A stretch of DNA of 64,000 bases from Ignavibacteriota bacterium. GTDB taxonomy: Bacteria > Bacteroidota > Ignavibacteria > Kapaibacteriales > UBA2268. The stretch spans positions 13,693 through 77,692 of the forward strand of contig JAGQWJ010000005.1 of assembly GCA_020437395.1 (NCBI GenBank). The letters run 5' to 3'. The position numbers were made by a program, and so were the translations under genes. Positions 1 through 64,000 of this stretch are shown here, in pieces. Each line of letters opens with the position of its first letter. Within the stretch, counting starts at the first letter, position 1. The notes beneath the pieces were generated by a model. It did no database searches. It saw nothing but the letters and a program-made list of their open reading frames with translations, and was not told where the DNA came from.

Positions 1-231
1 ATTAAATTGAAAGAAGATATTATTTGTAATAGAAAAGTTGATTTGCCAGGAGCTATTAGAGTTAGCTTTGGTATTTATAATTCATTCGAAGAAGTGGATT
101 ATCTAATTGATGCAATCAGAAACATAGTAGATGGTAAGATTGAAGGTGAATACTTTGTTGATGATCAATCTGGATTGTTTGAGCCGAAAGGATATAATTT
201 TGAGTTGAACGAGTACTTTAGCTATGATTAA
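1..231 (+). CDS. C-terminal fragment of a class-V PLP-dependent aminotransferase / cysteine desulfurase-like enzyme (gene runs off the left edge)
   Basis: Frame 1 is open from base 1. The tail block RVSFGIYNSFEEVDYLIDAI resembles the conserved C-terminus of class V aminotransferases. It overlaps the pdxH start by 8 nt. Confidence 0.55.
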   Translation: MKLKEDIICNRKVDLPGAIRVSFGIYNSFEEVDYLIDAIRNIVDGKIEGEYFVDDQSGLFEPKGYNFELNEYFSYD

Positions 232-865
232 TAATATTTCTGAAATAAGGCAAGAATATACAAAGTTTTCGTTGGATATAACTGATGTAAGCTCTACCCC
301 ATTTATTCAATTTAAAGAATGGTTTGAGACTGCAATTAAATCAGAATTGTTTTATGATCCAACATCATTTATCTTGTCAACATGTGGTAAAGATATGATA
401 CCGACTTCAAGAGTTTTATTACTTAAAGGATTTGATGAAAATGGATTCCAATTTTTTACAAATTATTCAAGTAAGAAAGGTAAAAATTTAAGTGAAAACC
501 CGAATGCTTCTATGCTATTTTTCTGGGATAAATTAGAAAGACAAGTCAGAATTAGTGGAATTATTTCGAGGTTAAACGACTCTGAATCAGAAAAGTATTT
601 TAATTCCAGACCTTATGAAAGCAGAATAGGAGCAATTGCATCTGAGCAGAGCTCTGAATTAAACTCAAAAGTTGACTTAGAAAATAAGATAAAAGAATTA
701 AAAATTAAATATCCAAGTAATCCCCCACGACCTATTAACTGGGGCGGATATAACTTAGTTCCTAACTCGTTTGAATTTTGGCAAGGTAGAGAAAGCAGAT
801 TACATGATAGAATAATTTATACTTTGAATGAGGGTAATTGGATTATTAATAGACTTTATCCTTAA
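224..865 (+). CDS. pdxH: Pyridoxamine 5'-phosphate oxidase
   Basis: 213-aa ORF with the PNPOx hallmark C-terminal block INWGGYNLVPNSFEFWQGRESRLHDRIIY, plus the FFTNYSSKKG and RQVRISG blocks. Confidence 0.9.
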   Translation: MINNISEIRQEYTKFSLDITDVSSTPFIQFKEWFETAIKSELFYDPTSFILSTCGKDMIPTSRVLLLKGFDENGFQFFTNYSSKKGKNLSENPNASMLFFWDKLERQVRISGIISRLNDSESEKYFNSRPYESRIGAIASEQSSELNSKVDLENKIKELKIKYPSNPPRPINWGGYNLVPNSFEFWQGRESRLHDRIIYTLNEGNWIINRLYP

Positions 866-2964
866 TCAATAAAGCTTTTCTCTAACTTCTTTTTATTCTC
901 GTATATTTGCTTATTCATACGCTCTATATGATTTTTTAAATCATCTATTTTAGATTCCTTGGCTCTTTTGTCAGCATTTAAAATCTCTAATTCTGTTGTT
1001 AATTTTTCAAATTCCTTTTCTTTGTTACTTTTATTTTGCTTCAATATATGTAATTCCTCTGACTTAAACTTTAGTCTAAAATAACGTAGAAGTCCATTCC
1101 CATATAAAAGTATTAGTAGTATTAATGTTATGATTATTATTAAATCAAAATTAGAAGAATCACCAAAAATAAATTCTGCAATTCTGTCCGAATTAAATAT
1201 TATTGCTACTGATAATACTAAAGCAACAAAATTTGTAGTTTTTTTCCACTTTGAATTTTGGTGAGTAAAAGGTTTTAAATCATTTTCTATTTCTCTTATT
1301 TCATTCTTTAAAGATATACTAATTTGTCCTTTTCTATCAGCTTCCTTTTCTAACAATTCTTTTTCATTTGTGTATTCCTTTATCTCGCTTCCAACACTTA
1401 CAACATCCTCTTGTAATATTTTATTTCTTTTTTCAATTTCTTCTTTATAGCCATCAAAAAATTTTGTTATTGATTTTCTTTTATCTTCATAATTATTTTT
1501 ATCTCTAATCTCATTATAAGTGATTAATTGTTTAGCATATTTTTCTTTTATTGATACAAATGTTTTATCTTTTTCAAAATAGTCTGATCTTCGATCTATC
1601 AATTGGTTCAAACTATTTTTATCCATCAAATAATTTTCCGCTAAGTATATCTTATCAAAACAATTAAAATATGCTAATTCTCTTAAAAGTTCGAATTCAC
1701 TATAATCTAAATGATTATACTCTTGATTCATCGTTTTGCTTATACTTAGAAGATCATCTTTATTAAAATCACTGAATGCGACTTCAAAAACTGCATAAAG
1801 TAATTCTTTTGCATTTTTTTCTAATCTGAATCCATTTTCATCATTTATTATAAAATCAGAAATTAAAACAATTGAATCAAATTCATTTTCATCTAAATTA
1901 ATCTCCTCAAATAGATTTAAGTCTTTTATATTAAAACAATCAAATACCGAAGAGAAAATAATTACTCTTTGATATTCAGGAGGTATATACTTCAATAAAC
2001 TATTTACTGCATAGAATACGGTAGATTTTTCATTATCATCTTCTATTTGAGTGTAGAAATCAGCTAATGCAGGAATTCCCATAATTGGGAGTTTAGTTAA
2101 ATCTTTTTCAGGGATTAATTCCTTATAATTTTCAAACATTTCATTTTCTGATATATATTCAAGCTGTAAATCAATAGAAACTATATCATTCCCATTGATT
2201 TTTAATGACTTGTTTCTGCTTATATAAATCAAATCAATATTAAAAAATTCACCAAAATAAATCTCTGTATCTTTTCCTTTGTAATCATAAAGAATCATAT
2301 CCCCCAATTTCTTAGATGTCATATAGTTGAAAAATAGCTTAAACCATTCCATCACTTTATTTGAAATATTTTGGGCGTCATCGAATATTAAAAGAATGCG
2401 AATAGGTTCTCTAGAAAGTAAATATTCTGATATAGAGTTTATTTGGTTATTTAAAGGGAAAAAATTATTTAGTAAGTCTGCTATCAAACATTCAATACTT
2501 ATCTCAAAGTAATTCAGAATTAAGTTTTTTTTCAGGTCATTCTTTATATTAGTTTCAATACTCTCTTTTAGAGAGTCATTTAACTTAATATTGCTCTCTA
2601 TTAATAATAACTCATTTATCTCCTTGAAAAGTTCTTTATGCGATATGTTTAATGAAGCTAAAGTATCAAAAAAGCTAGAAACAAAATATTTAGATTCATT
2701 TGATAAGAATTCAGGGTGTTGCAAATTAGAGTTTTCAAAGAAATCGGATGTTATATCAAATAGATAATTATATTTCTCCCAATCATTTATGTAGGAATAC
2801 ACATTATATTGATTTATAAATTCTATATCAGAAATAATTTTCTGTATAGAAGAAGTTTTACCTGATAAGAAGTCACCATTTATATTGATTATTTTAAATT
2901 TCTCTTTCTGAGAGCTAATTTCTTTAATGTTATTTATCAAATCTGTTCTGCTATTAAATTTCAT
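862..2964 (-). CDS. Membrane-anchored P-loop NTPase (STAND/AAA_16- or KAP-like N-terminus; C-terminal coiled-coil, 2 TM helices, coiled-coil)
   Basis: Walker A GDFLSGKTS near residue 30. Walker B-like RILLIFDDAQ near residue 190. A long helical middle region. Two hydrophobic helices (FVALVLSVAIIF and LIIIITLILLILLYG) are flanked by K/E-rich heptad-like segments. ATGA start/stop overlap with the upstream gene. The stop overlaps the convergent pdxH stop. Confidence 0.7.
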   Translation of the reverse strand: MKFNSRTDLINNIKEISSQKEKFKIININGDFLSGKTSSIQKIISDIEFINQYNVYSYINDWEKYNYLFDITSDFFENSNLQHPEFLSNESKYFVSSFFDTLASLNISHKELFKEINELLLIESNIKLNDSLKESIETNIKNDLKKNLILNYFEISIECLIADLLNNFFPLNNQINSISEYLLSREPIRILLIFDDAQNISNKVMEWFKLFFNYMTSKKLGDMILYDYKGKDTEIYFGEFFNIDLIYISRNKSLKINGNDIVSIDLQLEYISENEMFENYKELIPEKDLTKLPIMGIPALADFYTQIEDDNEKSTVFYAVNSLLKYIPPEYQRVIIFSSVFDCFNIKDLNLFEEINLDENEFDSIVLISDFIINDENGFRLEKNAKELLYAVFEVAFSDFNKDDLLSISKTMNQEYNHLDYSEFELLRELAYFNCFDKIYLAENYLMDKNSLNQLIDRRSDYFEKDKTFVSIKEKYAKQLITYNEIRDKNNYEDKRKSITKFFDGYKEEIEKRNKILQEDVVSVGSEIKEYTNEKELLEKEADRKGQISISLKNEIREIENDLKPFTHQNSKWKKTTNFVALVLSVAIIFNSDRIAEFIFGDSSNFDLIIIITLILLILLYGNGLLRYFRLKFKSEELHILKQNKSNKEKEFEKLTTELEILNADKRAKESKIDDLKNHIERMNKQIYENKKKLEKSFID

Positions 2965-3365
2965 AGCTTGAATCCCATTTTTACTTCTGTACCATTACTT
3001 GTACTATCTATTTCCATCTCGTCTGTCAACTTTCTAATAAGAAAAACACCTCTACCAGATTGTTTTAATAAATTCTCAGGCAAAGTCGGATCAGGGATAT
3101 TAGATTCAACAAACCCAACTCCTTCATCTTTGACATAAATTATAAAATATTGTGTATTTTTTTCTAGAGTAATTATTACTTTCTTTTCTGGATTTTTTTT
3201 ATTTCCATGGTAAATTGCATTATTAACTGCTTCTGTAAAAGCTATTAGGATATTCATAAAGCTGTTATCTAACTCAATTAGATACTCTGTACGAAAATCG
3301 TTCAAAAATTCCTCTGCTTTTAGAAGAGTATTGTTATCTGTATCTATTATTATTTCTTTTCTCAT
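2961..3365 (-). CDS. RsbW/SpoIIAB-like GHKL ATPase (anti-sigma-factor-type serine kinase fold)
   Basis: 134 aa. N-box EAVNNAIYHG, G1 box KDEGVGF, G2 box SGRGVFLIRKL. ATGA overlaps on both sides indicate translational coupling. Confidence 0.8.
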   Translation of the reverse strand: MRKEIIIDTDNNTLLKAEEFLNDFRTEYLIELDNSFMNILIAFTEAVNNAIYHGNKKNPEKKVIITLEKNTQYFIIYVKDEGVGFVESNIPDPTLPENLLKQSGRGVFLIRKLTDEMEIDSTSNGTEVKMGFKL

Positions 3366-5239
3366 AGTTTTATATTTGTTGACAAATAAAAATTTACCAA
3401 CTCATTTTTCCTATCAATATTAATTGATTGAAATTCATACCAGAAATCAAATTTTATAGTATTCATCGAATCGTATGTATATTCAAAAATCAATTCGGGA
3501 GCTATAGATTCGAAGTCGTTTAAAATAACATTATTTTGTGAAATAAACTCACTAATTCTTATATCTTTACGCTTAAAGTACCTAACTCCTGCCCCAAAAA
3601 TATAATTTTCCTCTCTTTTTATTATCAATCCTTTTAAAAACATTTCAAAATTTGATCTTTGAGGTTGCTCGGAAAATTCGTCCCAATATAATATTCCCCT
3701 TTCTGAATACCTTAATTCATCTTTTGTTTCAAAATATAAATTCTTATTTAGTCTTATTTGAAGTGAGTCAAGATAAGAAACTTCACGAAAACTAAAGCTA
3801 TTAATACCTGTAATTACATTTTCAAAATCGTATGTTGTATAGTTTGCATTTATACCAAAAATTGGCTTGTAATATAGTTCATCTGACATAAGTAAAATAG
3901 TTGGAGCAAGTTTTATTAATCTATTCCAATTATTAGAAGAACTCCTTTGTGATTTTAAGTAAACATAATGAAAAAATCTGAATTCATTCCTAATACCAAT
4001 TGAGAGTATTCTAGACACTCTCCTCAAATATTCGATATCACCAGCAAAAGATAATTCATCTCTATCATCATTATTCTTGTCTGAAGGAGTATCAAATCTC
4101 AATATTCTGTAATCTGTACCTATACTCAATGAATCGTACCATGAAAGCTTAATGTAACTATTGAATTTGAGATTTAAATATGTTTCTATTCTGTCTTGTC
4201 TGTTCTGATCCGATTTATAAAGTTCAAATTGATTAGAAGGTAAGTCTAGTATATTTATGGCTGAATAGTCTTCGTCTGTCCTGTTGTAATTAATAAATGA
4301 GTATAAAGAAAAATCAGTTATCTTATAATTCATAGAATTTGAAATATCAAAGTTATAAAGATTAACTTCTCGCTTAAAATTTGATTCATTTATTGAGAGA
4401 AAGTTGGATAAATAATGGTTTGAAATTAGTTCATTATTAAAAGCTAATGAAGTAACATTCGTAATATTCTTTAATAATTGGAAATTAAAATTTGTTCTGA
4501 GTTGAATTTTGTCAGATTTTCTACTTCTAATTGGTATATCGCTTATTCCTGGATTAATCTCAGGATTATCTCTATTTCTATTCAAATAACCTATATCAAA
4601 TGAAATTGAACTTGTTTCATCGAAGGATTTAATGGAACTGAAACTTATATTAATATCTTGATTTTTTCTTCCATCTTCTAAATTAACTATATCTGCAAAA
4701 CCCTGACTGTAAATAAATATGTCTTCAAAATCTAGTTTATTAATTGAATAATTTCCATAGTAATAGTTCCCAATATTTTCTAATCCCACAGTTGTATTTC
4801 TTTCTTTACCGTAACCAGCTTCAAAGTATGAATCACTAAAAAAATGATATTTTACTCCTAGTAGAAAATTCAATCTTTCTAATTTATTCTGACCAAAATT
4901 CAATGTGTTAGATGAGATAAACCAATTGTTCTTATTAAATAAGAATAAATCGTTTGTTACTTCATAGTCATAGTTAACTCGTAGCTTTTGAGTTTCTTGA
5001 AAAGAGCTACTATTTACTAGAGGAGTACCTTGTCCGTTATAACTTTGCAAAACATATATATTTCCAAAATTACCTTTCTTATTGAGGAAAAAATCATTAC
5101 TAAAATTATAAATATTTTGAAATTTATATGATCCTGTTCGTAAATAGCTGCTATCTTGAACAAAGTAAATAGGTTCAAATATTGCCTGTGCATTAGTTGA
5201 GTAAGTGACAATAGCTATGAAAATTAAGATACGAAACAA
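3362..5239 (-). CDS. Secreted outer-membrane beta-barrel-like protein, function unknown
   Basis: 625 aa. N-terminal signal peptide MFRILIFIAIVTYSTNAQA. Aromatic/Asn/Ser-rich alternating pattern typical of OMP strands. Apparent TTG start at 5239, since the nearby ATG at 5246 is out of frame. Confidence 0.6.
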   Translation of the reverse strand: MFRILIFIAIVTYSTNAQAIFEPIYFVQDSSYLRTGSYKFQNIYNFSNDFFLNKKGNFGNIYVLQSYNGQGTPLVNSSSFQETQKLRVNYDYEVTNDLFLFNKNNWFISSNTLNFGQNKLERLNFLLGVKYHFFSDSYFEAGYGKERNTTVGLENIGNYYYGNYSINKLDFEDIFIYSQGFADIVNLEDGRKNQDINISFSSIKSFDETSSISFDIGYLNRNRDNPEINPGISDIPIRSRKSDKIQLRTNFNFQLLKNITNVTSLAFNNELISNHYLSNFLSINESNFKREVNLYNFDISNSMNYKITDFSLYSFINYNRTDEDYSAINILDLPSNQFELYKSDQNRQDRIETYLNLKFNSYIKLSWYDSLSIGTDYRILRFDTPSDKNNDDRDELSFAGDIEYLRRVSRILSIGIRNEFRFFHYVYLKSQRSSSNNWNRLIKLAPTILLMSDELYYKPIFGINANYTTYDFENVITGINSFSFREVSYLDSLQIRLNKNLYFETKDELRYSERGILYWDEFSEQPQRSNFEMFLKGLIIKREENYIFGAGVRYFKRKDIRISEFISQNNVILNDFESIAPELIFEYTYDSMNTIKFDFWYEFQSINIDRKNELVNFYLSTNIKL

Positions 5240-5249
5240 ATTTCATTAT

Positions 5250-5268
5250 GGTAATAATTATTATTACC
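5250..5268. repeat. Perfect palindrome GGTAATAAT-T-ATTATTACC between the truncated clpB stop and the OMP-like gene start
   Basis: Read directly from the sequence: 9-nt arms with a 1-nt centre. It could be a hairpin/terminator remnant or an operator. Confidence 0.6.
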
Positions 5269-5307
5269 CTAAAGTAGAGAATAATAATCACTATAAAAAC
5301 AATTTGA

Positions 5308-6618
5308 TTAATTATTTTTTAGTTCATTCAAAATTGCCTGTTTCTCAATCTCTAGTTGTCTGATTTTTCTTTCGATTTCATCTAATTCTTGAGGCATAGA
5401 ATCCATATCAATCCTTAATCTTGCTGCAGCTTCATCGATTAAGTCAATAGCTTTGTCAGGTAGAAATCTCTCCGTTATATATCTATTTGAAAGTTCGACC
5501 GAAGAAACTATGGCTTGATCTGTTATCTTTACTCCATGATGCACTTCATATTTTTCTTTTAGTCCTCTAAGTATAGATATTGCATCTTCAACTGTTGGCT
5601 CTTCTATAAGAACTTGTTGAAATCTCCGTTCAAGTGCTGCATCTTTTTCAATATGTTTCTGATATTCATCAAGTGTGGTTGCTCCAATAAGTCTTAATTC
5701 TCCTCTCGCTAATGCAGGTTTAAGTATATTGGCGGCATCCATACTTCCTGAAGTAGCACCCGCACCAATTAAAGTGTGTATTTCATCTATAAATAGAAAT
5801 ATTTCACCATTCGAATCGGTTACCTCTTTTACAATGGCTTTAAGTCTTTCTTCAAATTGTCCTCTGTAACTAGTTCCTGCTACCAAGGTACCCATATCAA
5901 GAGAAATTAGAGTTTTATTCTTTAATCCATCAGGTACATCTCCTGATACGATACGTTGTGCAATTCCTTCCACAATTGCTGTTTTTCCAACTCCCGGTTC
6001 TCCTATTAATAAGGGATTATTTTTAGTTCTTCTTGCTAAAACTTGTAATACCCTACGTATTTCACTGTCTCTACCAATAACAGGATCTATTTTTCCTTTT
6101 TGGGCTTCTAAGTTTAGGTTCCTACCATATTTATTCAGAGAATCATATTTATCTTCGGCATTCTTATCTGAAGCCGAATGAGTGCCTCTTATATCTTTCA
6201 TAATTCTATATACTTCTTGTTTATTAATTCCATATTCATTTAATAGTTTTGAAACTGAATTATTACTTTCAACAATACCTATTAACAGATGTTCTGAACT
6301 AATGTACTCGTCTTTTAAAGTTTTTGCTTCACTTTCGGCTATTGAAAATAATTTACGTAAATCATTTGAGATATAGCTATCAGATTCTGAAGTGATTACT
6401 TTCGGGTATTTTTCAATTAAGTTAATAATCTTAATTTTGAGTACGTCTGATTTATCTGTTATTCTTGAAATTATGTTATACACAATACCATCATTATCTT
6501 GAATCAAAGCTGCAAATAAGTGAGCCGGTTCTATTGCCTGATTATTATAACTTTTTGCAATTTGAGAAGCTGTATTAATTGCTTCTTGTGACTTTATTGT
6601 ATAATTATCAAAATTCAT
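5308..6618 (-). CDS. clpB: ClpB-like chaperone truncated after the N-domain, NBD1 and the start of the M-domain (436 aa instead of the usual roughly 850-870)
   Basis: Clp N-repeat region. Walker [10 protein letters not shown], Walker B FLFIDEIH, sensor/arginine-finger block LERRFQ. M-domain start [17 protein letters not shown] is followed by a stop after 9 more codons. No NBD2 coding sequence follows before the next gene. Confidence 0.8.
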
Positions 6619-6817
6619 TTTCTTAGTTCTATTCTTAGTTAACTATATCAAAGACGAAATAAATTAATATAAATTGATACATCAAAGAGCTAAAGAACTA
6701 TCAGAAAAAAGTTATTCGATTTTTGAAGCAACTAATAAATTTTTACGTATCTATTTCCATACATTACCAAATAATTGTATAATTTATAAGTTGTACGATT
6801 GTAACTATGGAGATTTA

Positions 6818-8389
6818 ATGAAAAGTAAAGGCAATATTCTTTGGATTGATGATGAGATAGAAGTATTGAAACCACATATAATTCTATTAGAAAAAAGAGG
6901 TTATGATGTTGACAAAGCAACAAATGGTGAAGATGCAATTGAGTTAGTAAAAACTAAACATTATGACTTAATATTTTTAGATGAGAATATGGTAGGTTTA
7001 TCTGGACTTGATACATTGCCTGAGCTTAAAAAAATAGATGCAGCTTCTGCAGTTGTAATGGTTACTAAAAATGAAGCAGAAAGTGTAATGGAAGAGGCAA
7101 TTGGGTTAAAAATAGATGACTACTTAACAAAACCAGTAAACCCAGCTCAAATTTTATTAGCTTGTAAAAAATTCTTAGAAACAGAAAGAATAGAAACTGA
7201 GAAATTCACTCAAGACTATATGAAAGGTTTTTCGGAAGTTAGTAGACAACTAATGGGGCCTATGGTTTGGAATGACTGGGTTGATATATATAAAAAGTTG
7301 GTTCAATGGTCTTTTGAGTTAGATAAACACCCAGATTCTGGATTAAAAGAAACTTTGAGTAACCAATGGAGCGATTCAAACTCTTATTTTTCAAAATTCG
7401 TTGAAGAAAATTATGTGAACTGGATTAATAGTGAAGAAAAGGAAGAATTACCACTATTTTCGCCAGACATTTTAGATGCTTATCTCTGGGAAGAAGTTGA
7501 AAAAGATGGACCTACATTTCTTTTTGTTGTAGATTGTATGAGATATGACCAATGGTTATTATTCGAAGAGGTACTAAGACAATACTATACTTTTGATACA
7601 AATTTCTATTGTTCAATATTACCTACAGCAACTCCTTATTGCAGAAACTCACTTTTTGCTGGGCTATTTCCATCGGACATAAAGAAATATTATCCTCAAT
7701 ATTGGCAAGTTGAAGTTAACAGTGAAGAACATACACAGAATAAATTTGAAAAAGAACTAATGCAGTCTTGGATACAACGAAGACGAATAAAATTGAAAAA
7801 TGACCCCGTTTATATAAAAATATTTGACACAGACTATGGTAAACGAGTTGAAAAAGACATTTTAAAATTTGCTAATAATGATTTAACGGCTATTGTTTTG
7901 AATGCTGTTGATATGATAGCCCATTCACGTTCGGATTATGCAATCTTAAAAGAAATTGCACCAGATGAATCTGCTTATAGATCACTGACAAGTTCTTGGT
8001 TTAAACATTCTAGTTTTTTAGGGATGTTAAAACAATTATCTAATGTAAAAGATGCTAAAATTATTATTACAACTGACCATGGTTCAATAAGATGTCTCAG
8101 AGGCGTGAAAGTATTAGGAGATAGAGATACATCTACCTCACTCAGATATAAATTTGGAAAGAATGTTAAAGCTGATCCAAAAATGGCAATGCAAATAAGT
8201 AATCCTGAGGATATAAAGATACCAAAAGAAGGTATTACCGTTAACAATATCATAGCAAAAGAAGATTATTACTTTGTTTATCCAACTGACTATCATCATT
8301 ATTTGAATAAGTATAGAGATAGTTTTCAGCATGGTGGGATTTCTATGGAAGAAATGATAATACCAGTAATAAAATTAAAAAGTAGGTAA
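6818..8389 (+). CDS. porX: PorX-type response regulator: CheY-like receiver fused to a PglZ/alkaline-phosphatase-superfamily domain
   Basis: Receiver motifs ILWIDDE, LIFLDENM and TKP. PglZ-like blocks FLFVVDCMRYDQW, TATPYCRNSLFAG, NAVDMIAHS, TTDHGS and QHGGIS. I prefer ATG 6818 (GGAG 8 nt upstream) over the TTG at 6674 in the ORF track. Confidence 0.8.
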   Translation: MKSKGNILWIDDEIEVLKPHIILLEKRGYDVDKATNGEDAIELVKTKHYDLIFLDENMVGLSGLDTLPELKKIDAASAVVMVTKNEAESVMEEAIGLKIDDYLTKPVNPAQILLACKKFLETERIETEKFTQDYMKGFSEVSRQLMGPMVWNDWVDIYKKLVQWSFELDKHPDSGLKETLSNQWSDSNSYFSKFVEENYVNWINSEEKEELPLFSPDILDAYLWEEVEKDGPTFLFVVDCMRYDQWLLFEEVLRQYYTFDTNFYCSILPTATPYCRNSLFAGLFPSDIKKYYPQYWQVEVNSEEHTQNKFEKELMQSWIQRRRIKLKNDPVYIKIFDTDYGKRVEKDILKFANNDLTAIVLNAVDMIAHSRSDYAILKEIAPDESAYRSLTSSWFKHSSFLGMLKQLSNVKDAKIIITTDHGSIRCLRGVKVLGDRDTSTSLRYKFGKNVKADPKMAMQISNPEDIKIPKEGITVNNIIAKEDYYFVYPTDYHHYLNKYRDSFQHGGISMEEMIIPVIKLKSR

Positions 8390-8428
8390 TTTTTTTATTT
8401 GACAATAACTTTTGCTAATTTTGTTGTT

Positions 8429-8890
8429 ATGCTTGAAACAAAATATACAACAACTAGCGAAGAAGAAACAATCGAGCTTGGAAGTAAGTTTGCTAAAAGA
8501 CTTAATCCTGGTGATATAGTTTATCTTTACGGTGATTTGGGTTCTGGTAAAACTGAATTTATCAAGGGTATTTGTGAGTATTTTAACGTAGAAGATATGG
8601 TAACCTCCCCTACTTTTACTATTATGAACAAATATATAGGTGAATACAGGAATCAAGAAATTCCGATTTACCATATAGACCTTTATAGAATTGAGCAAAA
8701 TAAAGAATTAAATGAAATTGGTTTTTCCGAATGTTTGTATGAAGAAAATTCTATAAAATTGATAGAATGGGCTGAAAAAGCAGAGAAACAATTAAACAAA
8801 CCATCATTTATAGTAAAAATCATTCCTGATGAAGATAAAGAGAATATTAGAGAAATTTATATTTCTGAATCAGAAGTAGTCCTTAATTAA
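8429..8890 (+). CDS. tsaE: tRNA threonylcarbamoyladenosine (t6A) biosynthesis ATPase TsaE
   Basis: YLYGDLGSGKTEFIKG P-loop and SPTFTI block. ATG at 8429 is preferred to the TTG at 8399. Confidence 0.85.
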   Translation: MLETKYTTTSEEETIELGSKFAKRLNPGDIVYLYGDLGSGKTEFIKGICEYFNVEDMVTSPTFTIMNKYIGEYRNQEIPIYHIDLYRIEQNKELNEIGFSECLYEENSIKLIEWAEKAEKQLNKPSFIVKIIPDEDKENIREIYISESEVVLN

Positions 8891-8903
8891 TTATATTTGC
8901 CTA

Positions 8904-9899
8904 ATGGAAAGGCAACAATTTAATTTATATACTCGAATAAAAAGTTGGTTCAGAACTGACTCACCTGTTTTTACTACAAGAATTTCTTTGGTATTAACAA
9001 TTTTTATTTCATTATTTGGCATAACTTTAGGAATTGTTGAAGATTCATTGGCAGTGAAAACAAATGGAATTATTTCAGCTCTTGATATACTAAATTCATT
9101 TCTTTTCGTAAATGCTGTAAATATGAGTGTTCGTAATCCTGACTATATATTTAATTATGGTTATGGTAAATATGAAAGCATATCTATCTTAGGTTCCTCT
9201 CTTTTATTACTTTTAGTATTGGGTTATACGAGTATAGAAGCCATTTCCAATTTAGGTAAAACCAATGTTGCAGACAGTAATTACTTTATTTTGATGATAT
9301 TCTCATCAATCTCTTTTTTACTAATGCGAATAGTTTACAGAATCCAAAAACACTCATCTAAGAAATTCGGTATGCCTATATTGGAATATGATGCAAATTT
9401 ATGGAAATACGATAGTTTTATAGAATTATTCGTTTTACTAAATTTGATTATCGGGCTTGGATTACAAATCTTAGAGTTTAGATATATAGGTCTGATGATA
9501 GACTCCGGTGTAGCAATTTTGCTAACACTATTTGCATTAGTAGTTCCATTAAAAGGATCTAAAGATGCATTGAATCAATTACTAGACAGAACAATACCCG
9601 ATGAAGTTCAATTAAAGTTTTTAAGTGTTATTACGAAAAACCATACAAACATTTGTGAATTTAAAGCTATTCATACCAGGCAGTCTGGTAAAGATATTTT
9701 TATTGAGCTAGATATAATTCTGCCATTTGATGAAAGTATGGAATACAAAGATACTCTCGAAAAGAAAATAGCTAAAGAAATTATAGACATAAATTCAAAT
9801 GCAGTCCCAAGAGTCTATGCTAAAGCATGCGAAGGTAAATGTTTGGATAAAGAAAAAAGAAATTGCCCTATCCACAAATTTAGGAACTTAAATGGCTGA
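8904..9899 (+). CDS. Cation diffusion facilitator (CDF) family metal efflux transporter with a Cys/His-rich tail
   Basis: Six predicted hydrophobic helices followed by a cytoplasmic block [19 protein letters not shown] typical of the CDF C-terminal domain. The tail [16 protein letters not shown] suggests metal binding. Confidence 0.72.
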
Positions 9900-10914
9900 G
9901 ATAAATAATGTATTGAATCCTGACCACAATAGTAATGAAGCAAATGAATTTGCACTTAGGCCAAAGTCATTTGATGAATTTACAGGTCAAAAGAACTTAG
10001 TGAGCAATTTAAAAATATTCATTGAAGCTGCATTAAAGAGGAAAGAAGCATTAGACCACGTTCTCTTAATGGGGCCTCCCGGACTTGGTAAAACGACTTT
10101 GAGCAATATAATTGCTAATGAGATGGGTAGTCAAATTAAAACAACCTCTGGACCAGTATTAGAAAAACCAGGCGATTTGGCAGGTATATTAACTAATCTT
10201 GAAGAAGGAGATGTTTTGTTTATAGATGAAATTCATCGTTTATCTACTGTTGTTGAAGAATATCTATACTCTGCGATGGAAGATTACACATTAGATATTA
10301 TAATAGACAGTGGTCCATCAGCAAGAACTATTCAGATTACAATACCTAATTTCACTTTAATTGGTGCAACGACCAGAGCGGGTTTATTAACAGCTCCGCT
10401 TCGTTCTAGATTCGGCTTACTATTTAGATTGGATTATTACAATACTGACGATTTGATTAACGTAGTCAAAAGATCTGCTAATATTTTGAATGCAGATATA
10501 GACGAACAAGGTGCAAAAGAAATAGCATCTCGCTCAAGAGGTACTCCGAGAATTGCAAATAGACTTTTGAGGAGAAGTAGAGATTTTGCTCAAATCAAAG
10601 GTGACGGAGTAATTAGTCAATTTATAGCAAATATGACACTTGAGGCTCTTGAAGTTGACAGACTGGGATTAGATGATATGGACAAGCGGATATTGCTAAC
10701 AATAATTGATAAGTACAATGGTGGTCCAGTTGGGCTGAATACTCTTTCTTCAGCTGTTGGGGAAGAACCAGGCACAATAGAGGAAGTTTATGAGCCTTAC
10801 CTAATTCAACAGGGTTTTTTACAAATCACACCAAAAGGTAGAAAAGTAACAATGAGTACATATAAATACTTCGGAAAGAGTATTAATCAAGATAATGAAA
10901 ATAGCTTATTTTAA
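9892..10914 (+). CDS. ruvB: Holliday junction branch migration helicase RuvB
   Basis: [12 protein letters not shown], Walker [10 protein letters not shown], Walker [10 protein letters not shown] and [12 protein letters not shown] blocks. Confidence 0.95.
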
Positions 10915-11388
10915 ACCTGGTTGGATTGCGGAAACAATTTCAGGTATAGCTTCTAATATCTGTTCTCTAGTTTTAAAAATATCTTTTGCTTGATTGTTTG
11001 GATATGCCATCCTCATCTTTACATCATAGATATATGTATTCATTAGAAACTTATCACTTTGTTTGTTAAAAGTACCTAGTACAACTTTTTTGATATTCAG
11101 TAGTTGAACAGCTTTCCATAAGTCTGATTTGTACTGGGGGTTAGATGGATCTAAGTTTAATTCAGACAGTACTATTTCTACTGAATCTGCGGGAACTATA
11201 TAGTACTCCTGACCAGTTTCATCTGCTTCTATTAAAGCGGTTGTCAACGCTTCTTGCAAGTCATAACACAATATATTATAATCTATATTACCATCCATAT
11301 TTTGAAAAGGTAAGACCGCAACTCTAGTTTGTGAATAAGACATAGTTGCAGATAAAATCAGTGTCAGTAATATAATAAATCTTTTCAT
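10906..11388 (-). CDS. Secreted protein of unknown function
   Basis: 160 aa with signal peptide [20 protein letters not shown]. No motif I can name confidently. Confidence 0.5.
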
Positions 11389-11396
11389 AGTATTTT

Positions 11397-11699
11397 TTAA
11401 CTTTTTTGTGATAAGTATTCCTTAATTTCCATTAATCTATTACGAAATTTTTGTTTGTTAAGTTCTAAACTTTCCCAGTCATTACTTTTCACTTGTGCCA
11501 TCATTTCAACTCCTATGTCACCAAGATCGGTAAATCCAAATTGGTAAGAAGAACCTTTCATAGTATGTGCCAATCTATACATCGATTCTAAATCTCTATC
11601 CTCAACAAATTTGGGATATTCTGTATCTAGCTTTTCTAACCAATCTTCAATGAATTCTGGTAATAATTCAAGTACAAATGGATCTTCAGGTAATAGCAT
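11397..11699 (-). CDS. Stand-alone histidine phosphotransfer (Hpt) domain protein
   Basis: 100 aa with the canonical Hpt phospho-acceptor block AHTMKGSS in a four-helix-length protein. Confidence 0.75.
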   Translation of the reverse strand: MLLPEDPFVLELLPEFIEDWLEKLDTEYPKFVEDRDLESMYRLAHTMKGSSYQFGFTDLGDIGVEMMAQVKSNDWESLELNKQKFRNRLMEIKEYLSQKS

Positions 11700-11743
11700 A
11701 TTATATTTTCGTAATAGTTAATGAATGTAAATATAGAAAATAA

Positions 11744-12135
11744 TTACTTAAAATACTATAAGCCGAATTCTGTCTTCTCTGATAAAAAACCAGAGGAGGT
11801 AATCATTTATCTAGGATAATTGTCGCCAATTACCTCAAGCGGTTTACCCAAGTATGCATACCTTTGTTAGATAACTCAACCGAACAAGTCGAAATCATAC
11901 TTTTATTTAACCTTGCTCCGTACAGGGTTTGCCGTGCCAAATTAATCACTTAATTCGCGGTGGGCTCTTACCCCACCCTTTCACCCTTACCTATTTGAAA
12001 GGCGGTTTGCTTTCTGTTGCACTTTCCATACTAATTTAAAAAAATTAGTTCTTCCCGTTAGGAAGTGTACTGTTCTTTGGAGTTCGGACTTTCCTCTGTT
12101 ACATTTATAACAGCGATTACCAGTATTCTAAGTAA
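11744..12135 (-). ncRNA. rnpB: RNase P RNA, bacterial type A
   Basis: The reverse complement contains GAGGAAAGTCCGAACTCC (P4 5' strand), GGTAAGGGTGAAAGGGTGGGGTAAGAGCCCACC, GGCACGGCAAACCC, CGGAGCAAGG, TAGATAAATGATTACC and ACAGAATTCGGCTTATAG (P4 3' strand). A 14-bp P1 forms between 12122-12135 and 11744-11757. Confidence 0.93.
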
Positions 12136-12142
12136 CTATAAA

Positions 12143-12883
12143 CTAAATTGTTTCAACGTCTGCTTCTGTAATCTCAATTTCTTCTGGAATTAAAATACGA
12201 GCACAATTTTCACATGTATATAATACATCATCATCACTTCTCATTTCAACAATAAGCTGTGGTGGTATAGAGCTAAAACAGCCAGAACAAGAGTTTCTTT
12301 TAACTTTAACAGCAGCATCACTATGATATTCTCTAACTCTTTCATACTTCGCCAAAGATTCTTTATCTATTTTGCTGATTATTTTCTCTCTTCTTTCTTC
12401 GAACTCAGCTTTTTCTTCATCTTGCTCTTCTTGTACTTCATCTAATTCTTTTTTGATATTCTTCAATTCTTCTTTTGAGCTAATTAATTCAGCTTTCTGC
12501 TCATCAAGAATTCTTTCCAAATTCTGTTGTTTTATAGTTTCTTGTCTCAGTTTTTCCGTCAGCATTTTCGATTCTTCTTTCACATGTTTTATTTCACTTG
12601 TGATAGCATCAAATTCTTTGTTATTTCTAACTTGAAATTGTTGCTGTGAAAGCTTTTCTTCCTTAGCTTTTAGATCTTCTAATGTAACTTTAGTAACAGA
12701 ACAGAATTCTTTAACTTCTTCTAATATTTGCTCAGTTTCCTTTACCGTTTTAGCTAAGTCTGAATTCTTCTTTTCCTGCTCTTCTACTTGTTGAGGTAAA
12801 TCACCAAATTCTTCTTCTAATTCGTCCAAATTTCTATCTATTATTGCCAGATAGGCAAGTAATTGTGATTTAGTTTCTTCCAT
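12143..12883 (-). CDS. Coiled-coil protein with C-terminal C4 zinc ribbon (COG1579 family)
   Basis: Long E/K-rich coiled coil followed by CSGC...17 residues...CENC. It lies immediately downstream of a Nif3-family gene, a commonly conserved pair. Confidence 0.8.
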   Translation of the reverse strand: MEETKSQLLAYLAIIDRNLDELEEEFGDLPQQVEEQEKKNSDLAKTVKETEQILEEVKEFCSVTKVTLEDLKAKEEKLSQQQFQVRNNKEFDAITSEIKHVKEESKMLTEKLRQETIKQQNLERILDEQKAELISSKEELKNIKKELDEVQEEQDEEKAEFEERREKIISKIDKESLAKYERVREYHSDAAVKVKRNSCSGCFSSIPPQLIVEMRSDDDVLYTCENCARILIPEEIEITEADVETI

Positions 12884-12899
12884 TACTTTTTATTAACCT

Positions 12900-13730
12900 T
12901 TATAATTTATTTAAATATTTTTTTTGCAAATCTATATAATCATTCTCTGGAAAGTATAGTACTGGATTTGTCAATTCTCTACCAGTCACAAAATTAATTT
13001 CATTTCCAATCTTTTTATCCAATATTCTTTTCATTGCTTTAGGAACGAACTGCTCCATCTCGTAATGACCTGGATCAATAACAATCATTTTTCCTTCTAC
13101 ACTGTGAAAATCGTGGTATTTCATATCTGCAGTTATCAATGCATCGCAATTCTTATTGAGTGCTTCTGATATATAGCCACTTCCACTTCCGCCCAAAATA
13201 GCAATTCTTTTTATTAAACTCTTTGAACCTTTATTATATCTCAGGGGTGAATTACAAAGTTTTGAAATCTTTCTTAGTAAATCTTCTGTGTTAATTGGTT
13301 CATCCAAATCTATTATTGCACCCATCCCGTAACCTTCTAAATTTTTATCTTCCACAAGAAAATCTACCTTTTTAAACCCTAATTGTAGACTTAATTCATG
13401 GCTAGTACCATTTGGATGCGAATCAAAATTAGTATGAATTACGTATAATGCAATATCATTTTTTATCAACTTAGTGAGCAAATTACCAACTCTGTTATTA
13501 GTATTTACTGCAGAAATGGGTTTAAAAATTAATGGATGGAATGCTATAATCAAATCAGAAGCATTTGAAATTGCTTCTTCGATTATAGACTCGTTTAGCT
13601 CTAGTGTTAAAAAAACGTTTTTTATCCGTGATTTACTATTGCTAATTTGTAAACCTATGCTGTCATCACTCCACGCTGTTATAGGAGGAAATTCCAGCTC
13701 AATTATTTCCACGAGCCTTGATAATTCCAT
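12900..13730 (-). CDS. Nif3-like dinuclear metal centre protein (GTP cyclohydrolase 1 type 2 homologue, YbgI family)
   Basis: Blocks IAFHPLIF, YVIHTNFDS, ILGGSGSGY and ITADMKYHD are characteristic of the NIF3 family. Confidence 0.85.
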   Translation of the reverse strand: MELSRLVEIIELEFPPITAWSDDSIGLQISNSKSRIKNVFLTLELNESIIEEAISNASDLIIAFHPLIFKPISAVNTNNRVGNLLTKLIKNDIALYVIHTNFDSHPNGTSHELSLQLGFKKVDFLVEDKNLEGYGMGAIIDLDEPINTEDLLRKISKLCNSPLRYNKGSKSLIKRIAILGGSGSGYISEALNKNCDALITADMKYHDFHSVEGKMIVIDPGHYEMEQFVPKAMKRILDKKIGNEINFVTGRELTNPVLYFPENDYIDLQKKYLNKL

Positions 13731-13839
13731 AAATTGTAATTATGTTCTATGTATCTAAATGATTTTTCTTAAAAAACGTTTTAGAGTAAGGCACTAAATT
13801 AATGAAAATTATATTGTTTCTAAACTATTGAAGTAAAAG

Positions 13840-14562
13840 ATGTACAAAAAGTTTATATTTCCGATAATTATTATACTATTTTCAAACTTTCATTTTGATT
13901 TATTTTCTCAGGTGACAGGTGGCAAACAAGATGTATTTGAGAAAGATAGTGTAATTGTGTTTGATCCGTCTTCCCCACTTCTAACTTTAGAAGAGATTAA
14001 TCAAAATAAAACCTCTGTTTTTGGTTTTGACTTAATATTTTCAACTTTTGGATTTGGTGGTGGACTATTTTGGAAAGCTGAATTGAACGATGAGTTCATC
14101 TTTTTATCAGAATTTTTCATATCAGGAATTCGAAAGTCAGATGAATTAGAAAGATTTAATCAATTAACTGGTGAGTTATTCATTCCGTTTAAACAAAATA
14201 GACTTTATACTATCCCATTTTCATTTGGAGTTCAATATTATCCATTCAACAATCAGATAATTAGTACATTCAAACCATTTATTAGCGCTGGGGCTGGGTT
14301 TTCTTTCATAATATCAACCCCCTATGATAGAAGCTTTTTTAATGCATTTAGTTATGGGGAATATTATACAAGACCAGCATTTAACCTCTCGATTGGTGCA
14401 GATTTCGGTAATAAGAATAAATCAAATTATGGTTTTCAGATTAAATACATCTCTGTTCCCTTCGGAGAAGGTGGTTTGCAAAGTTTAAAAGCAGAAGTTG
14501 AAGATCCAATAACAAACTTTGGAGGAGTATTCCTTGATTTGAAAGTTGGATTTAATTATTGA
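13840..14562 (+). CDS. Secreted small beta-barrel-like outer membrane protein, function unknown
   Basis: Signal peptide MYKKFIFPIIIILFSNFHFDLFSQ. Alternating aromatic/Gly pattern. C-terminal LDLKVGFNY ends in an aromatic residue as in OMPs. Confidence 0.5.
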   Translation: MYKKFIFPIIIILFSNFHFDLFSQVTGGKQDVFEKDSVIVFDPSSPLLTLEEINQNKTSVFGFDLIFSTFGFGGGLFWKAELNDEFIFLSEFFISGIRKSDELERFNQLTGELFIPFKQNRLYTIPFSFGVQYYPFNNQIISTFKPFISAGAGFSFIISTPYDRSFFNAFSYGEYYTRPAFNLSIGADFGNKNKSNYGFQIKYISVPFGEGGLQSLKAEVEDPITNFGGVFLDLKVGFNY

Positions 14563-15659
14563 ACCAAGGGGAAAGTGAGATTTATCTCTGTTTTACCAAT
14601 TGAACCATTTACAAGAATTTCAAACTTACCATTGTGCAATTCAATCATTTTTTTTGCTATTATTAACCCCAAGCCAACTCCTTGCTGCTCATTCTTTTCT
14701 CTATTGAATTGATTTAGTGCAGCTATATTTGAAATCTGATTTTCATCTATTCCAATTCCATTATCACTAAGTTTTATTACAAATTCATTATCGATAATTT
14801 CAGAAGTCATTAGTACTTTTTCTCCTTTTTTGGAGAATTTGAAGGCATTATCACTAAGTTCATTCATTATAACAAAAAAATTTTCAGAAGACATACTTAT
14901 ACTAATGCCCATTGTTTCGTTGATAACCTCAAAATCTTCAAATCTATTATATTTAGCAGCTATGTTGTTAACAATATCATAAGCAACAGCAAACGGTTCT
15001 TCTGTTTCTTGCGACCTAATTTCCTTAAGTAAATCTTCATTATCTTCAATATTACTCAAACGGATATAAAGCAAGTAATTTTCAGTAATCTTTGATAATC
15101 TTGAAACAGATTGGACTATATCATGAGAAAGCGTTTTAATTTCATTAGTATCCAAAGATTCTGATTCTTGATAAATAATTCCAGCATTACCTTTTATTTC
15201 GTTTATTGCTGTTCTAAATTCGTGTGGTAGAGAGTAAGTCACGCTTTTTCCAACTTGTTCGACTTTACTTTTTACATGATTTTCAAAAAGATTATATTTT
15301 TTCCATTGTGCATTGATAGCAGAGACTATTTCATCTCTAGTATAAGGTTTAACTAAATAGTCATCAGCACCTTTAGTCATACCTTCTCGCATATTTGATT
15401 TTTCGTTGAATGCTGTTAGAAAAATAAATGGGATTCTGTGTGTATTGTGGTTAGATCTTATTTTCTCAAGTACTTCAAATCCATCCATAATTGGCATTGA
15501 AATATCACATAAGATTAAATCCGGTTTAAATTCTTTTGAGAGTTCAAAACCAATTTGTCCATTTTCTGCAGTTTTGACTTCATAACCCTCAAATTCCAAA
15601 AGAGCAGTGGTACTTTCCAAAATAAATTCTGCATCATCAATTACAAGTATTTTTTTCAT
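14556..15659 (-). CDS. Hybrid two-component protein: N-terminal receiver, HisKA-like helix, HATPase_c
   Basis: Receiver KILVIDD, LILCDISMP and VKP. Phospho-acceptor region SLPHEFRTAINEI. HATPase N-box ELSDNAFKF, G1 DNGIGI, G2 GVGLGL. ATG 15659 is preferred to the TTG at 15671. Confidence 0.82.
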   Translation of the reverse strand: MKKILVIDDAEFILESTTALLEFEGYEVKTAENGQIGFELSKEFKPDLILCDISMPIMDGFEVLEKIRSNHNTHRIPFIFLTAFNEKSNMREGMTKGADDYLVKPYTRDEIVSAINAQWKKYNLFENHVKSKVEQVGKSVTYSLPHEFRTAINEIKGNAGIIYQESESLDTNEIKTLSHDIVQSVSRLSKITENYLLYIRLSNIEDNEDLLKEIRSQETEEPFAVAYDIVNNIAAKYNRFEDFEVINETMGISISMSSENFFVIMNELSDNAFKFSKKGEKVLMTSEIIDNEFVIKLSDNGIGIDENQISNIAALNQFNREKNEQQGVGLGLIIAKKMIELHNGKFEILVNGSIGKTEINLTFPLVQ

Positions 15660-15781
15660 ATTAAAAACCAATGTTGAATAATTATTAATAACTATCGGTA
15701 AAATTGTTGATAATATAATTTAATAATAATCTTTTTTATGTTAATTATGTAAAAATAATTATCTCAATAATAGATTAAATT

Positions 15782-17233
15782 ATGTCAACTGCCAAAAAAA
15801 TAAATTATGAATCAAAAAAAGTCACCTCAATTAATCCAATTGTAGGCAATAGAGTCCCTCCGAATTCAATCGAAGCTGAGGTAGCGGTATTGGGTGCTAT
15901 GATGCTGAATAAACAAGCAATTTCTAAAGCTACTGAGCTTCTATCTCCAGATTCATTTTATTCTCAGAAACATAAATTAATATTTGAAGCGATAATAAGT
16001 CTTTCTGAAAAAAATGAGACAGTTGATATAATTACATTGTCGGAGTTTCTCACTAAAACTGGTAACCTTGATGACATTGGTGGAAGAGCCTATTTGGCTA
16101 AAATCAACAAAGAGGTTGCTACAGCTGCCAATGTTGAACAATATTCGTTGATAGTGTTAGAGAAACAATTGAGAAGAGATCTTATCCAATCGAGTGGAGA
16201 AGTTATAAATAATGCTTATGATGATAGTAAAGACATATTAACAGAAATTGACAAGGCTGAATCTGAGATATTCAGAATAGCTGAAAAAAGAATGACGAAG
16301 AATTATCAAGGTATGAAGGAATTAACCAAAGAAACATACCGCCAGATAGAGCAAATGAGAGTACGTTCCGAATCTGGGTTAACTGGAATTCCTTCAGGAT
16401 TAATTGATCTAGATAAATATCTAGGAGGTCTTCAAAAATCAGAATTGATAATAATTGCTGCTAGACCATCTATGGGAAAAACAGCATTAGCATTATCTAT
16501 AGCTAGAAATTTGGCTGTTGAATATAAAAAATCGATAGCTTTTTTCTCTTTAGAGATGGCATCTACTCAACTTATTATAAGATTGCTTTCAGCTGAAGCA
16601 AAGATAAACCAACAAAAAATTAGAACAGGAAAAATCAGTTCTCATGAAAATCAAAAAATAATTGATTCTCTTGGTAAATTAAACGATGCAAAGATATTTT
16701 TTGATGATAGTTCTATGATAGAGATTATGGAACTAAGAGCAAAATGTAGAAGATTAAAAGCTGAACACAATATTGATGCAGTTTTTGTTGACTATCTACA
16801 GCTAATTCGTGCTTCAGGAATGGAATCGAGAGAAAGGGAAATATCGATTATTTCCATGACATTAAAACAAATAGCTAAAGAACTAGAAATACCAGTAATT
16901 GCTTTGGCACAATTAAATCGTTCGATTGAAAGCCGTCCAGGTAAAAGTCGTTCTCCAATGCTTTCTGACTTAAGAGAGTCTGGCTCAATTGAACAAGATG
17001 CCGATGTTATTCTATTCGTACAAAGGGTAGAAGTTTATGGTCAGATGGAATATGAGGACAAAACCCCAACAGAAGGAACAGCTGAGATAATAATAGGAAA
17101 ACAAAGAAATGGACCAATTGGTACAGTAAGAGTTGCATTCCAAAAGAATTATGCACGATTTGAAAATCTAAGTTACGGCTATGAAGAAATGCCTGAAAGC
17201 CCTGCAATTAATAGTGATGGACCTAATTTTTAA
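15782..17233 (+). CDS. dnaB: Replicative DNA helicase DnaB
   Basis: PPNSIEAEVAVLGAMM N-terminal block, Walker A ARPSMGKTA, Walker B VFVDYLQLI, and the SGSIEQDADV and GKQRNGP blocks. Confidence 0.95.
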   Translation: MSTAKKINYESKKVTSINPIVGNRVPPNSIEAEVAVLGAMMLNKQAISKATELLSPDSFYSQKHKLIFEAIISLSEKNETVDIITLSEFLTKTGNLDDIGGRAYLAKINKEVATAANVEQYSLIVLEKQLRRDLIQSSGEVINNAYDDSKDILTEIDKAESEIFRIAEKRMTKNYQGMKELTKETYRQIEQMRVRSESGLTGIPSGLIDLDKYLGGLQKSELIIIAARPSMGKTALALSIARNLAVEYKKSIAFFSLEMASTQLIIRLLSAEAKINQQKIRTGKISSHENQKIIDSLGKLNDAKIFFDDSSMIEIMELRAKCRRLKAEHNIDAVFVDYLQLIRASGMESREREISIISMTLKQIAKELEIPVIALAQLNRSIESRPGKSRSPMLSDLRESGSIEQDADVILFVQRVEVYGQMEYEDKTPTEGTAEIIIGKQRNGPIGTVRVAFQKNYARFENLSYGYEEMPESPAINSDGPNF

Positions 17234-17384
17234 GAATTTGTGAAATATAAATCAGAAACACAGTTAGAGCCAAATCAATAATTAGAATCAAAGCCATCAG
17301 CTTATATTTTTTTTCGATGAAAAAATAAAGTGCGGGTACTAAAAGTACAACAAATGTTATCAAAGCTGCTAAAAAAATTGTCAT
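17208..17384 (-). CDS. Possible 58-aa two-helix small membrane protein (below the ORF-track length cutoff)
   Basis: My manual translation gives MTIFLAALITFVVLLVPALYFFIEKKYKLMALILIIDLALTVFLIYISQILKIRVHHY. It overlaps the dnaB 3' end by 26 nt. There is no homology evidence. Confidence 0.2.
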
Positions 17385-17484
17385 AATTTAATAAATCCCT
17401 AAAAAACAGTGAAATGACATCTTGCACAAGTCATAAAGTTATATTATTTTTGTAGTCTTATAAAATTGAAATAATAAAATAAAT

Positions 17485-18825
17485 ATGTTTGATAGTTTAC
17501 AAGAAAAGTTAGAAATAACATTAAAGAAATTTCGTGGACAAAACAAGATAACCGAAGAGAATATTTCTGAAGCACTTCGAGAAATCCGAAGAGCATTATT
17601 AGAAGCAGATGTCCATATAGATGTTGTCAAAAAATTTATTGATAGTGTAAAAGAAAAAGCAATTGGAAGCGAAGTAAAAGGAAGGCTTAGACCTGAACAA
17701 CTAATAGTCAAAATAGTCAATGACGAATTAGTTGAATTGATGGGTAGTAAACGCTCAGAAATAAAAATTGCTTCTGGTAAGCCAACTGTAATACTTGTAG
17801 CTGGACTTCAAGGTTCTGGTAAGACTACTTTTTGTGGGAAATTAGCAAAAAATTTAAGAAAAAAAGGTCGCCAACCCTTATTAGTTGCCTGTGACGTATA
17901 TAGACCCGCGGCTATTGAGCAATTAAAAACTCTTGGTGAACAAGTTAAGATTCCAGTTTTTACAGAAGAAAATAATCAAGACCCAGTTTCAATTGCAACA
18001 AACGCATTAGAATATGCTCGTAAATTTGGTAGAGATACTATTATTGTGGACACGGCTGGTCGTTTGACTGTAGATGAAAAAATGATGGATGAAGTAGAGA
18101 ATATTAGTAAAGCTATTAATCCTACGGAAACATTATTTGTCTGCGACTCAATGATAGGTCAAGATGCTGTTACAACGGCTAAGGCATTCCATGAGAAACT
18201 AGAACTTTCTGGAGTTGTTTTGACCAAATTAGATGGAGATACGAGGGGAGGTGCAGCACTTTCAGTTCTTCATGTTGTTGGTAAACCCATAAAATTTGTA
18301 GGTGTTGGTGAAACAGTAGATGACCTTGAACCATTCCACCCTGAGAGAATTGCATCAAGAATCCTAGGTATGGGTGATATTCTTACTTTAGTTGAGAAAG
18401 CTGAATCACAAATTGATAAAGAAGAAGCGGCTCAGTTAGAAGAAAAAATAAGAAAAAATGAATTTACATTCGATGACTTTTTAAGTCAGTTAAGAGCAAT
18501 CCAGAAAATGGGTTCACTCAAAGACTTACTCGGTATGATACCAGGTATGGATAAACAACTTAGAAATGTAAACGTAGATGATGGAGCTTTCAAAAAAGTT
18601 GAAGCGATAATCCAGTCTATGACTAAAAAAGAAAGAACAAATCCTAAAATTATAAACGGTTCCCGAAGAATGCGTATTGCGAAGGGAAGTGGCACAAACA
18701 TCCAAGATGTTAACAGATTGTTGAAGCAGTTTGATGACATGGGTAAGATGCTAAAAAACATTTCAAGAGGTAAAAAATCTAGGATGTTAGGTGGTTTAGG
18801 TTTAGGAAAATTTGGTATTAAATAA
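17485..18825 (+). CDS. ffh: Signal recognition particle protein Ffh
   Basis: NG domain GLQGSGKTT, DTAGRL and TKLDGDTRGGAALS. Met-rich M domain with GMGD and LGMIPGM. Confidence 0.95.
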   Translation: MFDSLQEKLEITLKKFRGQNKITEENISEALREIRRALLEADVHIDVVKKFIDSVKEKAIGSEVKGRLRPEQLIVKIVNDELVELMGSKRSEIKIASGKPTVILVAGLQGSGKTTFCGKLAKNLRKKGRQPLLVACDVYRPAAIEQLKTLGEQVKIPVFTEENNQDPVSIATNALEYARKFGRDTIIVDTAGRLTVDEKMMDEVENISKAINPTETLFVCDSMIGQDAVTTAKAFHEKLELSGVVLTKLDGDTRGGAALSVLHVVGKPIKFVGVGETVDDLEPFHPERIASRILGMGDILTLVEKAESQIDKEEAAQLEEKIRKNEFTFDDFLSQLRAIQKMGSLKDLLGMIPGMDKQLRNVNVDDGAFKKVEAIIQSMTKKERTNPKIINGSRRMRIAKGSGTNIQDVNRLLKQFDDMGKMLKNISRGKKSRMLGGLGLGKFGIK

Positions 18826-18869
18826 ATTTGAAATTAAATTGCAGTAATTAATTAGGTGATATTACAAAA

Positions 18870-19319
18870 ATGGTAAAGTTAAGACTAAGAAGAAAAGGGC
18901 GTAAAGGTTACCCCGTATATGATGTAGTAGCTGTTGATAGCAGAAGAAAAAGAGACGGTGCTTACATTGAAAGACTTGGATATTATGATCCGAATACTAG
19001 TCCAAACACAGTAAAACTGGACGACAATAGAGCTATTTATTGGTTGAATGAAGGTGCACAACCTACATTAACAGTAAAAAATATTTTTAGCTATGAAGGT
19101 GTCTTACTTAAAAGAGCACTACTTTTCAAAGGTTTAGATGAAGATCAAATCAATGAACAAGTAACTAAGCATAAAGAAAATGCTTTAGCAAGACATGATA
19201 GGTTGAAAAAAGCTAGAAAAGCTAGAAATGCTAAGCCAGTTGTCGAGGAAACTGCTCCGGTAGAGGAAGCTGCTCCGGCAGAGCAATCTTCAGAAGAAAC
19301 AACAGATGCTCCAGAGTAA
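18870..19319 (+). CDS. rpsP: 30S ribosomal protein S16 with an acidic Pro/Glu/Ala-rich C-terminal extension
   Basis: MVKLRLRRKGRKGYPVYDVVAVDSRRKRDG is the canonical S16 N-terminus. Confidence 0.93.
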   Translation: MVKLRLRRKGRKGYPVYDVVAVDSRRKRDGAYIERLGYYDPNTSPNTVKLDDNRAIYWLNEGAQPTLTVKNIFSYEGVLLKRALLFKGLDEDQINEQVTKHKENALARHDRLKKARKARNAKPVVEETAPVEEAAPAEQSSEETTDAPE

Positions 19320-19341
19320 TTAATTACTCAAAAGTATAAAC

Positions 19342-19378
19342 AAAAAAAGCCGGTTTATTACCGGCTTTTCTTTTTTTA
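19342..19378. terminator. Bidirectional rho-independent terminator between rpsP and the convergent kinase gene
   Basis: Stem AGCCGGT / ACCGGCT with a 5-nt loop, an A-run on the left and a T-run on the right. Confidence 0.75.
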
Positions 19379-19393
19379 TGTAATTTTTATTTT

Positions 19394-22300
19394 TTAATAT
19401 TTTGCTGGGATATTAAATGAAACCGTTGTCCCTTCTCCCTCATTTGATTCAATCCAAATCTCACCTTCGTTCATCTCTACAAATGATTTGCTTAATATTA
19501 GACCAATTCCAGTACCTCTTTCACCGTCAGTACCAAATCTTGAGTCTTTGCCATTCCCTATATCAAAAATATCTTCTAACATTTCTTTTTCAATTCCAAT
19601 CCCATTATCAGCTATTGTAAAATTTGCTTTTGAGTCCATATTTTGCACATCAACAACAACCTTACTATCTGATCTTGAATATTTGATTGCATTTGAAACA
19701 AGGTTTTTTATAACCACTGAAAGTAGATTAGGATCACCATAGGCATAGACTTCCTGGCCATTATTATAAATAAGTTCTATATTTTTCTGTTTAGCTTTTG
19801 GTTTAAAATGGTCTATATATTTTTTAACTAAGTAATTTATAGCGAACTTTTCAGGATAGACTTCTATTTCATTTTTTTGAAGTTTAGCCCAAGTCAATAA
19901 GTTTTCGAGTAAAAGCATTAAATTATTTGATGCATCTTTTATTGTCGCAAGAGATTCTTTTATTTCATCTTGACTCATATCATTATAATAATCAACTAAT
20001 ACAGATGTTATATTCTTGAATCCACTCAATGGATTCTTTAAGTCATGTGCGATAATCGTAAAGATTTTATCTTTCGTCAGATTAATTTCATTCAGCTGCG
20101 TGTTTGAGTCATTCAACTGTTTATTTAACTCTGTAAGTAAATCATTAGTTTTTCTTTTGGCTCTGTATTTAGAAAAGAGTAAAATTGCTATGAAAATAAG
20201 CAATATTGCTAATGAAATAGCACCTATAATTAAAATTTGAGTTAATTCTTTATCTTTTTTCAGTATTTGTATTTCATTATCCTTTTTCTGTACCAAATAC
20301 TCTTCGTGTAATTTCTGAATACGTCTGTTTTGTTCTACATTATAAATACTATCTTTAGTGGTATTAAACAATTTACTATATTGTAGTGCTGCCTTATAAT
20401 CAGTTGTGTTTTCATATAGTTTTGAGAGATAAAAATAACTGTCCGCAATTACAGCTTTTGCGTTTAACTCTTGAGCAATTGATAATGCATCTTCAATATT
20501 AGAGGCAGCCGTATTATATTTTTCAAGACTAATAAAAACTTGACCAAGGTTATTAAGTGTTTGTGCTTCTCCTTTCTTATCTTTTAAATCTTTACTAATT
20601 TCTAATGATCTATAGAAAAATTCTAATGCCGTATAATTATCGCCCTTATCTAGATAAACAACACCAAGATTATTATAACTATGAAGTAAACCTACCAAAT
20701 CATTAATTTCTTTACTAACTTCAAAACCAAGATTATAATACTTTAGAGCGCTATCGATTTGCTTATCATTCCAATAAATTGATGCAAGGTTGTTGTAAGA
20801 TTGAATGATTAGTGGCTTTTCATTGAAATTCTTCAGAATTCTAAAAGATCTTTTAATATAATCCAACGCAAGTCCATAGTCTTTTATATTGTTGTAAATT
20901 AAACCTATGTTATTCAGTGCAATTGCCCTATCTTTTTCCTTCCGTGTTTTTTCTGCTATACGTAATGCTTTAAAATAGAAATCAATAGCTTCTTCATTTC
21001 TACTGATATATCTATATGAGTCCCCTATTCCATTTACTAGCTTAAATCTATAAAGACTATCTAATCTTGAATTTTTTTCAATAATTTCTAATCCTTTTTT
21101 GGCATAATCTATTCCTTTCATAGGAAGAACATTTCTATATTCGACCAATAATTTGAACAGCAAATCTACCTTTTCCTCCTCAGATAGATTTTCTTTATTA
21201 TACTGTTTCTCAAGTTTATCAGTTGCCTCATCTGACATAGCTAATTGAGTCAAAAAACAAATTAAAAAAACTATTATACTATATTTCATAATTATTGAAA
21301 TTATTGAAAGTAAGAGAGTAGTTAAAGAAATCATAAATCCCGTTTGATAAGTATCGGAGTCATATTCAACAATAACATGGTTATTTCCTTTATTCAGCTT
21401 AATTGCTCTCAAACAATAGTCAACTAAATGTACTTCCGATTTCTTTTTATTAACTTCAGCTTTCCACGATGGGTAATATATCTCACTTAAAATTAAAAAT
21501 CCATCAGTAGAATTGCTGATTTTATACTCTAATCTATCATTTTCATAGCTAACGCATTCGATTTTAAAATCAGGTTCAACTTCAATTGACTTAAAGTTCA
21601 TTTTTTTCTCAAATAGAGCTGTCTTTCGTAAATCATATTCACCAGATTCCATAATAGTTTTTATATTAGAAGAATCAGTTTCTACTATTTTATTAACAAA
21701 CCATGCATTACCAAATCTATCCATATTCTCATAAAATCTAGGTGCATTTAAATTTCTGTCTATTCCAACTGAATATTTTACATTCAACAAGTCCATATTT
21801 ATGTCAATATTTGGTGTCGGTGGATTAACTCTCTGCAATAGTAATGGATTATACCCTTCTCTAAGCATTACTTTATCCACCATTCCTTGATTACGTTTCA
21901 TTGCCATATATCTGACTGGCTGATAGAGTCTCATATTTACTCTAAAAATATCATCAGGTAATCTGGGTGTGAATGCATTTTTAAATTCTTTGGGCATTTT
22001 ATAACCATTGGGAATCTGTGTTTCAGTAGGATTCTGTGGGCTTTTATTGAAACTATTGCCGACGGAATATAAATCAATAAATAATAATAGCAAAAGCAAT
22101 GAACCTACTATAGATATTGCAGATGGTTTGATTGTCCCCCAAAATACAACTGCAAAACCAAAAACGAGCAGTATTATTGTTCCTGTTGCTCTTGATACTA
22201 TATCACTTTGAATAATATTAGGTGTATTAAAATTTTCGAAGAAAAGTCCTGTAGATATTAATATCGTTAGTATGAGCGGGATACTAAACGCAATTATTAG

Positions 22301-23515
22301 CTCCTTTTTGTATTTCTTAGTTCTATTAAACACTGTATCAAACCCCAAACCAGCAAGTAAGCTAAATCCAAGGGTCACAAAAAACATCATTCTTGCCGGC
22401 ATACGGAATGTATTGATATAAGGTAAATTATAGAATATATCATAGAAGAATGAGTTTGATCCAAGTGAGAAAAGAAAACCAAACAATGAAATTGAAGCTA
22501 AAGTCAGAATTAGTGAATTTTTATAATTCACTAATATTGCAAATAAACCTAAAAACAATATTAATACACCGAAATAAAAGGTAGTTTCCCAATAATAGTG
22601 AATTCCTTGTACTCCTTCAAACTGTAGGTAGAAAGATACTCCTCTCAGGTCTTCCCCACTTACAGTTCCAAATAAATTAGGCACCATTGCAGTTAACGCT
22701 TGTTTAAATTGTAATGATCCTTCAGTTGCTTTCTCATAGTTTATTTCAGACCTTTGCGATAATTCTGCTAGTTCTTGTGCAGGAAATAGTTGCACGGTAA
22801 ATATTCCATAAGCTAAGATAAAAGTCAATAAAGTAGAAATAATTATTTTTATAGATTTATGTTCTTTATTGATAAAAGAATTTATCAAAATCCCTAAACC
22901 AAATAATCCTATAAAAATAAACTCATAAAGTATTGTCTGTGGGTGACCAGCCAATATTGAAAGACCAAGTATAACACCACTTAATATTCCAAGATAAATT
23001 TTACCTTTGATAAAAGATGAGTAAAGAACACCTAAAACCAAAGGTAACCAGGCTAGTTGATAGATTATCATTGGGTGAATTGTGTGGCAAATCATCAACA
23101 TAGAAAAACTATATCCAACACTTGCTATTAAGCTACCATATAGGGAAATACCTATTTTCTTTGATAAATAGAACGTGTTTATTTGGGAAATAGCAAAATG
23201 AAGAATAATTACTAATTGCAAAGCAGCAAAAGGTAATTTACCATCGGAAACGAATAAATCTAATATCCTATTCAGTGGATAGAAAAAACCCGTTTGAATA
23301 TCAGCGAAAAACGGCATTCCACCAAAAGTATATGGATTCCAAAAAGGAATGCCTTTAGAAGTTGCAGCAAAATTTTGAAAAGGATAAACATATTCAACAA
23401 TATCCTCCCAAAAGAACGCGTCACCTACTATATTAGACCAAAAAAAGATTAATGTTGTTAAAATTGATACTATTACAGCTGTGAAATACTCCGATTTCAT
23501 TATTTTCATAAGCAT
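19394..23515 (-). CDS. Single ORF joining a YfhO-family polytopic membrane protein (residues 1-742) to a TPR-repeat sensor histidine kinase (residues 743-1373)
   Basis: The N-terminal half has YfhO-like blocks (FWNPYTFGGMPFFADIQTGFFYP) and many TM helices. At Met743 (21289) a signal-anchor-like MKYSIIVFLICFLTQLAMS begins. It is followed by about 8 TPR-like repeats, a TM helix, HisKA (IIAHDLKNPL) and HATPase_c (NLVSNAIKYS, DNGIGI, GTGIGL). There is no stop codon between the halves. Confidence 0.75.
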   Translation of the reverse strand: MLMKIMKSEYFTAVIVSILTTLIFFWSNIVGDAFFWEDIVEYVYPFQNFAATSKGIPFWNPYTFGGMPFFADIQTGFFYPLNRILDLFVSDGKLPFAALQLVIILHFAISQINTFYLSKKIGISLYGSLIASVGYSFSMLMICHTIHPMIIYQLAWLPLVLGVLYSSFIKGKIYLGILSGVILGLSILAGHPQTILYEFIFIGLFGLGILINSFINKEHKSIKIIISTLLTFILAYGIFTVQLFPAQELAELSQRSEINYEKATEGSLQFKQALTAMVPNLFGTVSGEDLRGVSFYLQFEGVQGIHYYWETTFYFGVLILFLGLFAILVNYKNSLILTLASISLFGFLFSLGSNSFFYDIFYNLPYINTFRMPARMMFFVTLGFSLLAGLGFDTVFNRTKKYKKELIIAFSIPLILTILISTGLFFENFNTPNIIQSDIVSRATGTIILLVFGFAVVFWGTIKPSAISIVGSLLLLLLFIDLYSVGNSFNKSPQNPTETQIPNGYKMPKEFKNAFTPRLPDDIFRVNMRLYQPVRYMAMKRNQGMVDKVMLREGYNPLLLQRVNPPTPNIDINMDLLNVKYSVGIDRNLNAPRFYENMDRFGNAWFVNKIVETDSSNIKTIMESGEYDLRKTALFEKKMNFKSIEVEPDFKIECVSYENDRLEYKISNSTDGFLILSEIYYPSWKAEVNKKKSEVHLVDYCLRAIKLNKGNNHVIVEYDSDTYQTGFMISLTTLLLSIISIIMKYSIIVFLICFLTQLAMSDEATDKLEKQYNKENLSEEEKVDLLFKLLVEYRNVLPMKGIDYAKKGLEIIEKNSRLDSLYRFKLVNGIGDSYRYISRNEEAIDFYFKALRIAEKTRKEKDRAIALNNIGLIYNNIKDYGLALDYIKRSFRILKNFNEKPLIIQSYNNLASIYWNDKQIDSALKYYNLGFEVSKEINDLVGLLHSYNNLGVVYLDKGDNYTALEFFYRSLEISKDLKDKKGEAQTLNNLGQVFISLEKYNTAASNIEDALSIAQELNAKAVIADSYFYLSKLYENTTDYKAALQYSKLFNTTKDSIYNVEQNRRIQKLHEEYLVQKKDNEIQILKKDKELTQILIIGAISLAILLIFIAILLFSKYRAKRKTNDLLTELNKQLNDSNTQLNEINLTKDKIFTIIAHDLKNPLSGFKNITSVLVDYYNDMSQDEIKESLATIKDASNNLMLLLENLLTWAKLQKNEIEVYPEKFAINYLVKKYIDHFKPKAKQKNIELIYNNGQEVYAYGDPNLLSVVIKNLVSNAIKYSRSDSKVVVDVQNMDSKANFTIADNGIGIEKEMLEDIFDIGNGKDSRFGTDGERGTGIGLILSKSFVEMNEGEIWIESNEGEGTTVSFNIPAKY
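21291..21308. repeat. Perfect 9-bp tandem duplication ATTATTGAA x2 (encodes SII-SII on the minus strand) immediately upstream of Met743
   Basis: Read directly from the sequence. It sits exactly at the YfhO / TPR-kinase junction. Confidence 0.85.
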
Positions 23516-23670
23516 ATTATACTCAAATTTTAATTAGCATATTCATAACAAACGTTATTTAACATTAAAATAAATAACTCGTATATTATTTTTTAAATTA
23601 TACAAAAACAAAAAAATAATATACAATTTTATTAAATAAGCTTAAATAAATTGGTACAACTGACATAAGA

Positions 23671-24135
23671 ATGGAGAAAGAAATGAATTTAGAAGAAAAA
23701 ATAACATCAGAAATGAAAGTAGCTCTAAAAGGAGGTATGAAACAAAGATTGGAAACACTTCGATCTATAAAAGCATTGATACTTGAGTACCAGAAAAGTG
23801 GCAAGGGAACAGAAATTACAGACGAAGTTGCTACTAAATTGTTAAATAAGGCAGCTAAAAATAGAAAAGATTCAATTGCACTTTATTTACAGGCAGGAAG
23901 AACAGAACTTGCTGAAAAAGAGAAGCAAGAATTAGAAATAATTCGTGAGTTTATGCCGAAACAGCTGTCTGAAGAAGAACTTAATACACTAATACTTTCT
24001 ATCATAAAAAAATTGAATGTTAAAGAATTATCAGATATGGGAAAAGTAATGGGTGCAACAATGCAAGAAATTAATGGAAAAGCTGACGGCAATACTGTCC
24101 AACAAATTGTGCGTAAATTATTGAGTAATAATTGA
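23671..24135 (+). CDS. GatB/YqeY domain-containing protein
   Basis: ITSEMKVALKGGMKQRLETLRSIKA and LSDMGKVMGATM blocks are typical of the YqeY family. The start could instead be the ATG at 23683. Confidence 0.85.
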   Translation: MEKEMNLEEKITSEMKVALKGGMKQRLETLRSIKALILEYQKSGKGTEITDEVATKLLNKAAKNRKDSIALYLQAGRTELAEKEKQELEIIREFMPKQLSEEELNTLILSIIKKLNVKELSDMGKVMGATMQEINGKADGNTVQQIVRKLLSNN

Positions 24136-26519
24136 TGAATAGAGAGTTAGAATTAAGAAGGAATAGATTAAAATTAGAAACCGAAAAAGAATTAGAATTT
24201 AGTAGTGTACTTGATGAGATTTCTAAGTTATGCAATTCAGAAAAAGCCTCATATAATGCTGAATTAATTAAGCCATTTAGTAATGCTGATGAGTTGAGAT
24301 ATGAATTAGATCTTATTGAAGATGTATCAAAAATATTTCAAGTAAATGAAGAACTGCCCCTTTCTGGTCTGAAAGAGATTGATAGCGCTCTAAAAAAATC
24401 TCAAATACGAAATGCTGTTTTAGACACAAATGAACTATTAAAAATTAGAGATAATCTAAGAATATTCAGGCTTGTAAATAATTTCATCTCCAATAAAAGC
24501 GAAGAATTGATTAACCTGTCTAAACTTAATGACGTAATTCACTACAATCAATTTATAGAAAAGCATATTGATGAATCAATAGATGATAATGGAGATGTAA
24601 AAGACACTGCCTCGAAACAATTACAATCTATCAGAAGAAATATATTATCAACATCTGATAGACTAAGAAATAAATTGCAATCTATTTTAAAAAAGACTTT
24701 CCAAGATGATTTGTTACAGGATGATTTCTACACTCTTCGAGAGGAGAGATTTGTTATCCCAGTTAAAACAGAATTCAAAAAGGAAATACCAGGGATAATT
24801 CACGGACTGTCAAATACAGGTAATACTGTATTCTTAGAGCCATCAGAAATTATTGATATGAATAACAGCCTATCTATACTTAAGAATGATGAAAAAAAGG
24901 AAATTTTTAAAATACTGACAGCAATTACTGAAGAAATTGGGTCACAATCAGAATTTTTAATAGAAACTAATGAGATAATAACAAGACTCGACTTAATAAA
25001 TGCAAAGGCGAAATATGCTCGAAAGTATGATGGTTATAAACCAATCATTGTTGAAACTAAGGAAATAGAACTCAAGAATATATATCATCCTTTGCTTTTA
25101 AAAAACAAAAGTAAAAAGCAAGTTGTACCTCTTACCATTAGTTTTGATAATATAAAACAAGGACACTTAATATCAGGTCCAAATGCTGGAGGTAAAACTG
25201 TTGCATTGAAGAATATTGGATTAAATATTCTTATGGCAATGTCTGGAATCTATACTTTTGGTTATTGTAAAACTGGATTGCGAGATGTATTTACTTCGAT
25301 TGGTGATCATCAATCAATTGAAATGGATTTGAGTACTTTTTCTTCTCAGATAAAAAGGATAAAAGACATTTTAGATGTTGCCGATCCAGATGCTTTGATG
25401 TTAGTGGACGAGATTTGCTCTGGTACAGATCCTAAAGAAGGTTCAGCTTTGGCTTCTGGAATTCTTGATACAGCATTGAAATATAATTTAAAATTTATTG
25501 TTACTACCCATCAATCTTCGCTTAAGACTTATGCCTTGAACAAAGAAAATATAGAGAATGCTTCTTTAGAGTTTGATGAGTATAATTTGAAACCAACTTA
25601 TAATTTTTTATCGGGAATCCCAGGTAATAGCTATGCCTTCAACTTAGCTGAAAGCATTGGTTTATCTTCATTAATTTTAAATAGGTCAAAAGAATATTTG
25701 GATACGAAAGACACAGAGATTGACAGAAGTATCTCAGAAATTGTTACTTATAGAAAACAAGCTGAAAAAATGAAACTAGAAGCTGAAACAAGTTTACGAA
25801 AAGCTGAAAACATACAACGAGAATATGAAAAATTATTAGAACAGTTAAATCTTAATAAAGCAGAATATAAATCAAAAGCACAGCAAGAAGCAAATATTAT
25901 ATTAACTGACGCAAATAAGTTAGTCGAAAACACTATTAGAGAGATTCAAGAAGGCAAGAGAAAACTAGGTGAAGTTAAAAAAGAATTCGAGTTGAAAAAA
26001 GAGGAGTTAAGAAAGAGAATTTCTGAACCAAAAATACAAAAGAAAATAGAAACGGAAGTTGAAGATAAAATAGAAAAAGGAGATATAGTCCGAATTGACA
26101 TTTATGACACTCCGGGACAAGTAATAGAGATTGCTGATGACAACAAACATGCTATAGTTGAGTTTAATGGATTAAAATTCAGAACAGAGATAGTTAAATT
26201 AGTAAAAGTCGATAAAGAAAATTCTAAAGTAAAAGAAATATCTAACGAAGAATCCAATAAATTCTTCAAAATGGGTGCAGAATCACGGATTGATGTAAGA
26301 GGAGAAAGAGTTAATGATGCAATTGCTATAGTTGAATCATTTCTAAATGATGCAGTAATAGCAGGACTACCTTTCTTGACAATACTACATGGAAAAGGAA
26401 CAGGAGCACTTAGAACAGCTATCCATGATTACTTGAATATGCAATCCTCAGTTAAAAGCTACAGAAATGGCAATTTATCTGAAGGTGGAGAAGGCGTAAC
26501 TGTTTTGGAACTAGTATAA
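24132..26519 (+). CDS. mutS2: Endonuclease MutS2 (MutS-family ATPase with C-terminal Smr domain)
   Basis: Walker A GPNAGGKTV, Walker B MLVDEICSGTDP and TTHQSSLK. C-terminal Smr block IDVRGERV...ILHGKGTGALR. Confidence 0.9.
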   Translation: MMNRELELRRNRLKLETEKELEFSSVLDEISKLCNSEKASYNAELIKPFSNADELRYELDLIEDVSKIFQVNEELPLSGLKEIDSALKKSQIRNAVLDTNELLKIRDNLRIFRLVNNFISNKSEELINLSKLNDVIHYNQFIEKHIDESIDDNGDVKDTASKQLQSIRRNILSTSDRLRNKLQSILKKTFQDDLLQDDFYTLREERFVIPVKTEFKKEIPGIIHGLSNTGNTVFLEPSEIIDMNNSLSILKNDEKKEIFKILTAITEEIGSQSEFLIETNEIITRLDLINAKAKYARKYDGYKPIIVETKEIELKNIYHPLLLKNKSKKQVVPLTISFDNIKQGHLISGPNAGGKTVALKNIGLNILMAMSGIYTFGYCKTGLRDVFTSIGDHQSIEMDLSTFSSQIKRIKDILDVADPDALMLVDEICSGTDPKEGSALASGILDTALKYNLKFIVTTHQSSLKTYALNKENIENASLEFDEYNLKPTYNFLSGIPGNSYAFNLAESIGLSSLILNRSKEYLDTKDTEIDRSISEIVTYRKQAEKMKLEAETSLRKAENIQREYEKLLEQLNLNKAEYKSKAQQEANIILTDANKLVENTIREIQEGKRKLGEVKKEFELKKEELRKRISEPKIQKKIETEVEDKIEKGDIVRIDIYDTPGQVIEIADDNKHAIVEFNGLKFRTEIVKLVKVDKENSKVKEISNEESNKFFKMGAESRIDVRGERVNDAIAIVESFLNDAVIAGLPFLTILHGKGTGALRTAIHDYLNMQSSVKSYRNGNLSEGGEGVTVLELV

Positions 26520-26554
26520 TTTAAAGTGTATAATCTATAAAAGAGAGAATAAAT

Positions 26555-28633
26555 ATGTTAAAAATCATCATTGCTTTTGTTATTATCCCAATAGCAATAT
26601 TAAATTTGAAAGGAATTGAGATGACGGATTATCAACCTCCAGCAACTAAAAAGACAACTGTTTACGATACACTACACGGTGAGGTAATTAAGGACGATTA
26701 TCGTTGGTTAGAAGATAAAAAGAATCCAGAAGTAAGAGAGTGGTCTGAAAAACAGCACAATTCAACTGTTGATTATATTTTGAACAATGGTAAGGATATT
26801 AAAGGACTGAAGGATGAAATAAAAGCATTAAACAATAGAGACTATAGAAGTGCTCCTTTTTTTAAAGCAAAAAGAGAGTTTTTCTATGCTAGAAAGAAAG
26901 GAGAGCAACATAATACATTATACACAATTATTGACGGAAAAGAAATTAAGATTTTCTCCCCTTTCGATTTGGACTCCACAGGAAACACTTCACTATCTGG
27001 AATGAGTTTTTCGGAAGATGGTAATTTATTGTCAATCGGGACACAGTACAAAGGTGATGAAATATCAACTTATAGGTTAATAGATTCGAAAAGTGGTAAG
27101 AAAATTGGTGAAGATATTACAGGACTTAGATCATTTTCTTTTGCTAAGGATGAGAATTATGCATACATAACTGTTCGAACGAGAGAAATGATTGATAATC
27201 AAAAACCAATTGAGGTTTACAAACATAAAATAGGCACAAGCAGGGACAAAGATCAATTATTAGCAATTCCAAGTGATGCAAAAGATATTGCTAGTGTTTG
27301 GGATACGAAGCATGGTGGATTGACTTTCTTTAGTCAAGGTGATTTTTATTCAAATACATTAAAAATAAGAAAACTAGAAGATACAAATGAGCCCAAAACT
27401 ATTTTTAGCTCGACTGAATTTAGTGCATTTCCAGAAGTTCATAAGAATAAAATATATTTTCAAACAAATTTCAATGCACCAAATTTTAAAATATATGTTA
27501 CAGATATAGACAAACCAGAGTTTGAGAATTGGCAGGAATTTTATCCAGAAAAAGAAACAGTTCTCGAAGGATTTACATTTACCTCAGACTATATACTTGT
27601 GATGTATAAAAAAGATGTATTAAGTCACATTGCAGCTTACGATTTTTATGGGAATTTTATTAAAGAAGTTGAAACACCCGAGTTTGGTGATGTTTCTGGC
27701 ATGAGTTACAATGAGGATATGAATACTTTGTTCGTGAGTTTGTCAACATTTACAAGTCCGACTAAACTATATAAATTAGATGGTAAAACATTAGAATGGG
27801 AATTTTATTATCAAGATGATTTACCAATAAATACAGAAAATATAGTTTCCAAAATGGTTAAGTATAAATCTTTAGATGGAACAATGGTACCAATGTTTAT
27901 TTCATATAGAAAAGATATAAAATTGGATGGAACAAACCCAACTTTACTTTATGGCTATGGTGGATTTAATATATCAATGAGTCCCTCCTTCTTGGGTGAC
28001 AAAGCATCATTCATAAACAGAGGTGGGGTTTATGCAGTAGCGTGTTTGAGAGGTGGAAGCGAATACGGAGAGAATTGGCATAAAGACGGAATGCTGGAGA
28101 GAAAGCAAAACGTATTTAATGATTTTATTTCGGCTGCGGAATACTTAATATCATCTGAATATACTAATACGGAAAAGCTTTGTATAATGGGTGGTTCTAA
28201 TGGTGGATTGCTTACTGGTGCATGTTTAATACAGCGTCCTGATCTATTCAAATCTGCAATAGTAGCTGTTCCTTTACTAGATATGCTTAGATATCATAAA
28301 TTTCTGATAGCAAGATATTGGATACCTGAGTACGGTGACCCTGATAAAGCTGAAGATTTTGAGTTTATAAGACCATACTCTCCATATCATAACATACAAG
28401 AGGGAGTAAACTACCCTATCACCTTAGTTAAAGCTGGTGAAAATGATACTCGTGTTGATCCTCTACATGCAAAGAAATTTGCAGCGGCTTTGCAAAATAA
28501 CCAAGGTCAAAAGAATAATATTTTCCTATTTGTTGATTTCGATTCTGGACATGGAAGTGGGCAATCAATAGATAAACAAGTTGAAAACACATATTTACAG
28601 TGGAAATTTATATTTAATACTCTTGGTATGTAA
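26555..28633 (+). CDS. Prolyl oligopeptidase (S9A family serine peptidase)
   Basis: N-terminal DDYRWLED block. Catalytic Ser motif GGSNGGLL. Downstream D (ENDTRVDP) and H (SGHGSG) of the triad. N-terminal hydrophobic segment suggests export or anchoring. Confidence 0.88.
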   Translation: MLKIIIAFVIIPIAILNLKGIEMTDYQPPATKKTTVYDTLHGEVIKDDYRWLEDKKNPEVREWSEKQHNSTVDYILNNGKDIKGLKDEIKALNNRDYRSAPFFKAKREFFYARKKGEQHNTLYTIIDGKEIKIFSPFDLDSTGNTSLSGMSFSEDGNLLSIGTQYKGDEISTYRLIDSKSGKKIGEDITGLRSFSFAKDENYAYITVRTREMIDNQKPIEVYKHKIGTSRDKDQLLAIPSDAKDIASVWDTKHGGLTFFSQGDFYSNTLKIRKLEDTNEPKTIFSSTEFSAFPEVHKNKIYFQTNFNAPNFKIYVTDIDKPEFENWQEFYPEKETVLEGFTFTSDYILVMYKKDVLSHIAAYDFYGNFIKEVETPEFGDVSGMSYNEDMNTLFVSLSTFTSPTKLYKLDGKTLEWEFYYQDDLPINTENIVSKMVKYKSLDGTMVPMFISYRKDIKLDGTNPTLLYGYGGFNISMSPSFLGDKASFINRGGVYAVACLRGGSEYGENWHKDGMLERKQNVFNDFISAAEYLISSEYTNTEKLCIMGGSNGGLLTGACLIQRPDLFKSAIVAVPLLDMLRYHKFLIARYWIPEYGDPDKAEDFEFIRPYSPYHNIQEGVNYPITLVKAGENDTRVDPLHAKKFAAALQNNQGQKNNIFLFVDFDSGHGSGQSIDKQVENTYLQWKFIFNTLGM

Positions 28634-28654
28634 AAAAAATACTGTAGTTGTTTG

Positions 28655-28686
28655 TAAACGCTTAATCCATTCCGATTAAGCGTTTA
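28655..28686. terminator. 13-bp perfect hairpin between convergent genes (no strong U-tract)
   Basis: TAAACGCTTAATC / GATTAAGCGTTTA with the 6-nt loop CATTCC. Confidence 0.5.
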
Positions 28687-28688
28687 TA

Positions 28689-31043
28689 CTATGAGCCGAG
28701 AACATCATTAATGGTCTCGACTAAAGTATAGAAACTACAAGGTTTTTCTAATCTACCATTAAAACCAAATTCATGGTAATGAGAAACTACTGGTTTAGAC
28801 GAATGTCCACTAAAAACCAAAGCTTTAATATTCGGATCTAATTTCCTTATTTCATTAAGCACGTCTAATCCATCAATCTCATAACCTACTAATGTCATAT
28901 CAAGAATAGCTACATCAATTGGGTTGTTGGTAAGTGATTCTTTGAAGAAGTTTATTGCTTTTATCGGATTATTGAATGAATGTATTTCTATATCAGTAAT
29001 TACTTCTGCAATATCAATCATTGAATTTGTAATGTTAATATCATCATCGACTAACAAGACTCTTGTTTTGGCAAAAGATTTTTTAACTTTTTTCTTCTCA
29101 ATAGTTTTTATTTTATCCTCGCTCTGCTCTAATCTTTTTAAATATATTGAGAATTTTGTTCCCTTATTTACTTCCGATTCGACAGTTATTGCACCATTAT
29201 GATTTTTTATAATATAATAGACAGTTGGCAAACCTAAACCTTGACCGTCTTTCTTAGTTGTATAGAATGGTGTAAATATTTCTTCTATTGCATCATCTTC
29301 TATCCCTACTCCTTCGTCTTCGATTACTATTCTAATGTATTCACCAGCTAATAAATTTTGAATTTCATTATTTTCTAATGTTACATTATCTGTGGTAATA
29401 GTAATTATACCACTAGAAGTCATTGCCTGGTTTGCATTTATTAGAAGGTTAAGAAATACTTCGTTCAGTTGTTTGCCATCTGCAACTGTAGGAAACAAAT
29501 TGTTATCTAAATTCATATTTGTCATATTAGATGAACCAGCTAAAGCAATTTCTACAGCATTCACTACGATATCATTTACATTTACTGTTTGTAATGATGG
29601 TTCATTTGATTTAGTAAAAGTCTGAAATCTTGTAGCTAGTGCATTTGCTTGTTCTAAACTCGAAGAAATCCTATTAAGTTGTTTTTCTATTGACAATGGA
29701 CTCATTTTGATTACATCAACTGACAAAGTAATTGCTGCTAAAATATTCTTGAAATTATGTGCAATACCTCCTGCAAGAATACCAAGTGATTCCAATTTTG
29801 TAATCTTCTGTATTTCCGAAAGATGCCTATTGCGTTCGGAGATATCCATCAATACACCTCTGAATCCAGATAATTCTTCATTTGTTTTTATCGCACTAGC
29901 AAATAGTATTACATCAAAATTTTCACCGTTTTTCTTCATACCTGTATATTCAACTGGACCTAAATCTGGATTTTTTATTCTGCTTTTCAAATTCTCCTTT
30001 ATTAACATTCTTTGCGATGGCACTACCAAATCAAATGTTTTTAAACTTGATAAAAATTCTTCTTTTGTGTAACCAAACCATTCCATAGTTTTACCATTCA
30101 CATAAACTATATTTCCTTCTAGATCAACTTCCATAACAGCAACAGGTAGAGATTCCATCATAGACTTGAAATTAATTTCATTTTCAATTAGTTCTTCTTC
30201 TATTTTTTTTCTTTCGGTATAATCTCTTGCTACAACAATATATCCCTCTTTCTTACCTTCTATGCCTTTGTAAATGGATACTTTTACATTATTCCATTTT
30301 TTTTCACCATTTATATCCATTGAATAATCAAATTGTCTTGATTTACCATCGGTTTTAATTTGCTTTATTGTTTCTGCAAATGTTTGTGAAATACTTTCGG
30401 GCAAAACCTCACTATGATGTTTGTATAAAAAATCTTTAGGCATTTTATAAAGAATATCATTTGTTGAAGAATTGTAATAATCTATGAAAATTTCATTCTC
30501 ATCTACTATAAAAATTAGGTCATCTATGTTCGACATAACATTCGCTTGCTTAACTTCGCTCTCGCTAAGTGCCTTTTGTATAGCTTTCTTCTCAGTATTG
30601 TCTTGAACCGTACCTCTTAATCCTATTGGTTTGCCTTCTTCATCTTTTATCACTTCAACATTAGTCCAATAATGTCTTATTTCACCAGTCCGGATATTCT
30701 TACCTCGATACTCTGTTCTTAGAGGTTGGCCAGTGGCGATAGAATTCTCTAATTGTTTAATATATTCTTCACGGTCCTCCTCGAAAATAAGATTTAGTGC
30801 ATCTGCTTTTTTTGTAATATATTCTTCTGGTTTCAAGCCAACTAATTTATTGAGTTCTTCTGACCACCAAACATCATCATCTATAAAGTAACCATCAAAA
30901 TAACCAGTTTGTGATAATCTCTGAAGATTATCAAATCTTGTTTTAAGAGTATTAAGTTTGGTTTTGATTTTATTTAGTTTAAATGAAAAATAAACTAAAC
31001 TTGCCACCAAAGAAACTGAGATGAATATTAGAATAGGAAGCAT
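28689..31043 (-). CDS. Membrane-anchored multi-PAS hybrid sensor histidine kinase with C-terminal receiver
   Basis: N-terminal TM helix. Three PAS-like segments (each with a G..G.. beta-scaffold and DITERK-like ends). HisKA-like GGIAHNFKNIL. HATPase NLLINANQAM, DEGVGI and GLGLP. Receiver VLLVDDD and AILDMTL. Confidence 0.85.
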   Translation of the reverse strand: MLPILIFISVSLVASLVYFSFKLNKIKTKLNTLKTRFDNLQRLSQTGYFDGYFIDDDVWWSEELNKLVGLKPEEYITKKADALNLIFEEDREEYIKQLENSIATGQPLRTEYRGKNIRTGEIRHYWTNVEVIKDEEGKPIGLRGTVQDNTEKKAIQKALSESEVKQANVMSNIDDLIFIVDENEIFIDYYNSSTNDILYKMPKDFLYKHHSEVLPESISQTFAETIKQIKTDGKSRQFDYSMDINGEKKWNNVKVSIYKGIEGKKEGYIVVARDYTERKKIEEELIENEINFKSMMESLPVAVMEVDLEGNIVYVNGKTMEWFGYTKEEFLSSLKTFDLVVPSQRMLIKENLKSRIKNPDLGPVEYTGMKKNGENFDVILFASAIKTNEELSGFRGVLMDISERNRHLSEIQKITKLESLGILAGGIAHNFKNILAAITLSVDVIKMSPLSIEKQLNRISSSLEQANALATRFQTFTKSNEPSLQTVNVNDIVVNAVEIALAGSSNMTNMNLDNNLFPTVADGKQLNEVFLNLLINANQAMTSSGIITITTDNVTLENNEIQNLLAGEYIRIVIEDEGVGIEDDAIEEIFTPFYTTKKDGQGLGLPTVYYIIKNHNGAITVESEVNKGTKFSIYLKRLEQSEDKIKTIEKKKVKKSFAKTRVLLVDDDINITNSMIDIAEVITDIEIHSFNNPIKAINFFKESLTNNPIDVAILDMTLVGYEIDGLDVLNEIRKLDPNIKALVFSGHSSKPVVSHYHEFGFNGRLEKPCSFYTLVETINDVLGS

Positions 31044-31487
31044 TGTTTTACCTCAGAAAAAAGCAAATTTATAACAGTTTATCTGTTTTATTTTATACTA
31101 AAGTACGTATAATTGGACAATAATTAAAAATAAATTATTTGAGATTTGGAACTATGGTGTAATGTATGGATGTTTTATTCTGATTTTTGAGACAGAAATG
31201 TTTAGATAAAAAGTTTATCTTAGTGTTTGAATGAAGTCAAAATGTACAAATTGCTTTTGTTATTAACATCATCAAATTACTTCCAAAAATTCATTGCACT
31301 TGAAGAATTTTGTTGGGTCTAGATTATAGTGGTCCGCTAATCACTTTTATTACGTTTCCTATGTGGTCCTTAATTTTATTATACAAACACTACTTCTCAC
31401 TTCGTGTGCCTACCTACTTTTTACCCCTAAATAAATTTTGATATTAGTGGAATTTCGAAGATTCACTTTACTTACAAAAGACTATAT

Positions 31488-31521
31488 ACAAAAAAAGCAC
31501 CTTCAACCACTTGAAGATGCT
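31488..31521 (-). terminator. Rho-independent terminator downstream of tRNA-Arg
   Basis: On the minus strand, the AGCATCTTCAA-GTGG-TTGAAGGTGCT hairpin (one mismatch) is followed by a T-run. Confidence 0.65.
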
Positions 31522-31539
31522 AATAATATAAGTTTGTAG

Positions 31540-31613
31540 TACACCCGAAGAGATTCGAACTCCAAACCTTCTGATCCGTAGTCAGATGCTCTATCCAGTT
31601 GAGCTACGGGTGC
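31540..31613 (-). tRNA. tRNA-Arg (anticodon ACG)
   Basis: The reverse complement GCACCCGTAGCTCAACTGGATAGAGCATCTGACTACGGATCAGAAGGTTTGGAGTTCGAATCTCTTCGGGTGTA folds as a cloverleaf, with anticodon loop CUACGGA. It has a G1-U72 wobble and a U49-U65 mismatch. No CCA is encoded. Confidence 0.9.
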
Positions 31614-31634
31614 ATAGAAATCTCTTTTAAAGAC

Positions 31635-31895
31635 TTAGTCTTTCTTTAAAGATTTAATAAATTTTGATAATCTTGATTTTCTTCTTGCCGCATTATTCTT
31701 ATGAATAATTCCTTTTGCAGAAGCTCTATCAATTACTTTAATTGCTTTGCTTAAGTTTTCCATTCCTGAAGCATATTCAGTTGATTCTCTAACCGCACGA
31801 ACTGCAACTTTTACTTGTTTTTTATACTCACGATTGTATAAATTTCTTTTTTTAGTTTGTCTTATTCTTTTGACAGATGATTGATGATTAGCCAT
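31635..31895 (-). CDS. rpsT: 30S ribosomal protein S20
   Basis: MANHQSSVKRIRQTKKRNLYN and IHKNNAARRKSRL blocks. Confidence 0.93.
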   Translation of the reverse strand: MANHQSSVKRIRQTKKRNLYNREYKKQVKVAVRAVRESTEYASGMENLSKAIKVIDRASAKGIIHKNNAARRKSRLSKFIKSLKKD

Positions 31896-32049
31896 AATCT
31901 AAAAATGATTTTATTATTTACAAAATATTTGACTTCAAAAATACATCTAATATTACATTATTGCAAAATAAAATAAAGATTTACTCTATATATTTGTATT
32001 TATTTTTATTGTATTTAATTTGTAGTCTTTAAAAATTGAAAGAAAGTAA

Positions 32050-33396
32050 ATGTTAAAAGAACTTCTTAGACCAGAAATTGAAGATATTATAAAGCAACGC
32101 AGATGGAAAGACCTTAGAATTGGACTTGAAGGATGGGAACCTGCTGAAATTGCTGAGTTGCTTCTTGAAATAGAAAAAGAATATAAGGTGCTTTTGTTCA
32201 GAGCATTACCCAGAGAAGTATCTACTCAGGTATTTAGCCACATTGATTATGAGGAAAGAGATCAACTTTTAGATGAACTAACAGATGGAGAAACAAGACG
32301 ATTATTAGCTGATATGTCACCTGACGATAGAACTGCTTTGTTAGAAGAGCTTCCAGCAAAAGTTACTAAATCATTGATGAATATGCTTTCTGCAGAAGAT
32401 TTGAAAGAAGCAAGATTTTTATTGGGCTATCCAGAGGAAAGTATTGGGCGACTTATGACTCCTGATTTTGTTACAGTTGAACCAGAATTCACTGTAAAGG
32501 AGGCATTGGCACATATTAGAAAGTTTGGTAAAGACAGTGAAACTATTTATCGGATTTATGTAATAGACGACAACGGAAGATTGATAGATGATATTTTGTT
32601 AAAGAATTTAATTCTTGCGGAAGAAGACAAGAAAATTTCTGAACTAATGGATTACTCTTTTTTATCACTCTCTGCATTCGATGATCGGGAAGAAGCTGTT
32701 AGAATGTTAGAAAAATATGATATATTAGCACTTCCGGTTGTTGATTCTAATGGATATATTGTTGGTATTGTTACTTTTGATGATATTTATGATGTTTCGG
32801 AAGAAGAAACAACAGAAGATTTTCAGAGAACATCTGGTATTAACCCACTTGACCAATCTTACTTAAGTGCAAGTATTTTAAAATTATATGCAAAACGAGC
32901 ACCTTGGCTATTAGCAATGGTATTTGCAAATTTTTTAACAGCTTCTGTAATAAGTCATTATGACTATGTAACTGTTGCTTTCGTATCACTAGTCGCTTTT
33001 ATTCCTTTACTAACAGGTACGGGTGGTAATTCAGGTACTCAATCAGCTACTCTTATTATTCGTAGTATTGCAACTGATGATATCAGATATAACGATTGGT
33101 TAAGAGTATTCAGAAAAGAACTAATGGTTGGACTTCTATTAGGTTTTTCTTTAGCAGTTGTCGCATTTATTAGAGGGTATTTTGAATCTGATGATTCTAT
33201 GCAATTAGCATTAGTAATTAGTACATCTCTTATTGTTCTGATACTTTGGTCAAATGTAATTGGTAGTTTACTTCCAATTCTACTTCATAAGATGAAGTTG
33301 GATCCAGCGGTTATATCTGGTCCAGTAATTACAACTATTGTTGATGTATCTGGCCTGATTATCTATTTTAACATTGCTATTTATTTGATGAATTAG
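32050..33396 (+). CDS. mgtE: Magnesium transporter MgtE
   Basis: N-domain, CBS pair (LPVVDSNGYIVGIVTFDD) and a TM domain with the TGTGGNSGTQSATLIIR block. Confidence 0.93.
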   Translation: MLKELLRPEIEDIIKQRRWKDLRIGLEGWEPAEIAELLLEIEKEYKVLLFRALPREVSTQVFSHIDYEERDQLLDELTDGETRRLLADMSPDDRTALLEELPAKVTKSLMNMLSAEDLKEARFLLGYPEESIGRLMTPDFVTVEPEFTVKEALAHIRKFGKDSETIYRIYVIDDNGRLIDDILLKNLILAEEDKKISELMDYSFLSLSAFDDREEAVRMLEKYDILALPVVDSNGYIVGIVTFDDIYDVSEEETTEDFQRTSGINPLDQSYLSASILKLYAKRAPWLLAMVFANFLTASVISHYDYVTVAFVSLVAFIPLLTGTGGNSGTQSATLIIRSIATDDIRYNDWLRVFRKELMVGLLLGFSLAVVAFIRGYFESDDSMQLALVISTSLIVLILWSNVIGSLLPILLHKMKLDPAVISGPVITTIVDVSGLIIYFNIAIYLMN

Positions 33397-34796
33397 TATC
33401 TATAAGTAATTCCTAAACCCAATCGAAATAATTTATTGTTTGTCTTGAGTACTTGAGAATCATATATTTGAAGCTCAGTATCAGTATCAATGAATTGAAC
33501 AAAACCATCTATTCTTAATGTTTCAAATAAAAATAAACCCATTCCCCCACTATATAAAATTGAAATAGAATTATCATTTGCAATAGGTGATGTTTCAAAA
33601 GTAGTCCCTATACGTAATTGAATTATTGTGAAAGGTATTTGATATTCTGCCCCAACTCCCAATTTCATATTGCCATCTAAATTTAAGCTCATGCTTTCAT
33701 TCAAAGAATTTAGGTACTCAGATTGATGGTCAAGAAATTGTATATGGGGATAGTATTTATACTGAAAAGCAGTAGATATAGTTAATTCTTCAGAGTTATA
33801 AGAAGAGCCAATAGCAATCGACCAAGGAAGAATAGCTTCCAACAAAGTAGTATTATTACTAGCTAAATTATCATAATAAGCTCTTGAATTATCATCAAAT
33901 TCAACTAATGCTTCTTCATAAAAATTCTCTTCTATCCGTATAGTCGCCGGAGTTCTTACATTTAAACTAAATCTATAATTATCAAATGTATAAAGTGCAC
34001 CTAAATTAAAACTAATTGAAGTATAGTCCTGTTCATATTGCAATGTATGCAGTAAATTATTAAAATCTAAATAAGGTGGCTGTTCCAATTTTTCTTGATA
34101 AACTTGCTCTGTGTCAACCTCTTTCAAAATACGAGAATAGTTGTAGTTACCAAATGAAAAATTGATACTTCCACCGAAAGAAAATCCATCATAATACTCA
34201 CTGGCTAATGCAAAAGTTAAATCGTGGTTAAGTCCCGATTCGTTACGATTGAAATCCTGGTATAAACTATCTGATATATTAGTAATTCCATTTTGTGATA
34301 GTTTTGTTCTTTCTGTCCATTGTCTTCTCACTCCCGATTCACTTTTAATGTATGAGTTGACAGGATTAAATCCTTCTGCCCTGGTCAACTGATCATAATT
34401 TAAACTATTGGAATAAGATATGCCAATATAATATAAATCTCTGTTTTGATAGTTTGCTCGAACGGGAGAAGAAATAGAAATATTAGTTAAGTTGAAATTA
34501 TTCTCATTTGCATTAATAGAGTTATTCAGATATTCCGAGTTTCTAGAATTGTTGTTAAAATTGTAACCAAAAGAAATTTCAGATTTATTGTTTAATGACA
34601 ATCCTGCAGGGTTATAGTGTACAGCAGCAACGTCATTTAAAATACCCATATATGAAAAACCCAATCCAGCAGATCGGGTATTTACTATTTTATTGTCTGA
34701 TGAGTACCTAATGATATCAATCAATGTCCCATCAATATTCTGAGATATTAATACATTTAACGATAATGTAAAAACTAATAATGATATTCTAAGCAT
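33393..34796 (-). CDS. Outer-membrane beta-barrel protein (FadL/porin-like), function unknown
   Basis: Signal peptide MLRISLLVFTLSLNVLISQ. Alternating-pattern strands. C-terminal LGLGITYRY ends in an aromatic residue. It starts 3 nt after the stop of the upstream low-complexity lipoprotein gene. Confidence 0.6.
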   Translation of the reverse strand: MLRISLLVFTLSLNVLISQNIDGTLIDIIRYSSDNKIVNTRSAGLGFSYMGILNDVAAVHYNPAGLSLNNKSEISFGYNFNNNSRNSEYLNNSINANENNFNLTNISISSPVRANYQNRDLYYIGISYSNSLNYDQLTRAEGFNPVNSYIKSESGVRRQWTERTKLSQNGITNISDSLYQDFNRNESGLNHDLTFALASEYYDGFSFGGSINFSFGNYNYSRILKEVDTEQVYQEKLEQPPYLDFNNLLHTLQYEQDYTSISFNLGALYTFDNYRFSLNVRTPATIRIEENFYEEALVEFDDNSRAYYDNLASNNTTLLEAILPWSIAIGSSYNSEELTISTAFQYKYYPHIQFLDHQSEYLNSLNESMSLNLDGNMKLGVGAEYQIPFTIIQLRIGTTFETSPIANDNSISILYSGGMGLFLFETLRIDGFVQFIDTDTELQIYDSQVLKTNNKLFRLGLGITYRY

Positions 34797-34798
34797 TA

Positions 34799-35869
34799 TT
34801 ATCTTCTACCACCTCTTCTATTGGAAGAACTACCACCTCCGGTTGAACCTCCTCCGCTACTTCCAGAACTTCCCCCAGAAGAACGGTTGTAACTTGAACC
34901 ACTTGATCTTGCACCAGAAGACCTGTTCGTGTTATGGCTACCATTTGACCTATTATAGCCAGAACGACCTTCGTTACTGTTTGATCTATTGATTTGTGAA
35001 TTGCTATTAGTATTTGTTCTTGTGTTATTTTCAGTCCTTGACGTTCTACTATATGAATTTGTGTTATATCTATTATCCGTGTTACTTCTATTGTAACTAT
35101 TAGTATTTGTAGATCTAGAGTTTCTAGAATCATTAATATTAGTTGTTCTATTGTAATTTGAATTTGAAACTCTGTTATAATTGTTAGTTCCACCACTACG
35201 TGAGTAAATATTACCACTACTTGAACTTCTGTTATATCCGGAAGTACCTGATACTGTACTTCTCAAATTATTATTGGAAGTACTTGGTGAACGATAATAG
35301 CTATAGTTATTTCTTTCTGTATAGTTGCGTGACTGACTATAATCTCTATTATAATACCTATGGTTATGATTATATCTATGATAATTGTGATGGTGAGCAT
35401 AGAATCTATTAAAATAAAAATTATCATAGTAGTATCCCCAACCAAAACCAAACGAAGGATGATATCTATACCAAGGAGAATACCAACCGTAGTATCTTGG
35501 CCCCCAATTGTAAGTAAACCCTAGTCCAAATCCATAGTAAGGATATCCATAGAACCCAGAATAGTAAACATCGTTCCACCATGGAACAACAACTGGCTGG
35601 TAATAGGGTGACTCATTATAATAGTTATTAACGACGGTCACTGAAGAACCTTCATCGGAAGTATAGACATTTTTCTTTGTGGTTTTCTTATTCGAAAGTG
35701 GGTTTACCCATCCATTGTCATTCTCTGATCCATTTTGATTATTATTTTTATCAACAATAATTATTTGGTTATCAGGTTTATCATAGCTGTAGTAGTTATT
35801 AGTCCTAGTTGATGTACACGACATTAAACCTAAGATTAATAAGAGAGTTATTGGTAATATTGTTTTCAT
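34799..35869 (-). CDS. Lipoprotein with extreme low-complexity composition: a Y/G/W/F-rich core followed by an N/S/R/Y/T-rich tail ending in a Gly/Ser run and RRGGRR
   Basis: Lipobox LILGLMSC after a signal peptide. Core YYGFGLGFTYNWGPRYYGWYSPWYRYHPSFGFGWGYYYDNFYF. The tail carries at least 7 degenerate x-Y-N-R-[ST] units. The ORF is long and in the same orientation as the downstream OMP gene. Confidence 0.7.
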   Translation of the reverse strand: MKTILPITLLLILGLMSCTSTRTNNYYSYDKPDNQIIIVDKNNNQNGSENDNGWVNPLSNKKTTKKNVYTSDEGSSVTVVNNYYNESPYYQPVVVPWWNDVYYSGFYGYPYYGFGLGFTYNWGPRYYGWYSPWYRYHPSFGFGWGYYYDNFYFNRFYAHHHNYHRYNHNHRYYNRDYSQSRNYTERNNYSYYRSPSTSNNNLRSTVSGTSGYNRSSSSGNIYSRSGGTNNYNRVSNSNYNRTTNINDSRNSRSTNTNSYNRSNTDNRYNTNSYSRTSRTENNTRTNTNSNSQINRSNSNEGRSGYNRSNGSHNTNRSSGARSSGSSYNRSSGGSSGSSGGGSTGGGSSSNRRGGRR

Positions 35870-35984
35870 TTGAAACTCCTTTTTATTTATTTAACGAATA
35901 TGCAAATTTTTAGTTTCAAAAAAAAATTTAAAAAAAGTTTTTTGTTTTAATAAAAAGTTATTTAGTTTTGCTACTCGATTATGT

Positions 35985-36068
35985 GCCCGGATGGCGGAAT
36001 TGGTAGACGCTCAGGACTTAAAATCCTGTGATGGCAACATCGTGGGGGTTCAAGTCCCCCTCTGGGTA
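35985..36068 (+). tRNA. tRNA-Leu (anticodon UAA), long variable arm
   Basis: GCCCGGATGGCGGAATTGGTAGACGC...GGACTTAAAATCC...GGGGGTTCAAGTCCCCCTCTGGGTA. Class II cloverleaf. G1-U72 and G5-U68 wobbles. No CCA is encoded. Confidence 0.9.
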
Positions 36069-36071
36069 CTC

Positions 36072-36107
36072 AAAGGTTGGTGATAGATTAATCACCAACC
36101 TTTTTTT
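36072..36107 (+). terminator. Rho-independent terminator after tRNA-Leu
   Basis: GGTTGGTGAT / ATCACCAACC stem with a 6-nt loop, then T7. Confidence 0.8.
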
Positions 36108-36143
36108 ATAACTATAGTAAAAGTAATTCGTATATTGTGAGAT

Positions 36144-36887
36144 ATGAAAAAAATTATATTAATATTGGTTTTCTCATTAATAACTGCATGTAGTAGTAGT
36201 ATTGACACGAGAAATATGACAGCAGAAAATCTTTTCGAAAAAGGAAAAGAATATTTTGCAGAAGATGAGAACTTGGAATCTCAGAAAATGTTCGATTTGA
36301 TTAAGTTGCAATATCCAGCTAGTCAATATGCTGATGATGCTCAATTTTATTTAGCGGAAATTGACTTCAAAAGAGAAAAATATATCTTAGCAGCATTTAA
36401 TTATAATTCGCTGAGAAGACTCTATCCATCATCTGAATATAATAAAGAATCATTATACAAAAGAGCTCTTTGCTATTATAAGTTATCACCGCCCTTTGAA
36501 AGAGATCAAGAATATACTGTTCAAGCTATTTCATCATTAATAGAATTTCAATCTGCCTATCCGAACGATTCGTTATCAAAAGTAGCTGATTTACAAATTA
36601 AAGAAATGAGAGAAAAGTTGGCTAAACGTGAGTTTTCTATTGCTGAACTATATAGCAAATTAGATGATCCAAAAGCATCTTTAGTTTACTATGATTTTGT
36701 TATAAATAATTACGATGATACAAGATACAATGAAGATTCATATTTGGGAAAAGTAGAATCATTGCTAAAAATGAAAAGAATAGAAGAAGCACAGAATATT
36801 ATAATTCTTTATGATAAAAAATTTCCGAATGGAAATTATAATGAAAAAATCAAAGAAATGTATGATAATGCTTTGATTGAAAAATAA
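36144..36887 (+). CDS. bamD: Outer membrane protein assembly factor BamD (TPR lipoprotein)
   Basis: Lipobox LITAC. TPR-like helices with the YPASQYADDAQFYLAE, YPSSEY, ERDQ and YPNDS blocks typical of BamD/YfiO. Confidence 0.8.
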   Translation: MKKIILILVFSLITACSSSIDTRNMTAENLFEKGKEYFAEDENLESQKMFDLIKLQYPASQYADDAQFYLAEIDFKREKYILAAFNYNSLRRLYPSSEYNKESLYKRALCYYKLSPPFERDQEYTVQAISSLIEFQSAYPNDSLSKVADLQIKEMREKLAKREFSIAELYSKLDDPKASLVYYDFVINNYDDTRYNEDSYLGKVESLLKMKRIEEAQNIIILYDKKFPNGNYNEKIKEMYDNALIEK

Positions 36888-36929
36888 AAAAAAGCTACTT
36901 TTAAATCAAAAAGTAGCTCTTTTTTTTTA
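36886..36929. terminator. Bidirectional rho-independent terminator between bamD and the convergent rpoZ-like gene
   Basis: AGCTACTTTT / AAAAGTAGCT stem flanked by an A-run and a T-run. Confidence 0.75.
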
Positions 36930-36954
36930 TTTTTTACTAAAACTTTTGATAATT

Positions 36955-37260
36955 CTATAAATTCTTTAAATCTTTCGGATCACCAAATTTAAGCTTATCT
37001 TCAAATGTTTCTTTCATTGCCAAAAAAGTAGGTTTTGGTATTCTGTCAAATTCACGGCTAATATTTAATTGATCATGGTTGATAACATCTGAATCGTCAC
37101 CAGTAGGAATAACGTCTGCCATTCTGCTGTTCAATTCCATTTTTATATCATCGTTTATCTGTCTTGCACGAAAACCCATAGCAACTATAGCTTGATAAAC
37201 CGAACCTTTTGCAGTTTCCTTCATACGTACTTTGACAGGATTAACTATATATTTTTCCAT
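36955..37260 (-). CDS. rpoZ: Probable DNA-directed RNA polymerase subunit omega
   Basis: 101 aa. SVYQAIVAMGFRARQINDD resembles the conserved RpoZ helix (..A..RARQ..). Confidence 0.55.
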   Translation of the reverse strand: MEKYIVNPVKVRMKETAKGSVYQAIVAMGFRARQINDDIKMELNSRMADVIPTGDDSDVINHDQLNISREFDRIPKPTFLAMKETFEDKLKFGDPKDLKNL

Positions 37261-37387
37261 AAATGCCTTATTAAAGTTATTTTTTGAACGATTACAAATT
37301 TACGAAATTTACTGAAGTTAAAAAAATATTTTTATTTTATAAGAAAGTATATTAATTTTTGTTTTTACATTTTGCTATTATTAATAT

Positions 37388-37765
37388 ATGAAAAAATTAT
37401 ACTGGTCAATATCTGAAGTTTGTGAGCTATTGAATGTAGAACCACATGTAATTAGATATTGGGAAAGTGAAGTAACATTTCTGAAATCTAAAAGATCACG
37501 CGGTGGCAATCGACGATTTGACAAAGTATTAGTAGATAAAATGTTATTGTTAAAAGAACTACTTTATACTTATAAACTTACCACTAAGCAGGCATCGTAT
37601 TTTATTAATAAAAATTCTGATTTGAACGATGACAACATAGAAGAAAAAGTATATGCCTATAAGAAGAGCAAAGGTTACAAAGAAGTAATAAAACAAGTAA
37701 CACTCACAGACTTACAAGGTATTAAGAAAAGATTAGAAGAAACAATTGAGTTATTGAGAACGTAA
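37388..37765 (+). CDS. MerR-family helix-turn-helix protein (short, no obvious effector domain)
   Basis: YWSISEVCELLNVEPHVIRYWESE is a MerR-type HTH. Confidence 0.7.
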   Translation: MKKLYWSISEVCELLNVEPHVIRYWESEVTFLKSKRSRGGNRRFDKVLVDKMLLLKELLYTYKLTTKQASYFINKNSDLNDDNIEEKVYAYKKSKGYKEVIKQVTLTDLQGIKKRLEETIELLRT

Positions 37766-37824
37766 TAGATTAATGAAAAATTTATTAATTTTGAAAATAT
37801 TTGAAAATGAACATAGGATAATAG

Positions 37825-38784
37825 ATGTTAAAAATAATTACTACTAGCTTGATATTGCTCTGTTTGCCGCTAAGTTATCTTTTTTCTTTAAATTACAAAG
37901 AAAGGATTGTGGGAAAACATGACGATGAGGTTCTTGGTGTTTTCGTTAATGAAGCAGACTCGAAAGTGGCTACTTGCAGTTTGGACGAAACGATAAAAAT
38001 TTGGAGCATTCCGGAAGGAAAAGAATTGGTAACAATGAAAGGTCACTTGGGACAAGTGAATAACTTATCTTTTTCTGGAAATGATAAATGGATAGCTTCT
38101 GCGTCTGGTGATCATACTGTTAGGGTTTGGGATGTAGAAACTGGGGAACAGTTAAAGATATTCAGAGGTCACACTGATCAAGTGATTGGAGTGTATTTCA
38201 GTCAAGATGATAGTAGTACTTTTATTGCTTCTACAAGTTTTGACAAAACTGTTAAACTTTGGGATTATAGGTTAGGCACTGAGATAAAAACTCTAAGGGA
38301 TCATACTGAACCAACCAATAACGTAGCTTATAGTTATGATGGTGACTTTATAGCTTCATGTAGTGATGATAAATCTATTAAAATTTGGTCAACTGACTTA
38401 GAAACTAAAGAACCAGTTATGACTTTATTAGGACACGACGCTCCAGTATTGACAGTTCTTTATTCGTTCGATTCAAAAAAATTGGCGTCTTCTGACCAAG
38501 ATGGAGTGATTAAAATTTGGTCAATGCCTGACGGAAAGCTTTTAAATAGTTGGAAAGCACACGATGAATTAGTACAGGATATATCTTTTGCAGAAGACAA
38601 CACAACATTAGTAAGTGCTAGTTTAGATAAAAAAGTTAAACTTTGGAATTCTACGAACTCAAAGCTACTTTGGGAGTTCAATGCTGGTGTTGAAATTTGG
38701 TCCGTTGATTTGGTCTATGATGCAACAACAATTGTATTAGGTTGTGTAGATGGCACAGTTAGATTTTTGGAAAAACAAAAGTAA
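37825..38784 (+). CDS. Exported seven-bladed canonical WD40 repeat protein
   Basis: Signal peptide MLKIITTSLILLCLPLSYLFS, then seven GH...WD-type repeats (for example GHLGQVNNLSF...DHTVRVWDV). Confidence 0.85.
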   Translation: MLKIITTSLILLCLPLSYLFSLNYKERIVGKHDDEVLGVFVNEADSKVATCSLDETIKIWSIPEGKELVTMKGHLGQVNNLSFSGNDKWIASASGDHTVRVWDVETGEQLKIFRGHTDQVIGVYFSQDDSSTFIASTSFDKTVKLWDYRLGTEIKTLRDHTEPTNNVAYSYDGDFIASCSDDKSIKIWSTDLETKEPVMTLLGHDAPVLTVLYSFDSKKLASSDQDGVIKIWSMPDGKLLNSWKAHDELVQDISFAEDNTTLVSASLDKKVKLWNSTNSKLLWEFNAGVEIWSVDLVYDATTIVLGCVDGTVRFLEKQK

Positions 38785-38794
38785 CAGGATAAAA

Positions 38795-39511
38795 ATGATG
38801 AAATTAAAATATATTATATTAGCTACAGTTGCTTTTTTATTATTTAGCAATGACTTGCAATCTCAAGGGTTTATTAAGACAGTTGTATCATTGACTGGTA
38901 ACGTATTTAACCAAGTTACAAAACAACCAGAAACAACTGCCCTTCTAGTAATGAAAGATGGTAAACGTGTTACTGCAACAAGAAGTAGAGCTTCGGAAAA
39001 TGGATATTACTATATTACAGGTCTAAAAGCAGGTGAATCTTACGATATAAAACTTCAGAAGAGTGGCTTTATGGATCAACAATTCTCGATTCAAGTTCCA
39101 AATACTGACAAATATGCGGAGATTTCAAAAGATTTCCTAATTATGCCAAAAGAAGTAGGCGTTAAGTTACCTCTATCAGTACCTCCTTTTGAATATAATA
39201 AATCAAAATTAAGAGTTGGTAGTGAAATTTTACTTGATGATTTGCAAGAAACATTGAAACTAAATCCAGATGTTAAAGTTCAGATTATTAGTTATCCAGA
39301 TAATGATAAGAGTCCAGCTGCAAACGAAACACTGACTAAAGACAGAGCGGAATCATTAAAAAAATTCTTTGCAAACTCGGGAGTTAGCCCGGAAAGGATG
39401 TCAATTATGGCAAATAAAACTACTGACCCTGATAATCCTCCTCCAAAAGAAAAAGCCGCAAAGGGAAAAAGATACATTGGAAAATCATATATAAAAATAG
39501 TATCTCTTTAG
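38795..39511 (+). CDS. Exported OmpA-family (peptidoglycan-binding) protein with an N-terminal carboxypeptidase-regulatory-like beta-sandwich
   Basis: ATG 38795 with AGGA upstream. Signal peptide MMKLKYIILATVAFLLFSNDLQSQ. YYITGLKAGESYDI resembles a CarboxypepD_reg fold. The OmpA-like block is FEYNKSKLRVGSEILLDDLQETLKLNPDVKVQIISYPD...LTKDRAESLKKFF. Confidence 0.72.
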   Translation: MMKLKYIILATVAFLLFSNDLQSQGFIKTVVSLTGNVFNQVTKQPETTALLVMKDGKRVTATRSRASENGYYYITGLKAGESYDIKLQKSGFMDQQFSIQVPNTDKYAEISKDFLIMPKEVGVKLPLSVPPFEYNKSKLRVGSEILLDDLQETLKLNPDVKVQIISYPDNDKSPAANETLTKDRAESLKKFFANSGVSPERMSIMANKTTDPDNPPPKEKAAKGKRYIGKSYIKIVSL

Positions 39512-39522
39512 AGAAAAATTTC

Positions 39523-39552
39523 AAAAGACGTTCAATTGAACGTCTTTTTTTT
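39523..39552 (+). terminator. Rho-independent terminator
   Basis: GACGTTC-AATT-GAACGTC hairpin extended by A/T pairs, followed by T8. Confidence 0.8.
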
Positions 39553-39620
39553 ATTCACTAATTGTGAAATATTCTATATTATTCTTATTTTGAATCTTAA
39601 ATTAATTGAAAAAATAAAGA

Positions 39621-40466
39621 TTGAATAAAGATAATATAATAGTTCAAATTAGAAATCTACATAAATACTTTGGTGATTCACATATTCTCCGAGGTATAGA
39701 TTTAGATATAAAGAAAGGGCAATTGGTCTCAATTATAGGCAGGTCGGGATGTGGCAAAACAACATTACTCCGATGTTTAAATTGTCTAGAAATACTTGAT
39801 GAAGGTACTATTAGAATTGAAGATTTAGAATTAACCAGAACTAAAGATAGAAAAGAATTAGAAAGAAAGGTTAACAAAATTCGAAAAAAAGTTGGAATGC
39901 CTTTCATAAATTCCATAGAAGAAAACAAATTGGATCAGGACTTCAAACTCAAAGCACACAAATTAAGAACAAAAGTTGGTATGCTTTTTCAAGGTTTGAA
40001 TCTATTTCCAAACTACAATGTTTTAGAAAACATAATAATCGCACCTAAAATTGTCCAAGGTAAAGACGTTGAACATTCCAAACAACAAGCTATCCAATTA
40101 CTAACAAAAGTTGGTATGCAAGATTATATTGATAGAATGCCAAATCAATTGTCAGGTGGTCAAGCTCAAAGGGTTGCGATAGCAAGAGCACTTGCTATGA
40201 ATCCAAAAGTGATGCTCTACGATGAGCCGACTTCTGCACTTGATCCAGAATTAGTAGATGAAGTCATTAAAGTTATGACAGATTTGAATAAGGAAGGAAT
40301 GACTCAAATAGTAGTAACTCATTCTATGAATTTTGCAAAAAATGCTTCAGACTTAGTCGTTTTTATGGATAAGGGTGAAATCATAGAAATGTCACCTCCA
40401 GAAGAGATGTTTTCTAATCCGAAAGACAGCAGAACTAGAGACTATCTAAAATTATTGGCTGTTTAA
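39621..40466 (+). CDS. Polar amino acid ABC transporter ATP-binding protein (GlnQ/HisP-like) carrying a roughly 28-aa internal insertion
   Basis: Walker A GRSGCGKTT, Q-loop LFQ, signature LSGGQAQR, Walker B MLYDEPTSALD, H-loop VVTHSM. TTG start. Confidence 0.9.
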   Translation: MNKDNIIVQIRNLHKYFGDSHILRGIDLDIKKGQLVSIIGRSGCGKTTLLRCLNCLEILDEGTIRIEDLELTRTKDRKELERKVNKIRKKVGMPFINSIEENKLDQDFKLKAHKLRTKVGMLFQGLNLFPNYNVLENIIIAPKIVQGKDVEHSKQQAIQLLTKVGMQDYIDRMPNQLSGGQAQRVAIARALAMNPKVMLYDEPTSALDPELVDEVIKVMTDLNKEGMTQIVVTHSMNFAKNASDLVVFMDKGEIIEMSPPEEMFSNPKDSRTRDYLKLLAV

Positions 40467-40469
40467 ATT

Positions 40470-41963
40470 ATGAAATCACTACTTTTATCCGTTTTATTTA
40501 TTTGTTACTCGTTCAACCTTTTCTCACAAGAGAATCAGGTTCTTAGATGGGCGGCTGATGCAGAAAGTGGTGCACCTTATGTTTTCCAAGATCCAAGAAT
40601 ACCCACAAAATTAATTGGTTTTGAAGTTGATATTATCAATGCTATCTCAAATGAATTGGGAATGGAGAACAAGCATTTTCAGAATCAATGGGATGGGCTT
40701 ATACCTGGTTTAAAGCGAAATGATTACGATTTAGCTATAAACGGCTTAGAAATTACTGAAGACCGAAAAAAAGAAGTCGCTTTCTCAATCCCCTATTATA
40801 TAACTTTTCAACAGATTGTAGTTAGAAATAGTTCTGATGATATTGAAGATTTGAATGGTTTAGAAAACAAGAAAGTTGGAACACTAAAAGGATCTTTAGC
40901 AGAAAGAATATTGAAGGAGCACGGAAATATTTCCGTAAAAACTTATGACAGTGAAGCAAACTCTTACGAAGACCTAAAAAACAACAGACTAGATGCTGTA
41001 TTAATAGATGAGCCAGTAGCAAAATATTATGCTGGTTGGAACCCTGCTTTAAAACTAACAGGTGACCCGATAGGAGAAGTTGTTTACGGTATAGTAATGA
41101 GAAAGCAGGACACAATACTGCAAAAACAGATAAACACGGCTATAACTAAACTTATAACTACTGGTAGATTAAGAGAAATCTTAGAACAGTGGGATATGTG
41201 GAATTATATGGTAGCCTTGTACCTAGATGACAAAACTACCTCAAACATAAAACCCGTAAAATATGAAGCTTTTATTGAGTCAAGGAAAACTGAATTATCA
41301 TTTGATGATTATGTAGATAGATACATAAGCTATATGCCAATACTTGGAGAGGCGGCAATAACTACAATTGTTTTATCTATTTTATCTATGTTTTTAGCAA
41401 TAATTTTAGGTCTTATAATAGCTCTAACAAGAGTTTATGCACCACGACCACTTTCATTTATAGCGGTTACTTACATTGAAGTTATCAGGGGCACTCCCCT
41501 ACTAATACAGTTATTCTTTATTTATTATGCGTTGCCTAGCATTGGTATCAGTATGGATCCATTCTCAGCAGCTATATTAGGATTAGGTCTTAACTATTCA
41601 GCGTACGAAGCGGAAAATTACAGAGCTGGATTGTTTTCTGTACCGAGTGGTCAGATGGAAGCTGCAGTATCATTAGGAATGACTAGGAGACAAGCCTTAA
41701 AACATATTATAATACCTCAAGCTATTAGATTAGTGATTCCTCCTGTTACAAATGATTTTATATCACTGCTAAAAGATACTTCATTAGTTTCGGTTATAGC
41801 AATGGCTGAATTGACAAAAAGATATTTAGAATTATCTGCTACTTATTATGATTATATAGGAACTGGAATAATAGTAGCAATTATATACCTAATTATTGGT
41901 TTACCATTCGTGAAACTCTCAAAATACCTAGAAAAACACTATTCTTTAGACAAAAAGAACTAA
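40470..41963 (+). CDS. Fused polar amino acid ABC transporter: periplasmic substrate-binding domain plus permease domain
   Basis: Signal peptide. SBP_bac_3-like LRWAADAESGAPYVF and DLAINGLEITEDR. Permease with the EAA loop EAAVSLGMTRRQALKHIIIPQA. Confidence 0.88.
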   Translation: MKSLLLSVLFICYSFNLFSQENQVLRWAADAESGAPYVFQDPRIPTKLIGFEVDIINAISNELGMENKHFQNQWDGLIPGLKRNDYDLAINGLEITEDRKKEVAFSIPYYITFQQIVVRNSSDDIEDLNGLENKKVGTLKGSLAERILKEHGNISVKTYDSEANSYEDLKNNRLDAVLIDEPVAKYYAGWNPALKLTGDPIGEVVYGIVMRKQDTILQKQINTAITKLITTGRLREILEQWDMWNYMVALYLDDKTTSNIKPVKYEAFIESRKTELSFDDYVDRYISYMPILGEAAITTIVLSILSMFLAIILGLIIALTRVYAPRPLSFIAVTYIEVIRGTPLLIQLFFIYYALPSIGISMDPFSAAILGLGLNYSAYEAENYRAGLFSVPSGQMEAAVSLGMTRRQALKHIIIPQAIRLVIPPVTNDFISLLKDTSLVSVIAMAELTKRYLELSATYYDYIGTGIIVAIIYLIIGLPFVKLSKYLEKHYSLDKKN

Positions 41964-42718
41964 ATATACTTAAAATCTCTTTGTCTAAGAATCTCAAATA
42001 AAACAATTCCCGCCGATACCGAAGCATTCAGTGATTGAGTAGTGCCCAACATTGGAATTTTTATCAAATGATCGCACACTTTTTTTACTCTAGGTCTCAT
42101 ACCATTACCTTCAGAGCCGATAACTAATACAATGGGTGAATTATAAATTTCCTCTGTGTAAACAGTGTCTGTATCGACTTCTGTACCTACTATCCAAAAG
42201 CCATGTTCTTTTAGATTTGACAATTCGGTTGCCAAATTAGTAACTTTAGCTATAGGAATTTTAGTCAATGCACCAGCAGAAGCTTTTACAGCAAAAGAAT
42301 TTATTGGTGCTGAATTCCTTTCTGTTATTAAAAGTGCAGTTGCTCCGGCACATTCGGCGGATCTGGCAATGGCACCTAGATTCTGAGGATCCGTAATTTC
42401 GTCAAGTGCAACTATAAGAGGGTTATCTGTTTTTTCATAAGATTTTTCAAGTATATCTACTATTGTCAAAGTATCAACTTGTTTTGTAACAGCTATAACA
42501 TTTTGTGATAAATTATCACCAGGACAAACATTTTTTTCTAAATCTCTGAATCTTTTCCTATCATATTTTGTAACAGAAATACCATTTTTGTTCGCCTCTT
42601 TAAATATTCTATTTATAGAAGCTCCTTGTGCTCCAAATGCTATAAATATTTTCTCAACTTTATTAGCTTCAATTCCTTGAAGCACTGCGTTTTTACCATA
42701 GATATAATTATCTTTCAT
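41960..42718 (-). CDS. rlmB: 23S rRNA (guanosine-2'-O)-methyltransferase RlmB (SpoU/TrmH family)
   Basis: N-terminal IYGKNAV substrate-binding domain. SpoU motifs DPQNLGAIARSA, LVIGSEGNGM and IPMLGTTQSLNASVSAGIVLFE. Confidence 0.85.
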   Translation of the reverse strand: MKDNYIYGKNAVLQGIEANKVEKIFIAFGAQGASINRIFKEANKNGISVTKYDRKRFRDLEKNVCPGDNLSQNVIAVTKQVDTLTIVDILEKSYEKTDNPLIVALDEITDPQNLGAIARSAECAGATALLITERNSAPINSFAVKASAGALTKIPIAKVTNLATELSNLKEHGFWIVGTEVDTDTVYTEEIYNSPIVLVIGSEGNGMRPRVKKVCDHLIKIPMLGTTQSLNASVSAGIVLFEILRQRDFKYI

Positions 42719-43093
42719 TTAAACTGACTCTATTGTTATATAAGCAATTGCATTATTATCAGTATGTGACAATGATACTTTAATTGAATTATTCCCATAT
42801 TTTTCTTTCAAATCTCCATCAAGACGAATTATAGGTTCACCAGATTTTTGATTTTCAATATATATTTCTTTGAACTTAAATCCCCTTGCAAAACCAGTTC
42901 CAATAGCTTTTGAAAAGGCCTCCTTAGCTGCGAATCTTGCTGCATAATGAGCATATTTGTTTACTTTGAATTGTTCACAATAATTAATTTCTACTTTAGT
43001 AAACATTTTTTCTTTGAATCTTTCTCCGTACTTCTCAATAGTACTTCTTATTCTTTCAATTTCTATTATATCAGTTCCTATACCAATTATCAT
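42719..43093 (-). CDS. acpS: Holo-[acyl-carrier-protein] synthase
   Basis: MIIGIGTDIIEIERI, AARFAAKEAFSKA and VSLSHT blocks. Confidence 0.9.
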   Translation of the reverse strand: MIIGIGTDIIEIERIRSTIEKYGERFKEKMFTKVEINYCEQFKVNKYAHYAARFAAKEAFSKAIGTGFARGFKFKEIYIENQKSGEPIIRLDGDLKEKYGNNSIKVSLSHTDNNAIAYITIESV

Positions 43094-43842
43094 ATTCCTT
43101 TCTTTTCCTTGTATTTTTCTAATATTAAGGGTAATGCAATTCCAGAATTCAAATTGATCTTAACATCTACGAACGAAGTTAATTGAGTGTCATTGGGGTT
43201 TATTTCAATTAATTTAGCACCGTTTCTTTTAGCGATTAATGGTAAGTCAGCAGCAGGATACACCTCTGCGGAAGTACCTACTGAAAAATAGACTTTAGAA
43301 TTTTCTGCATAAATCTGAGCTAATTCAATCTCATGTCTCGGTAATATTTCCCCAAACCATACAACATCAGGTCTAATTTTACCATTACAATATATGCAGT
43401 TGCTAATCTTATTATGTTCTACAATTTTTGATGTATGTATTTTATTGCAATCGAAACACTTATTTCTGACAATAGAACCATGAAGTTCAACTACATTTTT
43501 TGAACCTGCCCTTTGATGAAGACCATCGACATTTTGAGTAATCAAACTAAAGTTCTTAATTAAATTTTGGAATTCAGCTAATGCGTAATGCCCTGGGTTC
43601 GGAATGGAGTTATTTACAATATTTACACGATATTGATACCAAGACCATACGAGTTCTGGATTAGACATAAAACCATCAATACTAGCTAATTCCTGAGGAT
43701 TGAACTTTGACCAAAGTCCATCTGGATCTCGAAAAGTAGAAATACCACTTTCTGCTGATATACCGGCACCTGTTAAAACCGAAACATTATCAGTATTTAA
43801 CAAATAATCAACAACAGTATCTATATTTTTATCTATATCCAT
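43090..43842 (-). CDS. cobB: NAD-dependent protein deacylase (Sir2 family, CobB type)
   Basis: GAGISAESGISTFR, QNVDGLH, zinc ribbon CFDC...CIYC and RPDVVWFGE. ATG 43842 is preferred over the longer ORF-track start. Confidence 0.88.
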   Translation of the reverse strand: MDIDKNIDTVVDYLLNTDNVSVLTGAGISAESGISTFRDPDGLWSKFNPQELASIDGFMSNPELVWSWYQYRVNIVNNSIPNPGHYALAEFQNLIKNFSLITQNVDGLHQRAGSKNVVELHGSIVRNKCFDCNKIHTSKIVEHNKISNCIYCNGKIRPDVVWFGEILPRHEIELAQIYAENSKVYFSVGTSAEVYPAADLPLIAKRNGAKLIEINPNDTQLTSFVDVKINLNSGIALPLILEKYKEKKGI

Positions 43843-43994
43843 ATAAAAATTGTTTTGTATTAACTCCAGTAGCAAAAATAGATATTTTTAATATAAAAAC
43901 TCTTTCAATATAATATTCTTCTTTATTATTTATAAGATTTATATTATGTTCTGTTCTAATTAGAAACCAAAGTTTAAAAAGTTTATAGTTCTCA

Positions 43995-44588
43995 ATGAAT
44001 GAATCAAATAAAATCTTCCCTTTAAGTAATAAAAGAAGTTTAAAAGGCAACCGTAGGTTAGCAAGGGAAAAAGTATTGCAAATCATAATGGCTTATTACA
44101 GTTGTGAGTCTGACTTAGATATTCTATTTGATCATATTTTTTATAGAGTCTTTTATTTCGGTGATGAAGAAGAGACGGAAAAGAAAAACACTGGAAAGTT
44201 TTTAAGACCAGAAGAAATATTAGAATTGGAGTCTGATATTCCAATACATTGGAGAGATGAAGACATTGATTTTGGTAAAACTTTAGCTAATACTATTGTT
44301 AATAAGCAAGAATACTTAAACAATCTACTTGAAGAATTTGCTCAAAATTGGGAAATTGATAGAATTGCAAAAATAGATAGATATTTAGTGCAGTCTGCAA
44401 TTTGTGAGTTAATCTTCTTCGAGGAAATACCTCCAAAAGTTAGTATAAATGAAGCAATAGAAATATCGAAAAAATACAGTACTGATAGAAGTAAAATGTT
44501 TGTAAACGGAATATTAGATTCGATATTGAAGAAACTTGGTGATGATGGTAAAATAAATAAAAGTGGTCGAGGACTTAACGAAGGTTAA
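43995..44588 (+). CDS. nusB: Transcription antitermination factor NusB
   Basis: RRLAREKVLQIIMAY N-terminal block. IDRIAKIDRYLVQSAICEL and INEAIEISKKY blocks. Confidence 0.85.
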   Translation: MNESNKIFPLSNKRSLKGNRRLAREKVLQIIMAYYSCESDLDILFDHIFYRVFYFGDEEETEKKNTGKFLRPEEILELESDIPIHWRDEDIDFGKTLANTIVNKQEYLNNLLEEFAQNWEIDRIAKIDRYLVQSAICELIFFEEIPPKVSINEAIEISKKYSTDRSKMFVNGILDSILKKLGDDGKINKSGRGLNEG

Positions 44589-44628
44589 TACTTTCAACCA
44601 CTTTAATTCATTAAAATTTATTTATACA

Positions 44629-45144
44629 CTAAATCCCCAATTCTGATTTTATTTGAGAAACCCAGTTCTCAATTCTTTTATCAGTTAATTCTGGTTCATT
44701 ATCTTCGTCAATAGCCAAACCACAGAAATATCCATCACCATCGTCCCCAACAGATTTTGTGTGTTGAAAGCCTTTAGTTGGTGTTCTGCCGAACACTTCA
44801 CCACCTGAATTTCTTACAGGCAATGCCATTTTCCCAATAGCATCTAAATAGTTTTCGTGGTAAGCTTCTTGGTCTCCTGTACCTACAAAACCTACTTTTT
44901 TACCTTCAAAATTATAATTAGTCCATTGATCAAAAACTTCATCCCAGTCGTCTTGAAGTTCTCCGTCATTCCAAGTTGGAACAGCTATAATCAGAGTGTC
45001 ATAATCGTCAATAACATTAAAATCAACACTTGCTATATCATGTAGATCTACGTCAATATCGTTATCTCTTAGTACTTCATCTAATTTTTCAGCTACTATT
45101 TCAGTAACGCCAGTGTTAGTTCCGTAAATTAAACCAATTTTCAT
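44629..45144 (-). CDS. fldA: Long-chain flavodoxin
   Basis: MKIGLIYGTNTGVTE FMN phosphate loop and PTWNDGELQDDW block. Confidence 0.88.
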   Translation of the reverse strand: MKIGLIYGTNTGVTEIVAEKLDEVLRDNDIDVDLHDIASVDFNVIDDYDTLIIAVPTWNDGELQDDWDEVFDQWTNYNFEGKKVGFVGTGDQEAYHENYLDAIGKMALPVRNSGGEVFGRTPTKGFQHTKSVGDDGDGYFCGLAIDEDNEPELTDKRIENWVSQIKSELGI

Positions 45145-45217
45145 AAAAAAATACCAATTTTTGTTTTTTGTAATGTTTACAAAATTAAAAATAAATTGTT
45201 TCTGAATAAAATCATTA

Positions 45218-46321
45218 TTAATTTATTGTATCGACTTTGGGTATTGTAAAAAAGAATGTCGAACCTTCACCATATTTACTTTCGACCCAAATTTTGCCAT
45301 TATGTTTCTTTATAAAATCTTGACAGAGTATTAATCCTAGCCCAGTCCCAACTTCTTCATTTGTGCCATGAGTTGTGTGATGAACTTCTATTTTGAATAA
45401 TTTATCTATATCTGTTTGCTGCATACCTACACCGTTATCCTTAACCCAAATAATCATATCATTTTCATCATAATCAGAACATCCTACTTCTATTTTACCA
45501 CCTATTTGAGTAAACTTAATAGCATTAGAAATTAAATTTCTTAATACTGTATTAATCATATTCAAATCGGCGTTTATTTTAATATCTTCATCGATCTTAT
45601 TAACTACTTCTAACTCCTTTCTTTCTATATTATTACTCAGTAAATCTATAATATTTTCAGAAAGTTTAGAAAGTAATATTATACTTGGATCAAATGAAAT
45701 CTTATTATTTTGGTTTCTTGACCATTCCAATAAATCTTCAAGTAATTTATAGACATTTCTTGCTGATTCATTTAGCTTTTTTACAAAGTCAAATATATCT
45801 TCCCTATCGAAATCATCATAATCCTTAACTAGTACATCGGTTATATTATTGAAAGCACTTATTGGACTCTTCAAATCATGAGCAATTATTGAAAAAAACT
45901 TATCTTTTGATCTATTCGCAAATATCAACTCATCTTGAATTTTTTTCATTTTGATTTGGTTTTCAACTCTAACAATTAACTCTTCTTTGATAAAAGGTTT
46001 GCTAATATAGTCTATTCCACCATTTCTTAATCCTCTAATAATAGAGTCTATATCTGACTTTGCAGTAAGATAAATTATAGGAATGTCATTGGTCTGTGGA
46101 TTTGCTTTTAAGATTTCACAAATCTCAAACCCATCCTTCTCTGGCATCATTATATCTAATAAAATTAAATCATAGTCAGTATGGAGAACTTGTTCAATTG
46201 CTTTTTCTCCTGATTGTGCAAATGCAATATCGAATCCTTTTTCTGTTAAAATATTCCCTACCACTTGTATATTAGTGGGGTTATCATCAACTATTAGTAT
46301 TTTCCCTTTGCTAGTTTCCAT
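45218..46321 (-). CDS. Hybrid two-component protein: receiver, HisKA, HATPase_c
   Basis: KILIVDD, LILLDIMMP, SKP, IIAHDLKSPI, NLISNAIKF, DNGVGM and GTGLGL. It overlaps the upstream kinase gene by 11 nt. Confidence 0.85.
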   Translation of the reverse strand: METSKGKILIVDDNPTNIQVVGNILTEKGFDIAFAQSGEKAIEQVLHTDYDLILLDIMMPEKDGFEICEILKANPQTNDIPIIYLTAKSDIDSIIRGLRNGGIDYISKPFIKEELIVRVENQIKMKKIQDELIFANRSKDKFFSIIAHDLKSPISAFNNITDVLVKDYDDFDREDIFDFVKKLNESARNVYKLLEDLLEWSRNQNNKISFDPSIILLSKLSENIIDLLSNNIERKELEVVNKIDEDIKINADLNMINTVLRNLISNAIKFTQIGGKIEVGCSDYDENDMIIWVKDNGVGMQQTDIDKLFKIEVHHTTHGTNEEVGTGLGLILCQDFIKKHNGKIWVESKYGEGSTFFFTIPKVDTIN

Positions 46322-49300
46322 ACTTTTTTTCCATTAATTTTTTTATCAACTCAACCAATTTATAAAAATTTTCGAGTAAATAGTTAATTTTTTCTACTTC
46401 AATTGTTTTGGTTGCATCAAGTAGTTCTTCAGAATATACCTTTAGAAATGTAATTTCTCTTTCTTTTGCAATCTTTAACAACTGTTCAGCGAAATCGTTT
46501 ATATCTTTAAGTAAAAAATTTGATTTTATATTTTTTAGCTTACTTGTGAATCTTCCATTTATCATTAATAATAGTTCATCGAGTAATTCATAAGAATAAT
46601 AATTCAATTTATTATCATTTGATATTATTCTTTCAATTATATAGGATCCATCTAATTTCTTGTTATTAATATCCTGCGAATTGTTAACAACTAGATTAAT
46701 ATCATTTATTCTTACAGTAAACTTGCTTCCTTTTTCTAACTCTGATTCTACAGTAATTGTGCCATTCATTGATTTTAATATACGTTTTACAATTGCTAAC
46801 CCGAGTCCAAATCCTAAACTTTCATCAGTTATGTTGACTTGTCTAAATGCCGAGAATATATCTTTTAGTCTAGACTCAGGAATTCCTCTCCCCGTGTCCT
46901 CGACTATTAGTTCGAGGTTGACGTTTGTTGTGTTCAACTTATTCAAATGAATTGATAATGTTATTTTTCCATTCTCTGTGTACTTTATTGAGTTGTTCAA
47001 AAGATTTATTAGAACTTGTTTAAACTTTAATTGATCTATATTTAGCAAATGTTCAACTCCATTCGTATTTATGGATTTGATAAATTTCAAGTTCTTTTTT
47101 TCAAGTTCTAAATTAAATATATTCTCAATTTCTAACACTAAGGTTTTGATGTTAGTAGGTACTGGTCTGAGTTCCAATTTGCCTGTTTCAGCTTTCGTAT
47201 AGAACAATAAATCATTAATTAATTGAAGTAATAAATTTGCACTTGACTTAATAGACTCTAAATAACTCTTATTATTCGAATTTGTATTTTTAGAAATAAT
47301 TATATCTGTAAATCCAGAAATAGCATTTATTGGAGTTTTCAACTCATGTGTTAAATTAGATAGATACATTGATTTTAGTTCTGAACTTCTTTCTGCATTT
47401 ATCTTCGCAATAGTCAATTCGTTTATTAAATTAATCTTTTGTGTAACATCTCTAAAAGTTAATAAAAACACAGTTTTTTCAAAATATGTTAACTGAGTTC
47501 CATTCCCTTCAATTGTCTTCACTTTATTATTTACAAGTAAATTATATTGAGTTTTTTCGAATGATTCTCCATTTTTAACCAAATAAATATCTTTTCTCAG
47601 CTTATGGTTTAGTGAATCATCTAAAAAATTAAATATATTCTTTTCCGTAATCTCGCTTTGATTTATTTCCAAAACATTTTTTGCTTCATTGTTGGCAAAA
47701 AGTATCTCACCACTCCAATTAGTAATTAAAACTGGTTCTAATATTGTACTAACTAATGTACTAAATAATTCTTCTCTTTCTATTAACTGTTGTTTTGCTT
47801 TTTGTTTCTCTCTATTATCTAATACAACCCCAATAATGCTATCTATCTTATTTTGCTCATTGTAAACTAAAGTTAACTGAATATCTGAATAATTATTGAA
47901 AGTTCTGAGATGACTCCTGTGAAAAAGTTTACGTTCAATTTTCTTTTTGAATAGTTTCAAATTTAATATTTCAGTTTTAAGTTCATTTAGGTCGTCGCTT
48001 AAATATATTTCTGAAAGACTCTTTAATGGCTTTTCCTGATTAAGACCGTAGAATTTGTAAATATTTTTAGAGTAGAATTTTAGATTAAAATCTACATCAA
48101 CTTTCCAAATAACATGTGCTATATAATTTTCGAAAATATTATTAACATTGTGTAGAAGATTTAGTTCATTTTTTAGATTATTATTTTCATCTGTTAGTGC
48201 TAATTTAACTTTTCTATTTTTCTTAATTAGCTTTCTGTAAAGAATATAAATTACTGCTAGCAAAAGAGTTGAAACTATTGCAATAATCCAACTCAAGCTA
48301 AACAAACTAACATCTTGGTTAATATAGAATGTATTTGAATGGTTTTTATTTCCAATTTCAGAAATAGAAGAAATTTCTATTTTATTAAGCCCCCGTTTTA
48401 GATTTTTTATTCTTATAAACTTATTATTCCCTTTGATCCATTTATTTCCATTAATTCTATATTTATACCTAATTCCATTATTTAAGAAATATTCATCTGT
48501 CAAAAGTTCTATTTCAATTAAGTCATCTATGAAGTTAACATTTATAGTGTCGTTTTCAACAAAGTAATAATAGCTAATACTGTCTTTATAATTTAGTTCT
48601 ACTGATTTAACAATTAATTTATGGGGCTTTATATGATTTGAAATAACTTCTGGATTGAAGTTTACTAATCCATCTGTTCCACCAAAATAAAACGAGTTCT
48701 CGTTATGCTTTAATGAAGCATTCAAGTTGTATTCGGAGTTTAGATCAAAGACCCTATTATCAAAATTTGTAACGTTATTATTAACTAAGTTGATTCTTGA
48801 GATACCCCTGTTCGTTGAAACCCATAGGCAATCAAATTTATCAAAAAGTATCTCATAAACACAATTATTGTTCAATCCATTGTCTGAATTGTAGTTAATA
48901 TAACTACTATCAACTGGATTAAGAATAAATATTCCTTTTTCTTTTGTACAAAGTATTTGTTTAGAGCCGAATTTTACAATTTTATTTGAACTTCTGAACA
49001 ACTCTTTTCTAATTTTAGGATAGCTATCGGACAATGGTCTTAACGTCGCATCAATAAATGAGTAAGCATAAACTCCTAACCCTTCAAAGACACAATAAAT
49101 CAAATCATCATCAACATACATACTTCTGACGTATAATGAGTTCTTCCCTATTCCATTATTTATTGATTCAATCAAACTGAATGTTTCTGTTTTAGGCTCA
49201 AATGCAACAACTCCATTAGAAGTGCCAAGTATTAAATTCTTCTTATATTCTTGAATAACAAATACAGAATTTATAGATTTATCAAGATTTGTATTGGTAT

Positions 49301-50651
49301 TAAACTCTATAAATTTATACTTTTTCTTTGATTTAGAATATTTATAAAGTCCGTTATCTTCAGTTCCAATCCAAACTATATCTTCATTAACTGGATCTTG
49401 TAGAAAACAATATATACTATTGGAATTAATATATAATTCCCAAGCTTCTGATAAATATTTGTTGGTTAGTTCTACACTATTAATTCTTTTTGAAATCAAA
49501 TCAAGTTTATTAAACCCACTATAGCCACCTATCCATAACTCATTATCAATTTTATTAATACTACGAATAGAACTAAATGTTAATTCATTTTCTTTATTCC
49601 TAATGGTATTAAAAGCACTGAAATAAATGTTGCTATAATATACTCCAGTTCCATTAGACCCGTACCATTCTGTACCCTTTGAATCAATAAGTACACTTAG
49701 AAAAGAACTATATGTTATATTAGAATTTGAACTATTAATAGTTTTAGTAATAACTATACTATCCTTTATTATATCTATATATGAAATCCCCTCTATTGAA
49801 GCAATAACATATGACGAGTCATTAATTTTAAAACTAGATTTTCCTTTAGTAAATACTGAGTCTTTTACTCCGTTTGTGAAGGTGATATTTTTAGATATTT
49901 TATTTTCAGAAGGTTCAAAAAGTAAGAATCCATCACTTTCAGTTGTTATAAGCATTCGATTATTACTACTTTCTATACTCATTATTCTGGAATTCGAAAC
50001 ATTGTAAACTTTATATTTCTGATTTTTTGTGTTAAGCCCAATTATTTGTCCTTTCGTATTACCTGAGTAAACAAAATCTCCAATTTTCTTTATACTTTTA
50101 AATTCTGTTGATCTAATATTTTTGTCTAGTTTATTAAAATAATCAATTTTTCTTTTAGTAGAATAATTGTAACTAAAAATTCCACCTCCACCAGTGGCAA
50201 CCCATAAAATTGATTCAACTGTATCAATATCAATTGATTTAATTAATTCTTGATTATTTTTGTATTGTATTTCAATATTGTTGAAGCAATTATTTTTATA
50301 ATCGTAAAAAGAAATTCCTGTTTCATAAGTTGCTAACCATAACCGATTCTGATTATCTTCTTTCAAGTCAACAATTCTATCGCTCTTCAAAGAACAAAAT
50401 CCTTCCAAGTCACTATAGAAAACTTCTATTTTACCATTTTCAAATCTATTTAACCCATCATTTGTAGCAACCCAAATTAAACCAAATTTATCTTCGTATA
50501 TTTTATTGATTGTGTTCTGCGAAAGGCCGTTTTTTACGTCGATAAAACGTAATTTATATTCGTTTGCATAAGTAATTTGAGATTGCAAACAGATATAGAA
50601 TAAGATGCTCAAAGTTGCTATAAACTTACTTAAATTAATATTTTTCTCCAC
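46311..50651 (-). CDS. Two-component-regulator propeller (beta-propeller plus Y_Y_Y) sensor histidine kinase with PAS domains and a C-terminal Hpt-like helical domain
   Basis: Signal peptide. Repeated GLSQN/GL..F/W propeller motifs. TM helix IIAIVSTLLLAVIYILY. PAS region. HisKA LSNLTHELKTPI. HATPase NLLNNSIKYT, DTGRGI and GFGLGL. GTG start. Confidence 0.85.
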   Translation of the reverse strand: MEKNINLSKFIATLSILFYICLQSQITYANEYKLRFIDVKNGLSQNTINKIYEDKFGLIWVATNDGLNRFENGKIEVFYSDLEGFCSLKSDRIVDLKEDNQNRLWLATYETGISFYDYKNNCFNNIEIQYKNNQELIKSIDIDTVESILWVATGGGGIFSYNYSTKRKIDYFNKLDKNIRSTEFKSIKKIGDFVYSGNTKGQIIGLNTKNQKYKVYNVSNSRIMSIESSNNRMLITTESDGFLLFEPSENKISKNITFTNGVKDSVFTKGKSSFKINDSSYVIASIEGISYIDIIKDSIVITKTINSSNSNITYSSFLSVLIDSKGTEWYGSNGTGVYYSNIYFSAFNTIRNKENELTFSSIRSINKIDNELWIGGYSGFNKLDLISKRINSVELTNKYLSEAWELYINSNSIYCFLQDPVNEDIVWIGTEDNGLYKYSKSKKKYKFIEFNTNTNLDKSINSVFVIQEYKKNLILGTSNGVVAFEPKTETFSLIESINNGIGKNSLYVRSMYVDDDLIYCVFEGLGVYAYSFIDATLRPLSDSYPKIRKELFRSSNKIVKFGSKQILCTKEKGIFILNPVDSSYINYNSDNGLNNNCVYEILFDKFDCLWVSTNRGISRINLVNNNVTNFDNRVFDLNSEYNLNASLKHNENSFYFGGTDGLVNFNPEVISNHIKPHKLIVKSVELNYKDSISYYYFVENDTINVNFIDDLIEIELLTDEYFLNNGIRYKYRINGNKWIKGNNKFIRIKNLKRGLNKIEISSISEIGNKNHSNTFYINQDVSLFSLSWIIAIVSTLLLAVIYILYRKLIKKNRKVKLALTDENNNLKNELNLLHNVNNIFENYIAHVIWKVDVDFNLKFYSKNIYKFYGLNQEKPLKSLSEIYLSDDLNELKTEILNLKLFKKKIERKLFHRSHLRTFNNYSDIQLTLVYNEQNKIDSIIGVVLDNREKQKAKQQLIEREELFSTLVSTILEPVLITNWSGEILFANNEAKNVLEINQSEITEKNIFNFLDDSLNHKLRKDIYLVKNGESFEKTQYNLLVNNKVKTIEGNGTQLTYFEKTVFLLTFRDVTQKINLINELTIAKINAERSSELKSMYLSNLTHELKTPINAISGFTDIIISKNTNSNNKSYLESIKSSANLLLQLINDLLFYTKAETGKLELRPVPTNIKTLVLEIENIFNLELEKKNLKFIKSINTNGVEHLLNIDQLKFKQVLINLLNNSIKYTENGKITLSIHLNKLNTTNVNLELIVEDTGRGIPESRLKDIFSAFRQVNITDESLGFGLGLAIVKRILKSMNGTITVESELEKGSKFTVRINDINLVVNNSQDINNKKLDGSYIIERIISNDNKLNYYSYELLDELLLMINGRFTSKLKNIKSNFLLKDINDFAEQLLKIAKEREITFLKVYSEELLDATKTIEVEKINYLLENFYKLVELIKKLMEKKYGN

Positions 50652-50739
50652 GTTGGGTAATAAGAATAGTGAAATCTTGATATTTTTCTTTAACTTTGAA
50701 AATTAAAATAGTAAAATAATAATTAACAATATAAACAAT

Positions 50740-51639
50740 ATGAGCGTTTTAGTAAACAAAGAGACTAAATTATTAGTACAAGGAATTACAGGAACTGAAG
50801 GTACGTTCCACACAATGCAAATGATAGAATACGGAACTAACGTAGTAGCTGGAGTTACACCTGGTAAAGGTGGTACTACTTACAAAGGTAACGAAACGAA
50901 TAAGTTTGAAAAAGAAGTTGCGGTATTCAACACAGTAAAAGATGCAGTAGAACAAACAGGAGCAAATGCTTCAGTTATTTTTGTACCGCCTCCATTTGCT
51001 GCAGATGCAATTTTAGAAGCAATTGAAGCAGAAATTGCATTAATTATATGTATAACTGAAGGTATTCCTATCAAAGATATGATTCCGGTTAAAGCGGCTT
51101 TATTGCAATCAAATTCTAGATTAATTGGTCCAAATTGTCCAGGAGTTATAACACCAGGTGAAGCAAAGATTGGAATTATGCCTGGTTTTATACATTCTAG
51201 AGGTAAAGTTGGACTAGTTTCCAGAAGTGGTACTTTAACTTATGAAGCAGTTAAACAGCTAACTGATGAGGGTTTAGGACAATCAACATGTATTGGTATC
51301 GGTGGAGACCCAATAATAGGGACTCAATTCATTGATGCAATAAAACTATTCAACGAAGATCCAGAAACGGAATGTATAGTTATGATTGGTGAAATTGGAG
51401 GTAATGCTGAAGAAGAAGCGGCTCAATACATAAAAGAACACGTAAAAAAACCTGTAGTAGGATTTATTGCAGGAAGAACAGCACCTCCTGGTAGAAGAAT
51501 GGGGCATGCTGGAGCAATAGTCGCTGGTGGTAAGGGATCAGCAGAAGACAAAATAGCTGCAATGAAAGATGCAGGAATTTTTGTTGTTGACACACCTGGT
51601 ACATTAGGTACAACAGCTAAAAAAGCATTAGGATTATAA
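50740..51639 (+). CDS. sucD: Succinate--CoA ligase (ADP-forming) subunit alpha
   Basis: [25 protein letters not shown] and the phosphohistidine loop MGHAGAIV. Confidence 0.95.
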
Positions 51640-51678
51640 TTTTTTTTATTAGTTTTTATTAAATAGAATAGGCAAGTA

Positions 51679-52107
51679 ATGTCAAACAAAACAATTGCAA
51701 TCATTAAACCAGACGCTGTAGCAAAAAATGTTATTGGCGAAATTGTAGCTAAAATAACTCAAGCTGGGTTTAAAGTTAACGGTTTAAGACTTATTAGATT
51801 AACTCGTGCACAAGCAGGTGCATTTTATGAAATACATAAAGATAGACCTTTTTATGGTGAATTAATTGACTATATGACTAGTGGTCCTGTAGTACCTATA
51901 GCACTAGAAAAAAATAATGCAGTAGAAGATTTCAGAAAATTGATTGGGGCTACAAATCCTAATGAAGCTGAAGAAGGAACAATTAGAAAATTATATGGAA
52001 CTGGAATAGAAGCAAACGCTATTCATGGTTCTGATTCTGATGAAAATGCAGAAATTGAAACTAATTTCTTTTTCTCTAGATCTGATATTGTTAATATTAA
52101 TCAATAA
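51679..52107 (+). CDS. ndk: Nucleoside-diphosphate kinase
   Basis: TIAIIKPDAV, GPVVPIALE, TIRKLYG and the active-site NAIHGSDS. Confidence 0.95.
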   Translation: MSNKTIAIIKPDAVAKNVIGEIVAKITQAGFKVNGLRLIRLTRAQAGAFYEIHKDRPFYGELIDYMTSGPVVPIALEKNNAVEDFRKLIGATNPNEAEEGTIRKLYGTGIEANAIHGSDSDENAEIETNFFFSRSDIVNINQ

Positions 52108-52120
52108 TTTCATATTACTC

Positions 52121-52145
52121 TACCCTCTTACTTGTTGAGAGGGTA
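52121..52145 (+). terminator. Possible terminator hairpin after ndk (T-run displaced about 15 nt)
   Basis: TACCCTC / GAGGGTA stem. Weak U-tract geometry. Confidence 0.35.
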
Positions 52146-52244
52146 TTGTAAACTCCCACCTTTTTTATTTAGAAACTTAATTCAATATACTTACGTTATT
52201 ATACAAAATTAAAATTTGTTTATTTTTACTTTTTGGTGTTTTCT

Positions 52245-53219
52245 ATGAAATTCTTTACTTCATTTTTATTTAGTTTATTATTGTTTTCAATTGCTAATGC
52301 ACAAGAATCTGCACAGACTGGAATTGATAAAGCTGATGAAAAGCCTAAATACGATGTTTCTTTTAATATTAAGCCATTAGTTTATCACATATATAGATTT
52401 ACGGAAACAACTAAAGTTAAAAGAGTTTTTGAGGATGAAACTATTAATGAATATGAAAAGTCAGTAACACATTGGTTCACTGTATTTGCTCCTGACCCAA
52501 AAAACGAAGAGGGATTCTTATTAATAGAAATAAAAACTGATTCAATGAAATATGATCTGAATGCTGCCAATATGAAAGTTTCTTACAACACAACTAATTA
52601 TGATATGGATATGCCACTAAATTATATGGATTTTTTCACTGATTATATTCAATATGGACAATCTTTTAATTTTCTCTATTCACCCTATGGTGATGTTGCA
52701 AGAACTTATGGTGAAAAATTGGAAGCAGAAAAAAGAGACTATTCTAAAACTCACGATTTAGTGAAGCGCAGCCAAATACTTTATGCCCTTTCAGAAGAGA
52801 AACTTAAGTCTTCATTTGATGTACCTAAAAGTATATACCCTCCTTTTGAGGTTACAAAAGATACATCCTGGGAGAGTGAATCTCAATTTTTTGTGTGTGG
52901 AGTGCCTTTAAATGGAAAGTTAATAAATACTTTTGATGGATATTCTAAGAATGAATATCATATCTCAACAAAAATTGATAGTTTAACACTAAACTCTCCA
53001 ATTGACAATGTGATTTTACCTGATTTAGACAAGAATTCTAAAATAACATCTGCGGTAGCGACAGGGGAATTAAAAGCCGATTTACACACAGGTGGAAATA
53101 TTAATTATTTACGTGTCAATCTTAAGGCTTTACTAAAGGGTGAATTAGGTAACTACAAGTTCAATCAAGTAGTTGAGACAACCCAAACATGGGATTTACT
53201 TGGTAAATTCGAATATTAA
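52245..53219 (+). CDS. Secreted protein of unknown function
   Basis: ATG 52245 gives signal peptide MKFFTSFLFSLLLFSIANAQ. No motif I can name. Confidence 0.5.
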   Translation: MKFFTSFLFSLLLFSIANAQESAQTGIDKADEKPKYDVSFNIKPLVYHIYRFTETTKVKRVFEDETINEYEKSVTHWFTVFAPDPKNEEGFLLIEIKTDSMKYDLNAANMKVSYNTTNYDMDMPLNYMDFFTDYIQYGQSFNFLYSPYGDVARTYGEKLEAEKRDYSKTHDLVKRSQILYALSEEKLKSSFDVPKSIYPPFEVTKDTSWESESQFFVCGVPLNGKLINTFDGYSKNEYHISTKIDSLTLNSPIDNVILPDLDKNSKITSAVATGELKADLHTGGNINYLRVNLKALLKGELGNYKFNQVVETTQTWDLLGKFEY

Positions 53220-53310
53220 TTAATATGTTTACAAGTATTATTTGATACACTACTTCAAATCTTATATATTTGGCATTGTTCAATTTATATTATTCTAAAT
53301 AGAATTTTCA

Positions 53311-55410
53311 ATGTCAAACAAAAAATTTAATGAATTCAAATCATTATTTATTCTAAGTGATATCATGCCTATAAGTATGGTATTAATTGGAATAATTATT
53401 TCACTTTTTATTTCAGAAATAGCAATTAAGCTAATAGGCGTAAGCATATCAATATTAGGTATTGTAGTGTTATTGATGAAATTAACAACTCGTATGTCAT
53501 CTTCCGTAGAAACAAAATTTAAGTCTAATCCCCCACCAAATTTCAAGATTACAGTAAAGAAAAGTCCAGAGGCAGTTAGACAAGTTATAGAGAATTATAG
53601 TGGTGATATTGAAGATAAAGAAACTAAGTCCAATGACAAAGAAGAACAAATTCAAAAATCTAAAAGCACTCCTGTTAAAAATACAATGGGAGAAGAAGAA
53701 GGTTTTAGAATAATTAGTAAAAATAAAACTGAAGTAGAAAACCAAAACGAAGTAATTTTTGATAAGGAAGCTAGATTTAATACGAATGAATTAGATTCAA
53801 ATGAAGAAAACGTTGTTCCATTAGATAATTCTAAAATTGAAAAAGAAGAAATAAATAATTCAGAACCGAACAACAAAGGAATTAAAGCACCAACAAAGTT
53901 CAGAAAACGAGAAATTAATATACCAACTAATGGGCTGTTAGAAGAGATGCCCATTTTGAAAGAGCATCCCGACAAAGAATTTGAGTTTTTCATAAATAGA
54001 ATACTAATGGCAATAAGATCAGTCAGCAATACAAGAACCGCTGCTTATTTTTTCTACAATGAACATAAAAATGAAATAATTCTCAATTCATTTGCAACTG
54101 AAAGTAAAGCCGTCATCAATAAAAAATCAAAGTTTATTGCTGGAAATGACATTGTTAGTCAAATTGCGAGAAGTATGAAACCAGAGATTCTGACAGACAT
54201 TAATCCTGCAGCAGAACTTGACCTTCTCCCCTACTACAAATCAAACTCGGGCACTAATTCATTTATCGGTATTCCAGTTATTTATGACAAAAATGTTATT
54301 GGAGTTTTAACTGCTGATTCTAAACATTCAGATGCTTATGATGCAGTTATGGTAAACTTCTTGAGTCATTTTGCAAAATTAATATCGGGTTTAATAAGAA
54401 GTTATTCTGACAAATATGATCTTGCCCAAGATTCTAAATACTTGAAAGCTTACAATCAAATTGATCAAACTATTAATTTAAACGATAAAGAATCTGTTCA
54501 CAATGAACTGGTTAGTATAGTTTATAATTTATTCAATGCTCAAAATGTTTATTCGATTTCAATTGAAAATAGCAAGAATAATTATAGTATAAATGCAATT
54601 GCAAGCAATGATATAAATTGCTTTGAAAAAGGTTTTAGGTTTAGTAATAATAATTCAATTTTATCTAAATGTATTGCTAATAATGAGGATTTATACACAA
54701 CTAATTCCAACAACGAATATATAAGAATACATGAAGATGAAGATAAAAATATTGGATACTTTTATGTTGTCCCCATTAATACTGATATAGAATCTTATGG
54801 AGCGTTGGCTATTGAAGGAAAAGAAGGCAATATACTTGATAAAAGTGAACGATTGTTTATTAAATCATTAGCTCAGAAAGCTTCAAAAATAATAGAAAAC
54901 AATCGACTGTTAGACTTGATAAAGACTGGGTTCGATAAAGATCCAGAAAGTGGACTTCTTACTGAGAAATCTATTCGCATTGAAATTGAAAAAGAAATTT
55001 GTCGAAACTCCAAATTCAAATATATAAGTTCATTAATTTTGGTAAGTTTTGATAGTTATAAATCAATAGACGACAAGGATGAAGTAATAAATGAGATAAT
55101 ACTAAATCATATCAACAATATTCTAGATTCTACGCTTAATGAATTAGACGTTAGAGGTATGATTGATGATAAAATTATTATACTTCAACCTGGCAATAAT
55201 GCACAAAGTGCCAAGTTATGGGCTGAACGGATTAGAAATAAGATAGCAAGTGAATCACTTTATTTAGATGAAAAACGTTATAATATTACAGTTAGTGTTG
55301 GAATTTGTGAATTAGATGGTAACTCAACTTATAATAGTACAATTCAAAATGTAAGCGATGCTTTAAAAGTATCAAAAGAAAAAACTAACACAGTAAGTGT
55401 TTACTCTTAA
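53311..55410 (+). CDS. Membrane-anchored GAF-domain protein with a degenerate GGDEF-like C-terminal domain
   Basis: Two N-terminal TM helices, a K/E-rich linker and GAF-like regions (FIGIPVIYDKNVIGVLTADS; YGALAIEG). The C-terminal fold resembles GGDEF (ESGLLTEKSIRIEIEKE...SLILVSFD...VSVGICEL), but the signature position reads RGMIDD. Confidence 0.65.
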   Translation: MSNKKFNEFKSLFILSDIMPISMVLIGIIISLFISEIAIKLIGVSISILGIVVLLMKLTTRMSSSVETKFKSNPPPNFKITVKKSPEAVRQVIENYSGDIEDKETKSNDKEEQIQKSKSTPVKNTMGEEEGFRIISKNKTEVENQNEVIFDKEARFNTNELDSNEENVVPLDNSKIEKEEINNSEPNNKGIKAPTKFRKREINIPTNGLLEEMPILKEHPDKEFEFFINRILMAIRSVSNTRTAAYFFYNEHKNEIILNSFATESKAVINKKSKFIAGNDIVSQIARSMKPEILTDINPAAELDLLPYYKSNSGTNSFIGIPVIYDKNVIGVLTADSKHSDAYDAVMVNFLSHFAKLISGLIRSYSDKYDLAQDSKYLKAYNQIDQTINLNDKESVHNELVSIVYNLFNAQNVYSISIENSKNNYSINAIASNDINCFEKGFRFSNNNSILSKCIANNEDLYTTNSNNEYIRIHEDEDKNIGYFYVVPINTDIESYGALAIEGKEGNILDKSERLFIKSLAQKASKIIENNRLLDLIKTGFDKDPESGLLTEKSIRIEIEKEICRNSKFKYISSLILVSFDSYKSIDDKDEVINEIILNHINNILDSTLNELDVRGMIDDKIIILQPGNNAQSAKLWAERIRNKIASESLYLDEKRYNITVSVGICELDGNSTYNSTIQNVSDALKVSKEKTNTVSVYS

Positions 55411-55412
55411 AG

Positions 55413-57554
55413 ATGAATAAAGAACAACTCACCAATCAGTTATTATTAGTATTATCGGAAGCTCTAAAACCTTTGAATATCAATCAACTACTTAGAGAAC
55501 TTGATTCAAATACTAATCAGATTGAAGCTTCAGTTGTTGAGGAAGTTTTGATTGATTTGATTGATAATAAATTAGTTAGCAAAAACAAAAAAAGTAAATA
55601 TAGTTTAATTGATAATTCAACTGATGTCTACGAAGGATATTATAATTACAAAAGAGGTCATTCTGTAGTTGTAGTTATAGATTCAGAAAACAGTATTTTT
55701 TATGTTAAAAATGAGCATAGTTATACTGCTCTAGATGGTGATAAAGTATTGGTCAAATTGCTTGATATAAAGAAAGGTAAGAATTACGGTGTAGTAGTTG
55801 ATATAGTAGAAAGAAAGAATAATGAGATAGAAGGAACAGTAGAATTTAGTGGTGGTGAGTACTATCTAAAAACAAATCCTGATAAGTATAGATACGATTT
55901 TTTAATAGAATGGCATGATGATTTAGGTTTGTTGGAAGGTAAGAAAGCTAAAGGAGTCTTAACAAATTGGAGTAATCCGAAAAAGCCACCAAAAGTAAAG
56001 GTAAAAGTAGTGAACGAAAATATAGAAGATTTAAGGTCGGCTTTCGATAGAATAGTAGATGAATATGAACTAAATGAAGTATTTCCTGATAAAGTTCAAA
56101 AAGAAGCTAACAAGATAAAAGACCCGAGTGAAACTAAAATTAGCAAGGGACGAAAAGATATAAGAGATAAATTTATCATCACAGTTGATCCAGCAGATGC
56201 TAAGGATTTTGATGATGCAATCTCTTTAGAATATGATGAGAATAATAATATAGTTCTAGGAGTGCACATAGCAGACGTAAGCTTTTATGTTCCTGAGAAC
56301 TCAGAGATAGACATTGAAGCACGAGAAAGGGGTAATAGTACATATCTAGTTGATAGAGTTGTGCCTATGCTACCAGAGGTGCTATCGAACGATATATGCT
56401 CACTCAAGCCGAACATAGATAGAAATGCTTTTTCAGTCTTTATGACATTGGATAGTAATTATGAATTAATTCACTATGAATTACATGAGACTCTTATCAA
56501 TAGTAAAAAAAGATATAGCTATGAAGAAGCTCTAGACACAATAAATGGTGGCAAGGACGAAAATTCGGAGCTAATGCAAACATTAGCTGAAATTTCTCAA
56601 AAGTTAAGGCATAAGAGATTTGAAAATGGTGGAATTAATTTCTCTAGTTCAGAGTTACGTTTTGAGCTAAATGAAGATAGAATACCAATAAAAAGTAATA
56701 TAAAGAATGCAACGAAATCTACTCAAATGATAGAAGAGTACATGCTTTTAGCGAATCGTTCTGTTACATTATTTGTAAAAGAGTTAAGTAAAAAAGCTGG
56801 TAATAAGGAAACTCTTCCTTTTATATATAGAATTCACGAAGATCCTGACAGAGCTATTGTTAATGAAGCATTTCAGTTTATCGGTCATTTGACAGGAAAT
56901 AAATTCAAGAAAGTTAGTGAAGTTAGAGCTAAAGATATTAATAATATTTTAAACCGATTTGAAGATAGTACTTATTCACCAGTAATTAACCAAGTTTTAA
57001 TTCGTTCAATGGCTAAGGCAATTTATTCACAAAAAAATTATGGACATTTCGGACTTGGGTTTGAAGATTATACCCACTTTACATCTCCTATCAGAAGATA
57101 TGCCGATTTAGTAGTGCATAGACTCCTCAAAGAATACATGAAGTCAAAAGGCAAAGTATCTAAGTCCAGAATTGATTATTTGAAACCATTTACAAAATCA
57201 GTTTCTGACCATATTTCTCAAACTGAACGTAAGTCGATGGAAGCAGAAAGAGCTAGCAATAAATTAGCTTCTGCTGTGATGGTTAGAAATAAAATCGGCA
57301 ACGAATACAATGGTACTGTGACTGGTGTTATTAATTTCGGATTATTTCTTATATTAGACGAGTTAAATGTGGAAGGTTTACTACATGTTAAAGATCTGAA
57401 TAATGATTATTACCGTTTTGACGAGAAGAATCTGAAATTTGTTGGTAAGAGGACAAAAACCGAATTTACTATTGGAACCAGACTTAGAGTTAAAATAGCA
57501 AAAATTAATATTGGTAAATCGCAAATAGATTTTGAATTTATTGAGAAGTTATAA
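55413..57554 (+). CDS. rnr: Ribonuclease R
   Basis: Cold-shock-like N-terminal domains. RNB catalytic blocks ITVDPADAKDFDDAIS, HIADVS, RGNSTYL and HFGLGFEDYTHFTSPIRRYADL. C-terminal S1 domain. Confidence 0.92.
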   Translation: MNKEQLTNQLLLVLSEALKPLNINQLLRELDSNTNQIEASVVEEVLIDLIDNKLVSKNKKSKYSLIDNSTDVYEGYYNYKRGHSVVVVIDSENSIFYVKNEHSYTALDGDKVLVKLLDIKKGKNYGVVVDIVERKNNEIEGTVEFSGGEYYLKTNPDKYRYDFLIEWHDDLGLLEGKKAKGVLTNWSNPKKPPKVKVKVVNENIEDLRSAFDRIVDEYELNEVFPDKVQKEANKIKDPSETKISKGRKDIRDKFIITVDPADAKDFDDAISLEYDENNNIVLGVHIADVSFYVPENSEIDIEARERGNSTYLVDRVVPMLPEVLSNDICSLKPNIDRNAFSVFMTLDSNYELIHYELHETLINSKKRYSYEEALDTINGGKDENSELMQTLAEISQKLRHKRFENGGINFSSSELRFELNEDRIPIKSNIKNATKSTQMIEEYMLLANRSVTLFVKELSKKAGNKETLPFIYRIHEDPDRAIVNEAFQFIGHLTGNKFKKVSEVRAKDINNILNRFEDSTYSPVINQVLIRSMAKAIYSQKNYGHFGLGFEDYTHFTSPIRRYADLVVHRLLKEYMKSKGKVSKSRIDYLKPFTKSVSDHISQTERKSMEAERASNKLASAVMVRNKIGNEYNGTVTGVINFGLFLILDELNVEGLLHVKDLNNDYYRFDEKNLKFVGKRTKTEFTIGTRLRVKIAKINIGKSQIDFEFIEKL

Positions 57555-58147
57555 TGTTCACTGGTTTAATTGAAGAAGTCGGGAATATAACTAATATTGA
57601 AAAATCTGGAGAGGCAGTCGAATTAGTTATAGAATGTAGTGAAATATTAGCAGACGCTGATATAGATGATTCTATATGTGTTAATGGAGTATGTTTAACA
57701 GTAGAATCTTTCACAAATAATTCATTCAAAGCAACCGCAGTAGAAGAGACTATGCGAAAAACAAATCTTGGTGATTTGGTTATAGGTTCGTCTGTCAATT
57801 TAGAAAGAGCTATGAGTGCTGGCGATAGATTTGGTGGACATTATGTTCAAGGTCACACAGATACTACAACTACTGTCCATAGTATAGTCAAAGAAACTAA
57901 GAATTGGCTTTTTACTTTTGATATCCCAGAAAACTCAGCAAAATACTTAGTAGATAGAGGGTCGATTACTATCAATGGTGTCAGTCTGACTATAGCTACA
58001 ATTCAAGATAATAAATTCACAGTAGCAATTATCCCTCATACTTTTGAACATACTACATTCAAGGATTTCCAACCTGGTACAAGAGTAAATTTGGAATTTG
58101 ATATAATTGGAAAGTATGTCGAGAATATGCTCAAGTACAAAGATTAA
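57554..58147 (+). CDS. ribE: Riboflavin synthase
   Basis: MFTGLIEEVG, duplicated lumazine-binding repeats (SICVNGVCLTV and SITINGVSLTI) and GGHYVQGHTD. Confidence 0.92.
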   Translation: MFTGLIEEVGNITNIEKSGEAVELVIECSEILADADIDDSICVNGVCLTVESFTNNSFKATAVEETMRKTNLGDLVIGSSVNLERAMSAGDRFGGHYVQGHTDTTTTVHSIVKETKNWLFTFDIPENSAKYLVDRGSITINGVSLTIATIQDNKFTVAIIPHTFEHTTFKDFQPGTRVNLEFDIIGKYVENMLKYKD

Positions 58148-58153
58148 CGGACA

Positions 58154-59500
58154 ATGCTTGCCATTTTGAACATATTATATCTCCTACTCCCTATCAGCCA
58201 AACTGGTAGTGAAGCAGGAGTTAATATAATAGCTGGGCCAAACCTCGAATATACGAAACTACAATCTGTCGATAGTCAAACCTATTTTTATGGTGAAGAA
58301 GAATTCCAAACGGGGTTTCACTATGGCTTGGGTGGATACTATAATTACTACTTCGATAGGGATTACTACTTAGGTTTAAAGGCATCATATATACATTTAA
58401 ATACTACTTTTAGAGAATATGAACCAGAAGTAATTAATATAGATGGTCAAGCTGTTGATGGAGAATTCGAACATTATTTTGATTACAATATAGAGACAAT
58501 CTATTTGACTATAGGGGGTGGTTACAGACTAAGCCAGAGATTTGCTGTTGAAGTTGGAATTCTCTATACCTCCCCTGTCTCAGATTATCAAATACACAGC
58601 AAAGAGACGATAGTAAAGCCTGTAGATGCTGGTGTTTTCAAAGAGGAAGGAACAAGAATTAGAAATGAGCAACGGTTTTCAATCCCTTCTAGTAGTTCTA
58701 AATTTGGTGCTTCGCTTGGATTGAATGGCTTATTTCCAATGAACAAAAGCGAGACTATTTTCCTAAAGCCGTCATTATCATATAGCTATATATTCTCCGA
58801 AAACTTAGACAATCTAACTAGCTGGAGGACTGATTTTGTTGACTTATCTATAGGTGTTAGTTTCATTCTAGGAGAAAATGAGATCTTCGGAGAAAAAAAC
58901 AAAGTTATAGAACCAGAGTTTACAATTGCTTTATTTGAGTTAAATGGAACAGTGGAGCGTTCATTGAGGAAAATTCAAATGAGTTATGCTGAAGCTAAGG
59001 ATTTAACAACTTCAAAAATCAATAAAATCGTTTTAAAACCTAGACGATCACTTATTACTTACGTAGGAATTAAAAATAAGTTTGACAGAACAGTTAGTAT
59101 TCGTGTACTAGCGAACGAAAAACAAGTCTATAAAATAGAGAGTTTAGAAGAATCTAATCGATTAGAAATTGATATAGATAACCTTATCAAAAGTATTGAT
59201 GCGAAAGAGTTGAATTTTATAGTTGTATCTGAAGATGGGTTCGATAAAAAGGTAGAATTAACTGTTGATTTCAATAAATCAGGAGAACTTAATTACTTAC
59301 TAACTGATAACTCTGAAGAAATATTAGAATATCTAAATGATAATCCATCGAAGAAATACGAACTATACACAGAAGACAAATCAATCTACAAATCACTTTC
59401 AGAATCTTCTGCTTCTAATATAACAATTCTCCCCAAAGGGAACTTTACTTATCACTTCGAAGAGCTAGAAAAGATAAAATATTTACTCTTAGTTGAGTGA
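58154..59500 (+). CDS. Hypothetical exported protein: N-terminal OMP-like beta-barrel region plus a C-terminal domain of unknown function
   Basis: Weak signal peptide. Tyr/Gly-rich alternating strands (GFHYGLGGYYNYYF, IGGGYRL, LSIGVSF). No recognisable catalytic motif. Confidence 0.5.
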   Translation: MLAILNILYLLLPISQTGSEAGVNIIAGPNLEYTKLQSVDSQTYFYGEEEFQTGFHYGLGGYYNYYFDRDYYLGLKASYIHLNTTFREYEPEVINIDGQAVDGEFEHYFDYNIETIYLTIGGGYRLSQRFAVEVGILYTSPVSDYQIHSKETIVKPVDAGVFKEEGTRIRNEQRFSIPSSSSKFGASLGLNGLFPMNKSETIFLKPSLSYSYIFSENLDNLTSWRTDFVDLSIGVSFILGENEIFGEKNKVIEPEFTIALFELNGTVERSLRKIQMSYAEAKDLTTSKINKIVLKPRRSLITYVGIKNKFDRTVSIRVLANEKQVYKIESLEESNRLEIDIDNLIKSIDAKELNFIVVSEDGFDKKVELTVDFNKSGELNYLLTDNSEEILEYLNDNPSKKYELYTEDKSIYKSLSESSASNITILPKGNFTYHFEELEKIKYLLLVE

Positions 59501-59631
59501 GGTATTAAGTTACGAGCATACTTCCACAAAAGAAAAAAATAAAAATAATATTTTGATATATATAATATATTTAGTAATGTGTATTCAGAATTAATACAAT
59601 TTTATATTATTCAATAATCAAAAGGTGTGAC

Positions 59632-60903
59632 ATGTGCAAATATAAATCAATAATTTTCGGGGGGGGGTATAACCCTCGTGTTTTTCGTGCTATTTAGCAT
59701 GCAATCCTTTTCACAAGGAAATAATACATACCCTTTAAAGGGGAATACAGGACTTGGAACTCAAACAATATTAGCCCCACAAAAGCCATTGCATTTATTA
59801 GGTTCATATTCGCCTAATCCAATTGCAGAACCTTTTATTAGGTTTAGTTGGAAAGATGCGGAGACACCTGAAAACTACGTATCTCACATAGGTGTATTTA
59901 CACCAAGAAGTGGTATCCCTTCTTATACTATGTTACCACCAACTTATGCTAATACTGGAGATTATATAATTCAAGCAAGTCAATCAAGTGAAGATTTAAT
60001 ACTAACGACAAGGAATTATCTTGGTAGCATAAGGCTGGCAACTACACCTGCAAATGGGGACCAGATATGCAAAGGTTTGTATTGAAACCCAACGGAAGAG
60101 TAGGATTAAGTACTAATAATCCTAAGGGATTGTTGGTTTTGAATTTTGGCAAATTTGGTGTAGGGTCAGAAGAGATTCTGTTTCCTAGAATAGTATTTAA
60201 TACTTATCAAGGAATTTCTGGTAATAAACACAATAACTCACCTTCAATTTGGTTTTTCAAAGGTACAGGTGGTGGCCCAGGGACGGGTTTGTGTTCATCA
60301 GATCCAAACAAATATCCAGTTTATCCTTGGCAAATTGAATTACAAAGTATAAATGTAGATGATGAATGGTCAACGCTTGGTGCTTTAAATTTCAGAACAG
60401 TTGAAGATAAATATTGCGTTAGTGAGACTTCAGAATTAGACCCTAATGACCTTATAACTAAGTTTTCATTTTTGAGAAGTGGTAAACTTGGAATTAATCA
60501 TGATCTACCAAAAGTTGAATTGCATGTGTTAGGTCAAGCAAGTATAAACAATCCCCTAACAAATAAAACAATTACAGGAACACATTCTGATTATAGGTTA
60601 GCAGTAGAAGGTAAATTAGTTGCTAAAGAAATTATAGTAACAATTGATAACTGGAACACTTGGCCAGATTATGTATTCAAGCCAAACTATAATCTAATGT
60701 CTTTATTGGATTTAGAAAAAAGTATAAATCAAAATGGACATTTACCCGGAATACCTAGTGCAGAAGATGTTAGGGACAACGGAATTAATATAAGCGAAGT
60801 GCAGGCAAAACTCTTAGAGAAAATAGAAGAGCTAACTTTATACATGATAGAAATGAAAAAAGAAAATGAATTGCTAAAACAAGAAATAAACAAACTGAAA
60901 TAG
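59632..60903 (+). pseudogene. Surface fibre-like protein gene interrupted twice by frame changes (at the G9 tract and near a G4 run). It belongs to the Bacteroidota-type family with a conserved C-terminal W-PDYVF...HLPGIPSAE module and a leucine-zipper-like tail
   Basis: Three collinear pieces: ATG 59632 (frame 1, 21 codons), ORF 59678-60085 (frame 2) and ORF 60067-60903 (frame 1). GN.GLGT and NGRVGLST repeats. The C-terminal WPDYVFKPNYNLMSLLDLEKSINQNGHLPGIPSAEDV...LLEKIEELTLYMIE block is one I recall as recurrent in Bacteroidota tail-fibre-like proteins (not verified by search). Confidence 0.6.
59659..59667 (+). repeat. Homopolymeric G9 tract
   Basis: Counted directly: 59659-59667 are all G, anchored on the GTG at 59678 that matches the ORF track. 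Confidence 0.9.
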
Positions 60904-60906
60904 GTG

Positions 60907-61377
60907 ATGAAAATGAGAAATATAATAATTTTAGTAATAACAGCTACATTCATCATTGCTTGTAAAGATGAAGGAGCGTCTGGACTACAAAGTGTAGAGT
61001 CGATTTTGTCAGTAAGTCAAGTCAAAACAATAGGTGAATGTGATGATTCAAGTTATTGTAAATTTGAATTTAAAATAGAAAAGGATTCAATTTATACTAA
61101 AAAAAGTACTTTATTAGAAAACATTGAATTACCAAATATAATAAATTCTTATTTTAATAAAGATATTAAAATTGACTCGTTAACAAATCTCATTAATTTC
61201 GATAACATTGATAATGAACATTATAACTCAGATTGTAACTCAATTGACGGTGGATGTTATGAATTATTCATAATAACAAATTATAGAGAAATATATGTAA
61301 AATATGGTCAACTTCCTGAAGAATTTATAGACTTAGACGATTTTTTAAGAAAAAAAAGGTTGAGTTATGAGTTTTAA
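60907..61377 (+). CDS. Small lipoprotein of unknown function with six Cys in the mature part
   Basis: Lipobox TFIIAC after MKMRNIIILVITA. Begins 4 nt after the fibre-like gene stop and overlaps the metalloprotease start by 11 nt. Confidence 0.55.
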   Translation: MKMRNIIILVITATFIIACKDEGASGLQSVESILSVSQVKTIGECDDSSYCKFEFKIEKDSIYTKKSTLLENIELPNIINSYFNKDIKIDSLTNLINFDNIDNEHYNSDCNSIDGGCYELFIITNYREIYVKYGQLPEEFIDLDDFLRKKRLSYEF

Positions 61378-63154
61378 TAAAATCAAATGGGTTGTATTTT
61401 TTTATATGTTTTTAGTTATGGTAAATACTTTACATTCTAAAGAAAAAATACTTTTTCATAAGTCTTCAATTTCAGAATTATCAAATTTAAAAAAAGAATT
61501 CATAGAATCAACTCAAAAGATGAAGCATATTGAAGAATCAAGAATTGTTGGGATAAATGAAATTGATTTCAATGAAGAATATAAAATTGAATTAAATGAT
61601 TCAGTTTTAACAACTGGATATTTTGAACAAAAGGGGAGTTTTGTAAAATTCAAAACGAGTAAAATTGTAGATTATGGAACTTTTATTTACAAAAACAACA
61701 CTTTGAGAGGGCATTTCAAGATTAACAATAAATTATTTGAGTTAAAACCTATTGAAAAAAAGTTGCATATCTTGATTACAATTGACAAATCTGAAATTAA
61801 AGAAGAAGATTGTTCATTAAATTCCTTAGAAACAATTGAAAGTTCTGAAAATAAAGAAACAAGTTATAATAAATTTCTTTCAACTAAAATAGAATGTAGT
61901 ACTAATATTTTAGTTGCATATACACCAGAAGCTTATAATGTAAGAGGGGGCATATCTGATATTAACGATGACATACAGCTTGCCGTACAATTAACGAATG
62001 AATCTTATGAAAATAGTCAAATAAATCAGAAAGTAAATATAGTTAGGACTATTTTAACTAATTATTCTGAATCTCTAACTGATCAATATGCTTATTTGAA
62101 ATATCACGGAAATGTTTTGATTCCTACAGATTTAATAAGACTACAAAATAAAACAGACGGATATATGGATGAGTTACATAATCTAAGAGATATGTACTCA
62201 GCAGATTTTGTTGTTCTAATTGTTGGTAATTCCGGTTTTGGCGGCGTAGCTAGAGTTATTAATGCAGAAATTGAAGAGGAAGCCTTTTGCGCAATTGAAG
62301 CGACTGGAACATTTTTAACATCGAATTATACATTTGCACATGAATTAGGTCATTTGATGGGGGCAAGACATGACTATGGTGCAGGTGGTGCGAACACTTA
62401 TTATAATATTCCTTTTGCATATGGACACGGATACTGTTATTCTTCTGGAAGTGGAAGCTGGAGAACGATAATGTCATATAATAGCTGTGGAGCTGATAGA
62501 ATTAATTATTGGTCAAATCCTAATGTTACTTATGGTGGTGTAGTTATGGGTACAACCAATAGAGAGGATAATGCACATGTATTAAACGAAACAGAAATTG
62601 ATATAAAGGACATTTTAGTTACTCCAACTAATTATTATATGACAGATGATGATATTGTAGATGAATATGATATTGCAGATTTAGTTGCTTTTGAATTGTT
62701 GGATGTTGAATCCGAATATATTAATGAACCAAATTCGGAAGTAACATTTAGAGCAGGGAATGAAATTAGAATTGGAACAGGTTTCCATTCAAAATCTGGA
62801 TCAGAGTTTCATGCTTTCATTGATAATGTTGATTGCAGTCCCTCTTCTAAACGCATAAATGAAACGCAGGAATTTGACTCACCAAATATTGGAAATACTG
62901 TACTTTCTATCTCCCCAAACCCTGTAACAAGTATTTCGGATATAGTGCTGACAGTCGGAACATCTGATAATGTGTCGTTGATACTTTATGATAATCTGGG
63001 TAATAAACGTTTGTCATATTTAGAAGATGTATCGTTGAAATCAGGTACTTACAATTATACTTTAGACGGCAATGAGTTGAATTCGGGTATGTTTGTTCTT
63101 ATCCTAAAAATTGATGGTAGGATAATAACAGAAAAGATTATCAATTTGAAGTAG
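61367..63154 (+). CDS. Secreted reprolysin-like (metzincin, M12B-type) zinc metalloprotease with a T9SS C-terminal sorting domain
   Basis: Signal peptide. Zinc site HELGHLMGARHD (HExxHxxGxxHD). Candidate Met-turn in RTIMSY. The C-terminal roughly 80 aa (ISPNPVTS...LILYDNLGNK...GMFVLILKIDGRIITEKIINLK) matches the Por/T9SS CTD pattern. Confidence 0.85.
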   Translation: MSFNKIKWVVFFYMFLVMVNTLHSKEKILFHKSSISELSNLKKEFIESTQKMKHIEESRIVGINEIDFNEEYKIELNDSVLTTGYFEQKGSFVKFKTSKIVDYGTFIYKNNTLRGHFKINNKLFELKPIEKKLHILITIDKSEIKEEDCSLNSLETIESSENKETSYNKFLSTKIECSTNILVAYTPEAYNVRGGISDINDDIQLAVQLTNESYENSQINQKVNIVRTILTNYSESLTDQYAYLKYHGNVLIPTDLIRLQNKTDGYMDELHNLRDMYSADFVVLIVGNSGFGGVARVINAEIEEEAFCAIEATGTFLTSNYTFAHELGHLMGARHDYGAGGANTYYNIPFAYGHGYCYSSGSGSWRTIMSYNSCGADRINYWSNPNVTYGGVVMGTTNREDNAHVLNETEIDIKDILVTPTNYYMTDDDIVDEYDIADLVAFELLDVESEYINEPNSEVTFRAGNEIRIGTGFHSKSGSEFHAFIDNVDCSPSSKRINETQEFDSPNIGNTVLSISPNPVTSISDIVLTVGTSDNVSLILYDNLGNKRLSYLEDVSLKSGTYNYTLDGNELNSGMFVLILKIDGRIITEKIINLK

Positions 63155-63175
63155 TAAATCCAATTTATAAAAACT

Positions 63176-63213
63176 AAAGCCCAAATTGTTCTACAGTTTG
63201 GGCTTTTTTTTTC
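63176..63213 (+). terminator. Rho-independent terminator after the metalloprotease gene
   Basis: AGCCCAAA...TTTGGGCT stem followed by a T-run of 9 or more. Confidence 0.8.
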
Positions 63214-63328
63214 TACTATTTCTAGACTTACTTTATTTCTTTATAACTTTTGAATAAAATACACCATTGCTATTAGTTACTCTTAGGTGATAAACACCCG
63301 AATATAAAAAATTAATAATGAGATTATC

Positions 63329-63360
63329 AAAAGGCTTCAAACTTAAAATTGAAGCCTTTT
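63329..63360. terminator. Second, orphan terminator-like hairpin with no annotated gene upstream of it
   Basis: AAAGGCTTCAA / TTGAAGCCTTT stem, 8-nt loop, flanked by short A- and T-runs. Confidence 0.4.
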
Positions 63361-63436
63361 CATTTGCTAATTAAAACATACAAAACCATTCAAAACTTTC
63401 GGCTGACTAATTTCAATCTTTTTCCTATTTTTGTAA

Positions 63437-64000
63437 ATGGAAAATATAGAAAAAATATTAATACTCGATTTCGGATCACAATACACTCAACTAATAGCAC
63501 GAAAAGTGCGTGAAGTTGGTGTTTTCGCCGAAATACACCCCTTCAATATAGAATTAGAAAAATTAAAAGAATTGAATCCCAAAGGTATTATCCTTTCGGG
63601 AGGGCCATCTAGCGTGTACTCCGAGGGAGCGCCTCACCCTAGATTCAACGTATTCGAGCTAGGAATACCAGTCTTAGGTATATGCTATGGTCTGCAACTA
63701 ATTGCTTTTACGCAAAATGGTCAAGTAGATGCTGCCGCTAAGCGTGAATACGGCAAAGCGATGGTCAACGTAGTGGAGGACAACCCGCTTCTAAAAGGTA
63801 TTTCGAACAACGCACAGATGTGGATGAGCCACGGCGATTCGCTAAGCAAAATGCCTGATGGATTCGAAACTATTGCCAATACGGAGAACGCTCCTATTTG
63901 TGCAATAGCTAATATAGAAAAGAAAATATACGGCGTACAATTCCACCCAGAAGTGCACCACTCATTAGAGGGCAAAAAAGTCCTAGAGAACTTCGTTCGC
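63437..64000 (+). CDS. guaA: GMP synthase (glutamine-hydrolysing), N-terminal glutamine amidotransferase domain. The gene runs off the right edge
   Basis: My manual translation from ATG 63437 gives MENIEKILILDFGSQYTQLIARKVREVGVFAEIHPF...GIILSGGPSSVY...PVLGICYGLQL...YGVQFHPEVHHS. The catalytic Cys (GICYG) and His (FHPE) are present. It is absent from the ORF track because it has no stop in the window. Confidence 0.93.
   Translation, partial: MENIEKILILDFGSQYTQLIARKVREVGVFAEIHPFNIELEKLKELNPKGIILSGGPSSVYSEGAPHPRFNVFELGIPVLGICYGLQLIAFTQNGQVDAAAKREYGKAMVNVVEDNPLLKGISNNAQMWMSHGDSLSKMPDGFETIANTENAPICAIANIEKKIYGVQFHPEVHHSLEGKKVLENFVR

Follow-up and report, generated by a model that had tools for sequence, protein, structure and literature searches.

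The window analysed here, i.e. the whole stretch of 64 kb with a G+C content of about 30%, contains on its forward strand a run of nine consecutive G residues (59659-59667) that lies between a start codon and a gene coding for a fibre-like protein. The start codon, ATG 59632-59634, is directly preceded by AAAAGGTGTGAC, and direct reading of the sequence places a Shine-Dalgarno-like AGGTG (59623-59627, forward strand) 4 nt upstream of it; the same ATG is also the start of two in-frame relatives, P0143 (locus L017) and P0007 (locus L215). With the nine G residues present in the window, the ATG opens a leader ORF (59632-59697, forward strand) of 21 codons, MCKYKSIIFGGGYNPRVFRAI, that stops at TAG 59695-59697, i.e. 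the frame is OFF. When the length of the tract is varied, G8 and G11 join the ATG to the ORF that begins at 59678, and G9 and G10 are dead. The G8 version is translated as MCKYKSIIFGGGITLVFFVLFSMQSFSQG... and runs into the 59678 ORF, and the fusion product of the G8 and G11 versions can be written as MCKYKSIIFGGG(G)ITLVFFVLFSMQSFSQG.... On these points the sequence and its translations agree with the initial annotation, which had described the G9 tract between the ATG and the 59678 ORF, the dead-end peptide of 21 codons, and the joining of the two frames by G8 or G11.

The tract forms glycine codons 10-12 of the leader and is located between the n-region and the h-region of a putative signal peptide, the remaining part of which is encoded at 59668-59713 (forward strand) in the frame of the 59678 ORF (ITLVFFVLFSMQSFS). 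A Sec signal peptide can be predicted by eye in the G8 translation, with M-C-K-Y-K, then ITLVFFVLF, and S-F-S before QG. Cleavage would occur before QG, a site that was also located by eye and has small residues at positions -3 and -1. The same leader is found in the in-frame relatives P0143 and P0007, and the ON form predicted for a G11 tract is present nearly verbatim in P0143 (MYKYKSIIFGGGGITLVLFVLFSMQSFSQG).

The G9 tract is the only run of G or C longer than 5 in the 64-kb window. Runs of at least 9 are expected there about 0.003 times if bases are taken as independent and 0.004 times under a first-order Markov model, so the tract is not a product of chance. In the long ORFs of the window, GGG accounts for 89 of the 911 glycine codons (9.8%), and the six other Gly-Gly-Gly tripeptides all use codon combinations other than GGG-GGG-GGG. 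Contingency loci are recognized by an over-represented, hypermutable repeat (about 7-8 or more G or C residues) that is located within an ORF and toggles its expression frame; the G9 tract is over-represented and of such a length, and it decides between the dead end of 21 codons (G9) and an in-frame passage (G8 or G11).

The gene downstream of the tract is split into two ORFs on the forward strand. [quoted passage not shown] Since the homologues P0001, P0002, P0003, P0142 and P0143 are uninterrupted across the junction (...TTPANGGPDMQRFVLKPNG...), the 135-aa and 278-aa ORFs are parts of one gene of about 423 aa. Hence the 59678 ORF, which the initial annotation had taken for the long gene, is only its N-terminal fragment. 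The site of the lesion is a 1-nt deletion at 60056-60059 (forward strand), about 390 nt 3' of the tract, where the window (AATGGGGACCAGAT) has AAT GGG GAC CAG as opposed to the intact AAT GGN GGN CCN GAT (N-G-G-P-D). Because this deletion splits the gene, the 423-aa protein is not restored by any length of the tract, and G8 or G11 in the window copy would give truncated products of 150 or 151 aa only. We also considered that a gain of one nucleotide at the tract might compensate for the one lost at 60056-60059, but this was rejected as the frame shared by ATG 59632 and the 278-aa ORF has many stops between the two. By exact look-up the proteins of the window are found in MAGs labelled 'Candidatus Kapaibacterium sp.' or Ignavibacteriota, in whose NCBI annotation the gene is represented by two hypothetical proteins of 128 aa and 278 aa.

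Neither the whole protein nor its conserved C-terminal part of 110 aa could be assigned to a usable family in Pfam, NCBIfam or PHROGs, and a match to a PHROG tail fibre was weak (E = 0.064). A profile of the family (alignment A1) matched PDB entry 8OND (Bd2133) with E = 3.2e-8 and 8OML with E = 1.8e-5. The fibre match covers query positions 127-187, about 55 residues, and the motif matched, G-x-LRFAT...R-x-VI...G-x-VGIGT..P, is a repeated beta-helix fibre motif that the gene family possesses. The locus is a mosaic with two unrelated types of N-terminal domain, GNNTYPL... and TPQWIWTPG..., which have in common their leader, their tract and, at the C-terminus, a highly conserved domain of about 110 aa; this domain, with a coiled coil at its end, is widespread in Bacteroidota. 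An S74 chaperone domain was not found in the protein with Pfam and NCBIfam, and neither a lipobox nor a T9SS C-terminal domain is present. An AlphaFold2 monomer model made from a 16-sequence alignment had a pLDDT of 40.8, too poor for use of the fold. The sequence features support the view that the protein is fibre-like and exported, and it is presumably exposed on the cell surface.

The exact 128-aa N-terminal ORF is present in ten further contigs (NCBI, Logan, ENA). As there are 0 differences over 58900-60660, these ten contigs and the window represent one clone, in which L007 and L008 show a divergence of about 3% that is mainly confined to a patch at 56900-57500. Two contigs of the clone (L005 and L013) bear MEGAHIT-style k141 names, and the clone also includes an NCBI MAG and Logan contigs. 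All 12 clone sequences that cover 60056-60059 (the ten contigs L007-L016, L005 and the window) have the 1-nt deletion, and as both lesions recur across contigs and assemblies, they are real and not errors of a single assembly. L007, from a 1.48-Mb contig of the NCBI MAG, differs from the other contigs by additional single-base indels in its C-terminal ORF. Switching is not visible within the window's own clone. The initial annotation had named a uniform G9 as the observation that would speak against a switch, and at the level of the consensus this is what the clone displays, in 11 of the 11 sequences spanning the tract, the window included; it is of little value for judging stability over longer times, given how young the clone is. 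An exact look-up among about 15 billion proteins found no in-frame version (G5, G8 or G11) of the window allele.

A broader picture is obtained from the relatives, where a G tract is retained at this position in twelve further distinct alleles, either of the gene itself or of its close relatives. In related strains the locus lies downstream of genes for GGDEF, RNase R, riboflavin synthase and a 448-aa protein, and in other genomes the context is rearranged and the locus lies upstream of guaA. The common layout consists of AGGTG, an ATG 4-5 nt further on, about 9-10 codons, the G tract, and then the hydrophobic core (N)TATAACCCTCGT...; AGGTG or AGGGTG followed by ATG after 4-5 nt is kept in all aligned alleles. 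The exact pattern GGGGGGGG N0-2 ATAACCCTCGT had no match in the species-representative genomes, and a looser DNA pattern applied to metagenome contigs retrieved 113 stretches, of which L050 and L058 are real homologues and the rest are chance matches.

All tract lengths given here are those of the assembly consensus, so a single-base miscall of the homopolymer is possible for any contig. On this basis the allele of the window's clone and that of L006 are G9, those of L001, L050 and L058 are G11, and those of L216/L217 and of L003/L004 (two samples) are G12, all of them OFF. In the case of L003/L004 this holds for the conserved ATG; the only start codon in frame with G12 is a GTG overlapping the ribosome-binding site. 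The gene caller places the start at this GTG, which we think unlikely, since it overlaps the conserved AGGGTG and the other alleles all start at an ATG 4-5 nt later. The ON alleles are those of L002 (G10), L017 (G11, with a leader nearly identical to that of the window), L018-L021 (G5-C-G5) and L215 (G5-C-G4, with a window-type leader). The last two have interrupted tracts, i.e. the interruptions coincide with in-frame alleles. In the OFF alleles other than that of the window, one or two G residues more or less restore an ORF of 425-437 aa, the tract being the sole lesion.

Tract length thus varies at the level of assembly consensus from G9 to G12 across the alleles, and it does so also within one pair of nearly identical contigs, with no variation among the 11 sequences of the window's clone. 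The pair, L002 and L058, comes from independent samples and has 99.97% identity over 9,681 bp, with 2 SNPs and one indel; this single indel is the tract, which is G10 and ON in L002 and G11 and OFF in L058, with the possibility of a homopolymer miscall applying to these two contigs as well. If distinct alleles are counted once and L003/L004 is taken as OFF, the ratio of OFF to ON is about 10 to 4. This is near the two-thirds OFF expected if lengths drift at random, so that the ratio alone is no proof of adaptive switching.

The downstream ORF has been well preserved. Among five alleles with the N-domain type of the window, dN/dS is 0.02-0.08 at dS 0.4-3.4 in every pair, pairs of OFF alleles included, and these values indicate strong purifying selection on the downstream protein in either state of the tract. 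As dN/dS is low even between OFF alleles, the protein is kept by selection and the OFF states must be transient, and as a pure G run persists through dS 0.4-3.4, the tract itself appears to be selected. A contingency locus is further expected to control a gene that is otherwise intact and kept by selection; this is the case in the relatives but not in the window copy with its 1-nt deletion.

We consider it probable that the G9 run is a slipped-strand phase-variation tract, a standing feature of a Sec-exported fibre-like gene in 'Candidatus Kapaibacterium'/Ignavibacteriota, of which the window holds a decayed copy that is locked OFF. Judging from the translations, the tract sets the reading frame between the conserved start codon and the mature protein. 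Its codons would add Gly-Gly-Gly(-Gly) to the signal peptide, after the charged n-region and before the hydrophobic core, and one G gained or lost at replication would decide whether the frame of the conserved ATG matches that of the mature protein. By analogy with established poly-G contingency loci, the length changes would stem from slipped-strand mispairing at replication and would be reversible and frequent, and such high-rate slippage would be expected to produce mixed ON/OFF populations. The window copy may have been caught in the OFF state (G9) and then hit by an ordinary 1-nt deletion that made it a dead copy; a recently decayed contingency gene, locked OFF, is the most likely description of it. 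The phase-variation switch put forward in the initial annotation is thus upheld by the relatives, with their tracts of G9-G12, ON and OFF alleles, the L002/L058 pair, interrupted in-frame tracts and purifying selection, and it does not hold for the window copy, which carries a second frameshift. The comparative case appears unusually clean for data that come from metagenomes only.

There are other ways to read the locus. The gene might be an ordinary pseudogene in which the G run is what remains of Gly-Gly-Gly codons, was shifted in frame just once and does not switch, a reading suggested by the two disabling lesions of the window copy, the G9 shared by all 11 sequences of its clone, the allele L202 with both an OFF tract and an in-frame stop, and the annotation of the gene by NCBI as two hypothetical ORFs. 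We regard it as unlikely, however, as pure tracts of G9-G12 are kept across dS 0.4-3.4 in a background of about 30% G+C where GGG makes up 9.8% of the glycine codons. Moreover, OFF alleles hold intact ORFs of 425-437 aa with dN/dS of 0.02-0.08 and in general have no scattered stops, all lengths from 9 to 12 are found, and the only indel of the near-identical pair is in the tract.

The purifying selection on many OFF alleles would also be explained by leaky expression. Long homopolymers can cause transcriptional slippage, which is mostly known for runs of A and T, and either slippage of RNA polymerase or ribosomal frameshifting might let OFF genotypes make a small and steady share of in-frame product. 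At 59663-59687 there is a small hairpin (GGGGGT-ATA-ACCCTC) with a T-rich stretch behind it. Yet this hairpin is absent from L003, L157 and L202, i.e. it is not kept outside the close clade, and an Rfam search around the tract matched no RNA family. Differences in length are seen directly in the DNA, between alleles as well as between near-identical strains, and the interrupted in-frame tracts make sense as a stop to slippage of DNA. Control at the level of RNA in place of a heritable switch in the DNA therefore seems to us quite improbable, though RNA slippage on the G run may make some contribution.

It might also be argued that the split gene is a working one, with the 278-aa ORF made alone from ATG 60067 and the tract controlling a small secreted N-terminal fragment. 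The 278-aa ORF does begin with ATG, and most contigs of the clone have it intact; the split form also occurs widely, with the exact 128-aa ORF in 29 blocks of the protein collection. Against this, the 278-aa product would be without a signal peptide, the intact relatives all encode one continuous protein across the junction, and a split conserved across diverged lineages was not seen. The indels of L007 shorten the 278-aa ORF to 241 aa, which resembles decay, though an assembly error could explain them too. As the clone is nearly free of variation (0 differences over 58900-60660), its wide occurrence is a sign of its recent origin rather than of a selected split, and we give this reading very little weight. 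That the G9 is a sequencing or assembly error in a tract of truly G8 or G11, with the 5' end in frame, is hardly credible. Long-read and some short-read platforms do typically err at homopolymers, and L007 carries its additional single-base indels, but the window and ten independent contigs, which differ in sample and assembler (NCBI, Logan, ENA), have the same G9, the 1-nt deletion at 60056-60059 recurs just as consistently, and the lengths differ by allele yet are internally consistent, with L003 and L004, from two samples, both at G12.

A scan of species-representative genomes with the family profile found 80 loci across Bacteroidota and Ignavibacteria. In 75 of these (Flavobacterium, Pedobacter, Chitinophaga and others) there was no 5' repeat or long run of G or C, and among the best 120 protein hits GGG near the N-terminus was seen in the close clade only. 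We had considered that 5' repeats might be a general trait of the family that shares the C-terminal domain, and this was rejected on both counts; the restriction to the close clade implies that the trait is lineage-specific rather than common to all members of the domain family. The five repeat-bearing loci are on low-G+C MAG contigs, three of which are labelled Ignavibacteria or Chlorobiota. Of these loci, L157, L202, L135 and L137 belong to more distant homologues, with the repeat at the equivalent place. L157 is a short family member with a G9 in the signal peptide, OFF at this length and in frame at G10. L202 has a G10 just 5' of the predicted cleavage site and is OFF, with a further in-frame stop downstream. 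L135 has (TC)13 in the signal peptide, read as Ser-Leu repeats, and is OFF, in frame at 12 or 9 units. L137 has a C10 inside the N-terminus, at the end of a contig, and the contig of L136 begins inside a G tract. L135 and L202 are labelled Hyphomicrobiales, a label that is doubtful at 34% G+C, at least for L202. The window allele and L202 are the two alleles with extra lesions of the kind seen in decaying genes. A wider reading of the slipped-strand proposal would be that repeat-driven phase variation is a lineage-wide, selected trait of a mosaic fibre family in uncultured, free-living Kapabacteria/Ignavibacteria, with poly-G, poly-C and (TC)n recruited independently to signal-peptide codons; we consider the chances of this to be even.

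The features of the locus can be compared to those of known phase-variable systems. Poly-G and poly-C contingency loci, in which slipped-strand mispairing takes place in coding regions, are known from Campylobacter jejuni, Helicobacter pylori, Neisseria and Bordetella. The locus described here is similar in having about 8-12 consecutive G near the 5' end of the coding region of a gene whose product is exported or at the surface, in the toggling of the frame by one-base changes, in the presence of ON and OFF alleles among strains, and in a tract that exceeds what base composition would lead one to expect. It differs in that the host, a member of Kapabacteria, is uncultured, apparently free-living and known only from metagenomes, as opposed to a host-adapted pathogen, and also in that there is a single tract in 64 kb and that the window copy is broken elsewhere too. 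The opa genes of Neisseria, a family of about 11 copies that code for a beta-barrel adhesin, carry CTCTT repeats in the region coding for the signal peptide. As in opa, the repeat is within signal-peptide codons and a change of frame would abolish the whole mature protein, and the (TC)13 layout of L135 is very close to that of opa. Unlike in opa, the repeat unit has 1 nt (2 nt in L135) and not 5 nt, the fibre-like protein is unrelated to the beta-barrel adhesin, and there is apparently one locus per contig.

As for the protein itself, sections of PMC10769870 describe the MAT (mosaic adhesive trimer) fibres of Bdellovibrio bacteriovorus (Bd2133, PDB 8OND) as trimeric surface fibres with exchangeable binding domains, and in these sections the word phase occurs only in its senses from microscopy and crystallography. 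The present family shares with the MAT fibres the beta-helix motif and a mosaic organization. It is unlike them in that only about 55 residues match and an S74 chaperone is absent; in addition, the variable part of the Kapabacteria protein is N-terminal and the conserved part C-terminal, which is the reverse of the arrangement in MAT fibres. The initial annotation had named Bacteroides among the precedents for poly-G tracts. This is a poor precedent, since phase variation of surface structures in Bacteroides relies mainly on invertible promoters. Bacteroides, from a related group at phylum level, likewise turns surface components ON and OFF, but site-specific inversion is at work there whereas repeat slippage is proposed here.

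Slipped-strand phase variation is a textbook phenomenon in host-adapted pathogens and has rarely been documented in uncultured environmental bacteria. In line with the initial annotation, which held that such a switch had not been described for this lineage or gene family, our literature search found no slipped-strand phase variation for Kapabacteria, Ignavibacteria or the fibre-like gene family. The mechanism would be of a known kind, and the lineage and the gene family would be new for it as far as this search shows. There is also a consequence for annotation, as gene callers truncate or split these genes, and calls of 401 aa and 416 aa start inside the signal peptide. For the window itself the result is more modest, a decayed copy. 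If the switch at the level of the family is true, Kapabacteria would turn a mosaic surface fibre ON and OFF stochastically, which would speak for strong fluctuating selection in their communities, e.g. by phages, predators or attachment, and the locus would be a ready test case for the dynamics of repeats in metagenomic reads. If the trait is lineage-wide, decayed copies such as that of the window and interrupted in-frame alleles would be its expected by-products, and environmental non-pathogens would use contingency loci on exchangeable surface fibres, plausibly against phages and predators or for varying attachment.

The contigs of the window's own clone are almost uniform around the fibre gene. 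From 58900 to 60660, L007 and L008 show no difference from the window. Both contigs differ from it by about 80-100 substitutions that are clustered in the 3' part of the RNase R gene, within about 600 bp (window 56900-57500). The diverged patch looks like a recombination patch on an otherwise clonal background. In L007 (a 1.48-Mb contig of the NCBI MAG GCA_041391585.1), the C-terminal ORF of the fibre gene has an additional deletion of 1 nt and also an insertion of 1 nt (L007:~4046-4130, corresponding to window 60744-60826), which cut this ORF to 241 aa. These indels are missing from the other contigs of the clone, and they could represent either further decay or an assembly error.

Alleles in which the conserved ATG is out of frame with the mature protein (OFF) are also found in related contigs. 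The homologue in L202, which bears a G10 tract (match 3001-4257), has an in-frame stop at around 3350, within the conserved fibre motif '...GQVGI*NNEP...', and this copy is a second case of an allele that is OFF and decayed together. The related alleles L050 (45-90) and L216 (1439-1485) have a leader and N-domain in common. One of them has an extra A in the run AAAAAATAA(A)GAG, and their tracts also differ by one G (G11 vs G12). These two changes offset each other, which leaves the pair in one and the same OFF frame.

Two in-frame alleles, L018 (6001-6060) and L215 (1501-1560), have a tract in which one C follows the fifth G and breaks up the run (GGGGGCGGGGG and GGGGGCGGGG, respectively). These interrupted tracts occur on two backgrounds, one with the window-type leader and the other with a different leader and N-domain type. 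A single-C interruption of this kind should make the ON state, in which the ATG is in frame, more stable.

Two MAG contigs with more distant homologues terminate precisely within a repeat, L136 starting with G7 (1-7) and L137 with C10 (1-10). The repeat tracts may act as assembly break points, possibly because of mixed read lengths at the tracts.

A terminator-like element is seen at window 59663-59687, where the 3'-most G's of the tract can form base pairs with a conserved CCCTC (GGGGGT-ATA-ACCCTC), and the hairpin is followed by GTGTTTTTCG. The element is kept in the close alleles and is not kept in L003, L157 and L202; it may be no more than a by-product of the sequence that encodes the hydrophobic core.

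Immediately 3' of the fibre gene there are two genes (window 60904-63154) whose starts and stops abut or overlap: a 157-aa ORF whose N-terminus is lipoprotein-like (…TFIIAC), and an M12B/reprolysin-like metalloprotease of 595 aa that weakly matches the T9SS sorting domain (24 bits, under Pfam's 27-bit cut-off). The three genes may form an operon. The gene content between the fibre gene and guaA varies across related contigs (L001, L002, L018).

A different kind of repeat is found in the more distant homologue P0005 (45% identical), whose signal-peptide codons contain a (TC)13 dinucleotide repeat (L135:2972-2997) that translates as Ser-Leu repeats. As assembled, the 13 units leave the gene out of frame, while 12 or 9 units would place it in frame. 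Given its location in the signal-peptide codons, a different repeat type here takes the functional position of the poly-G tract.
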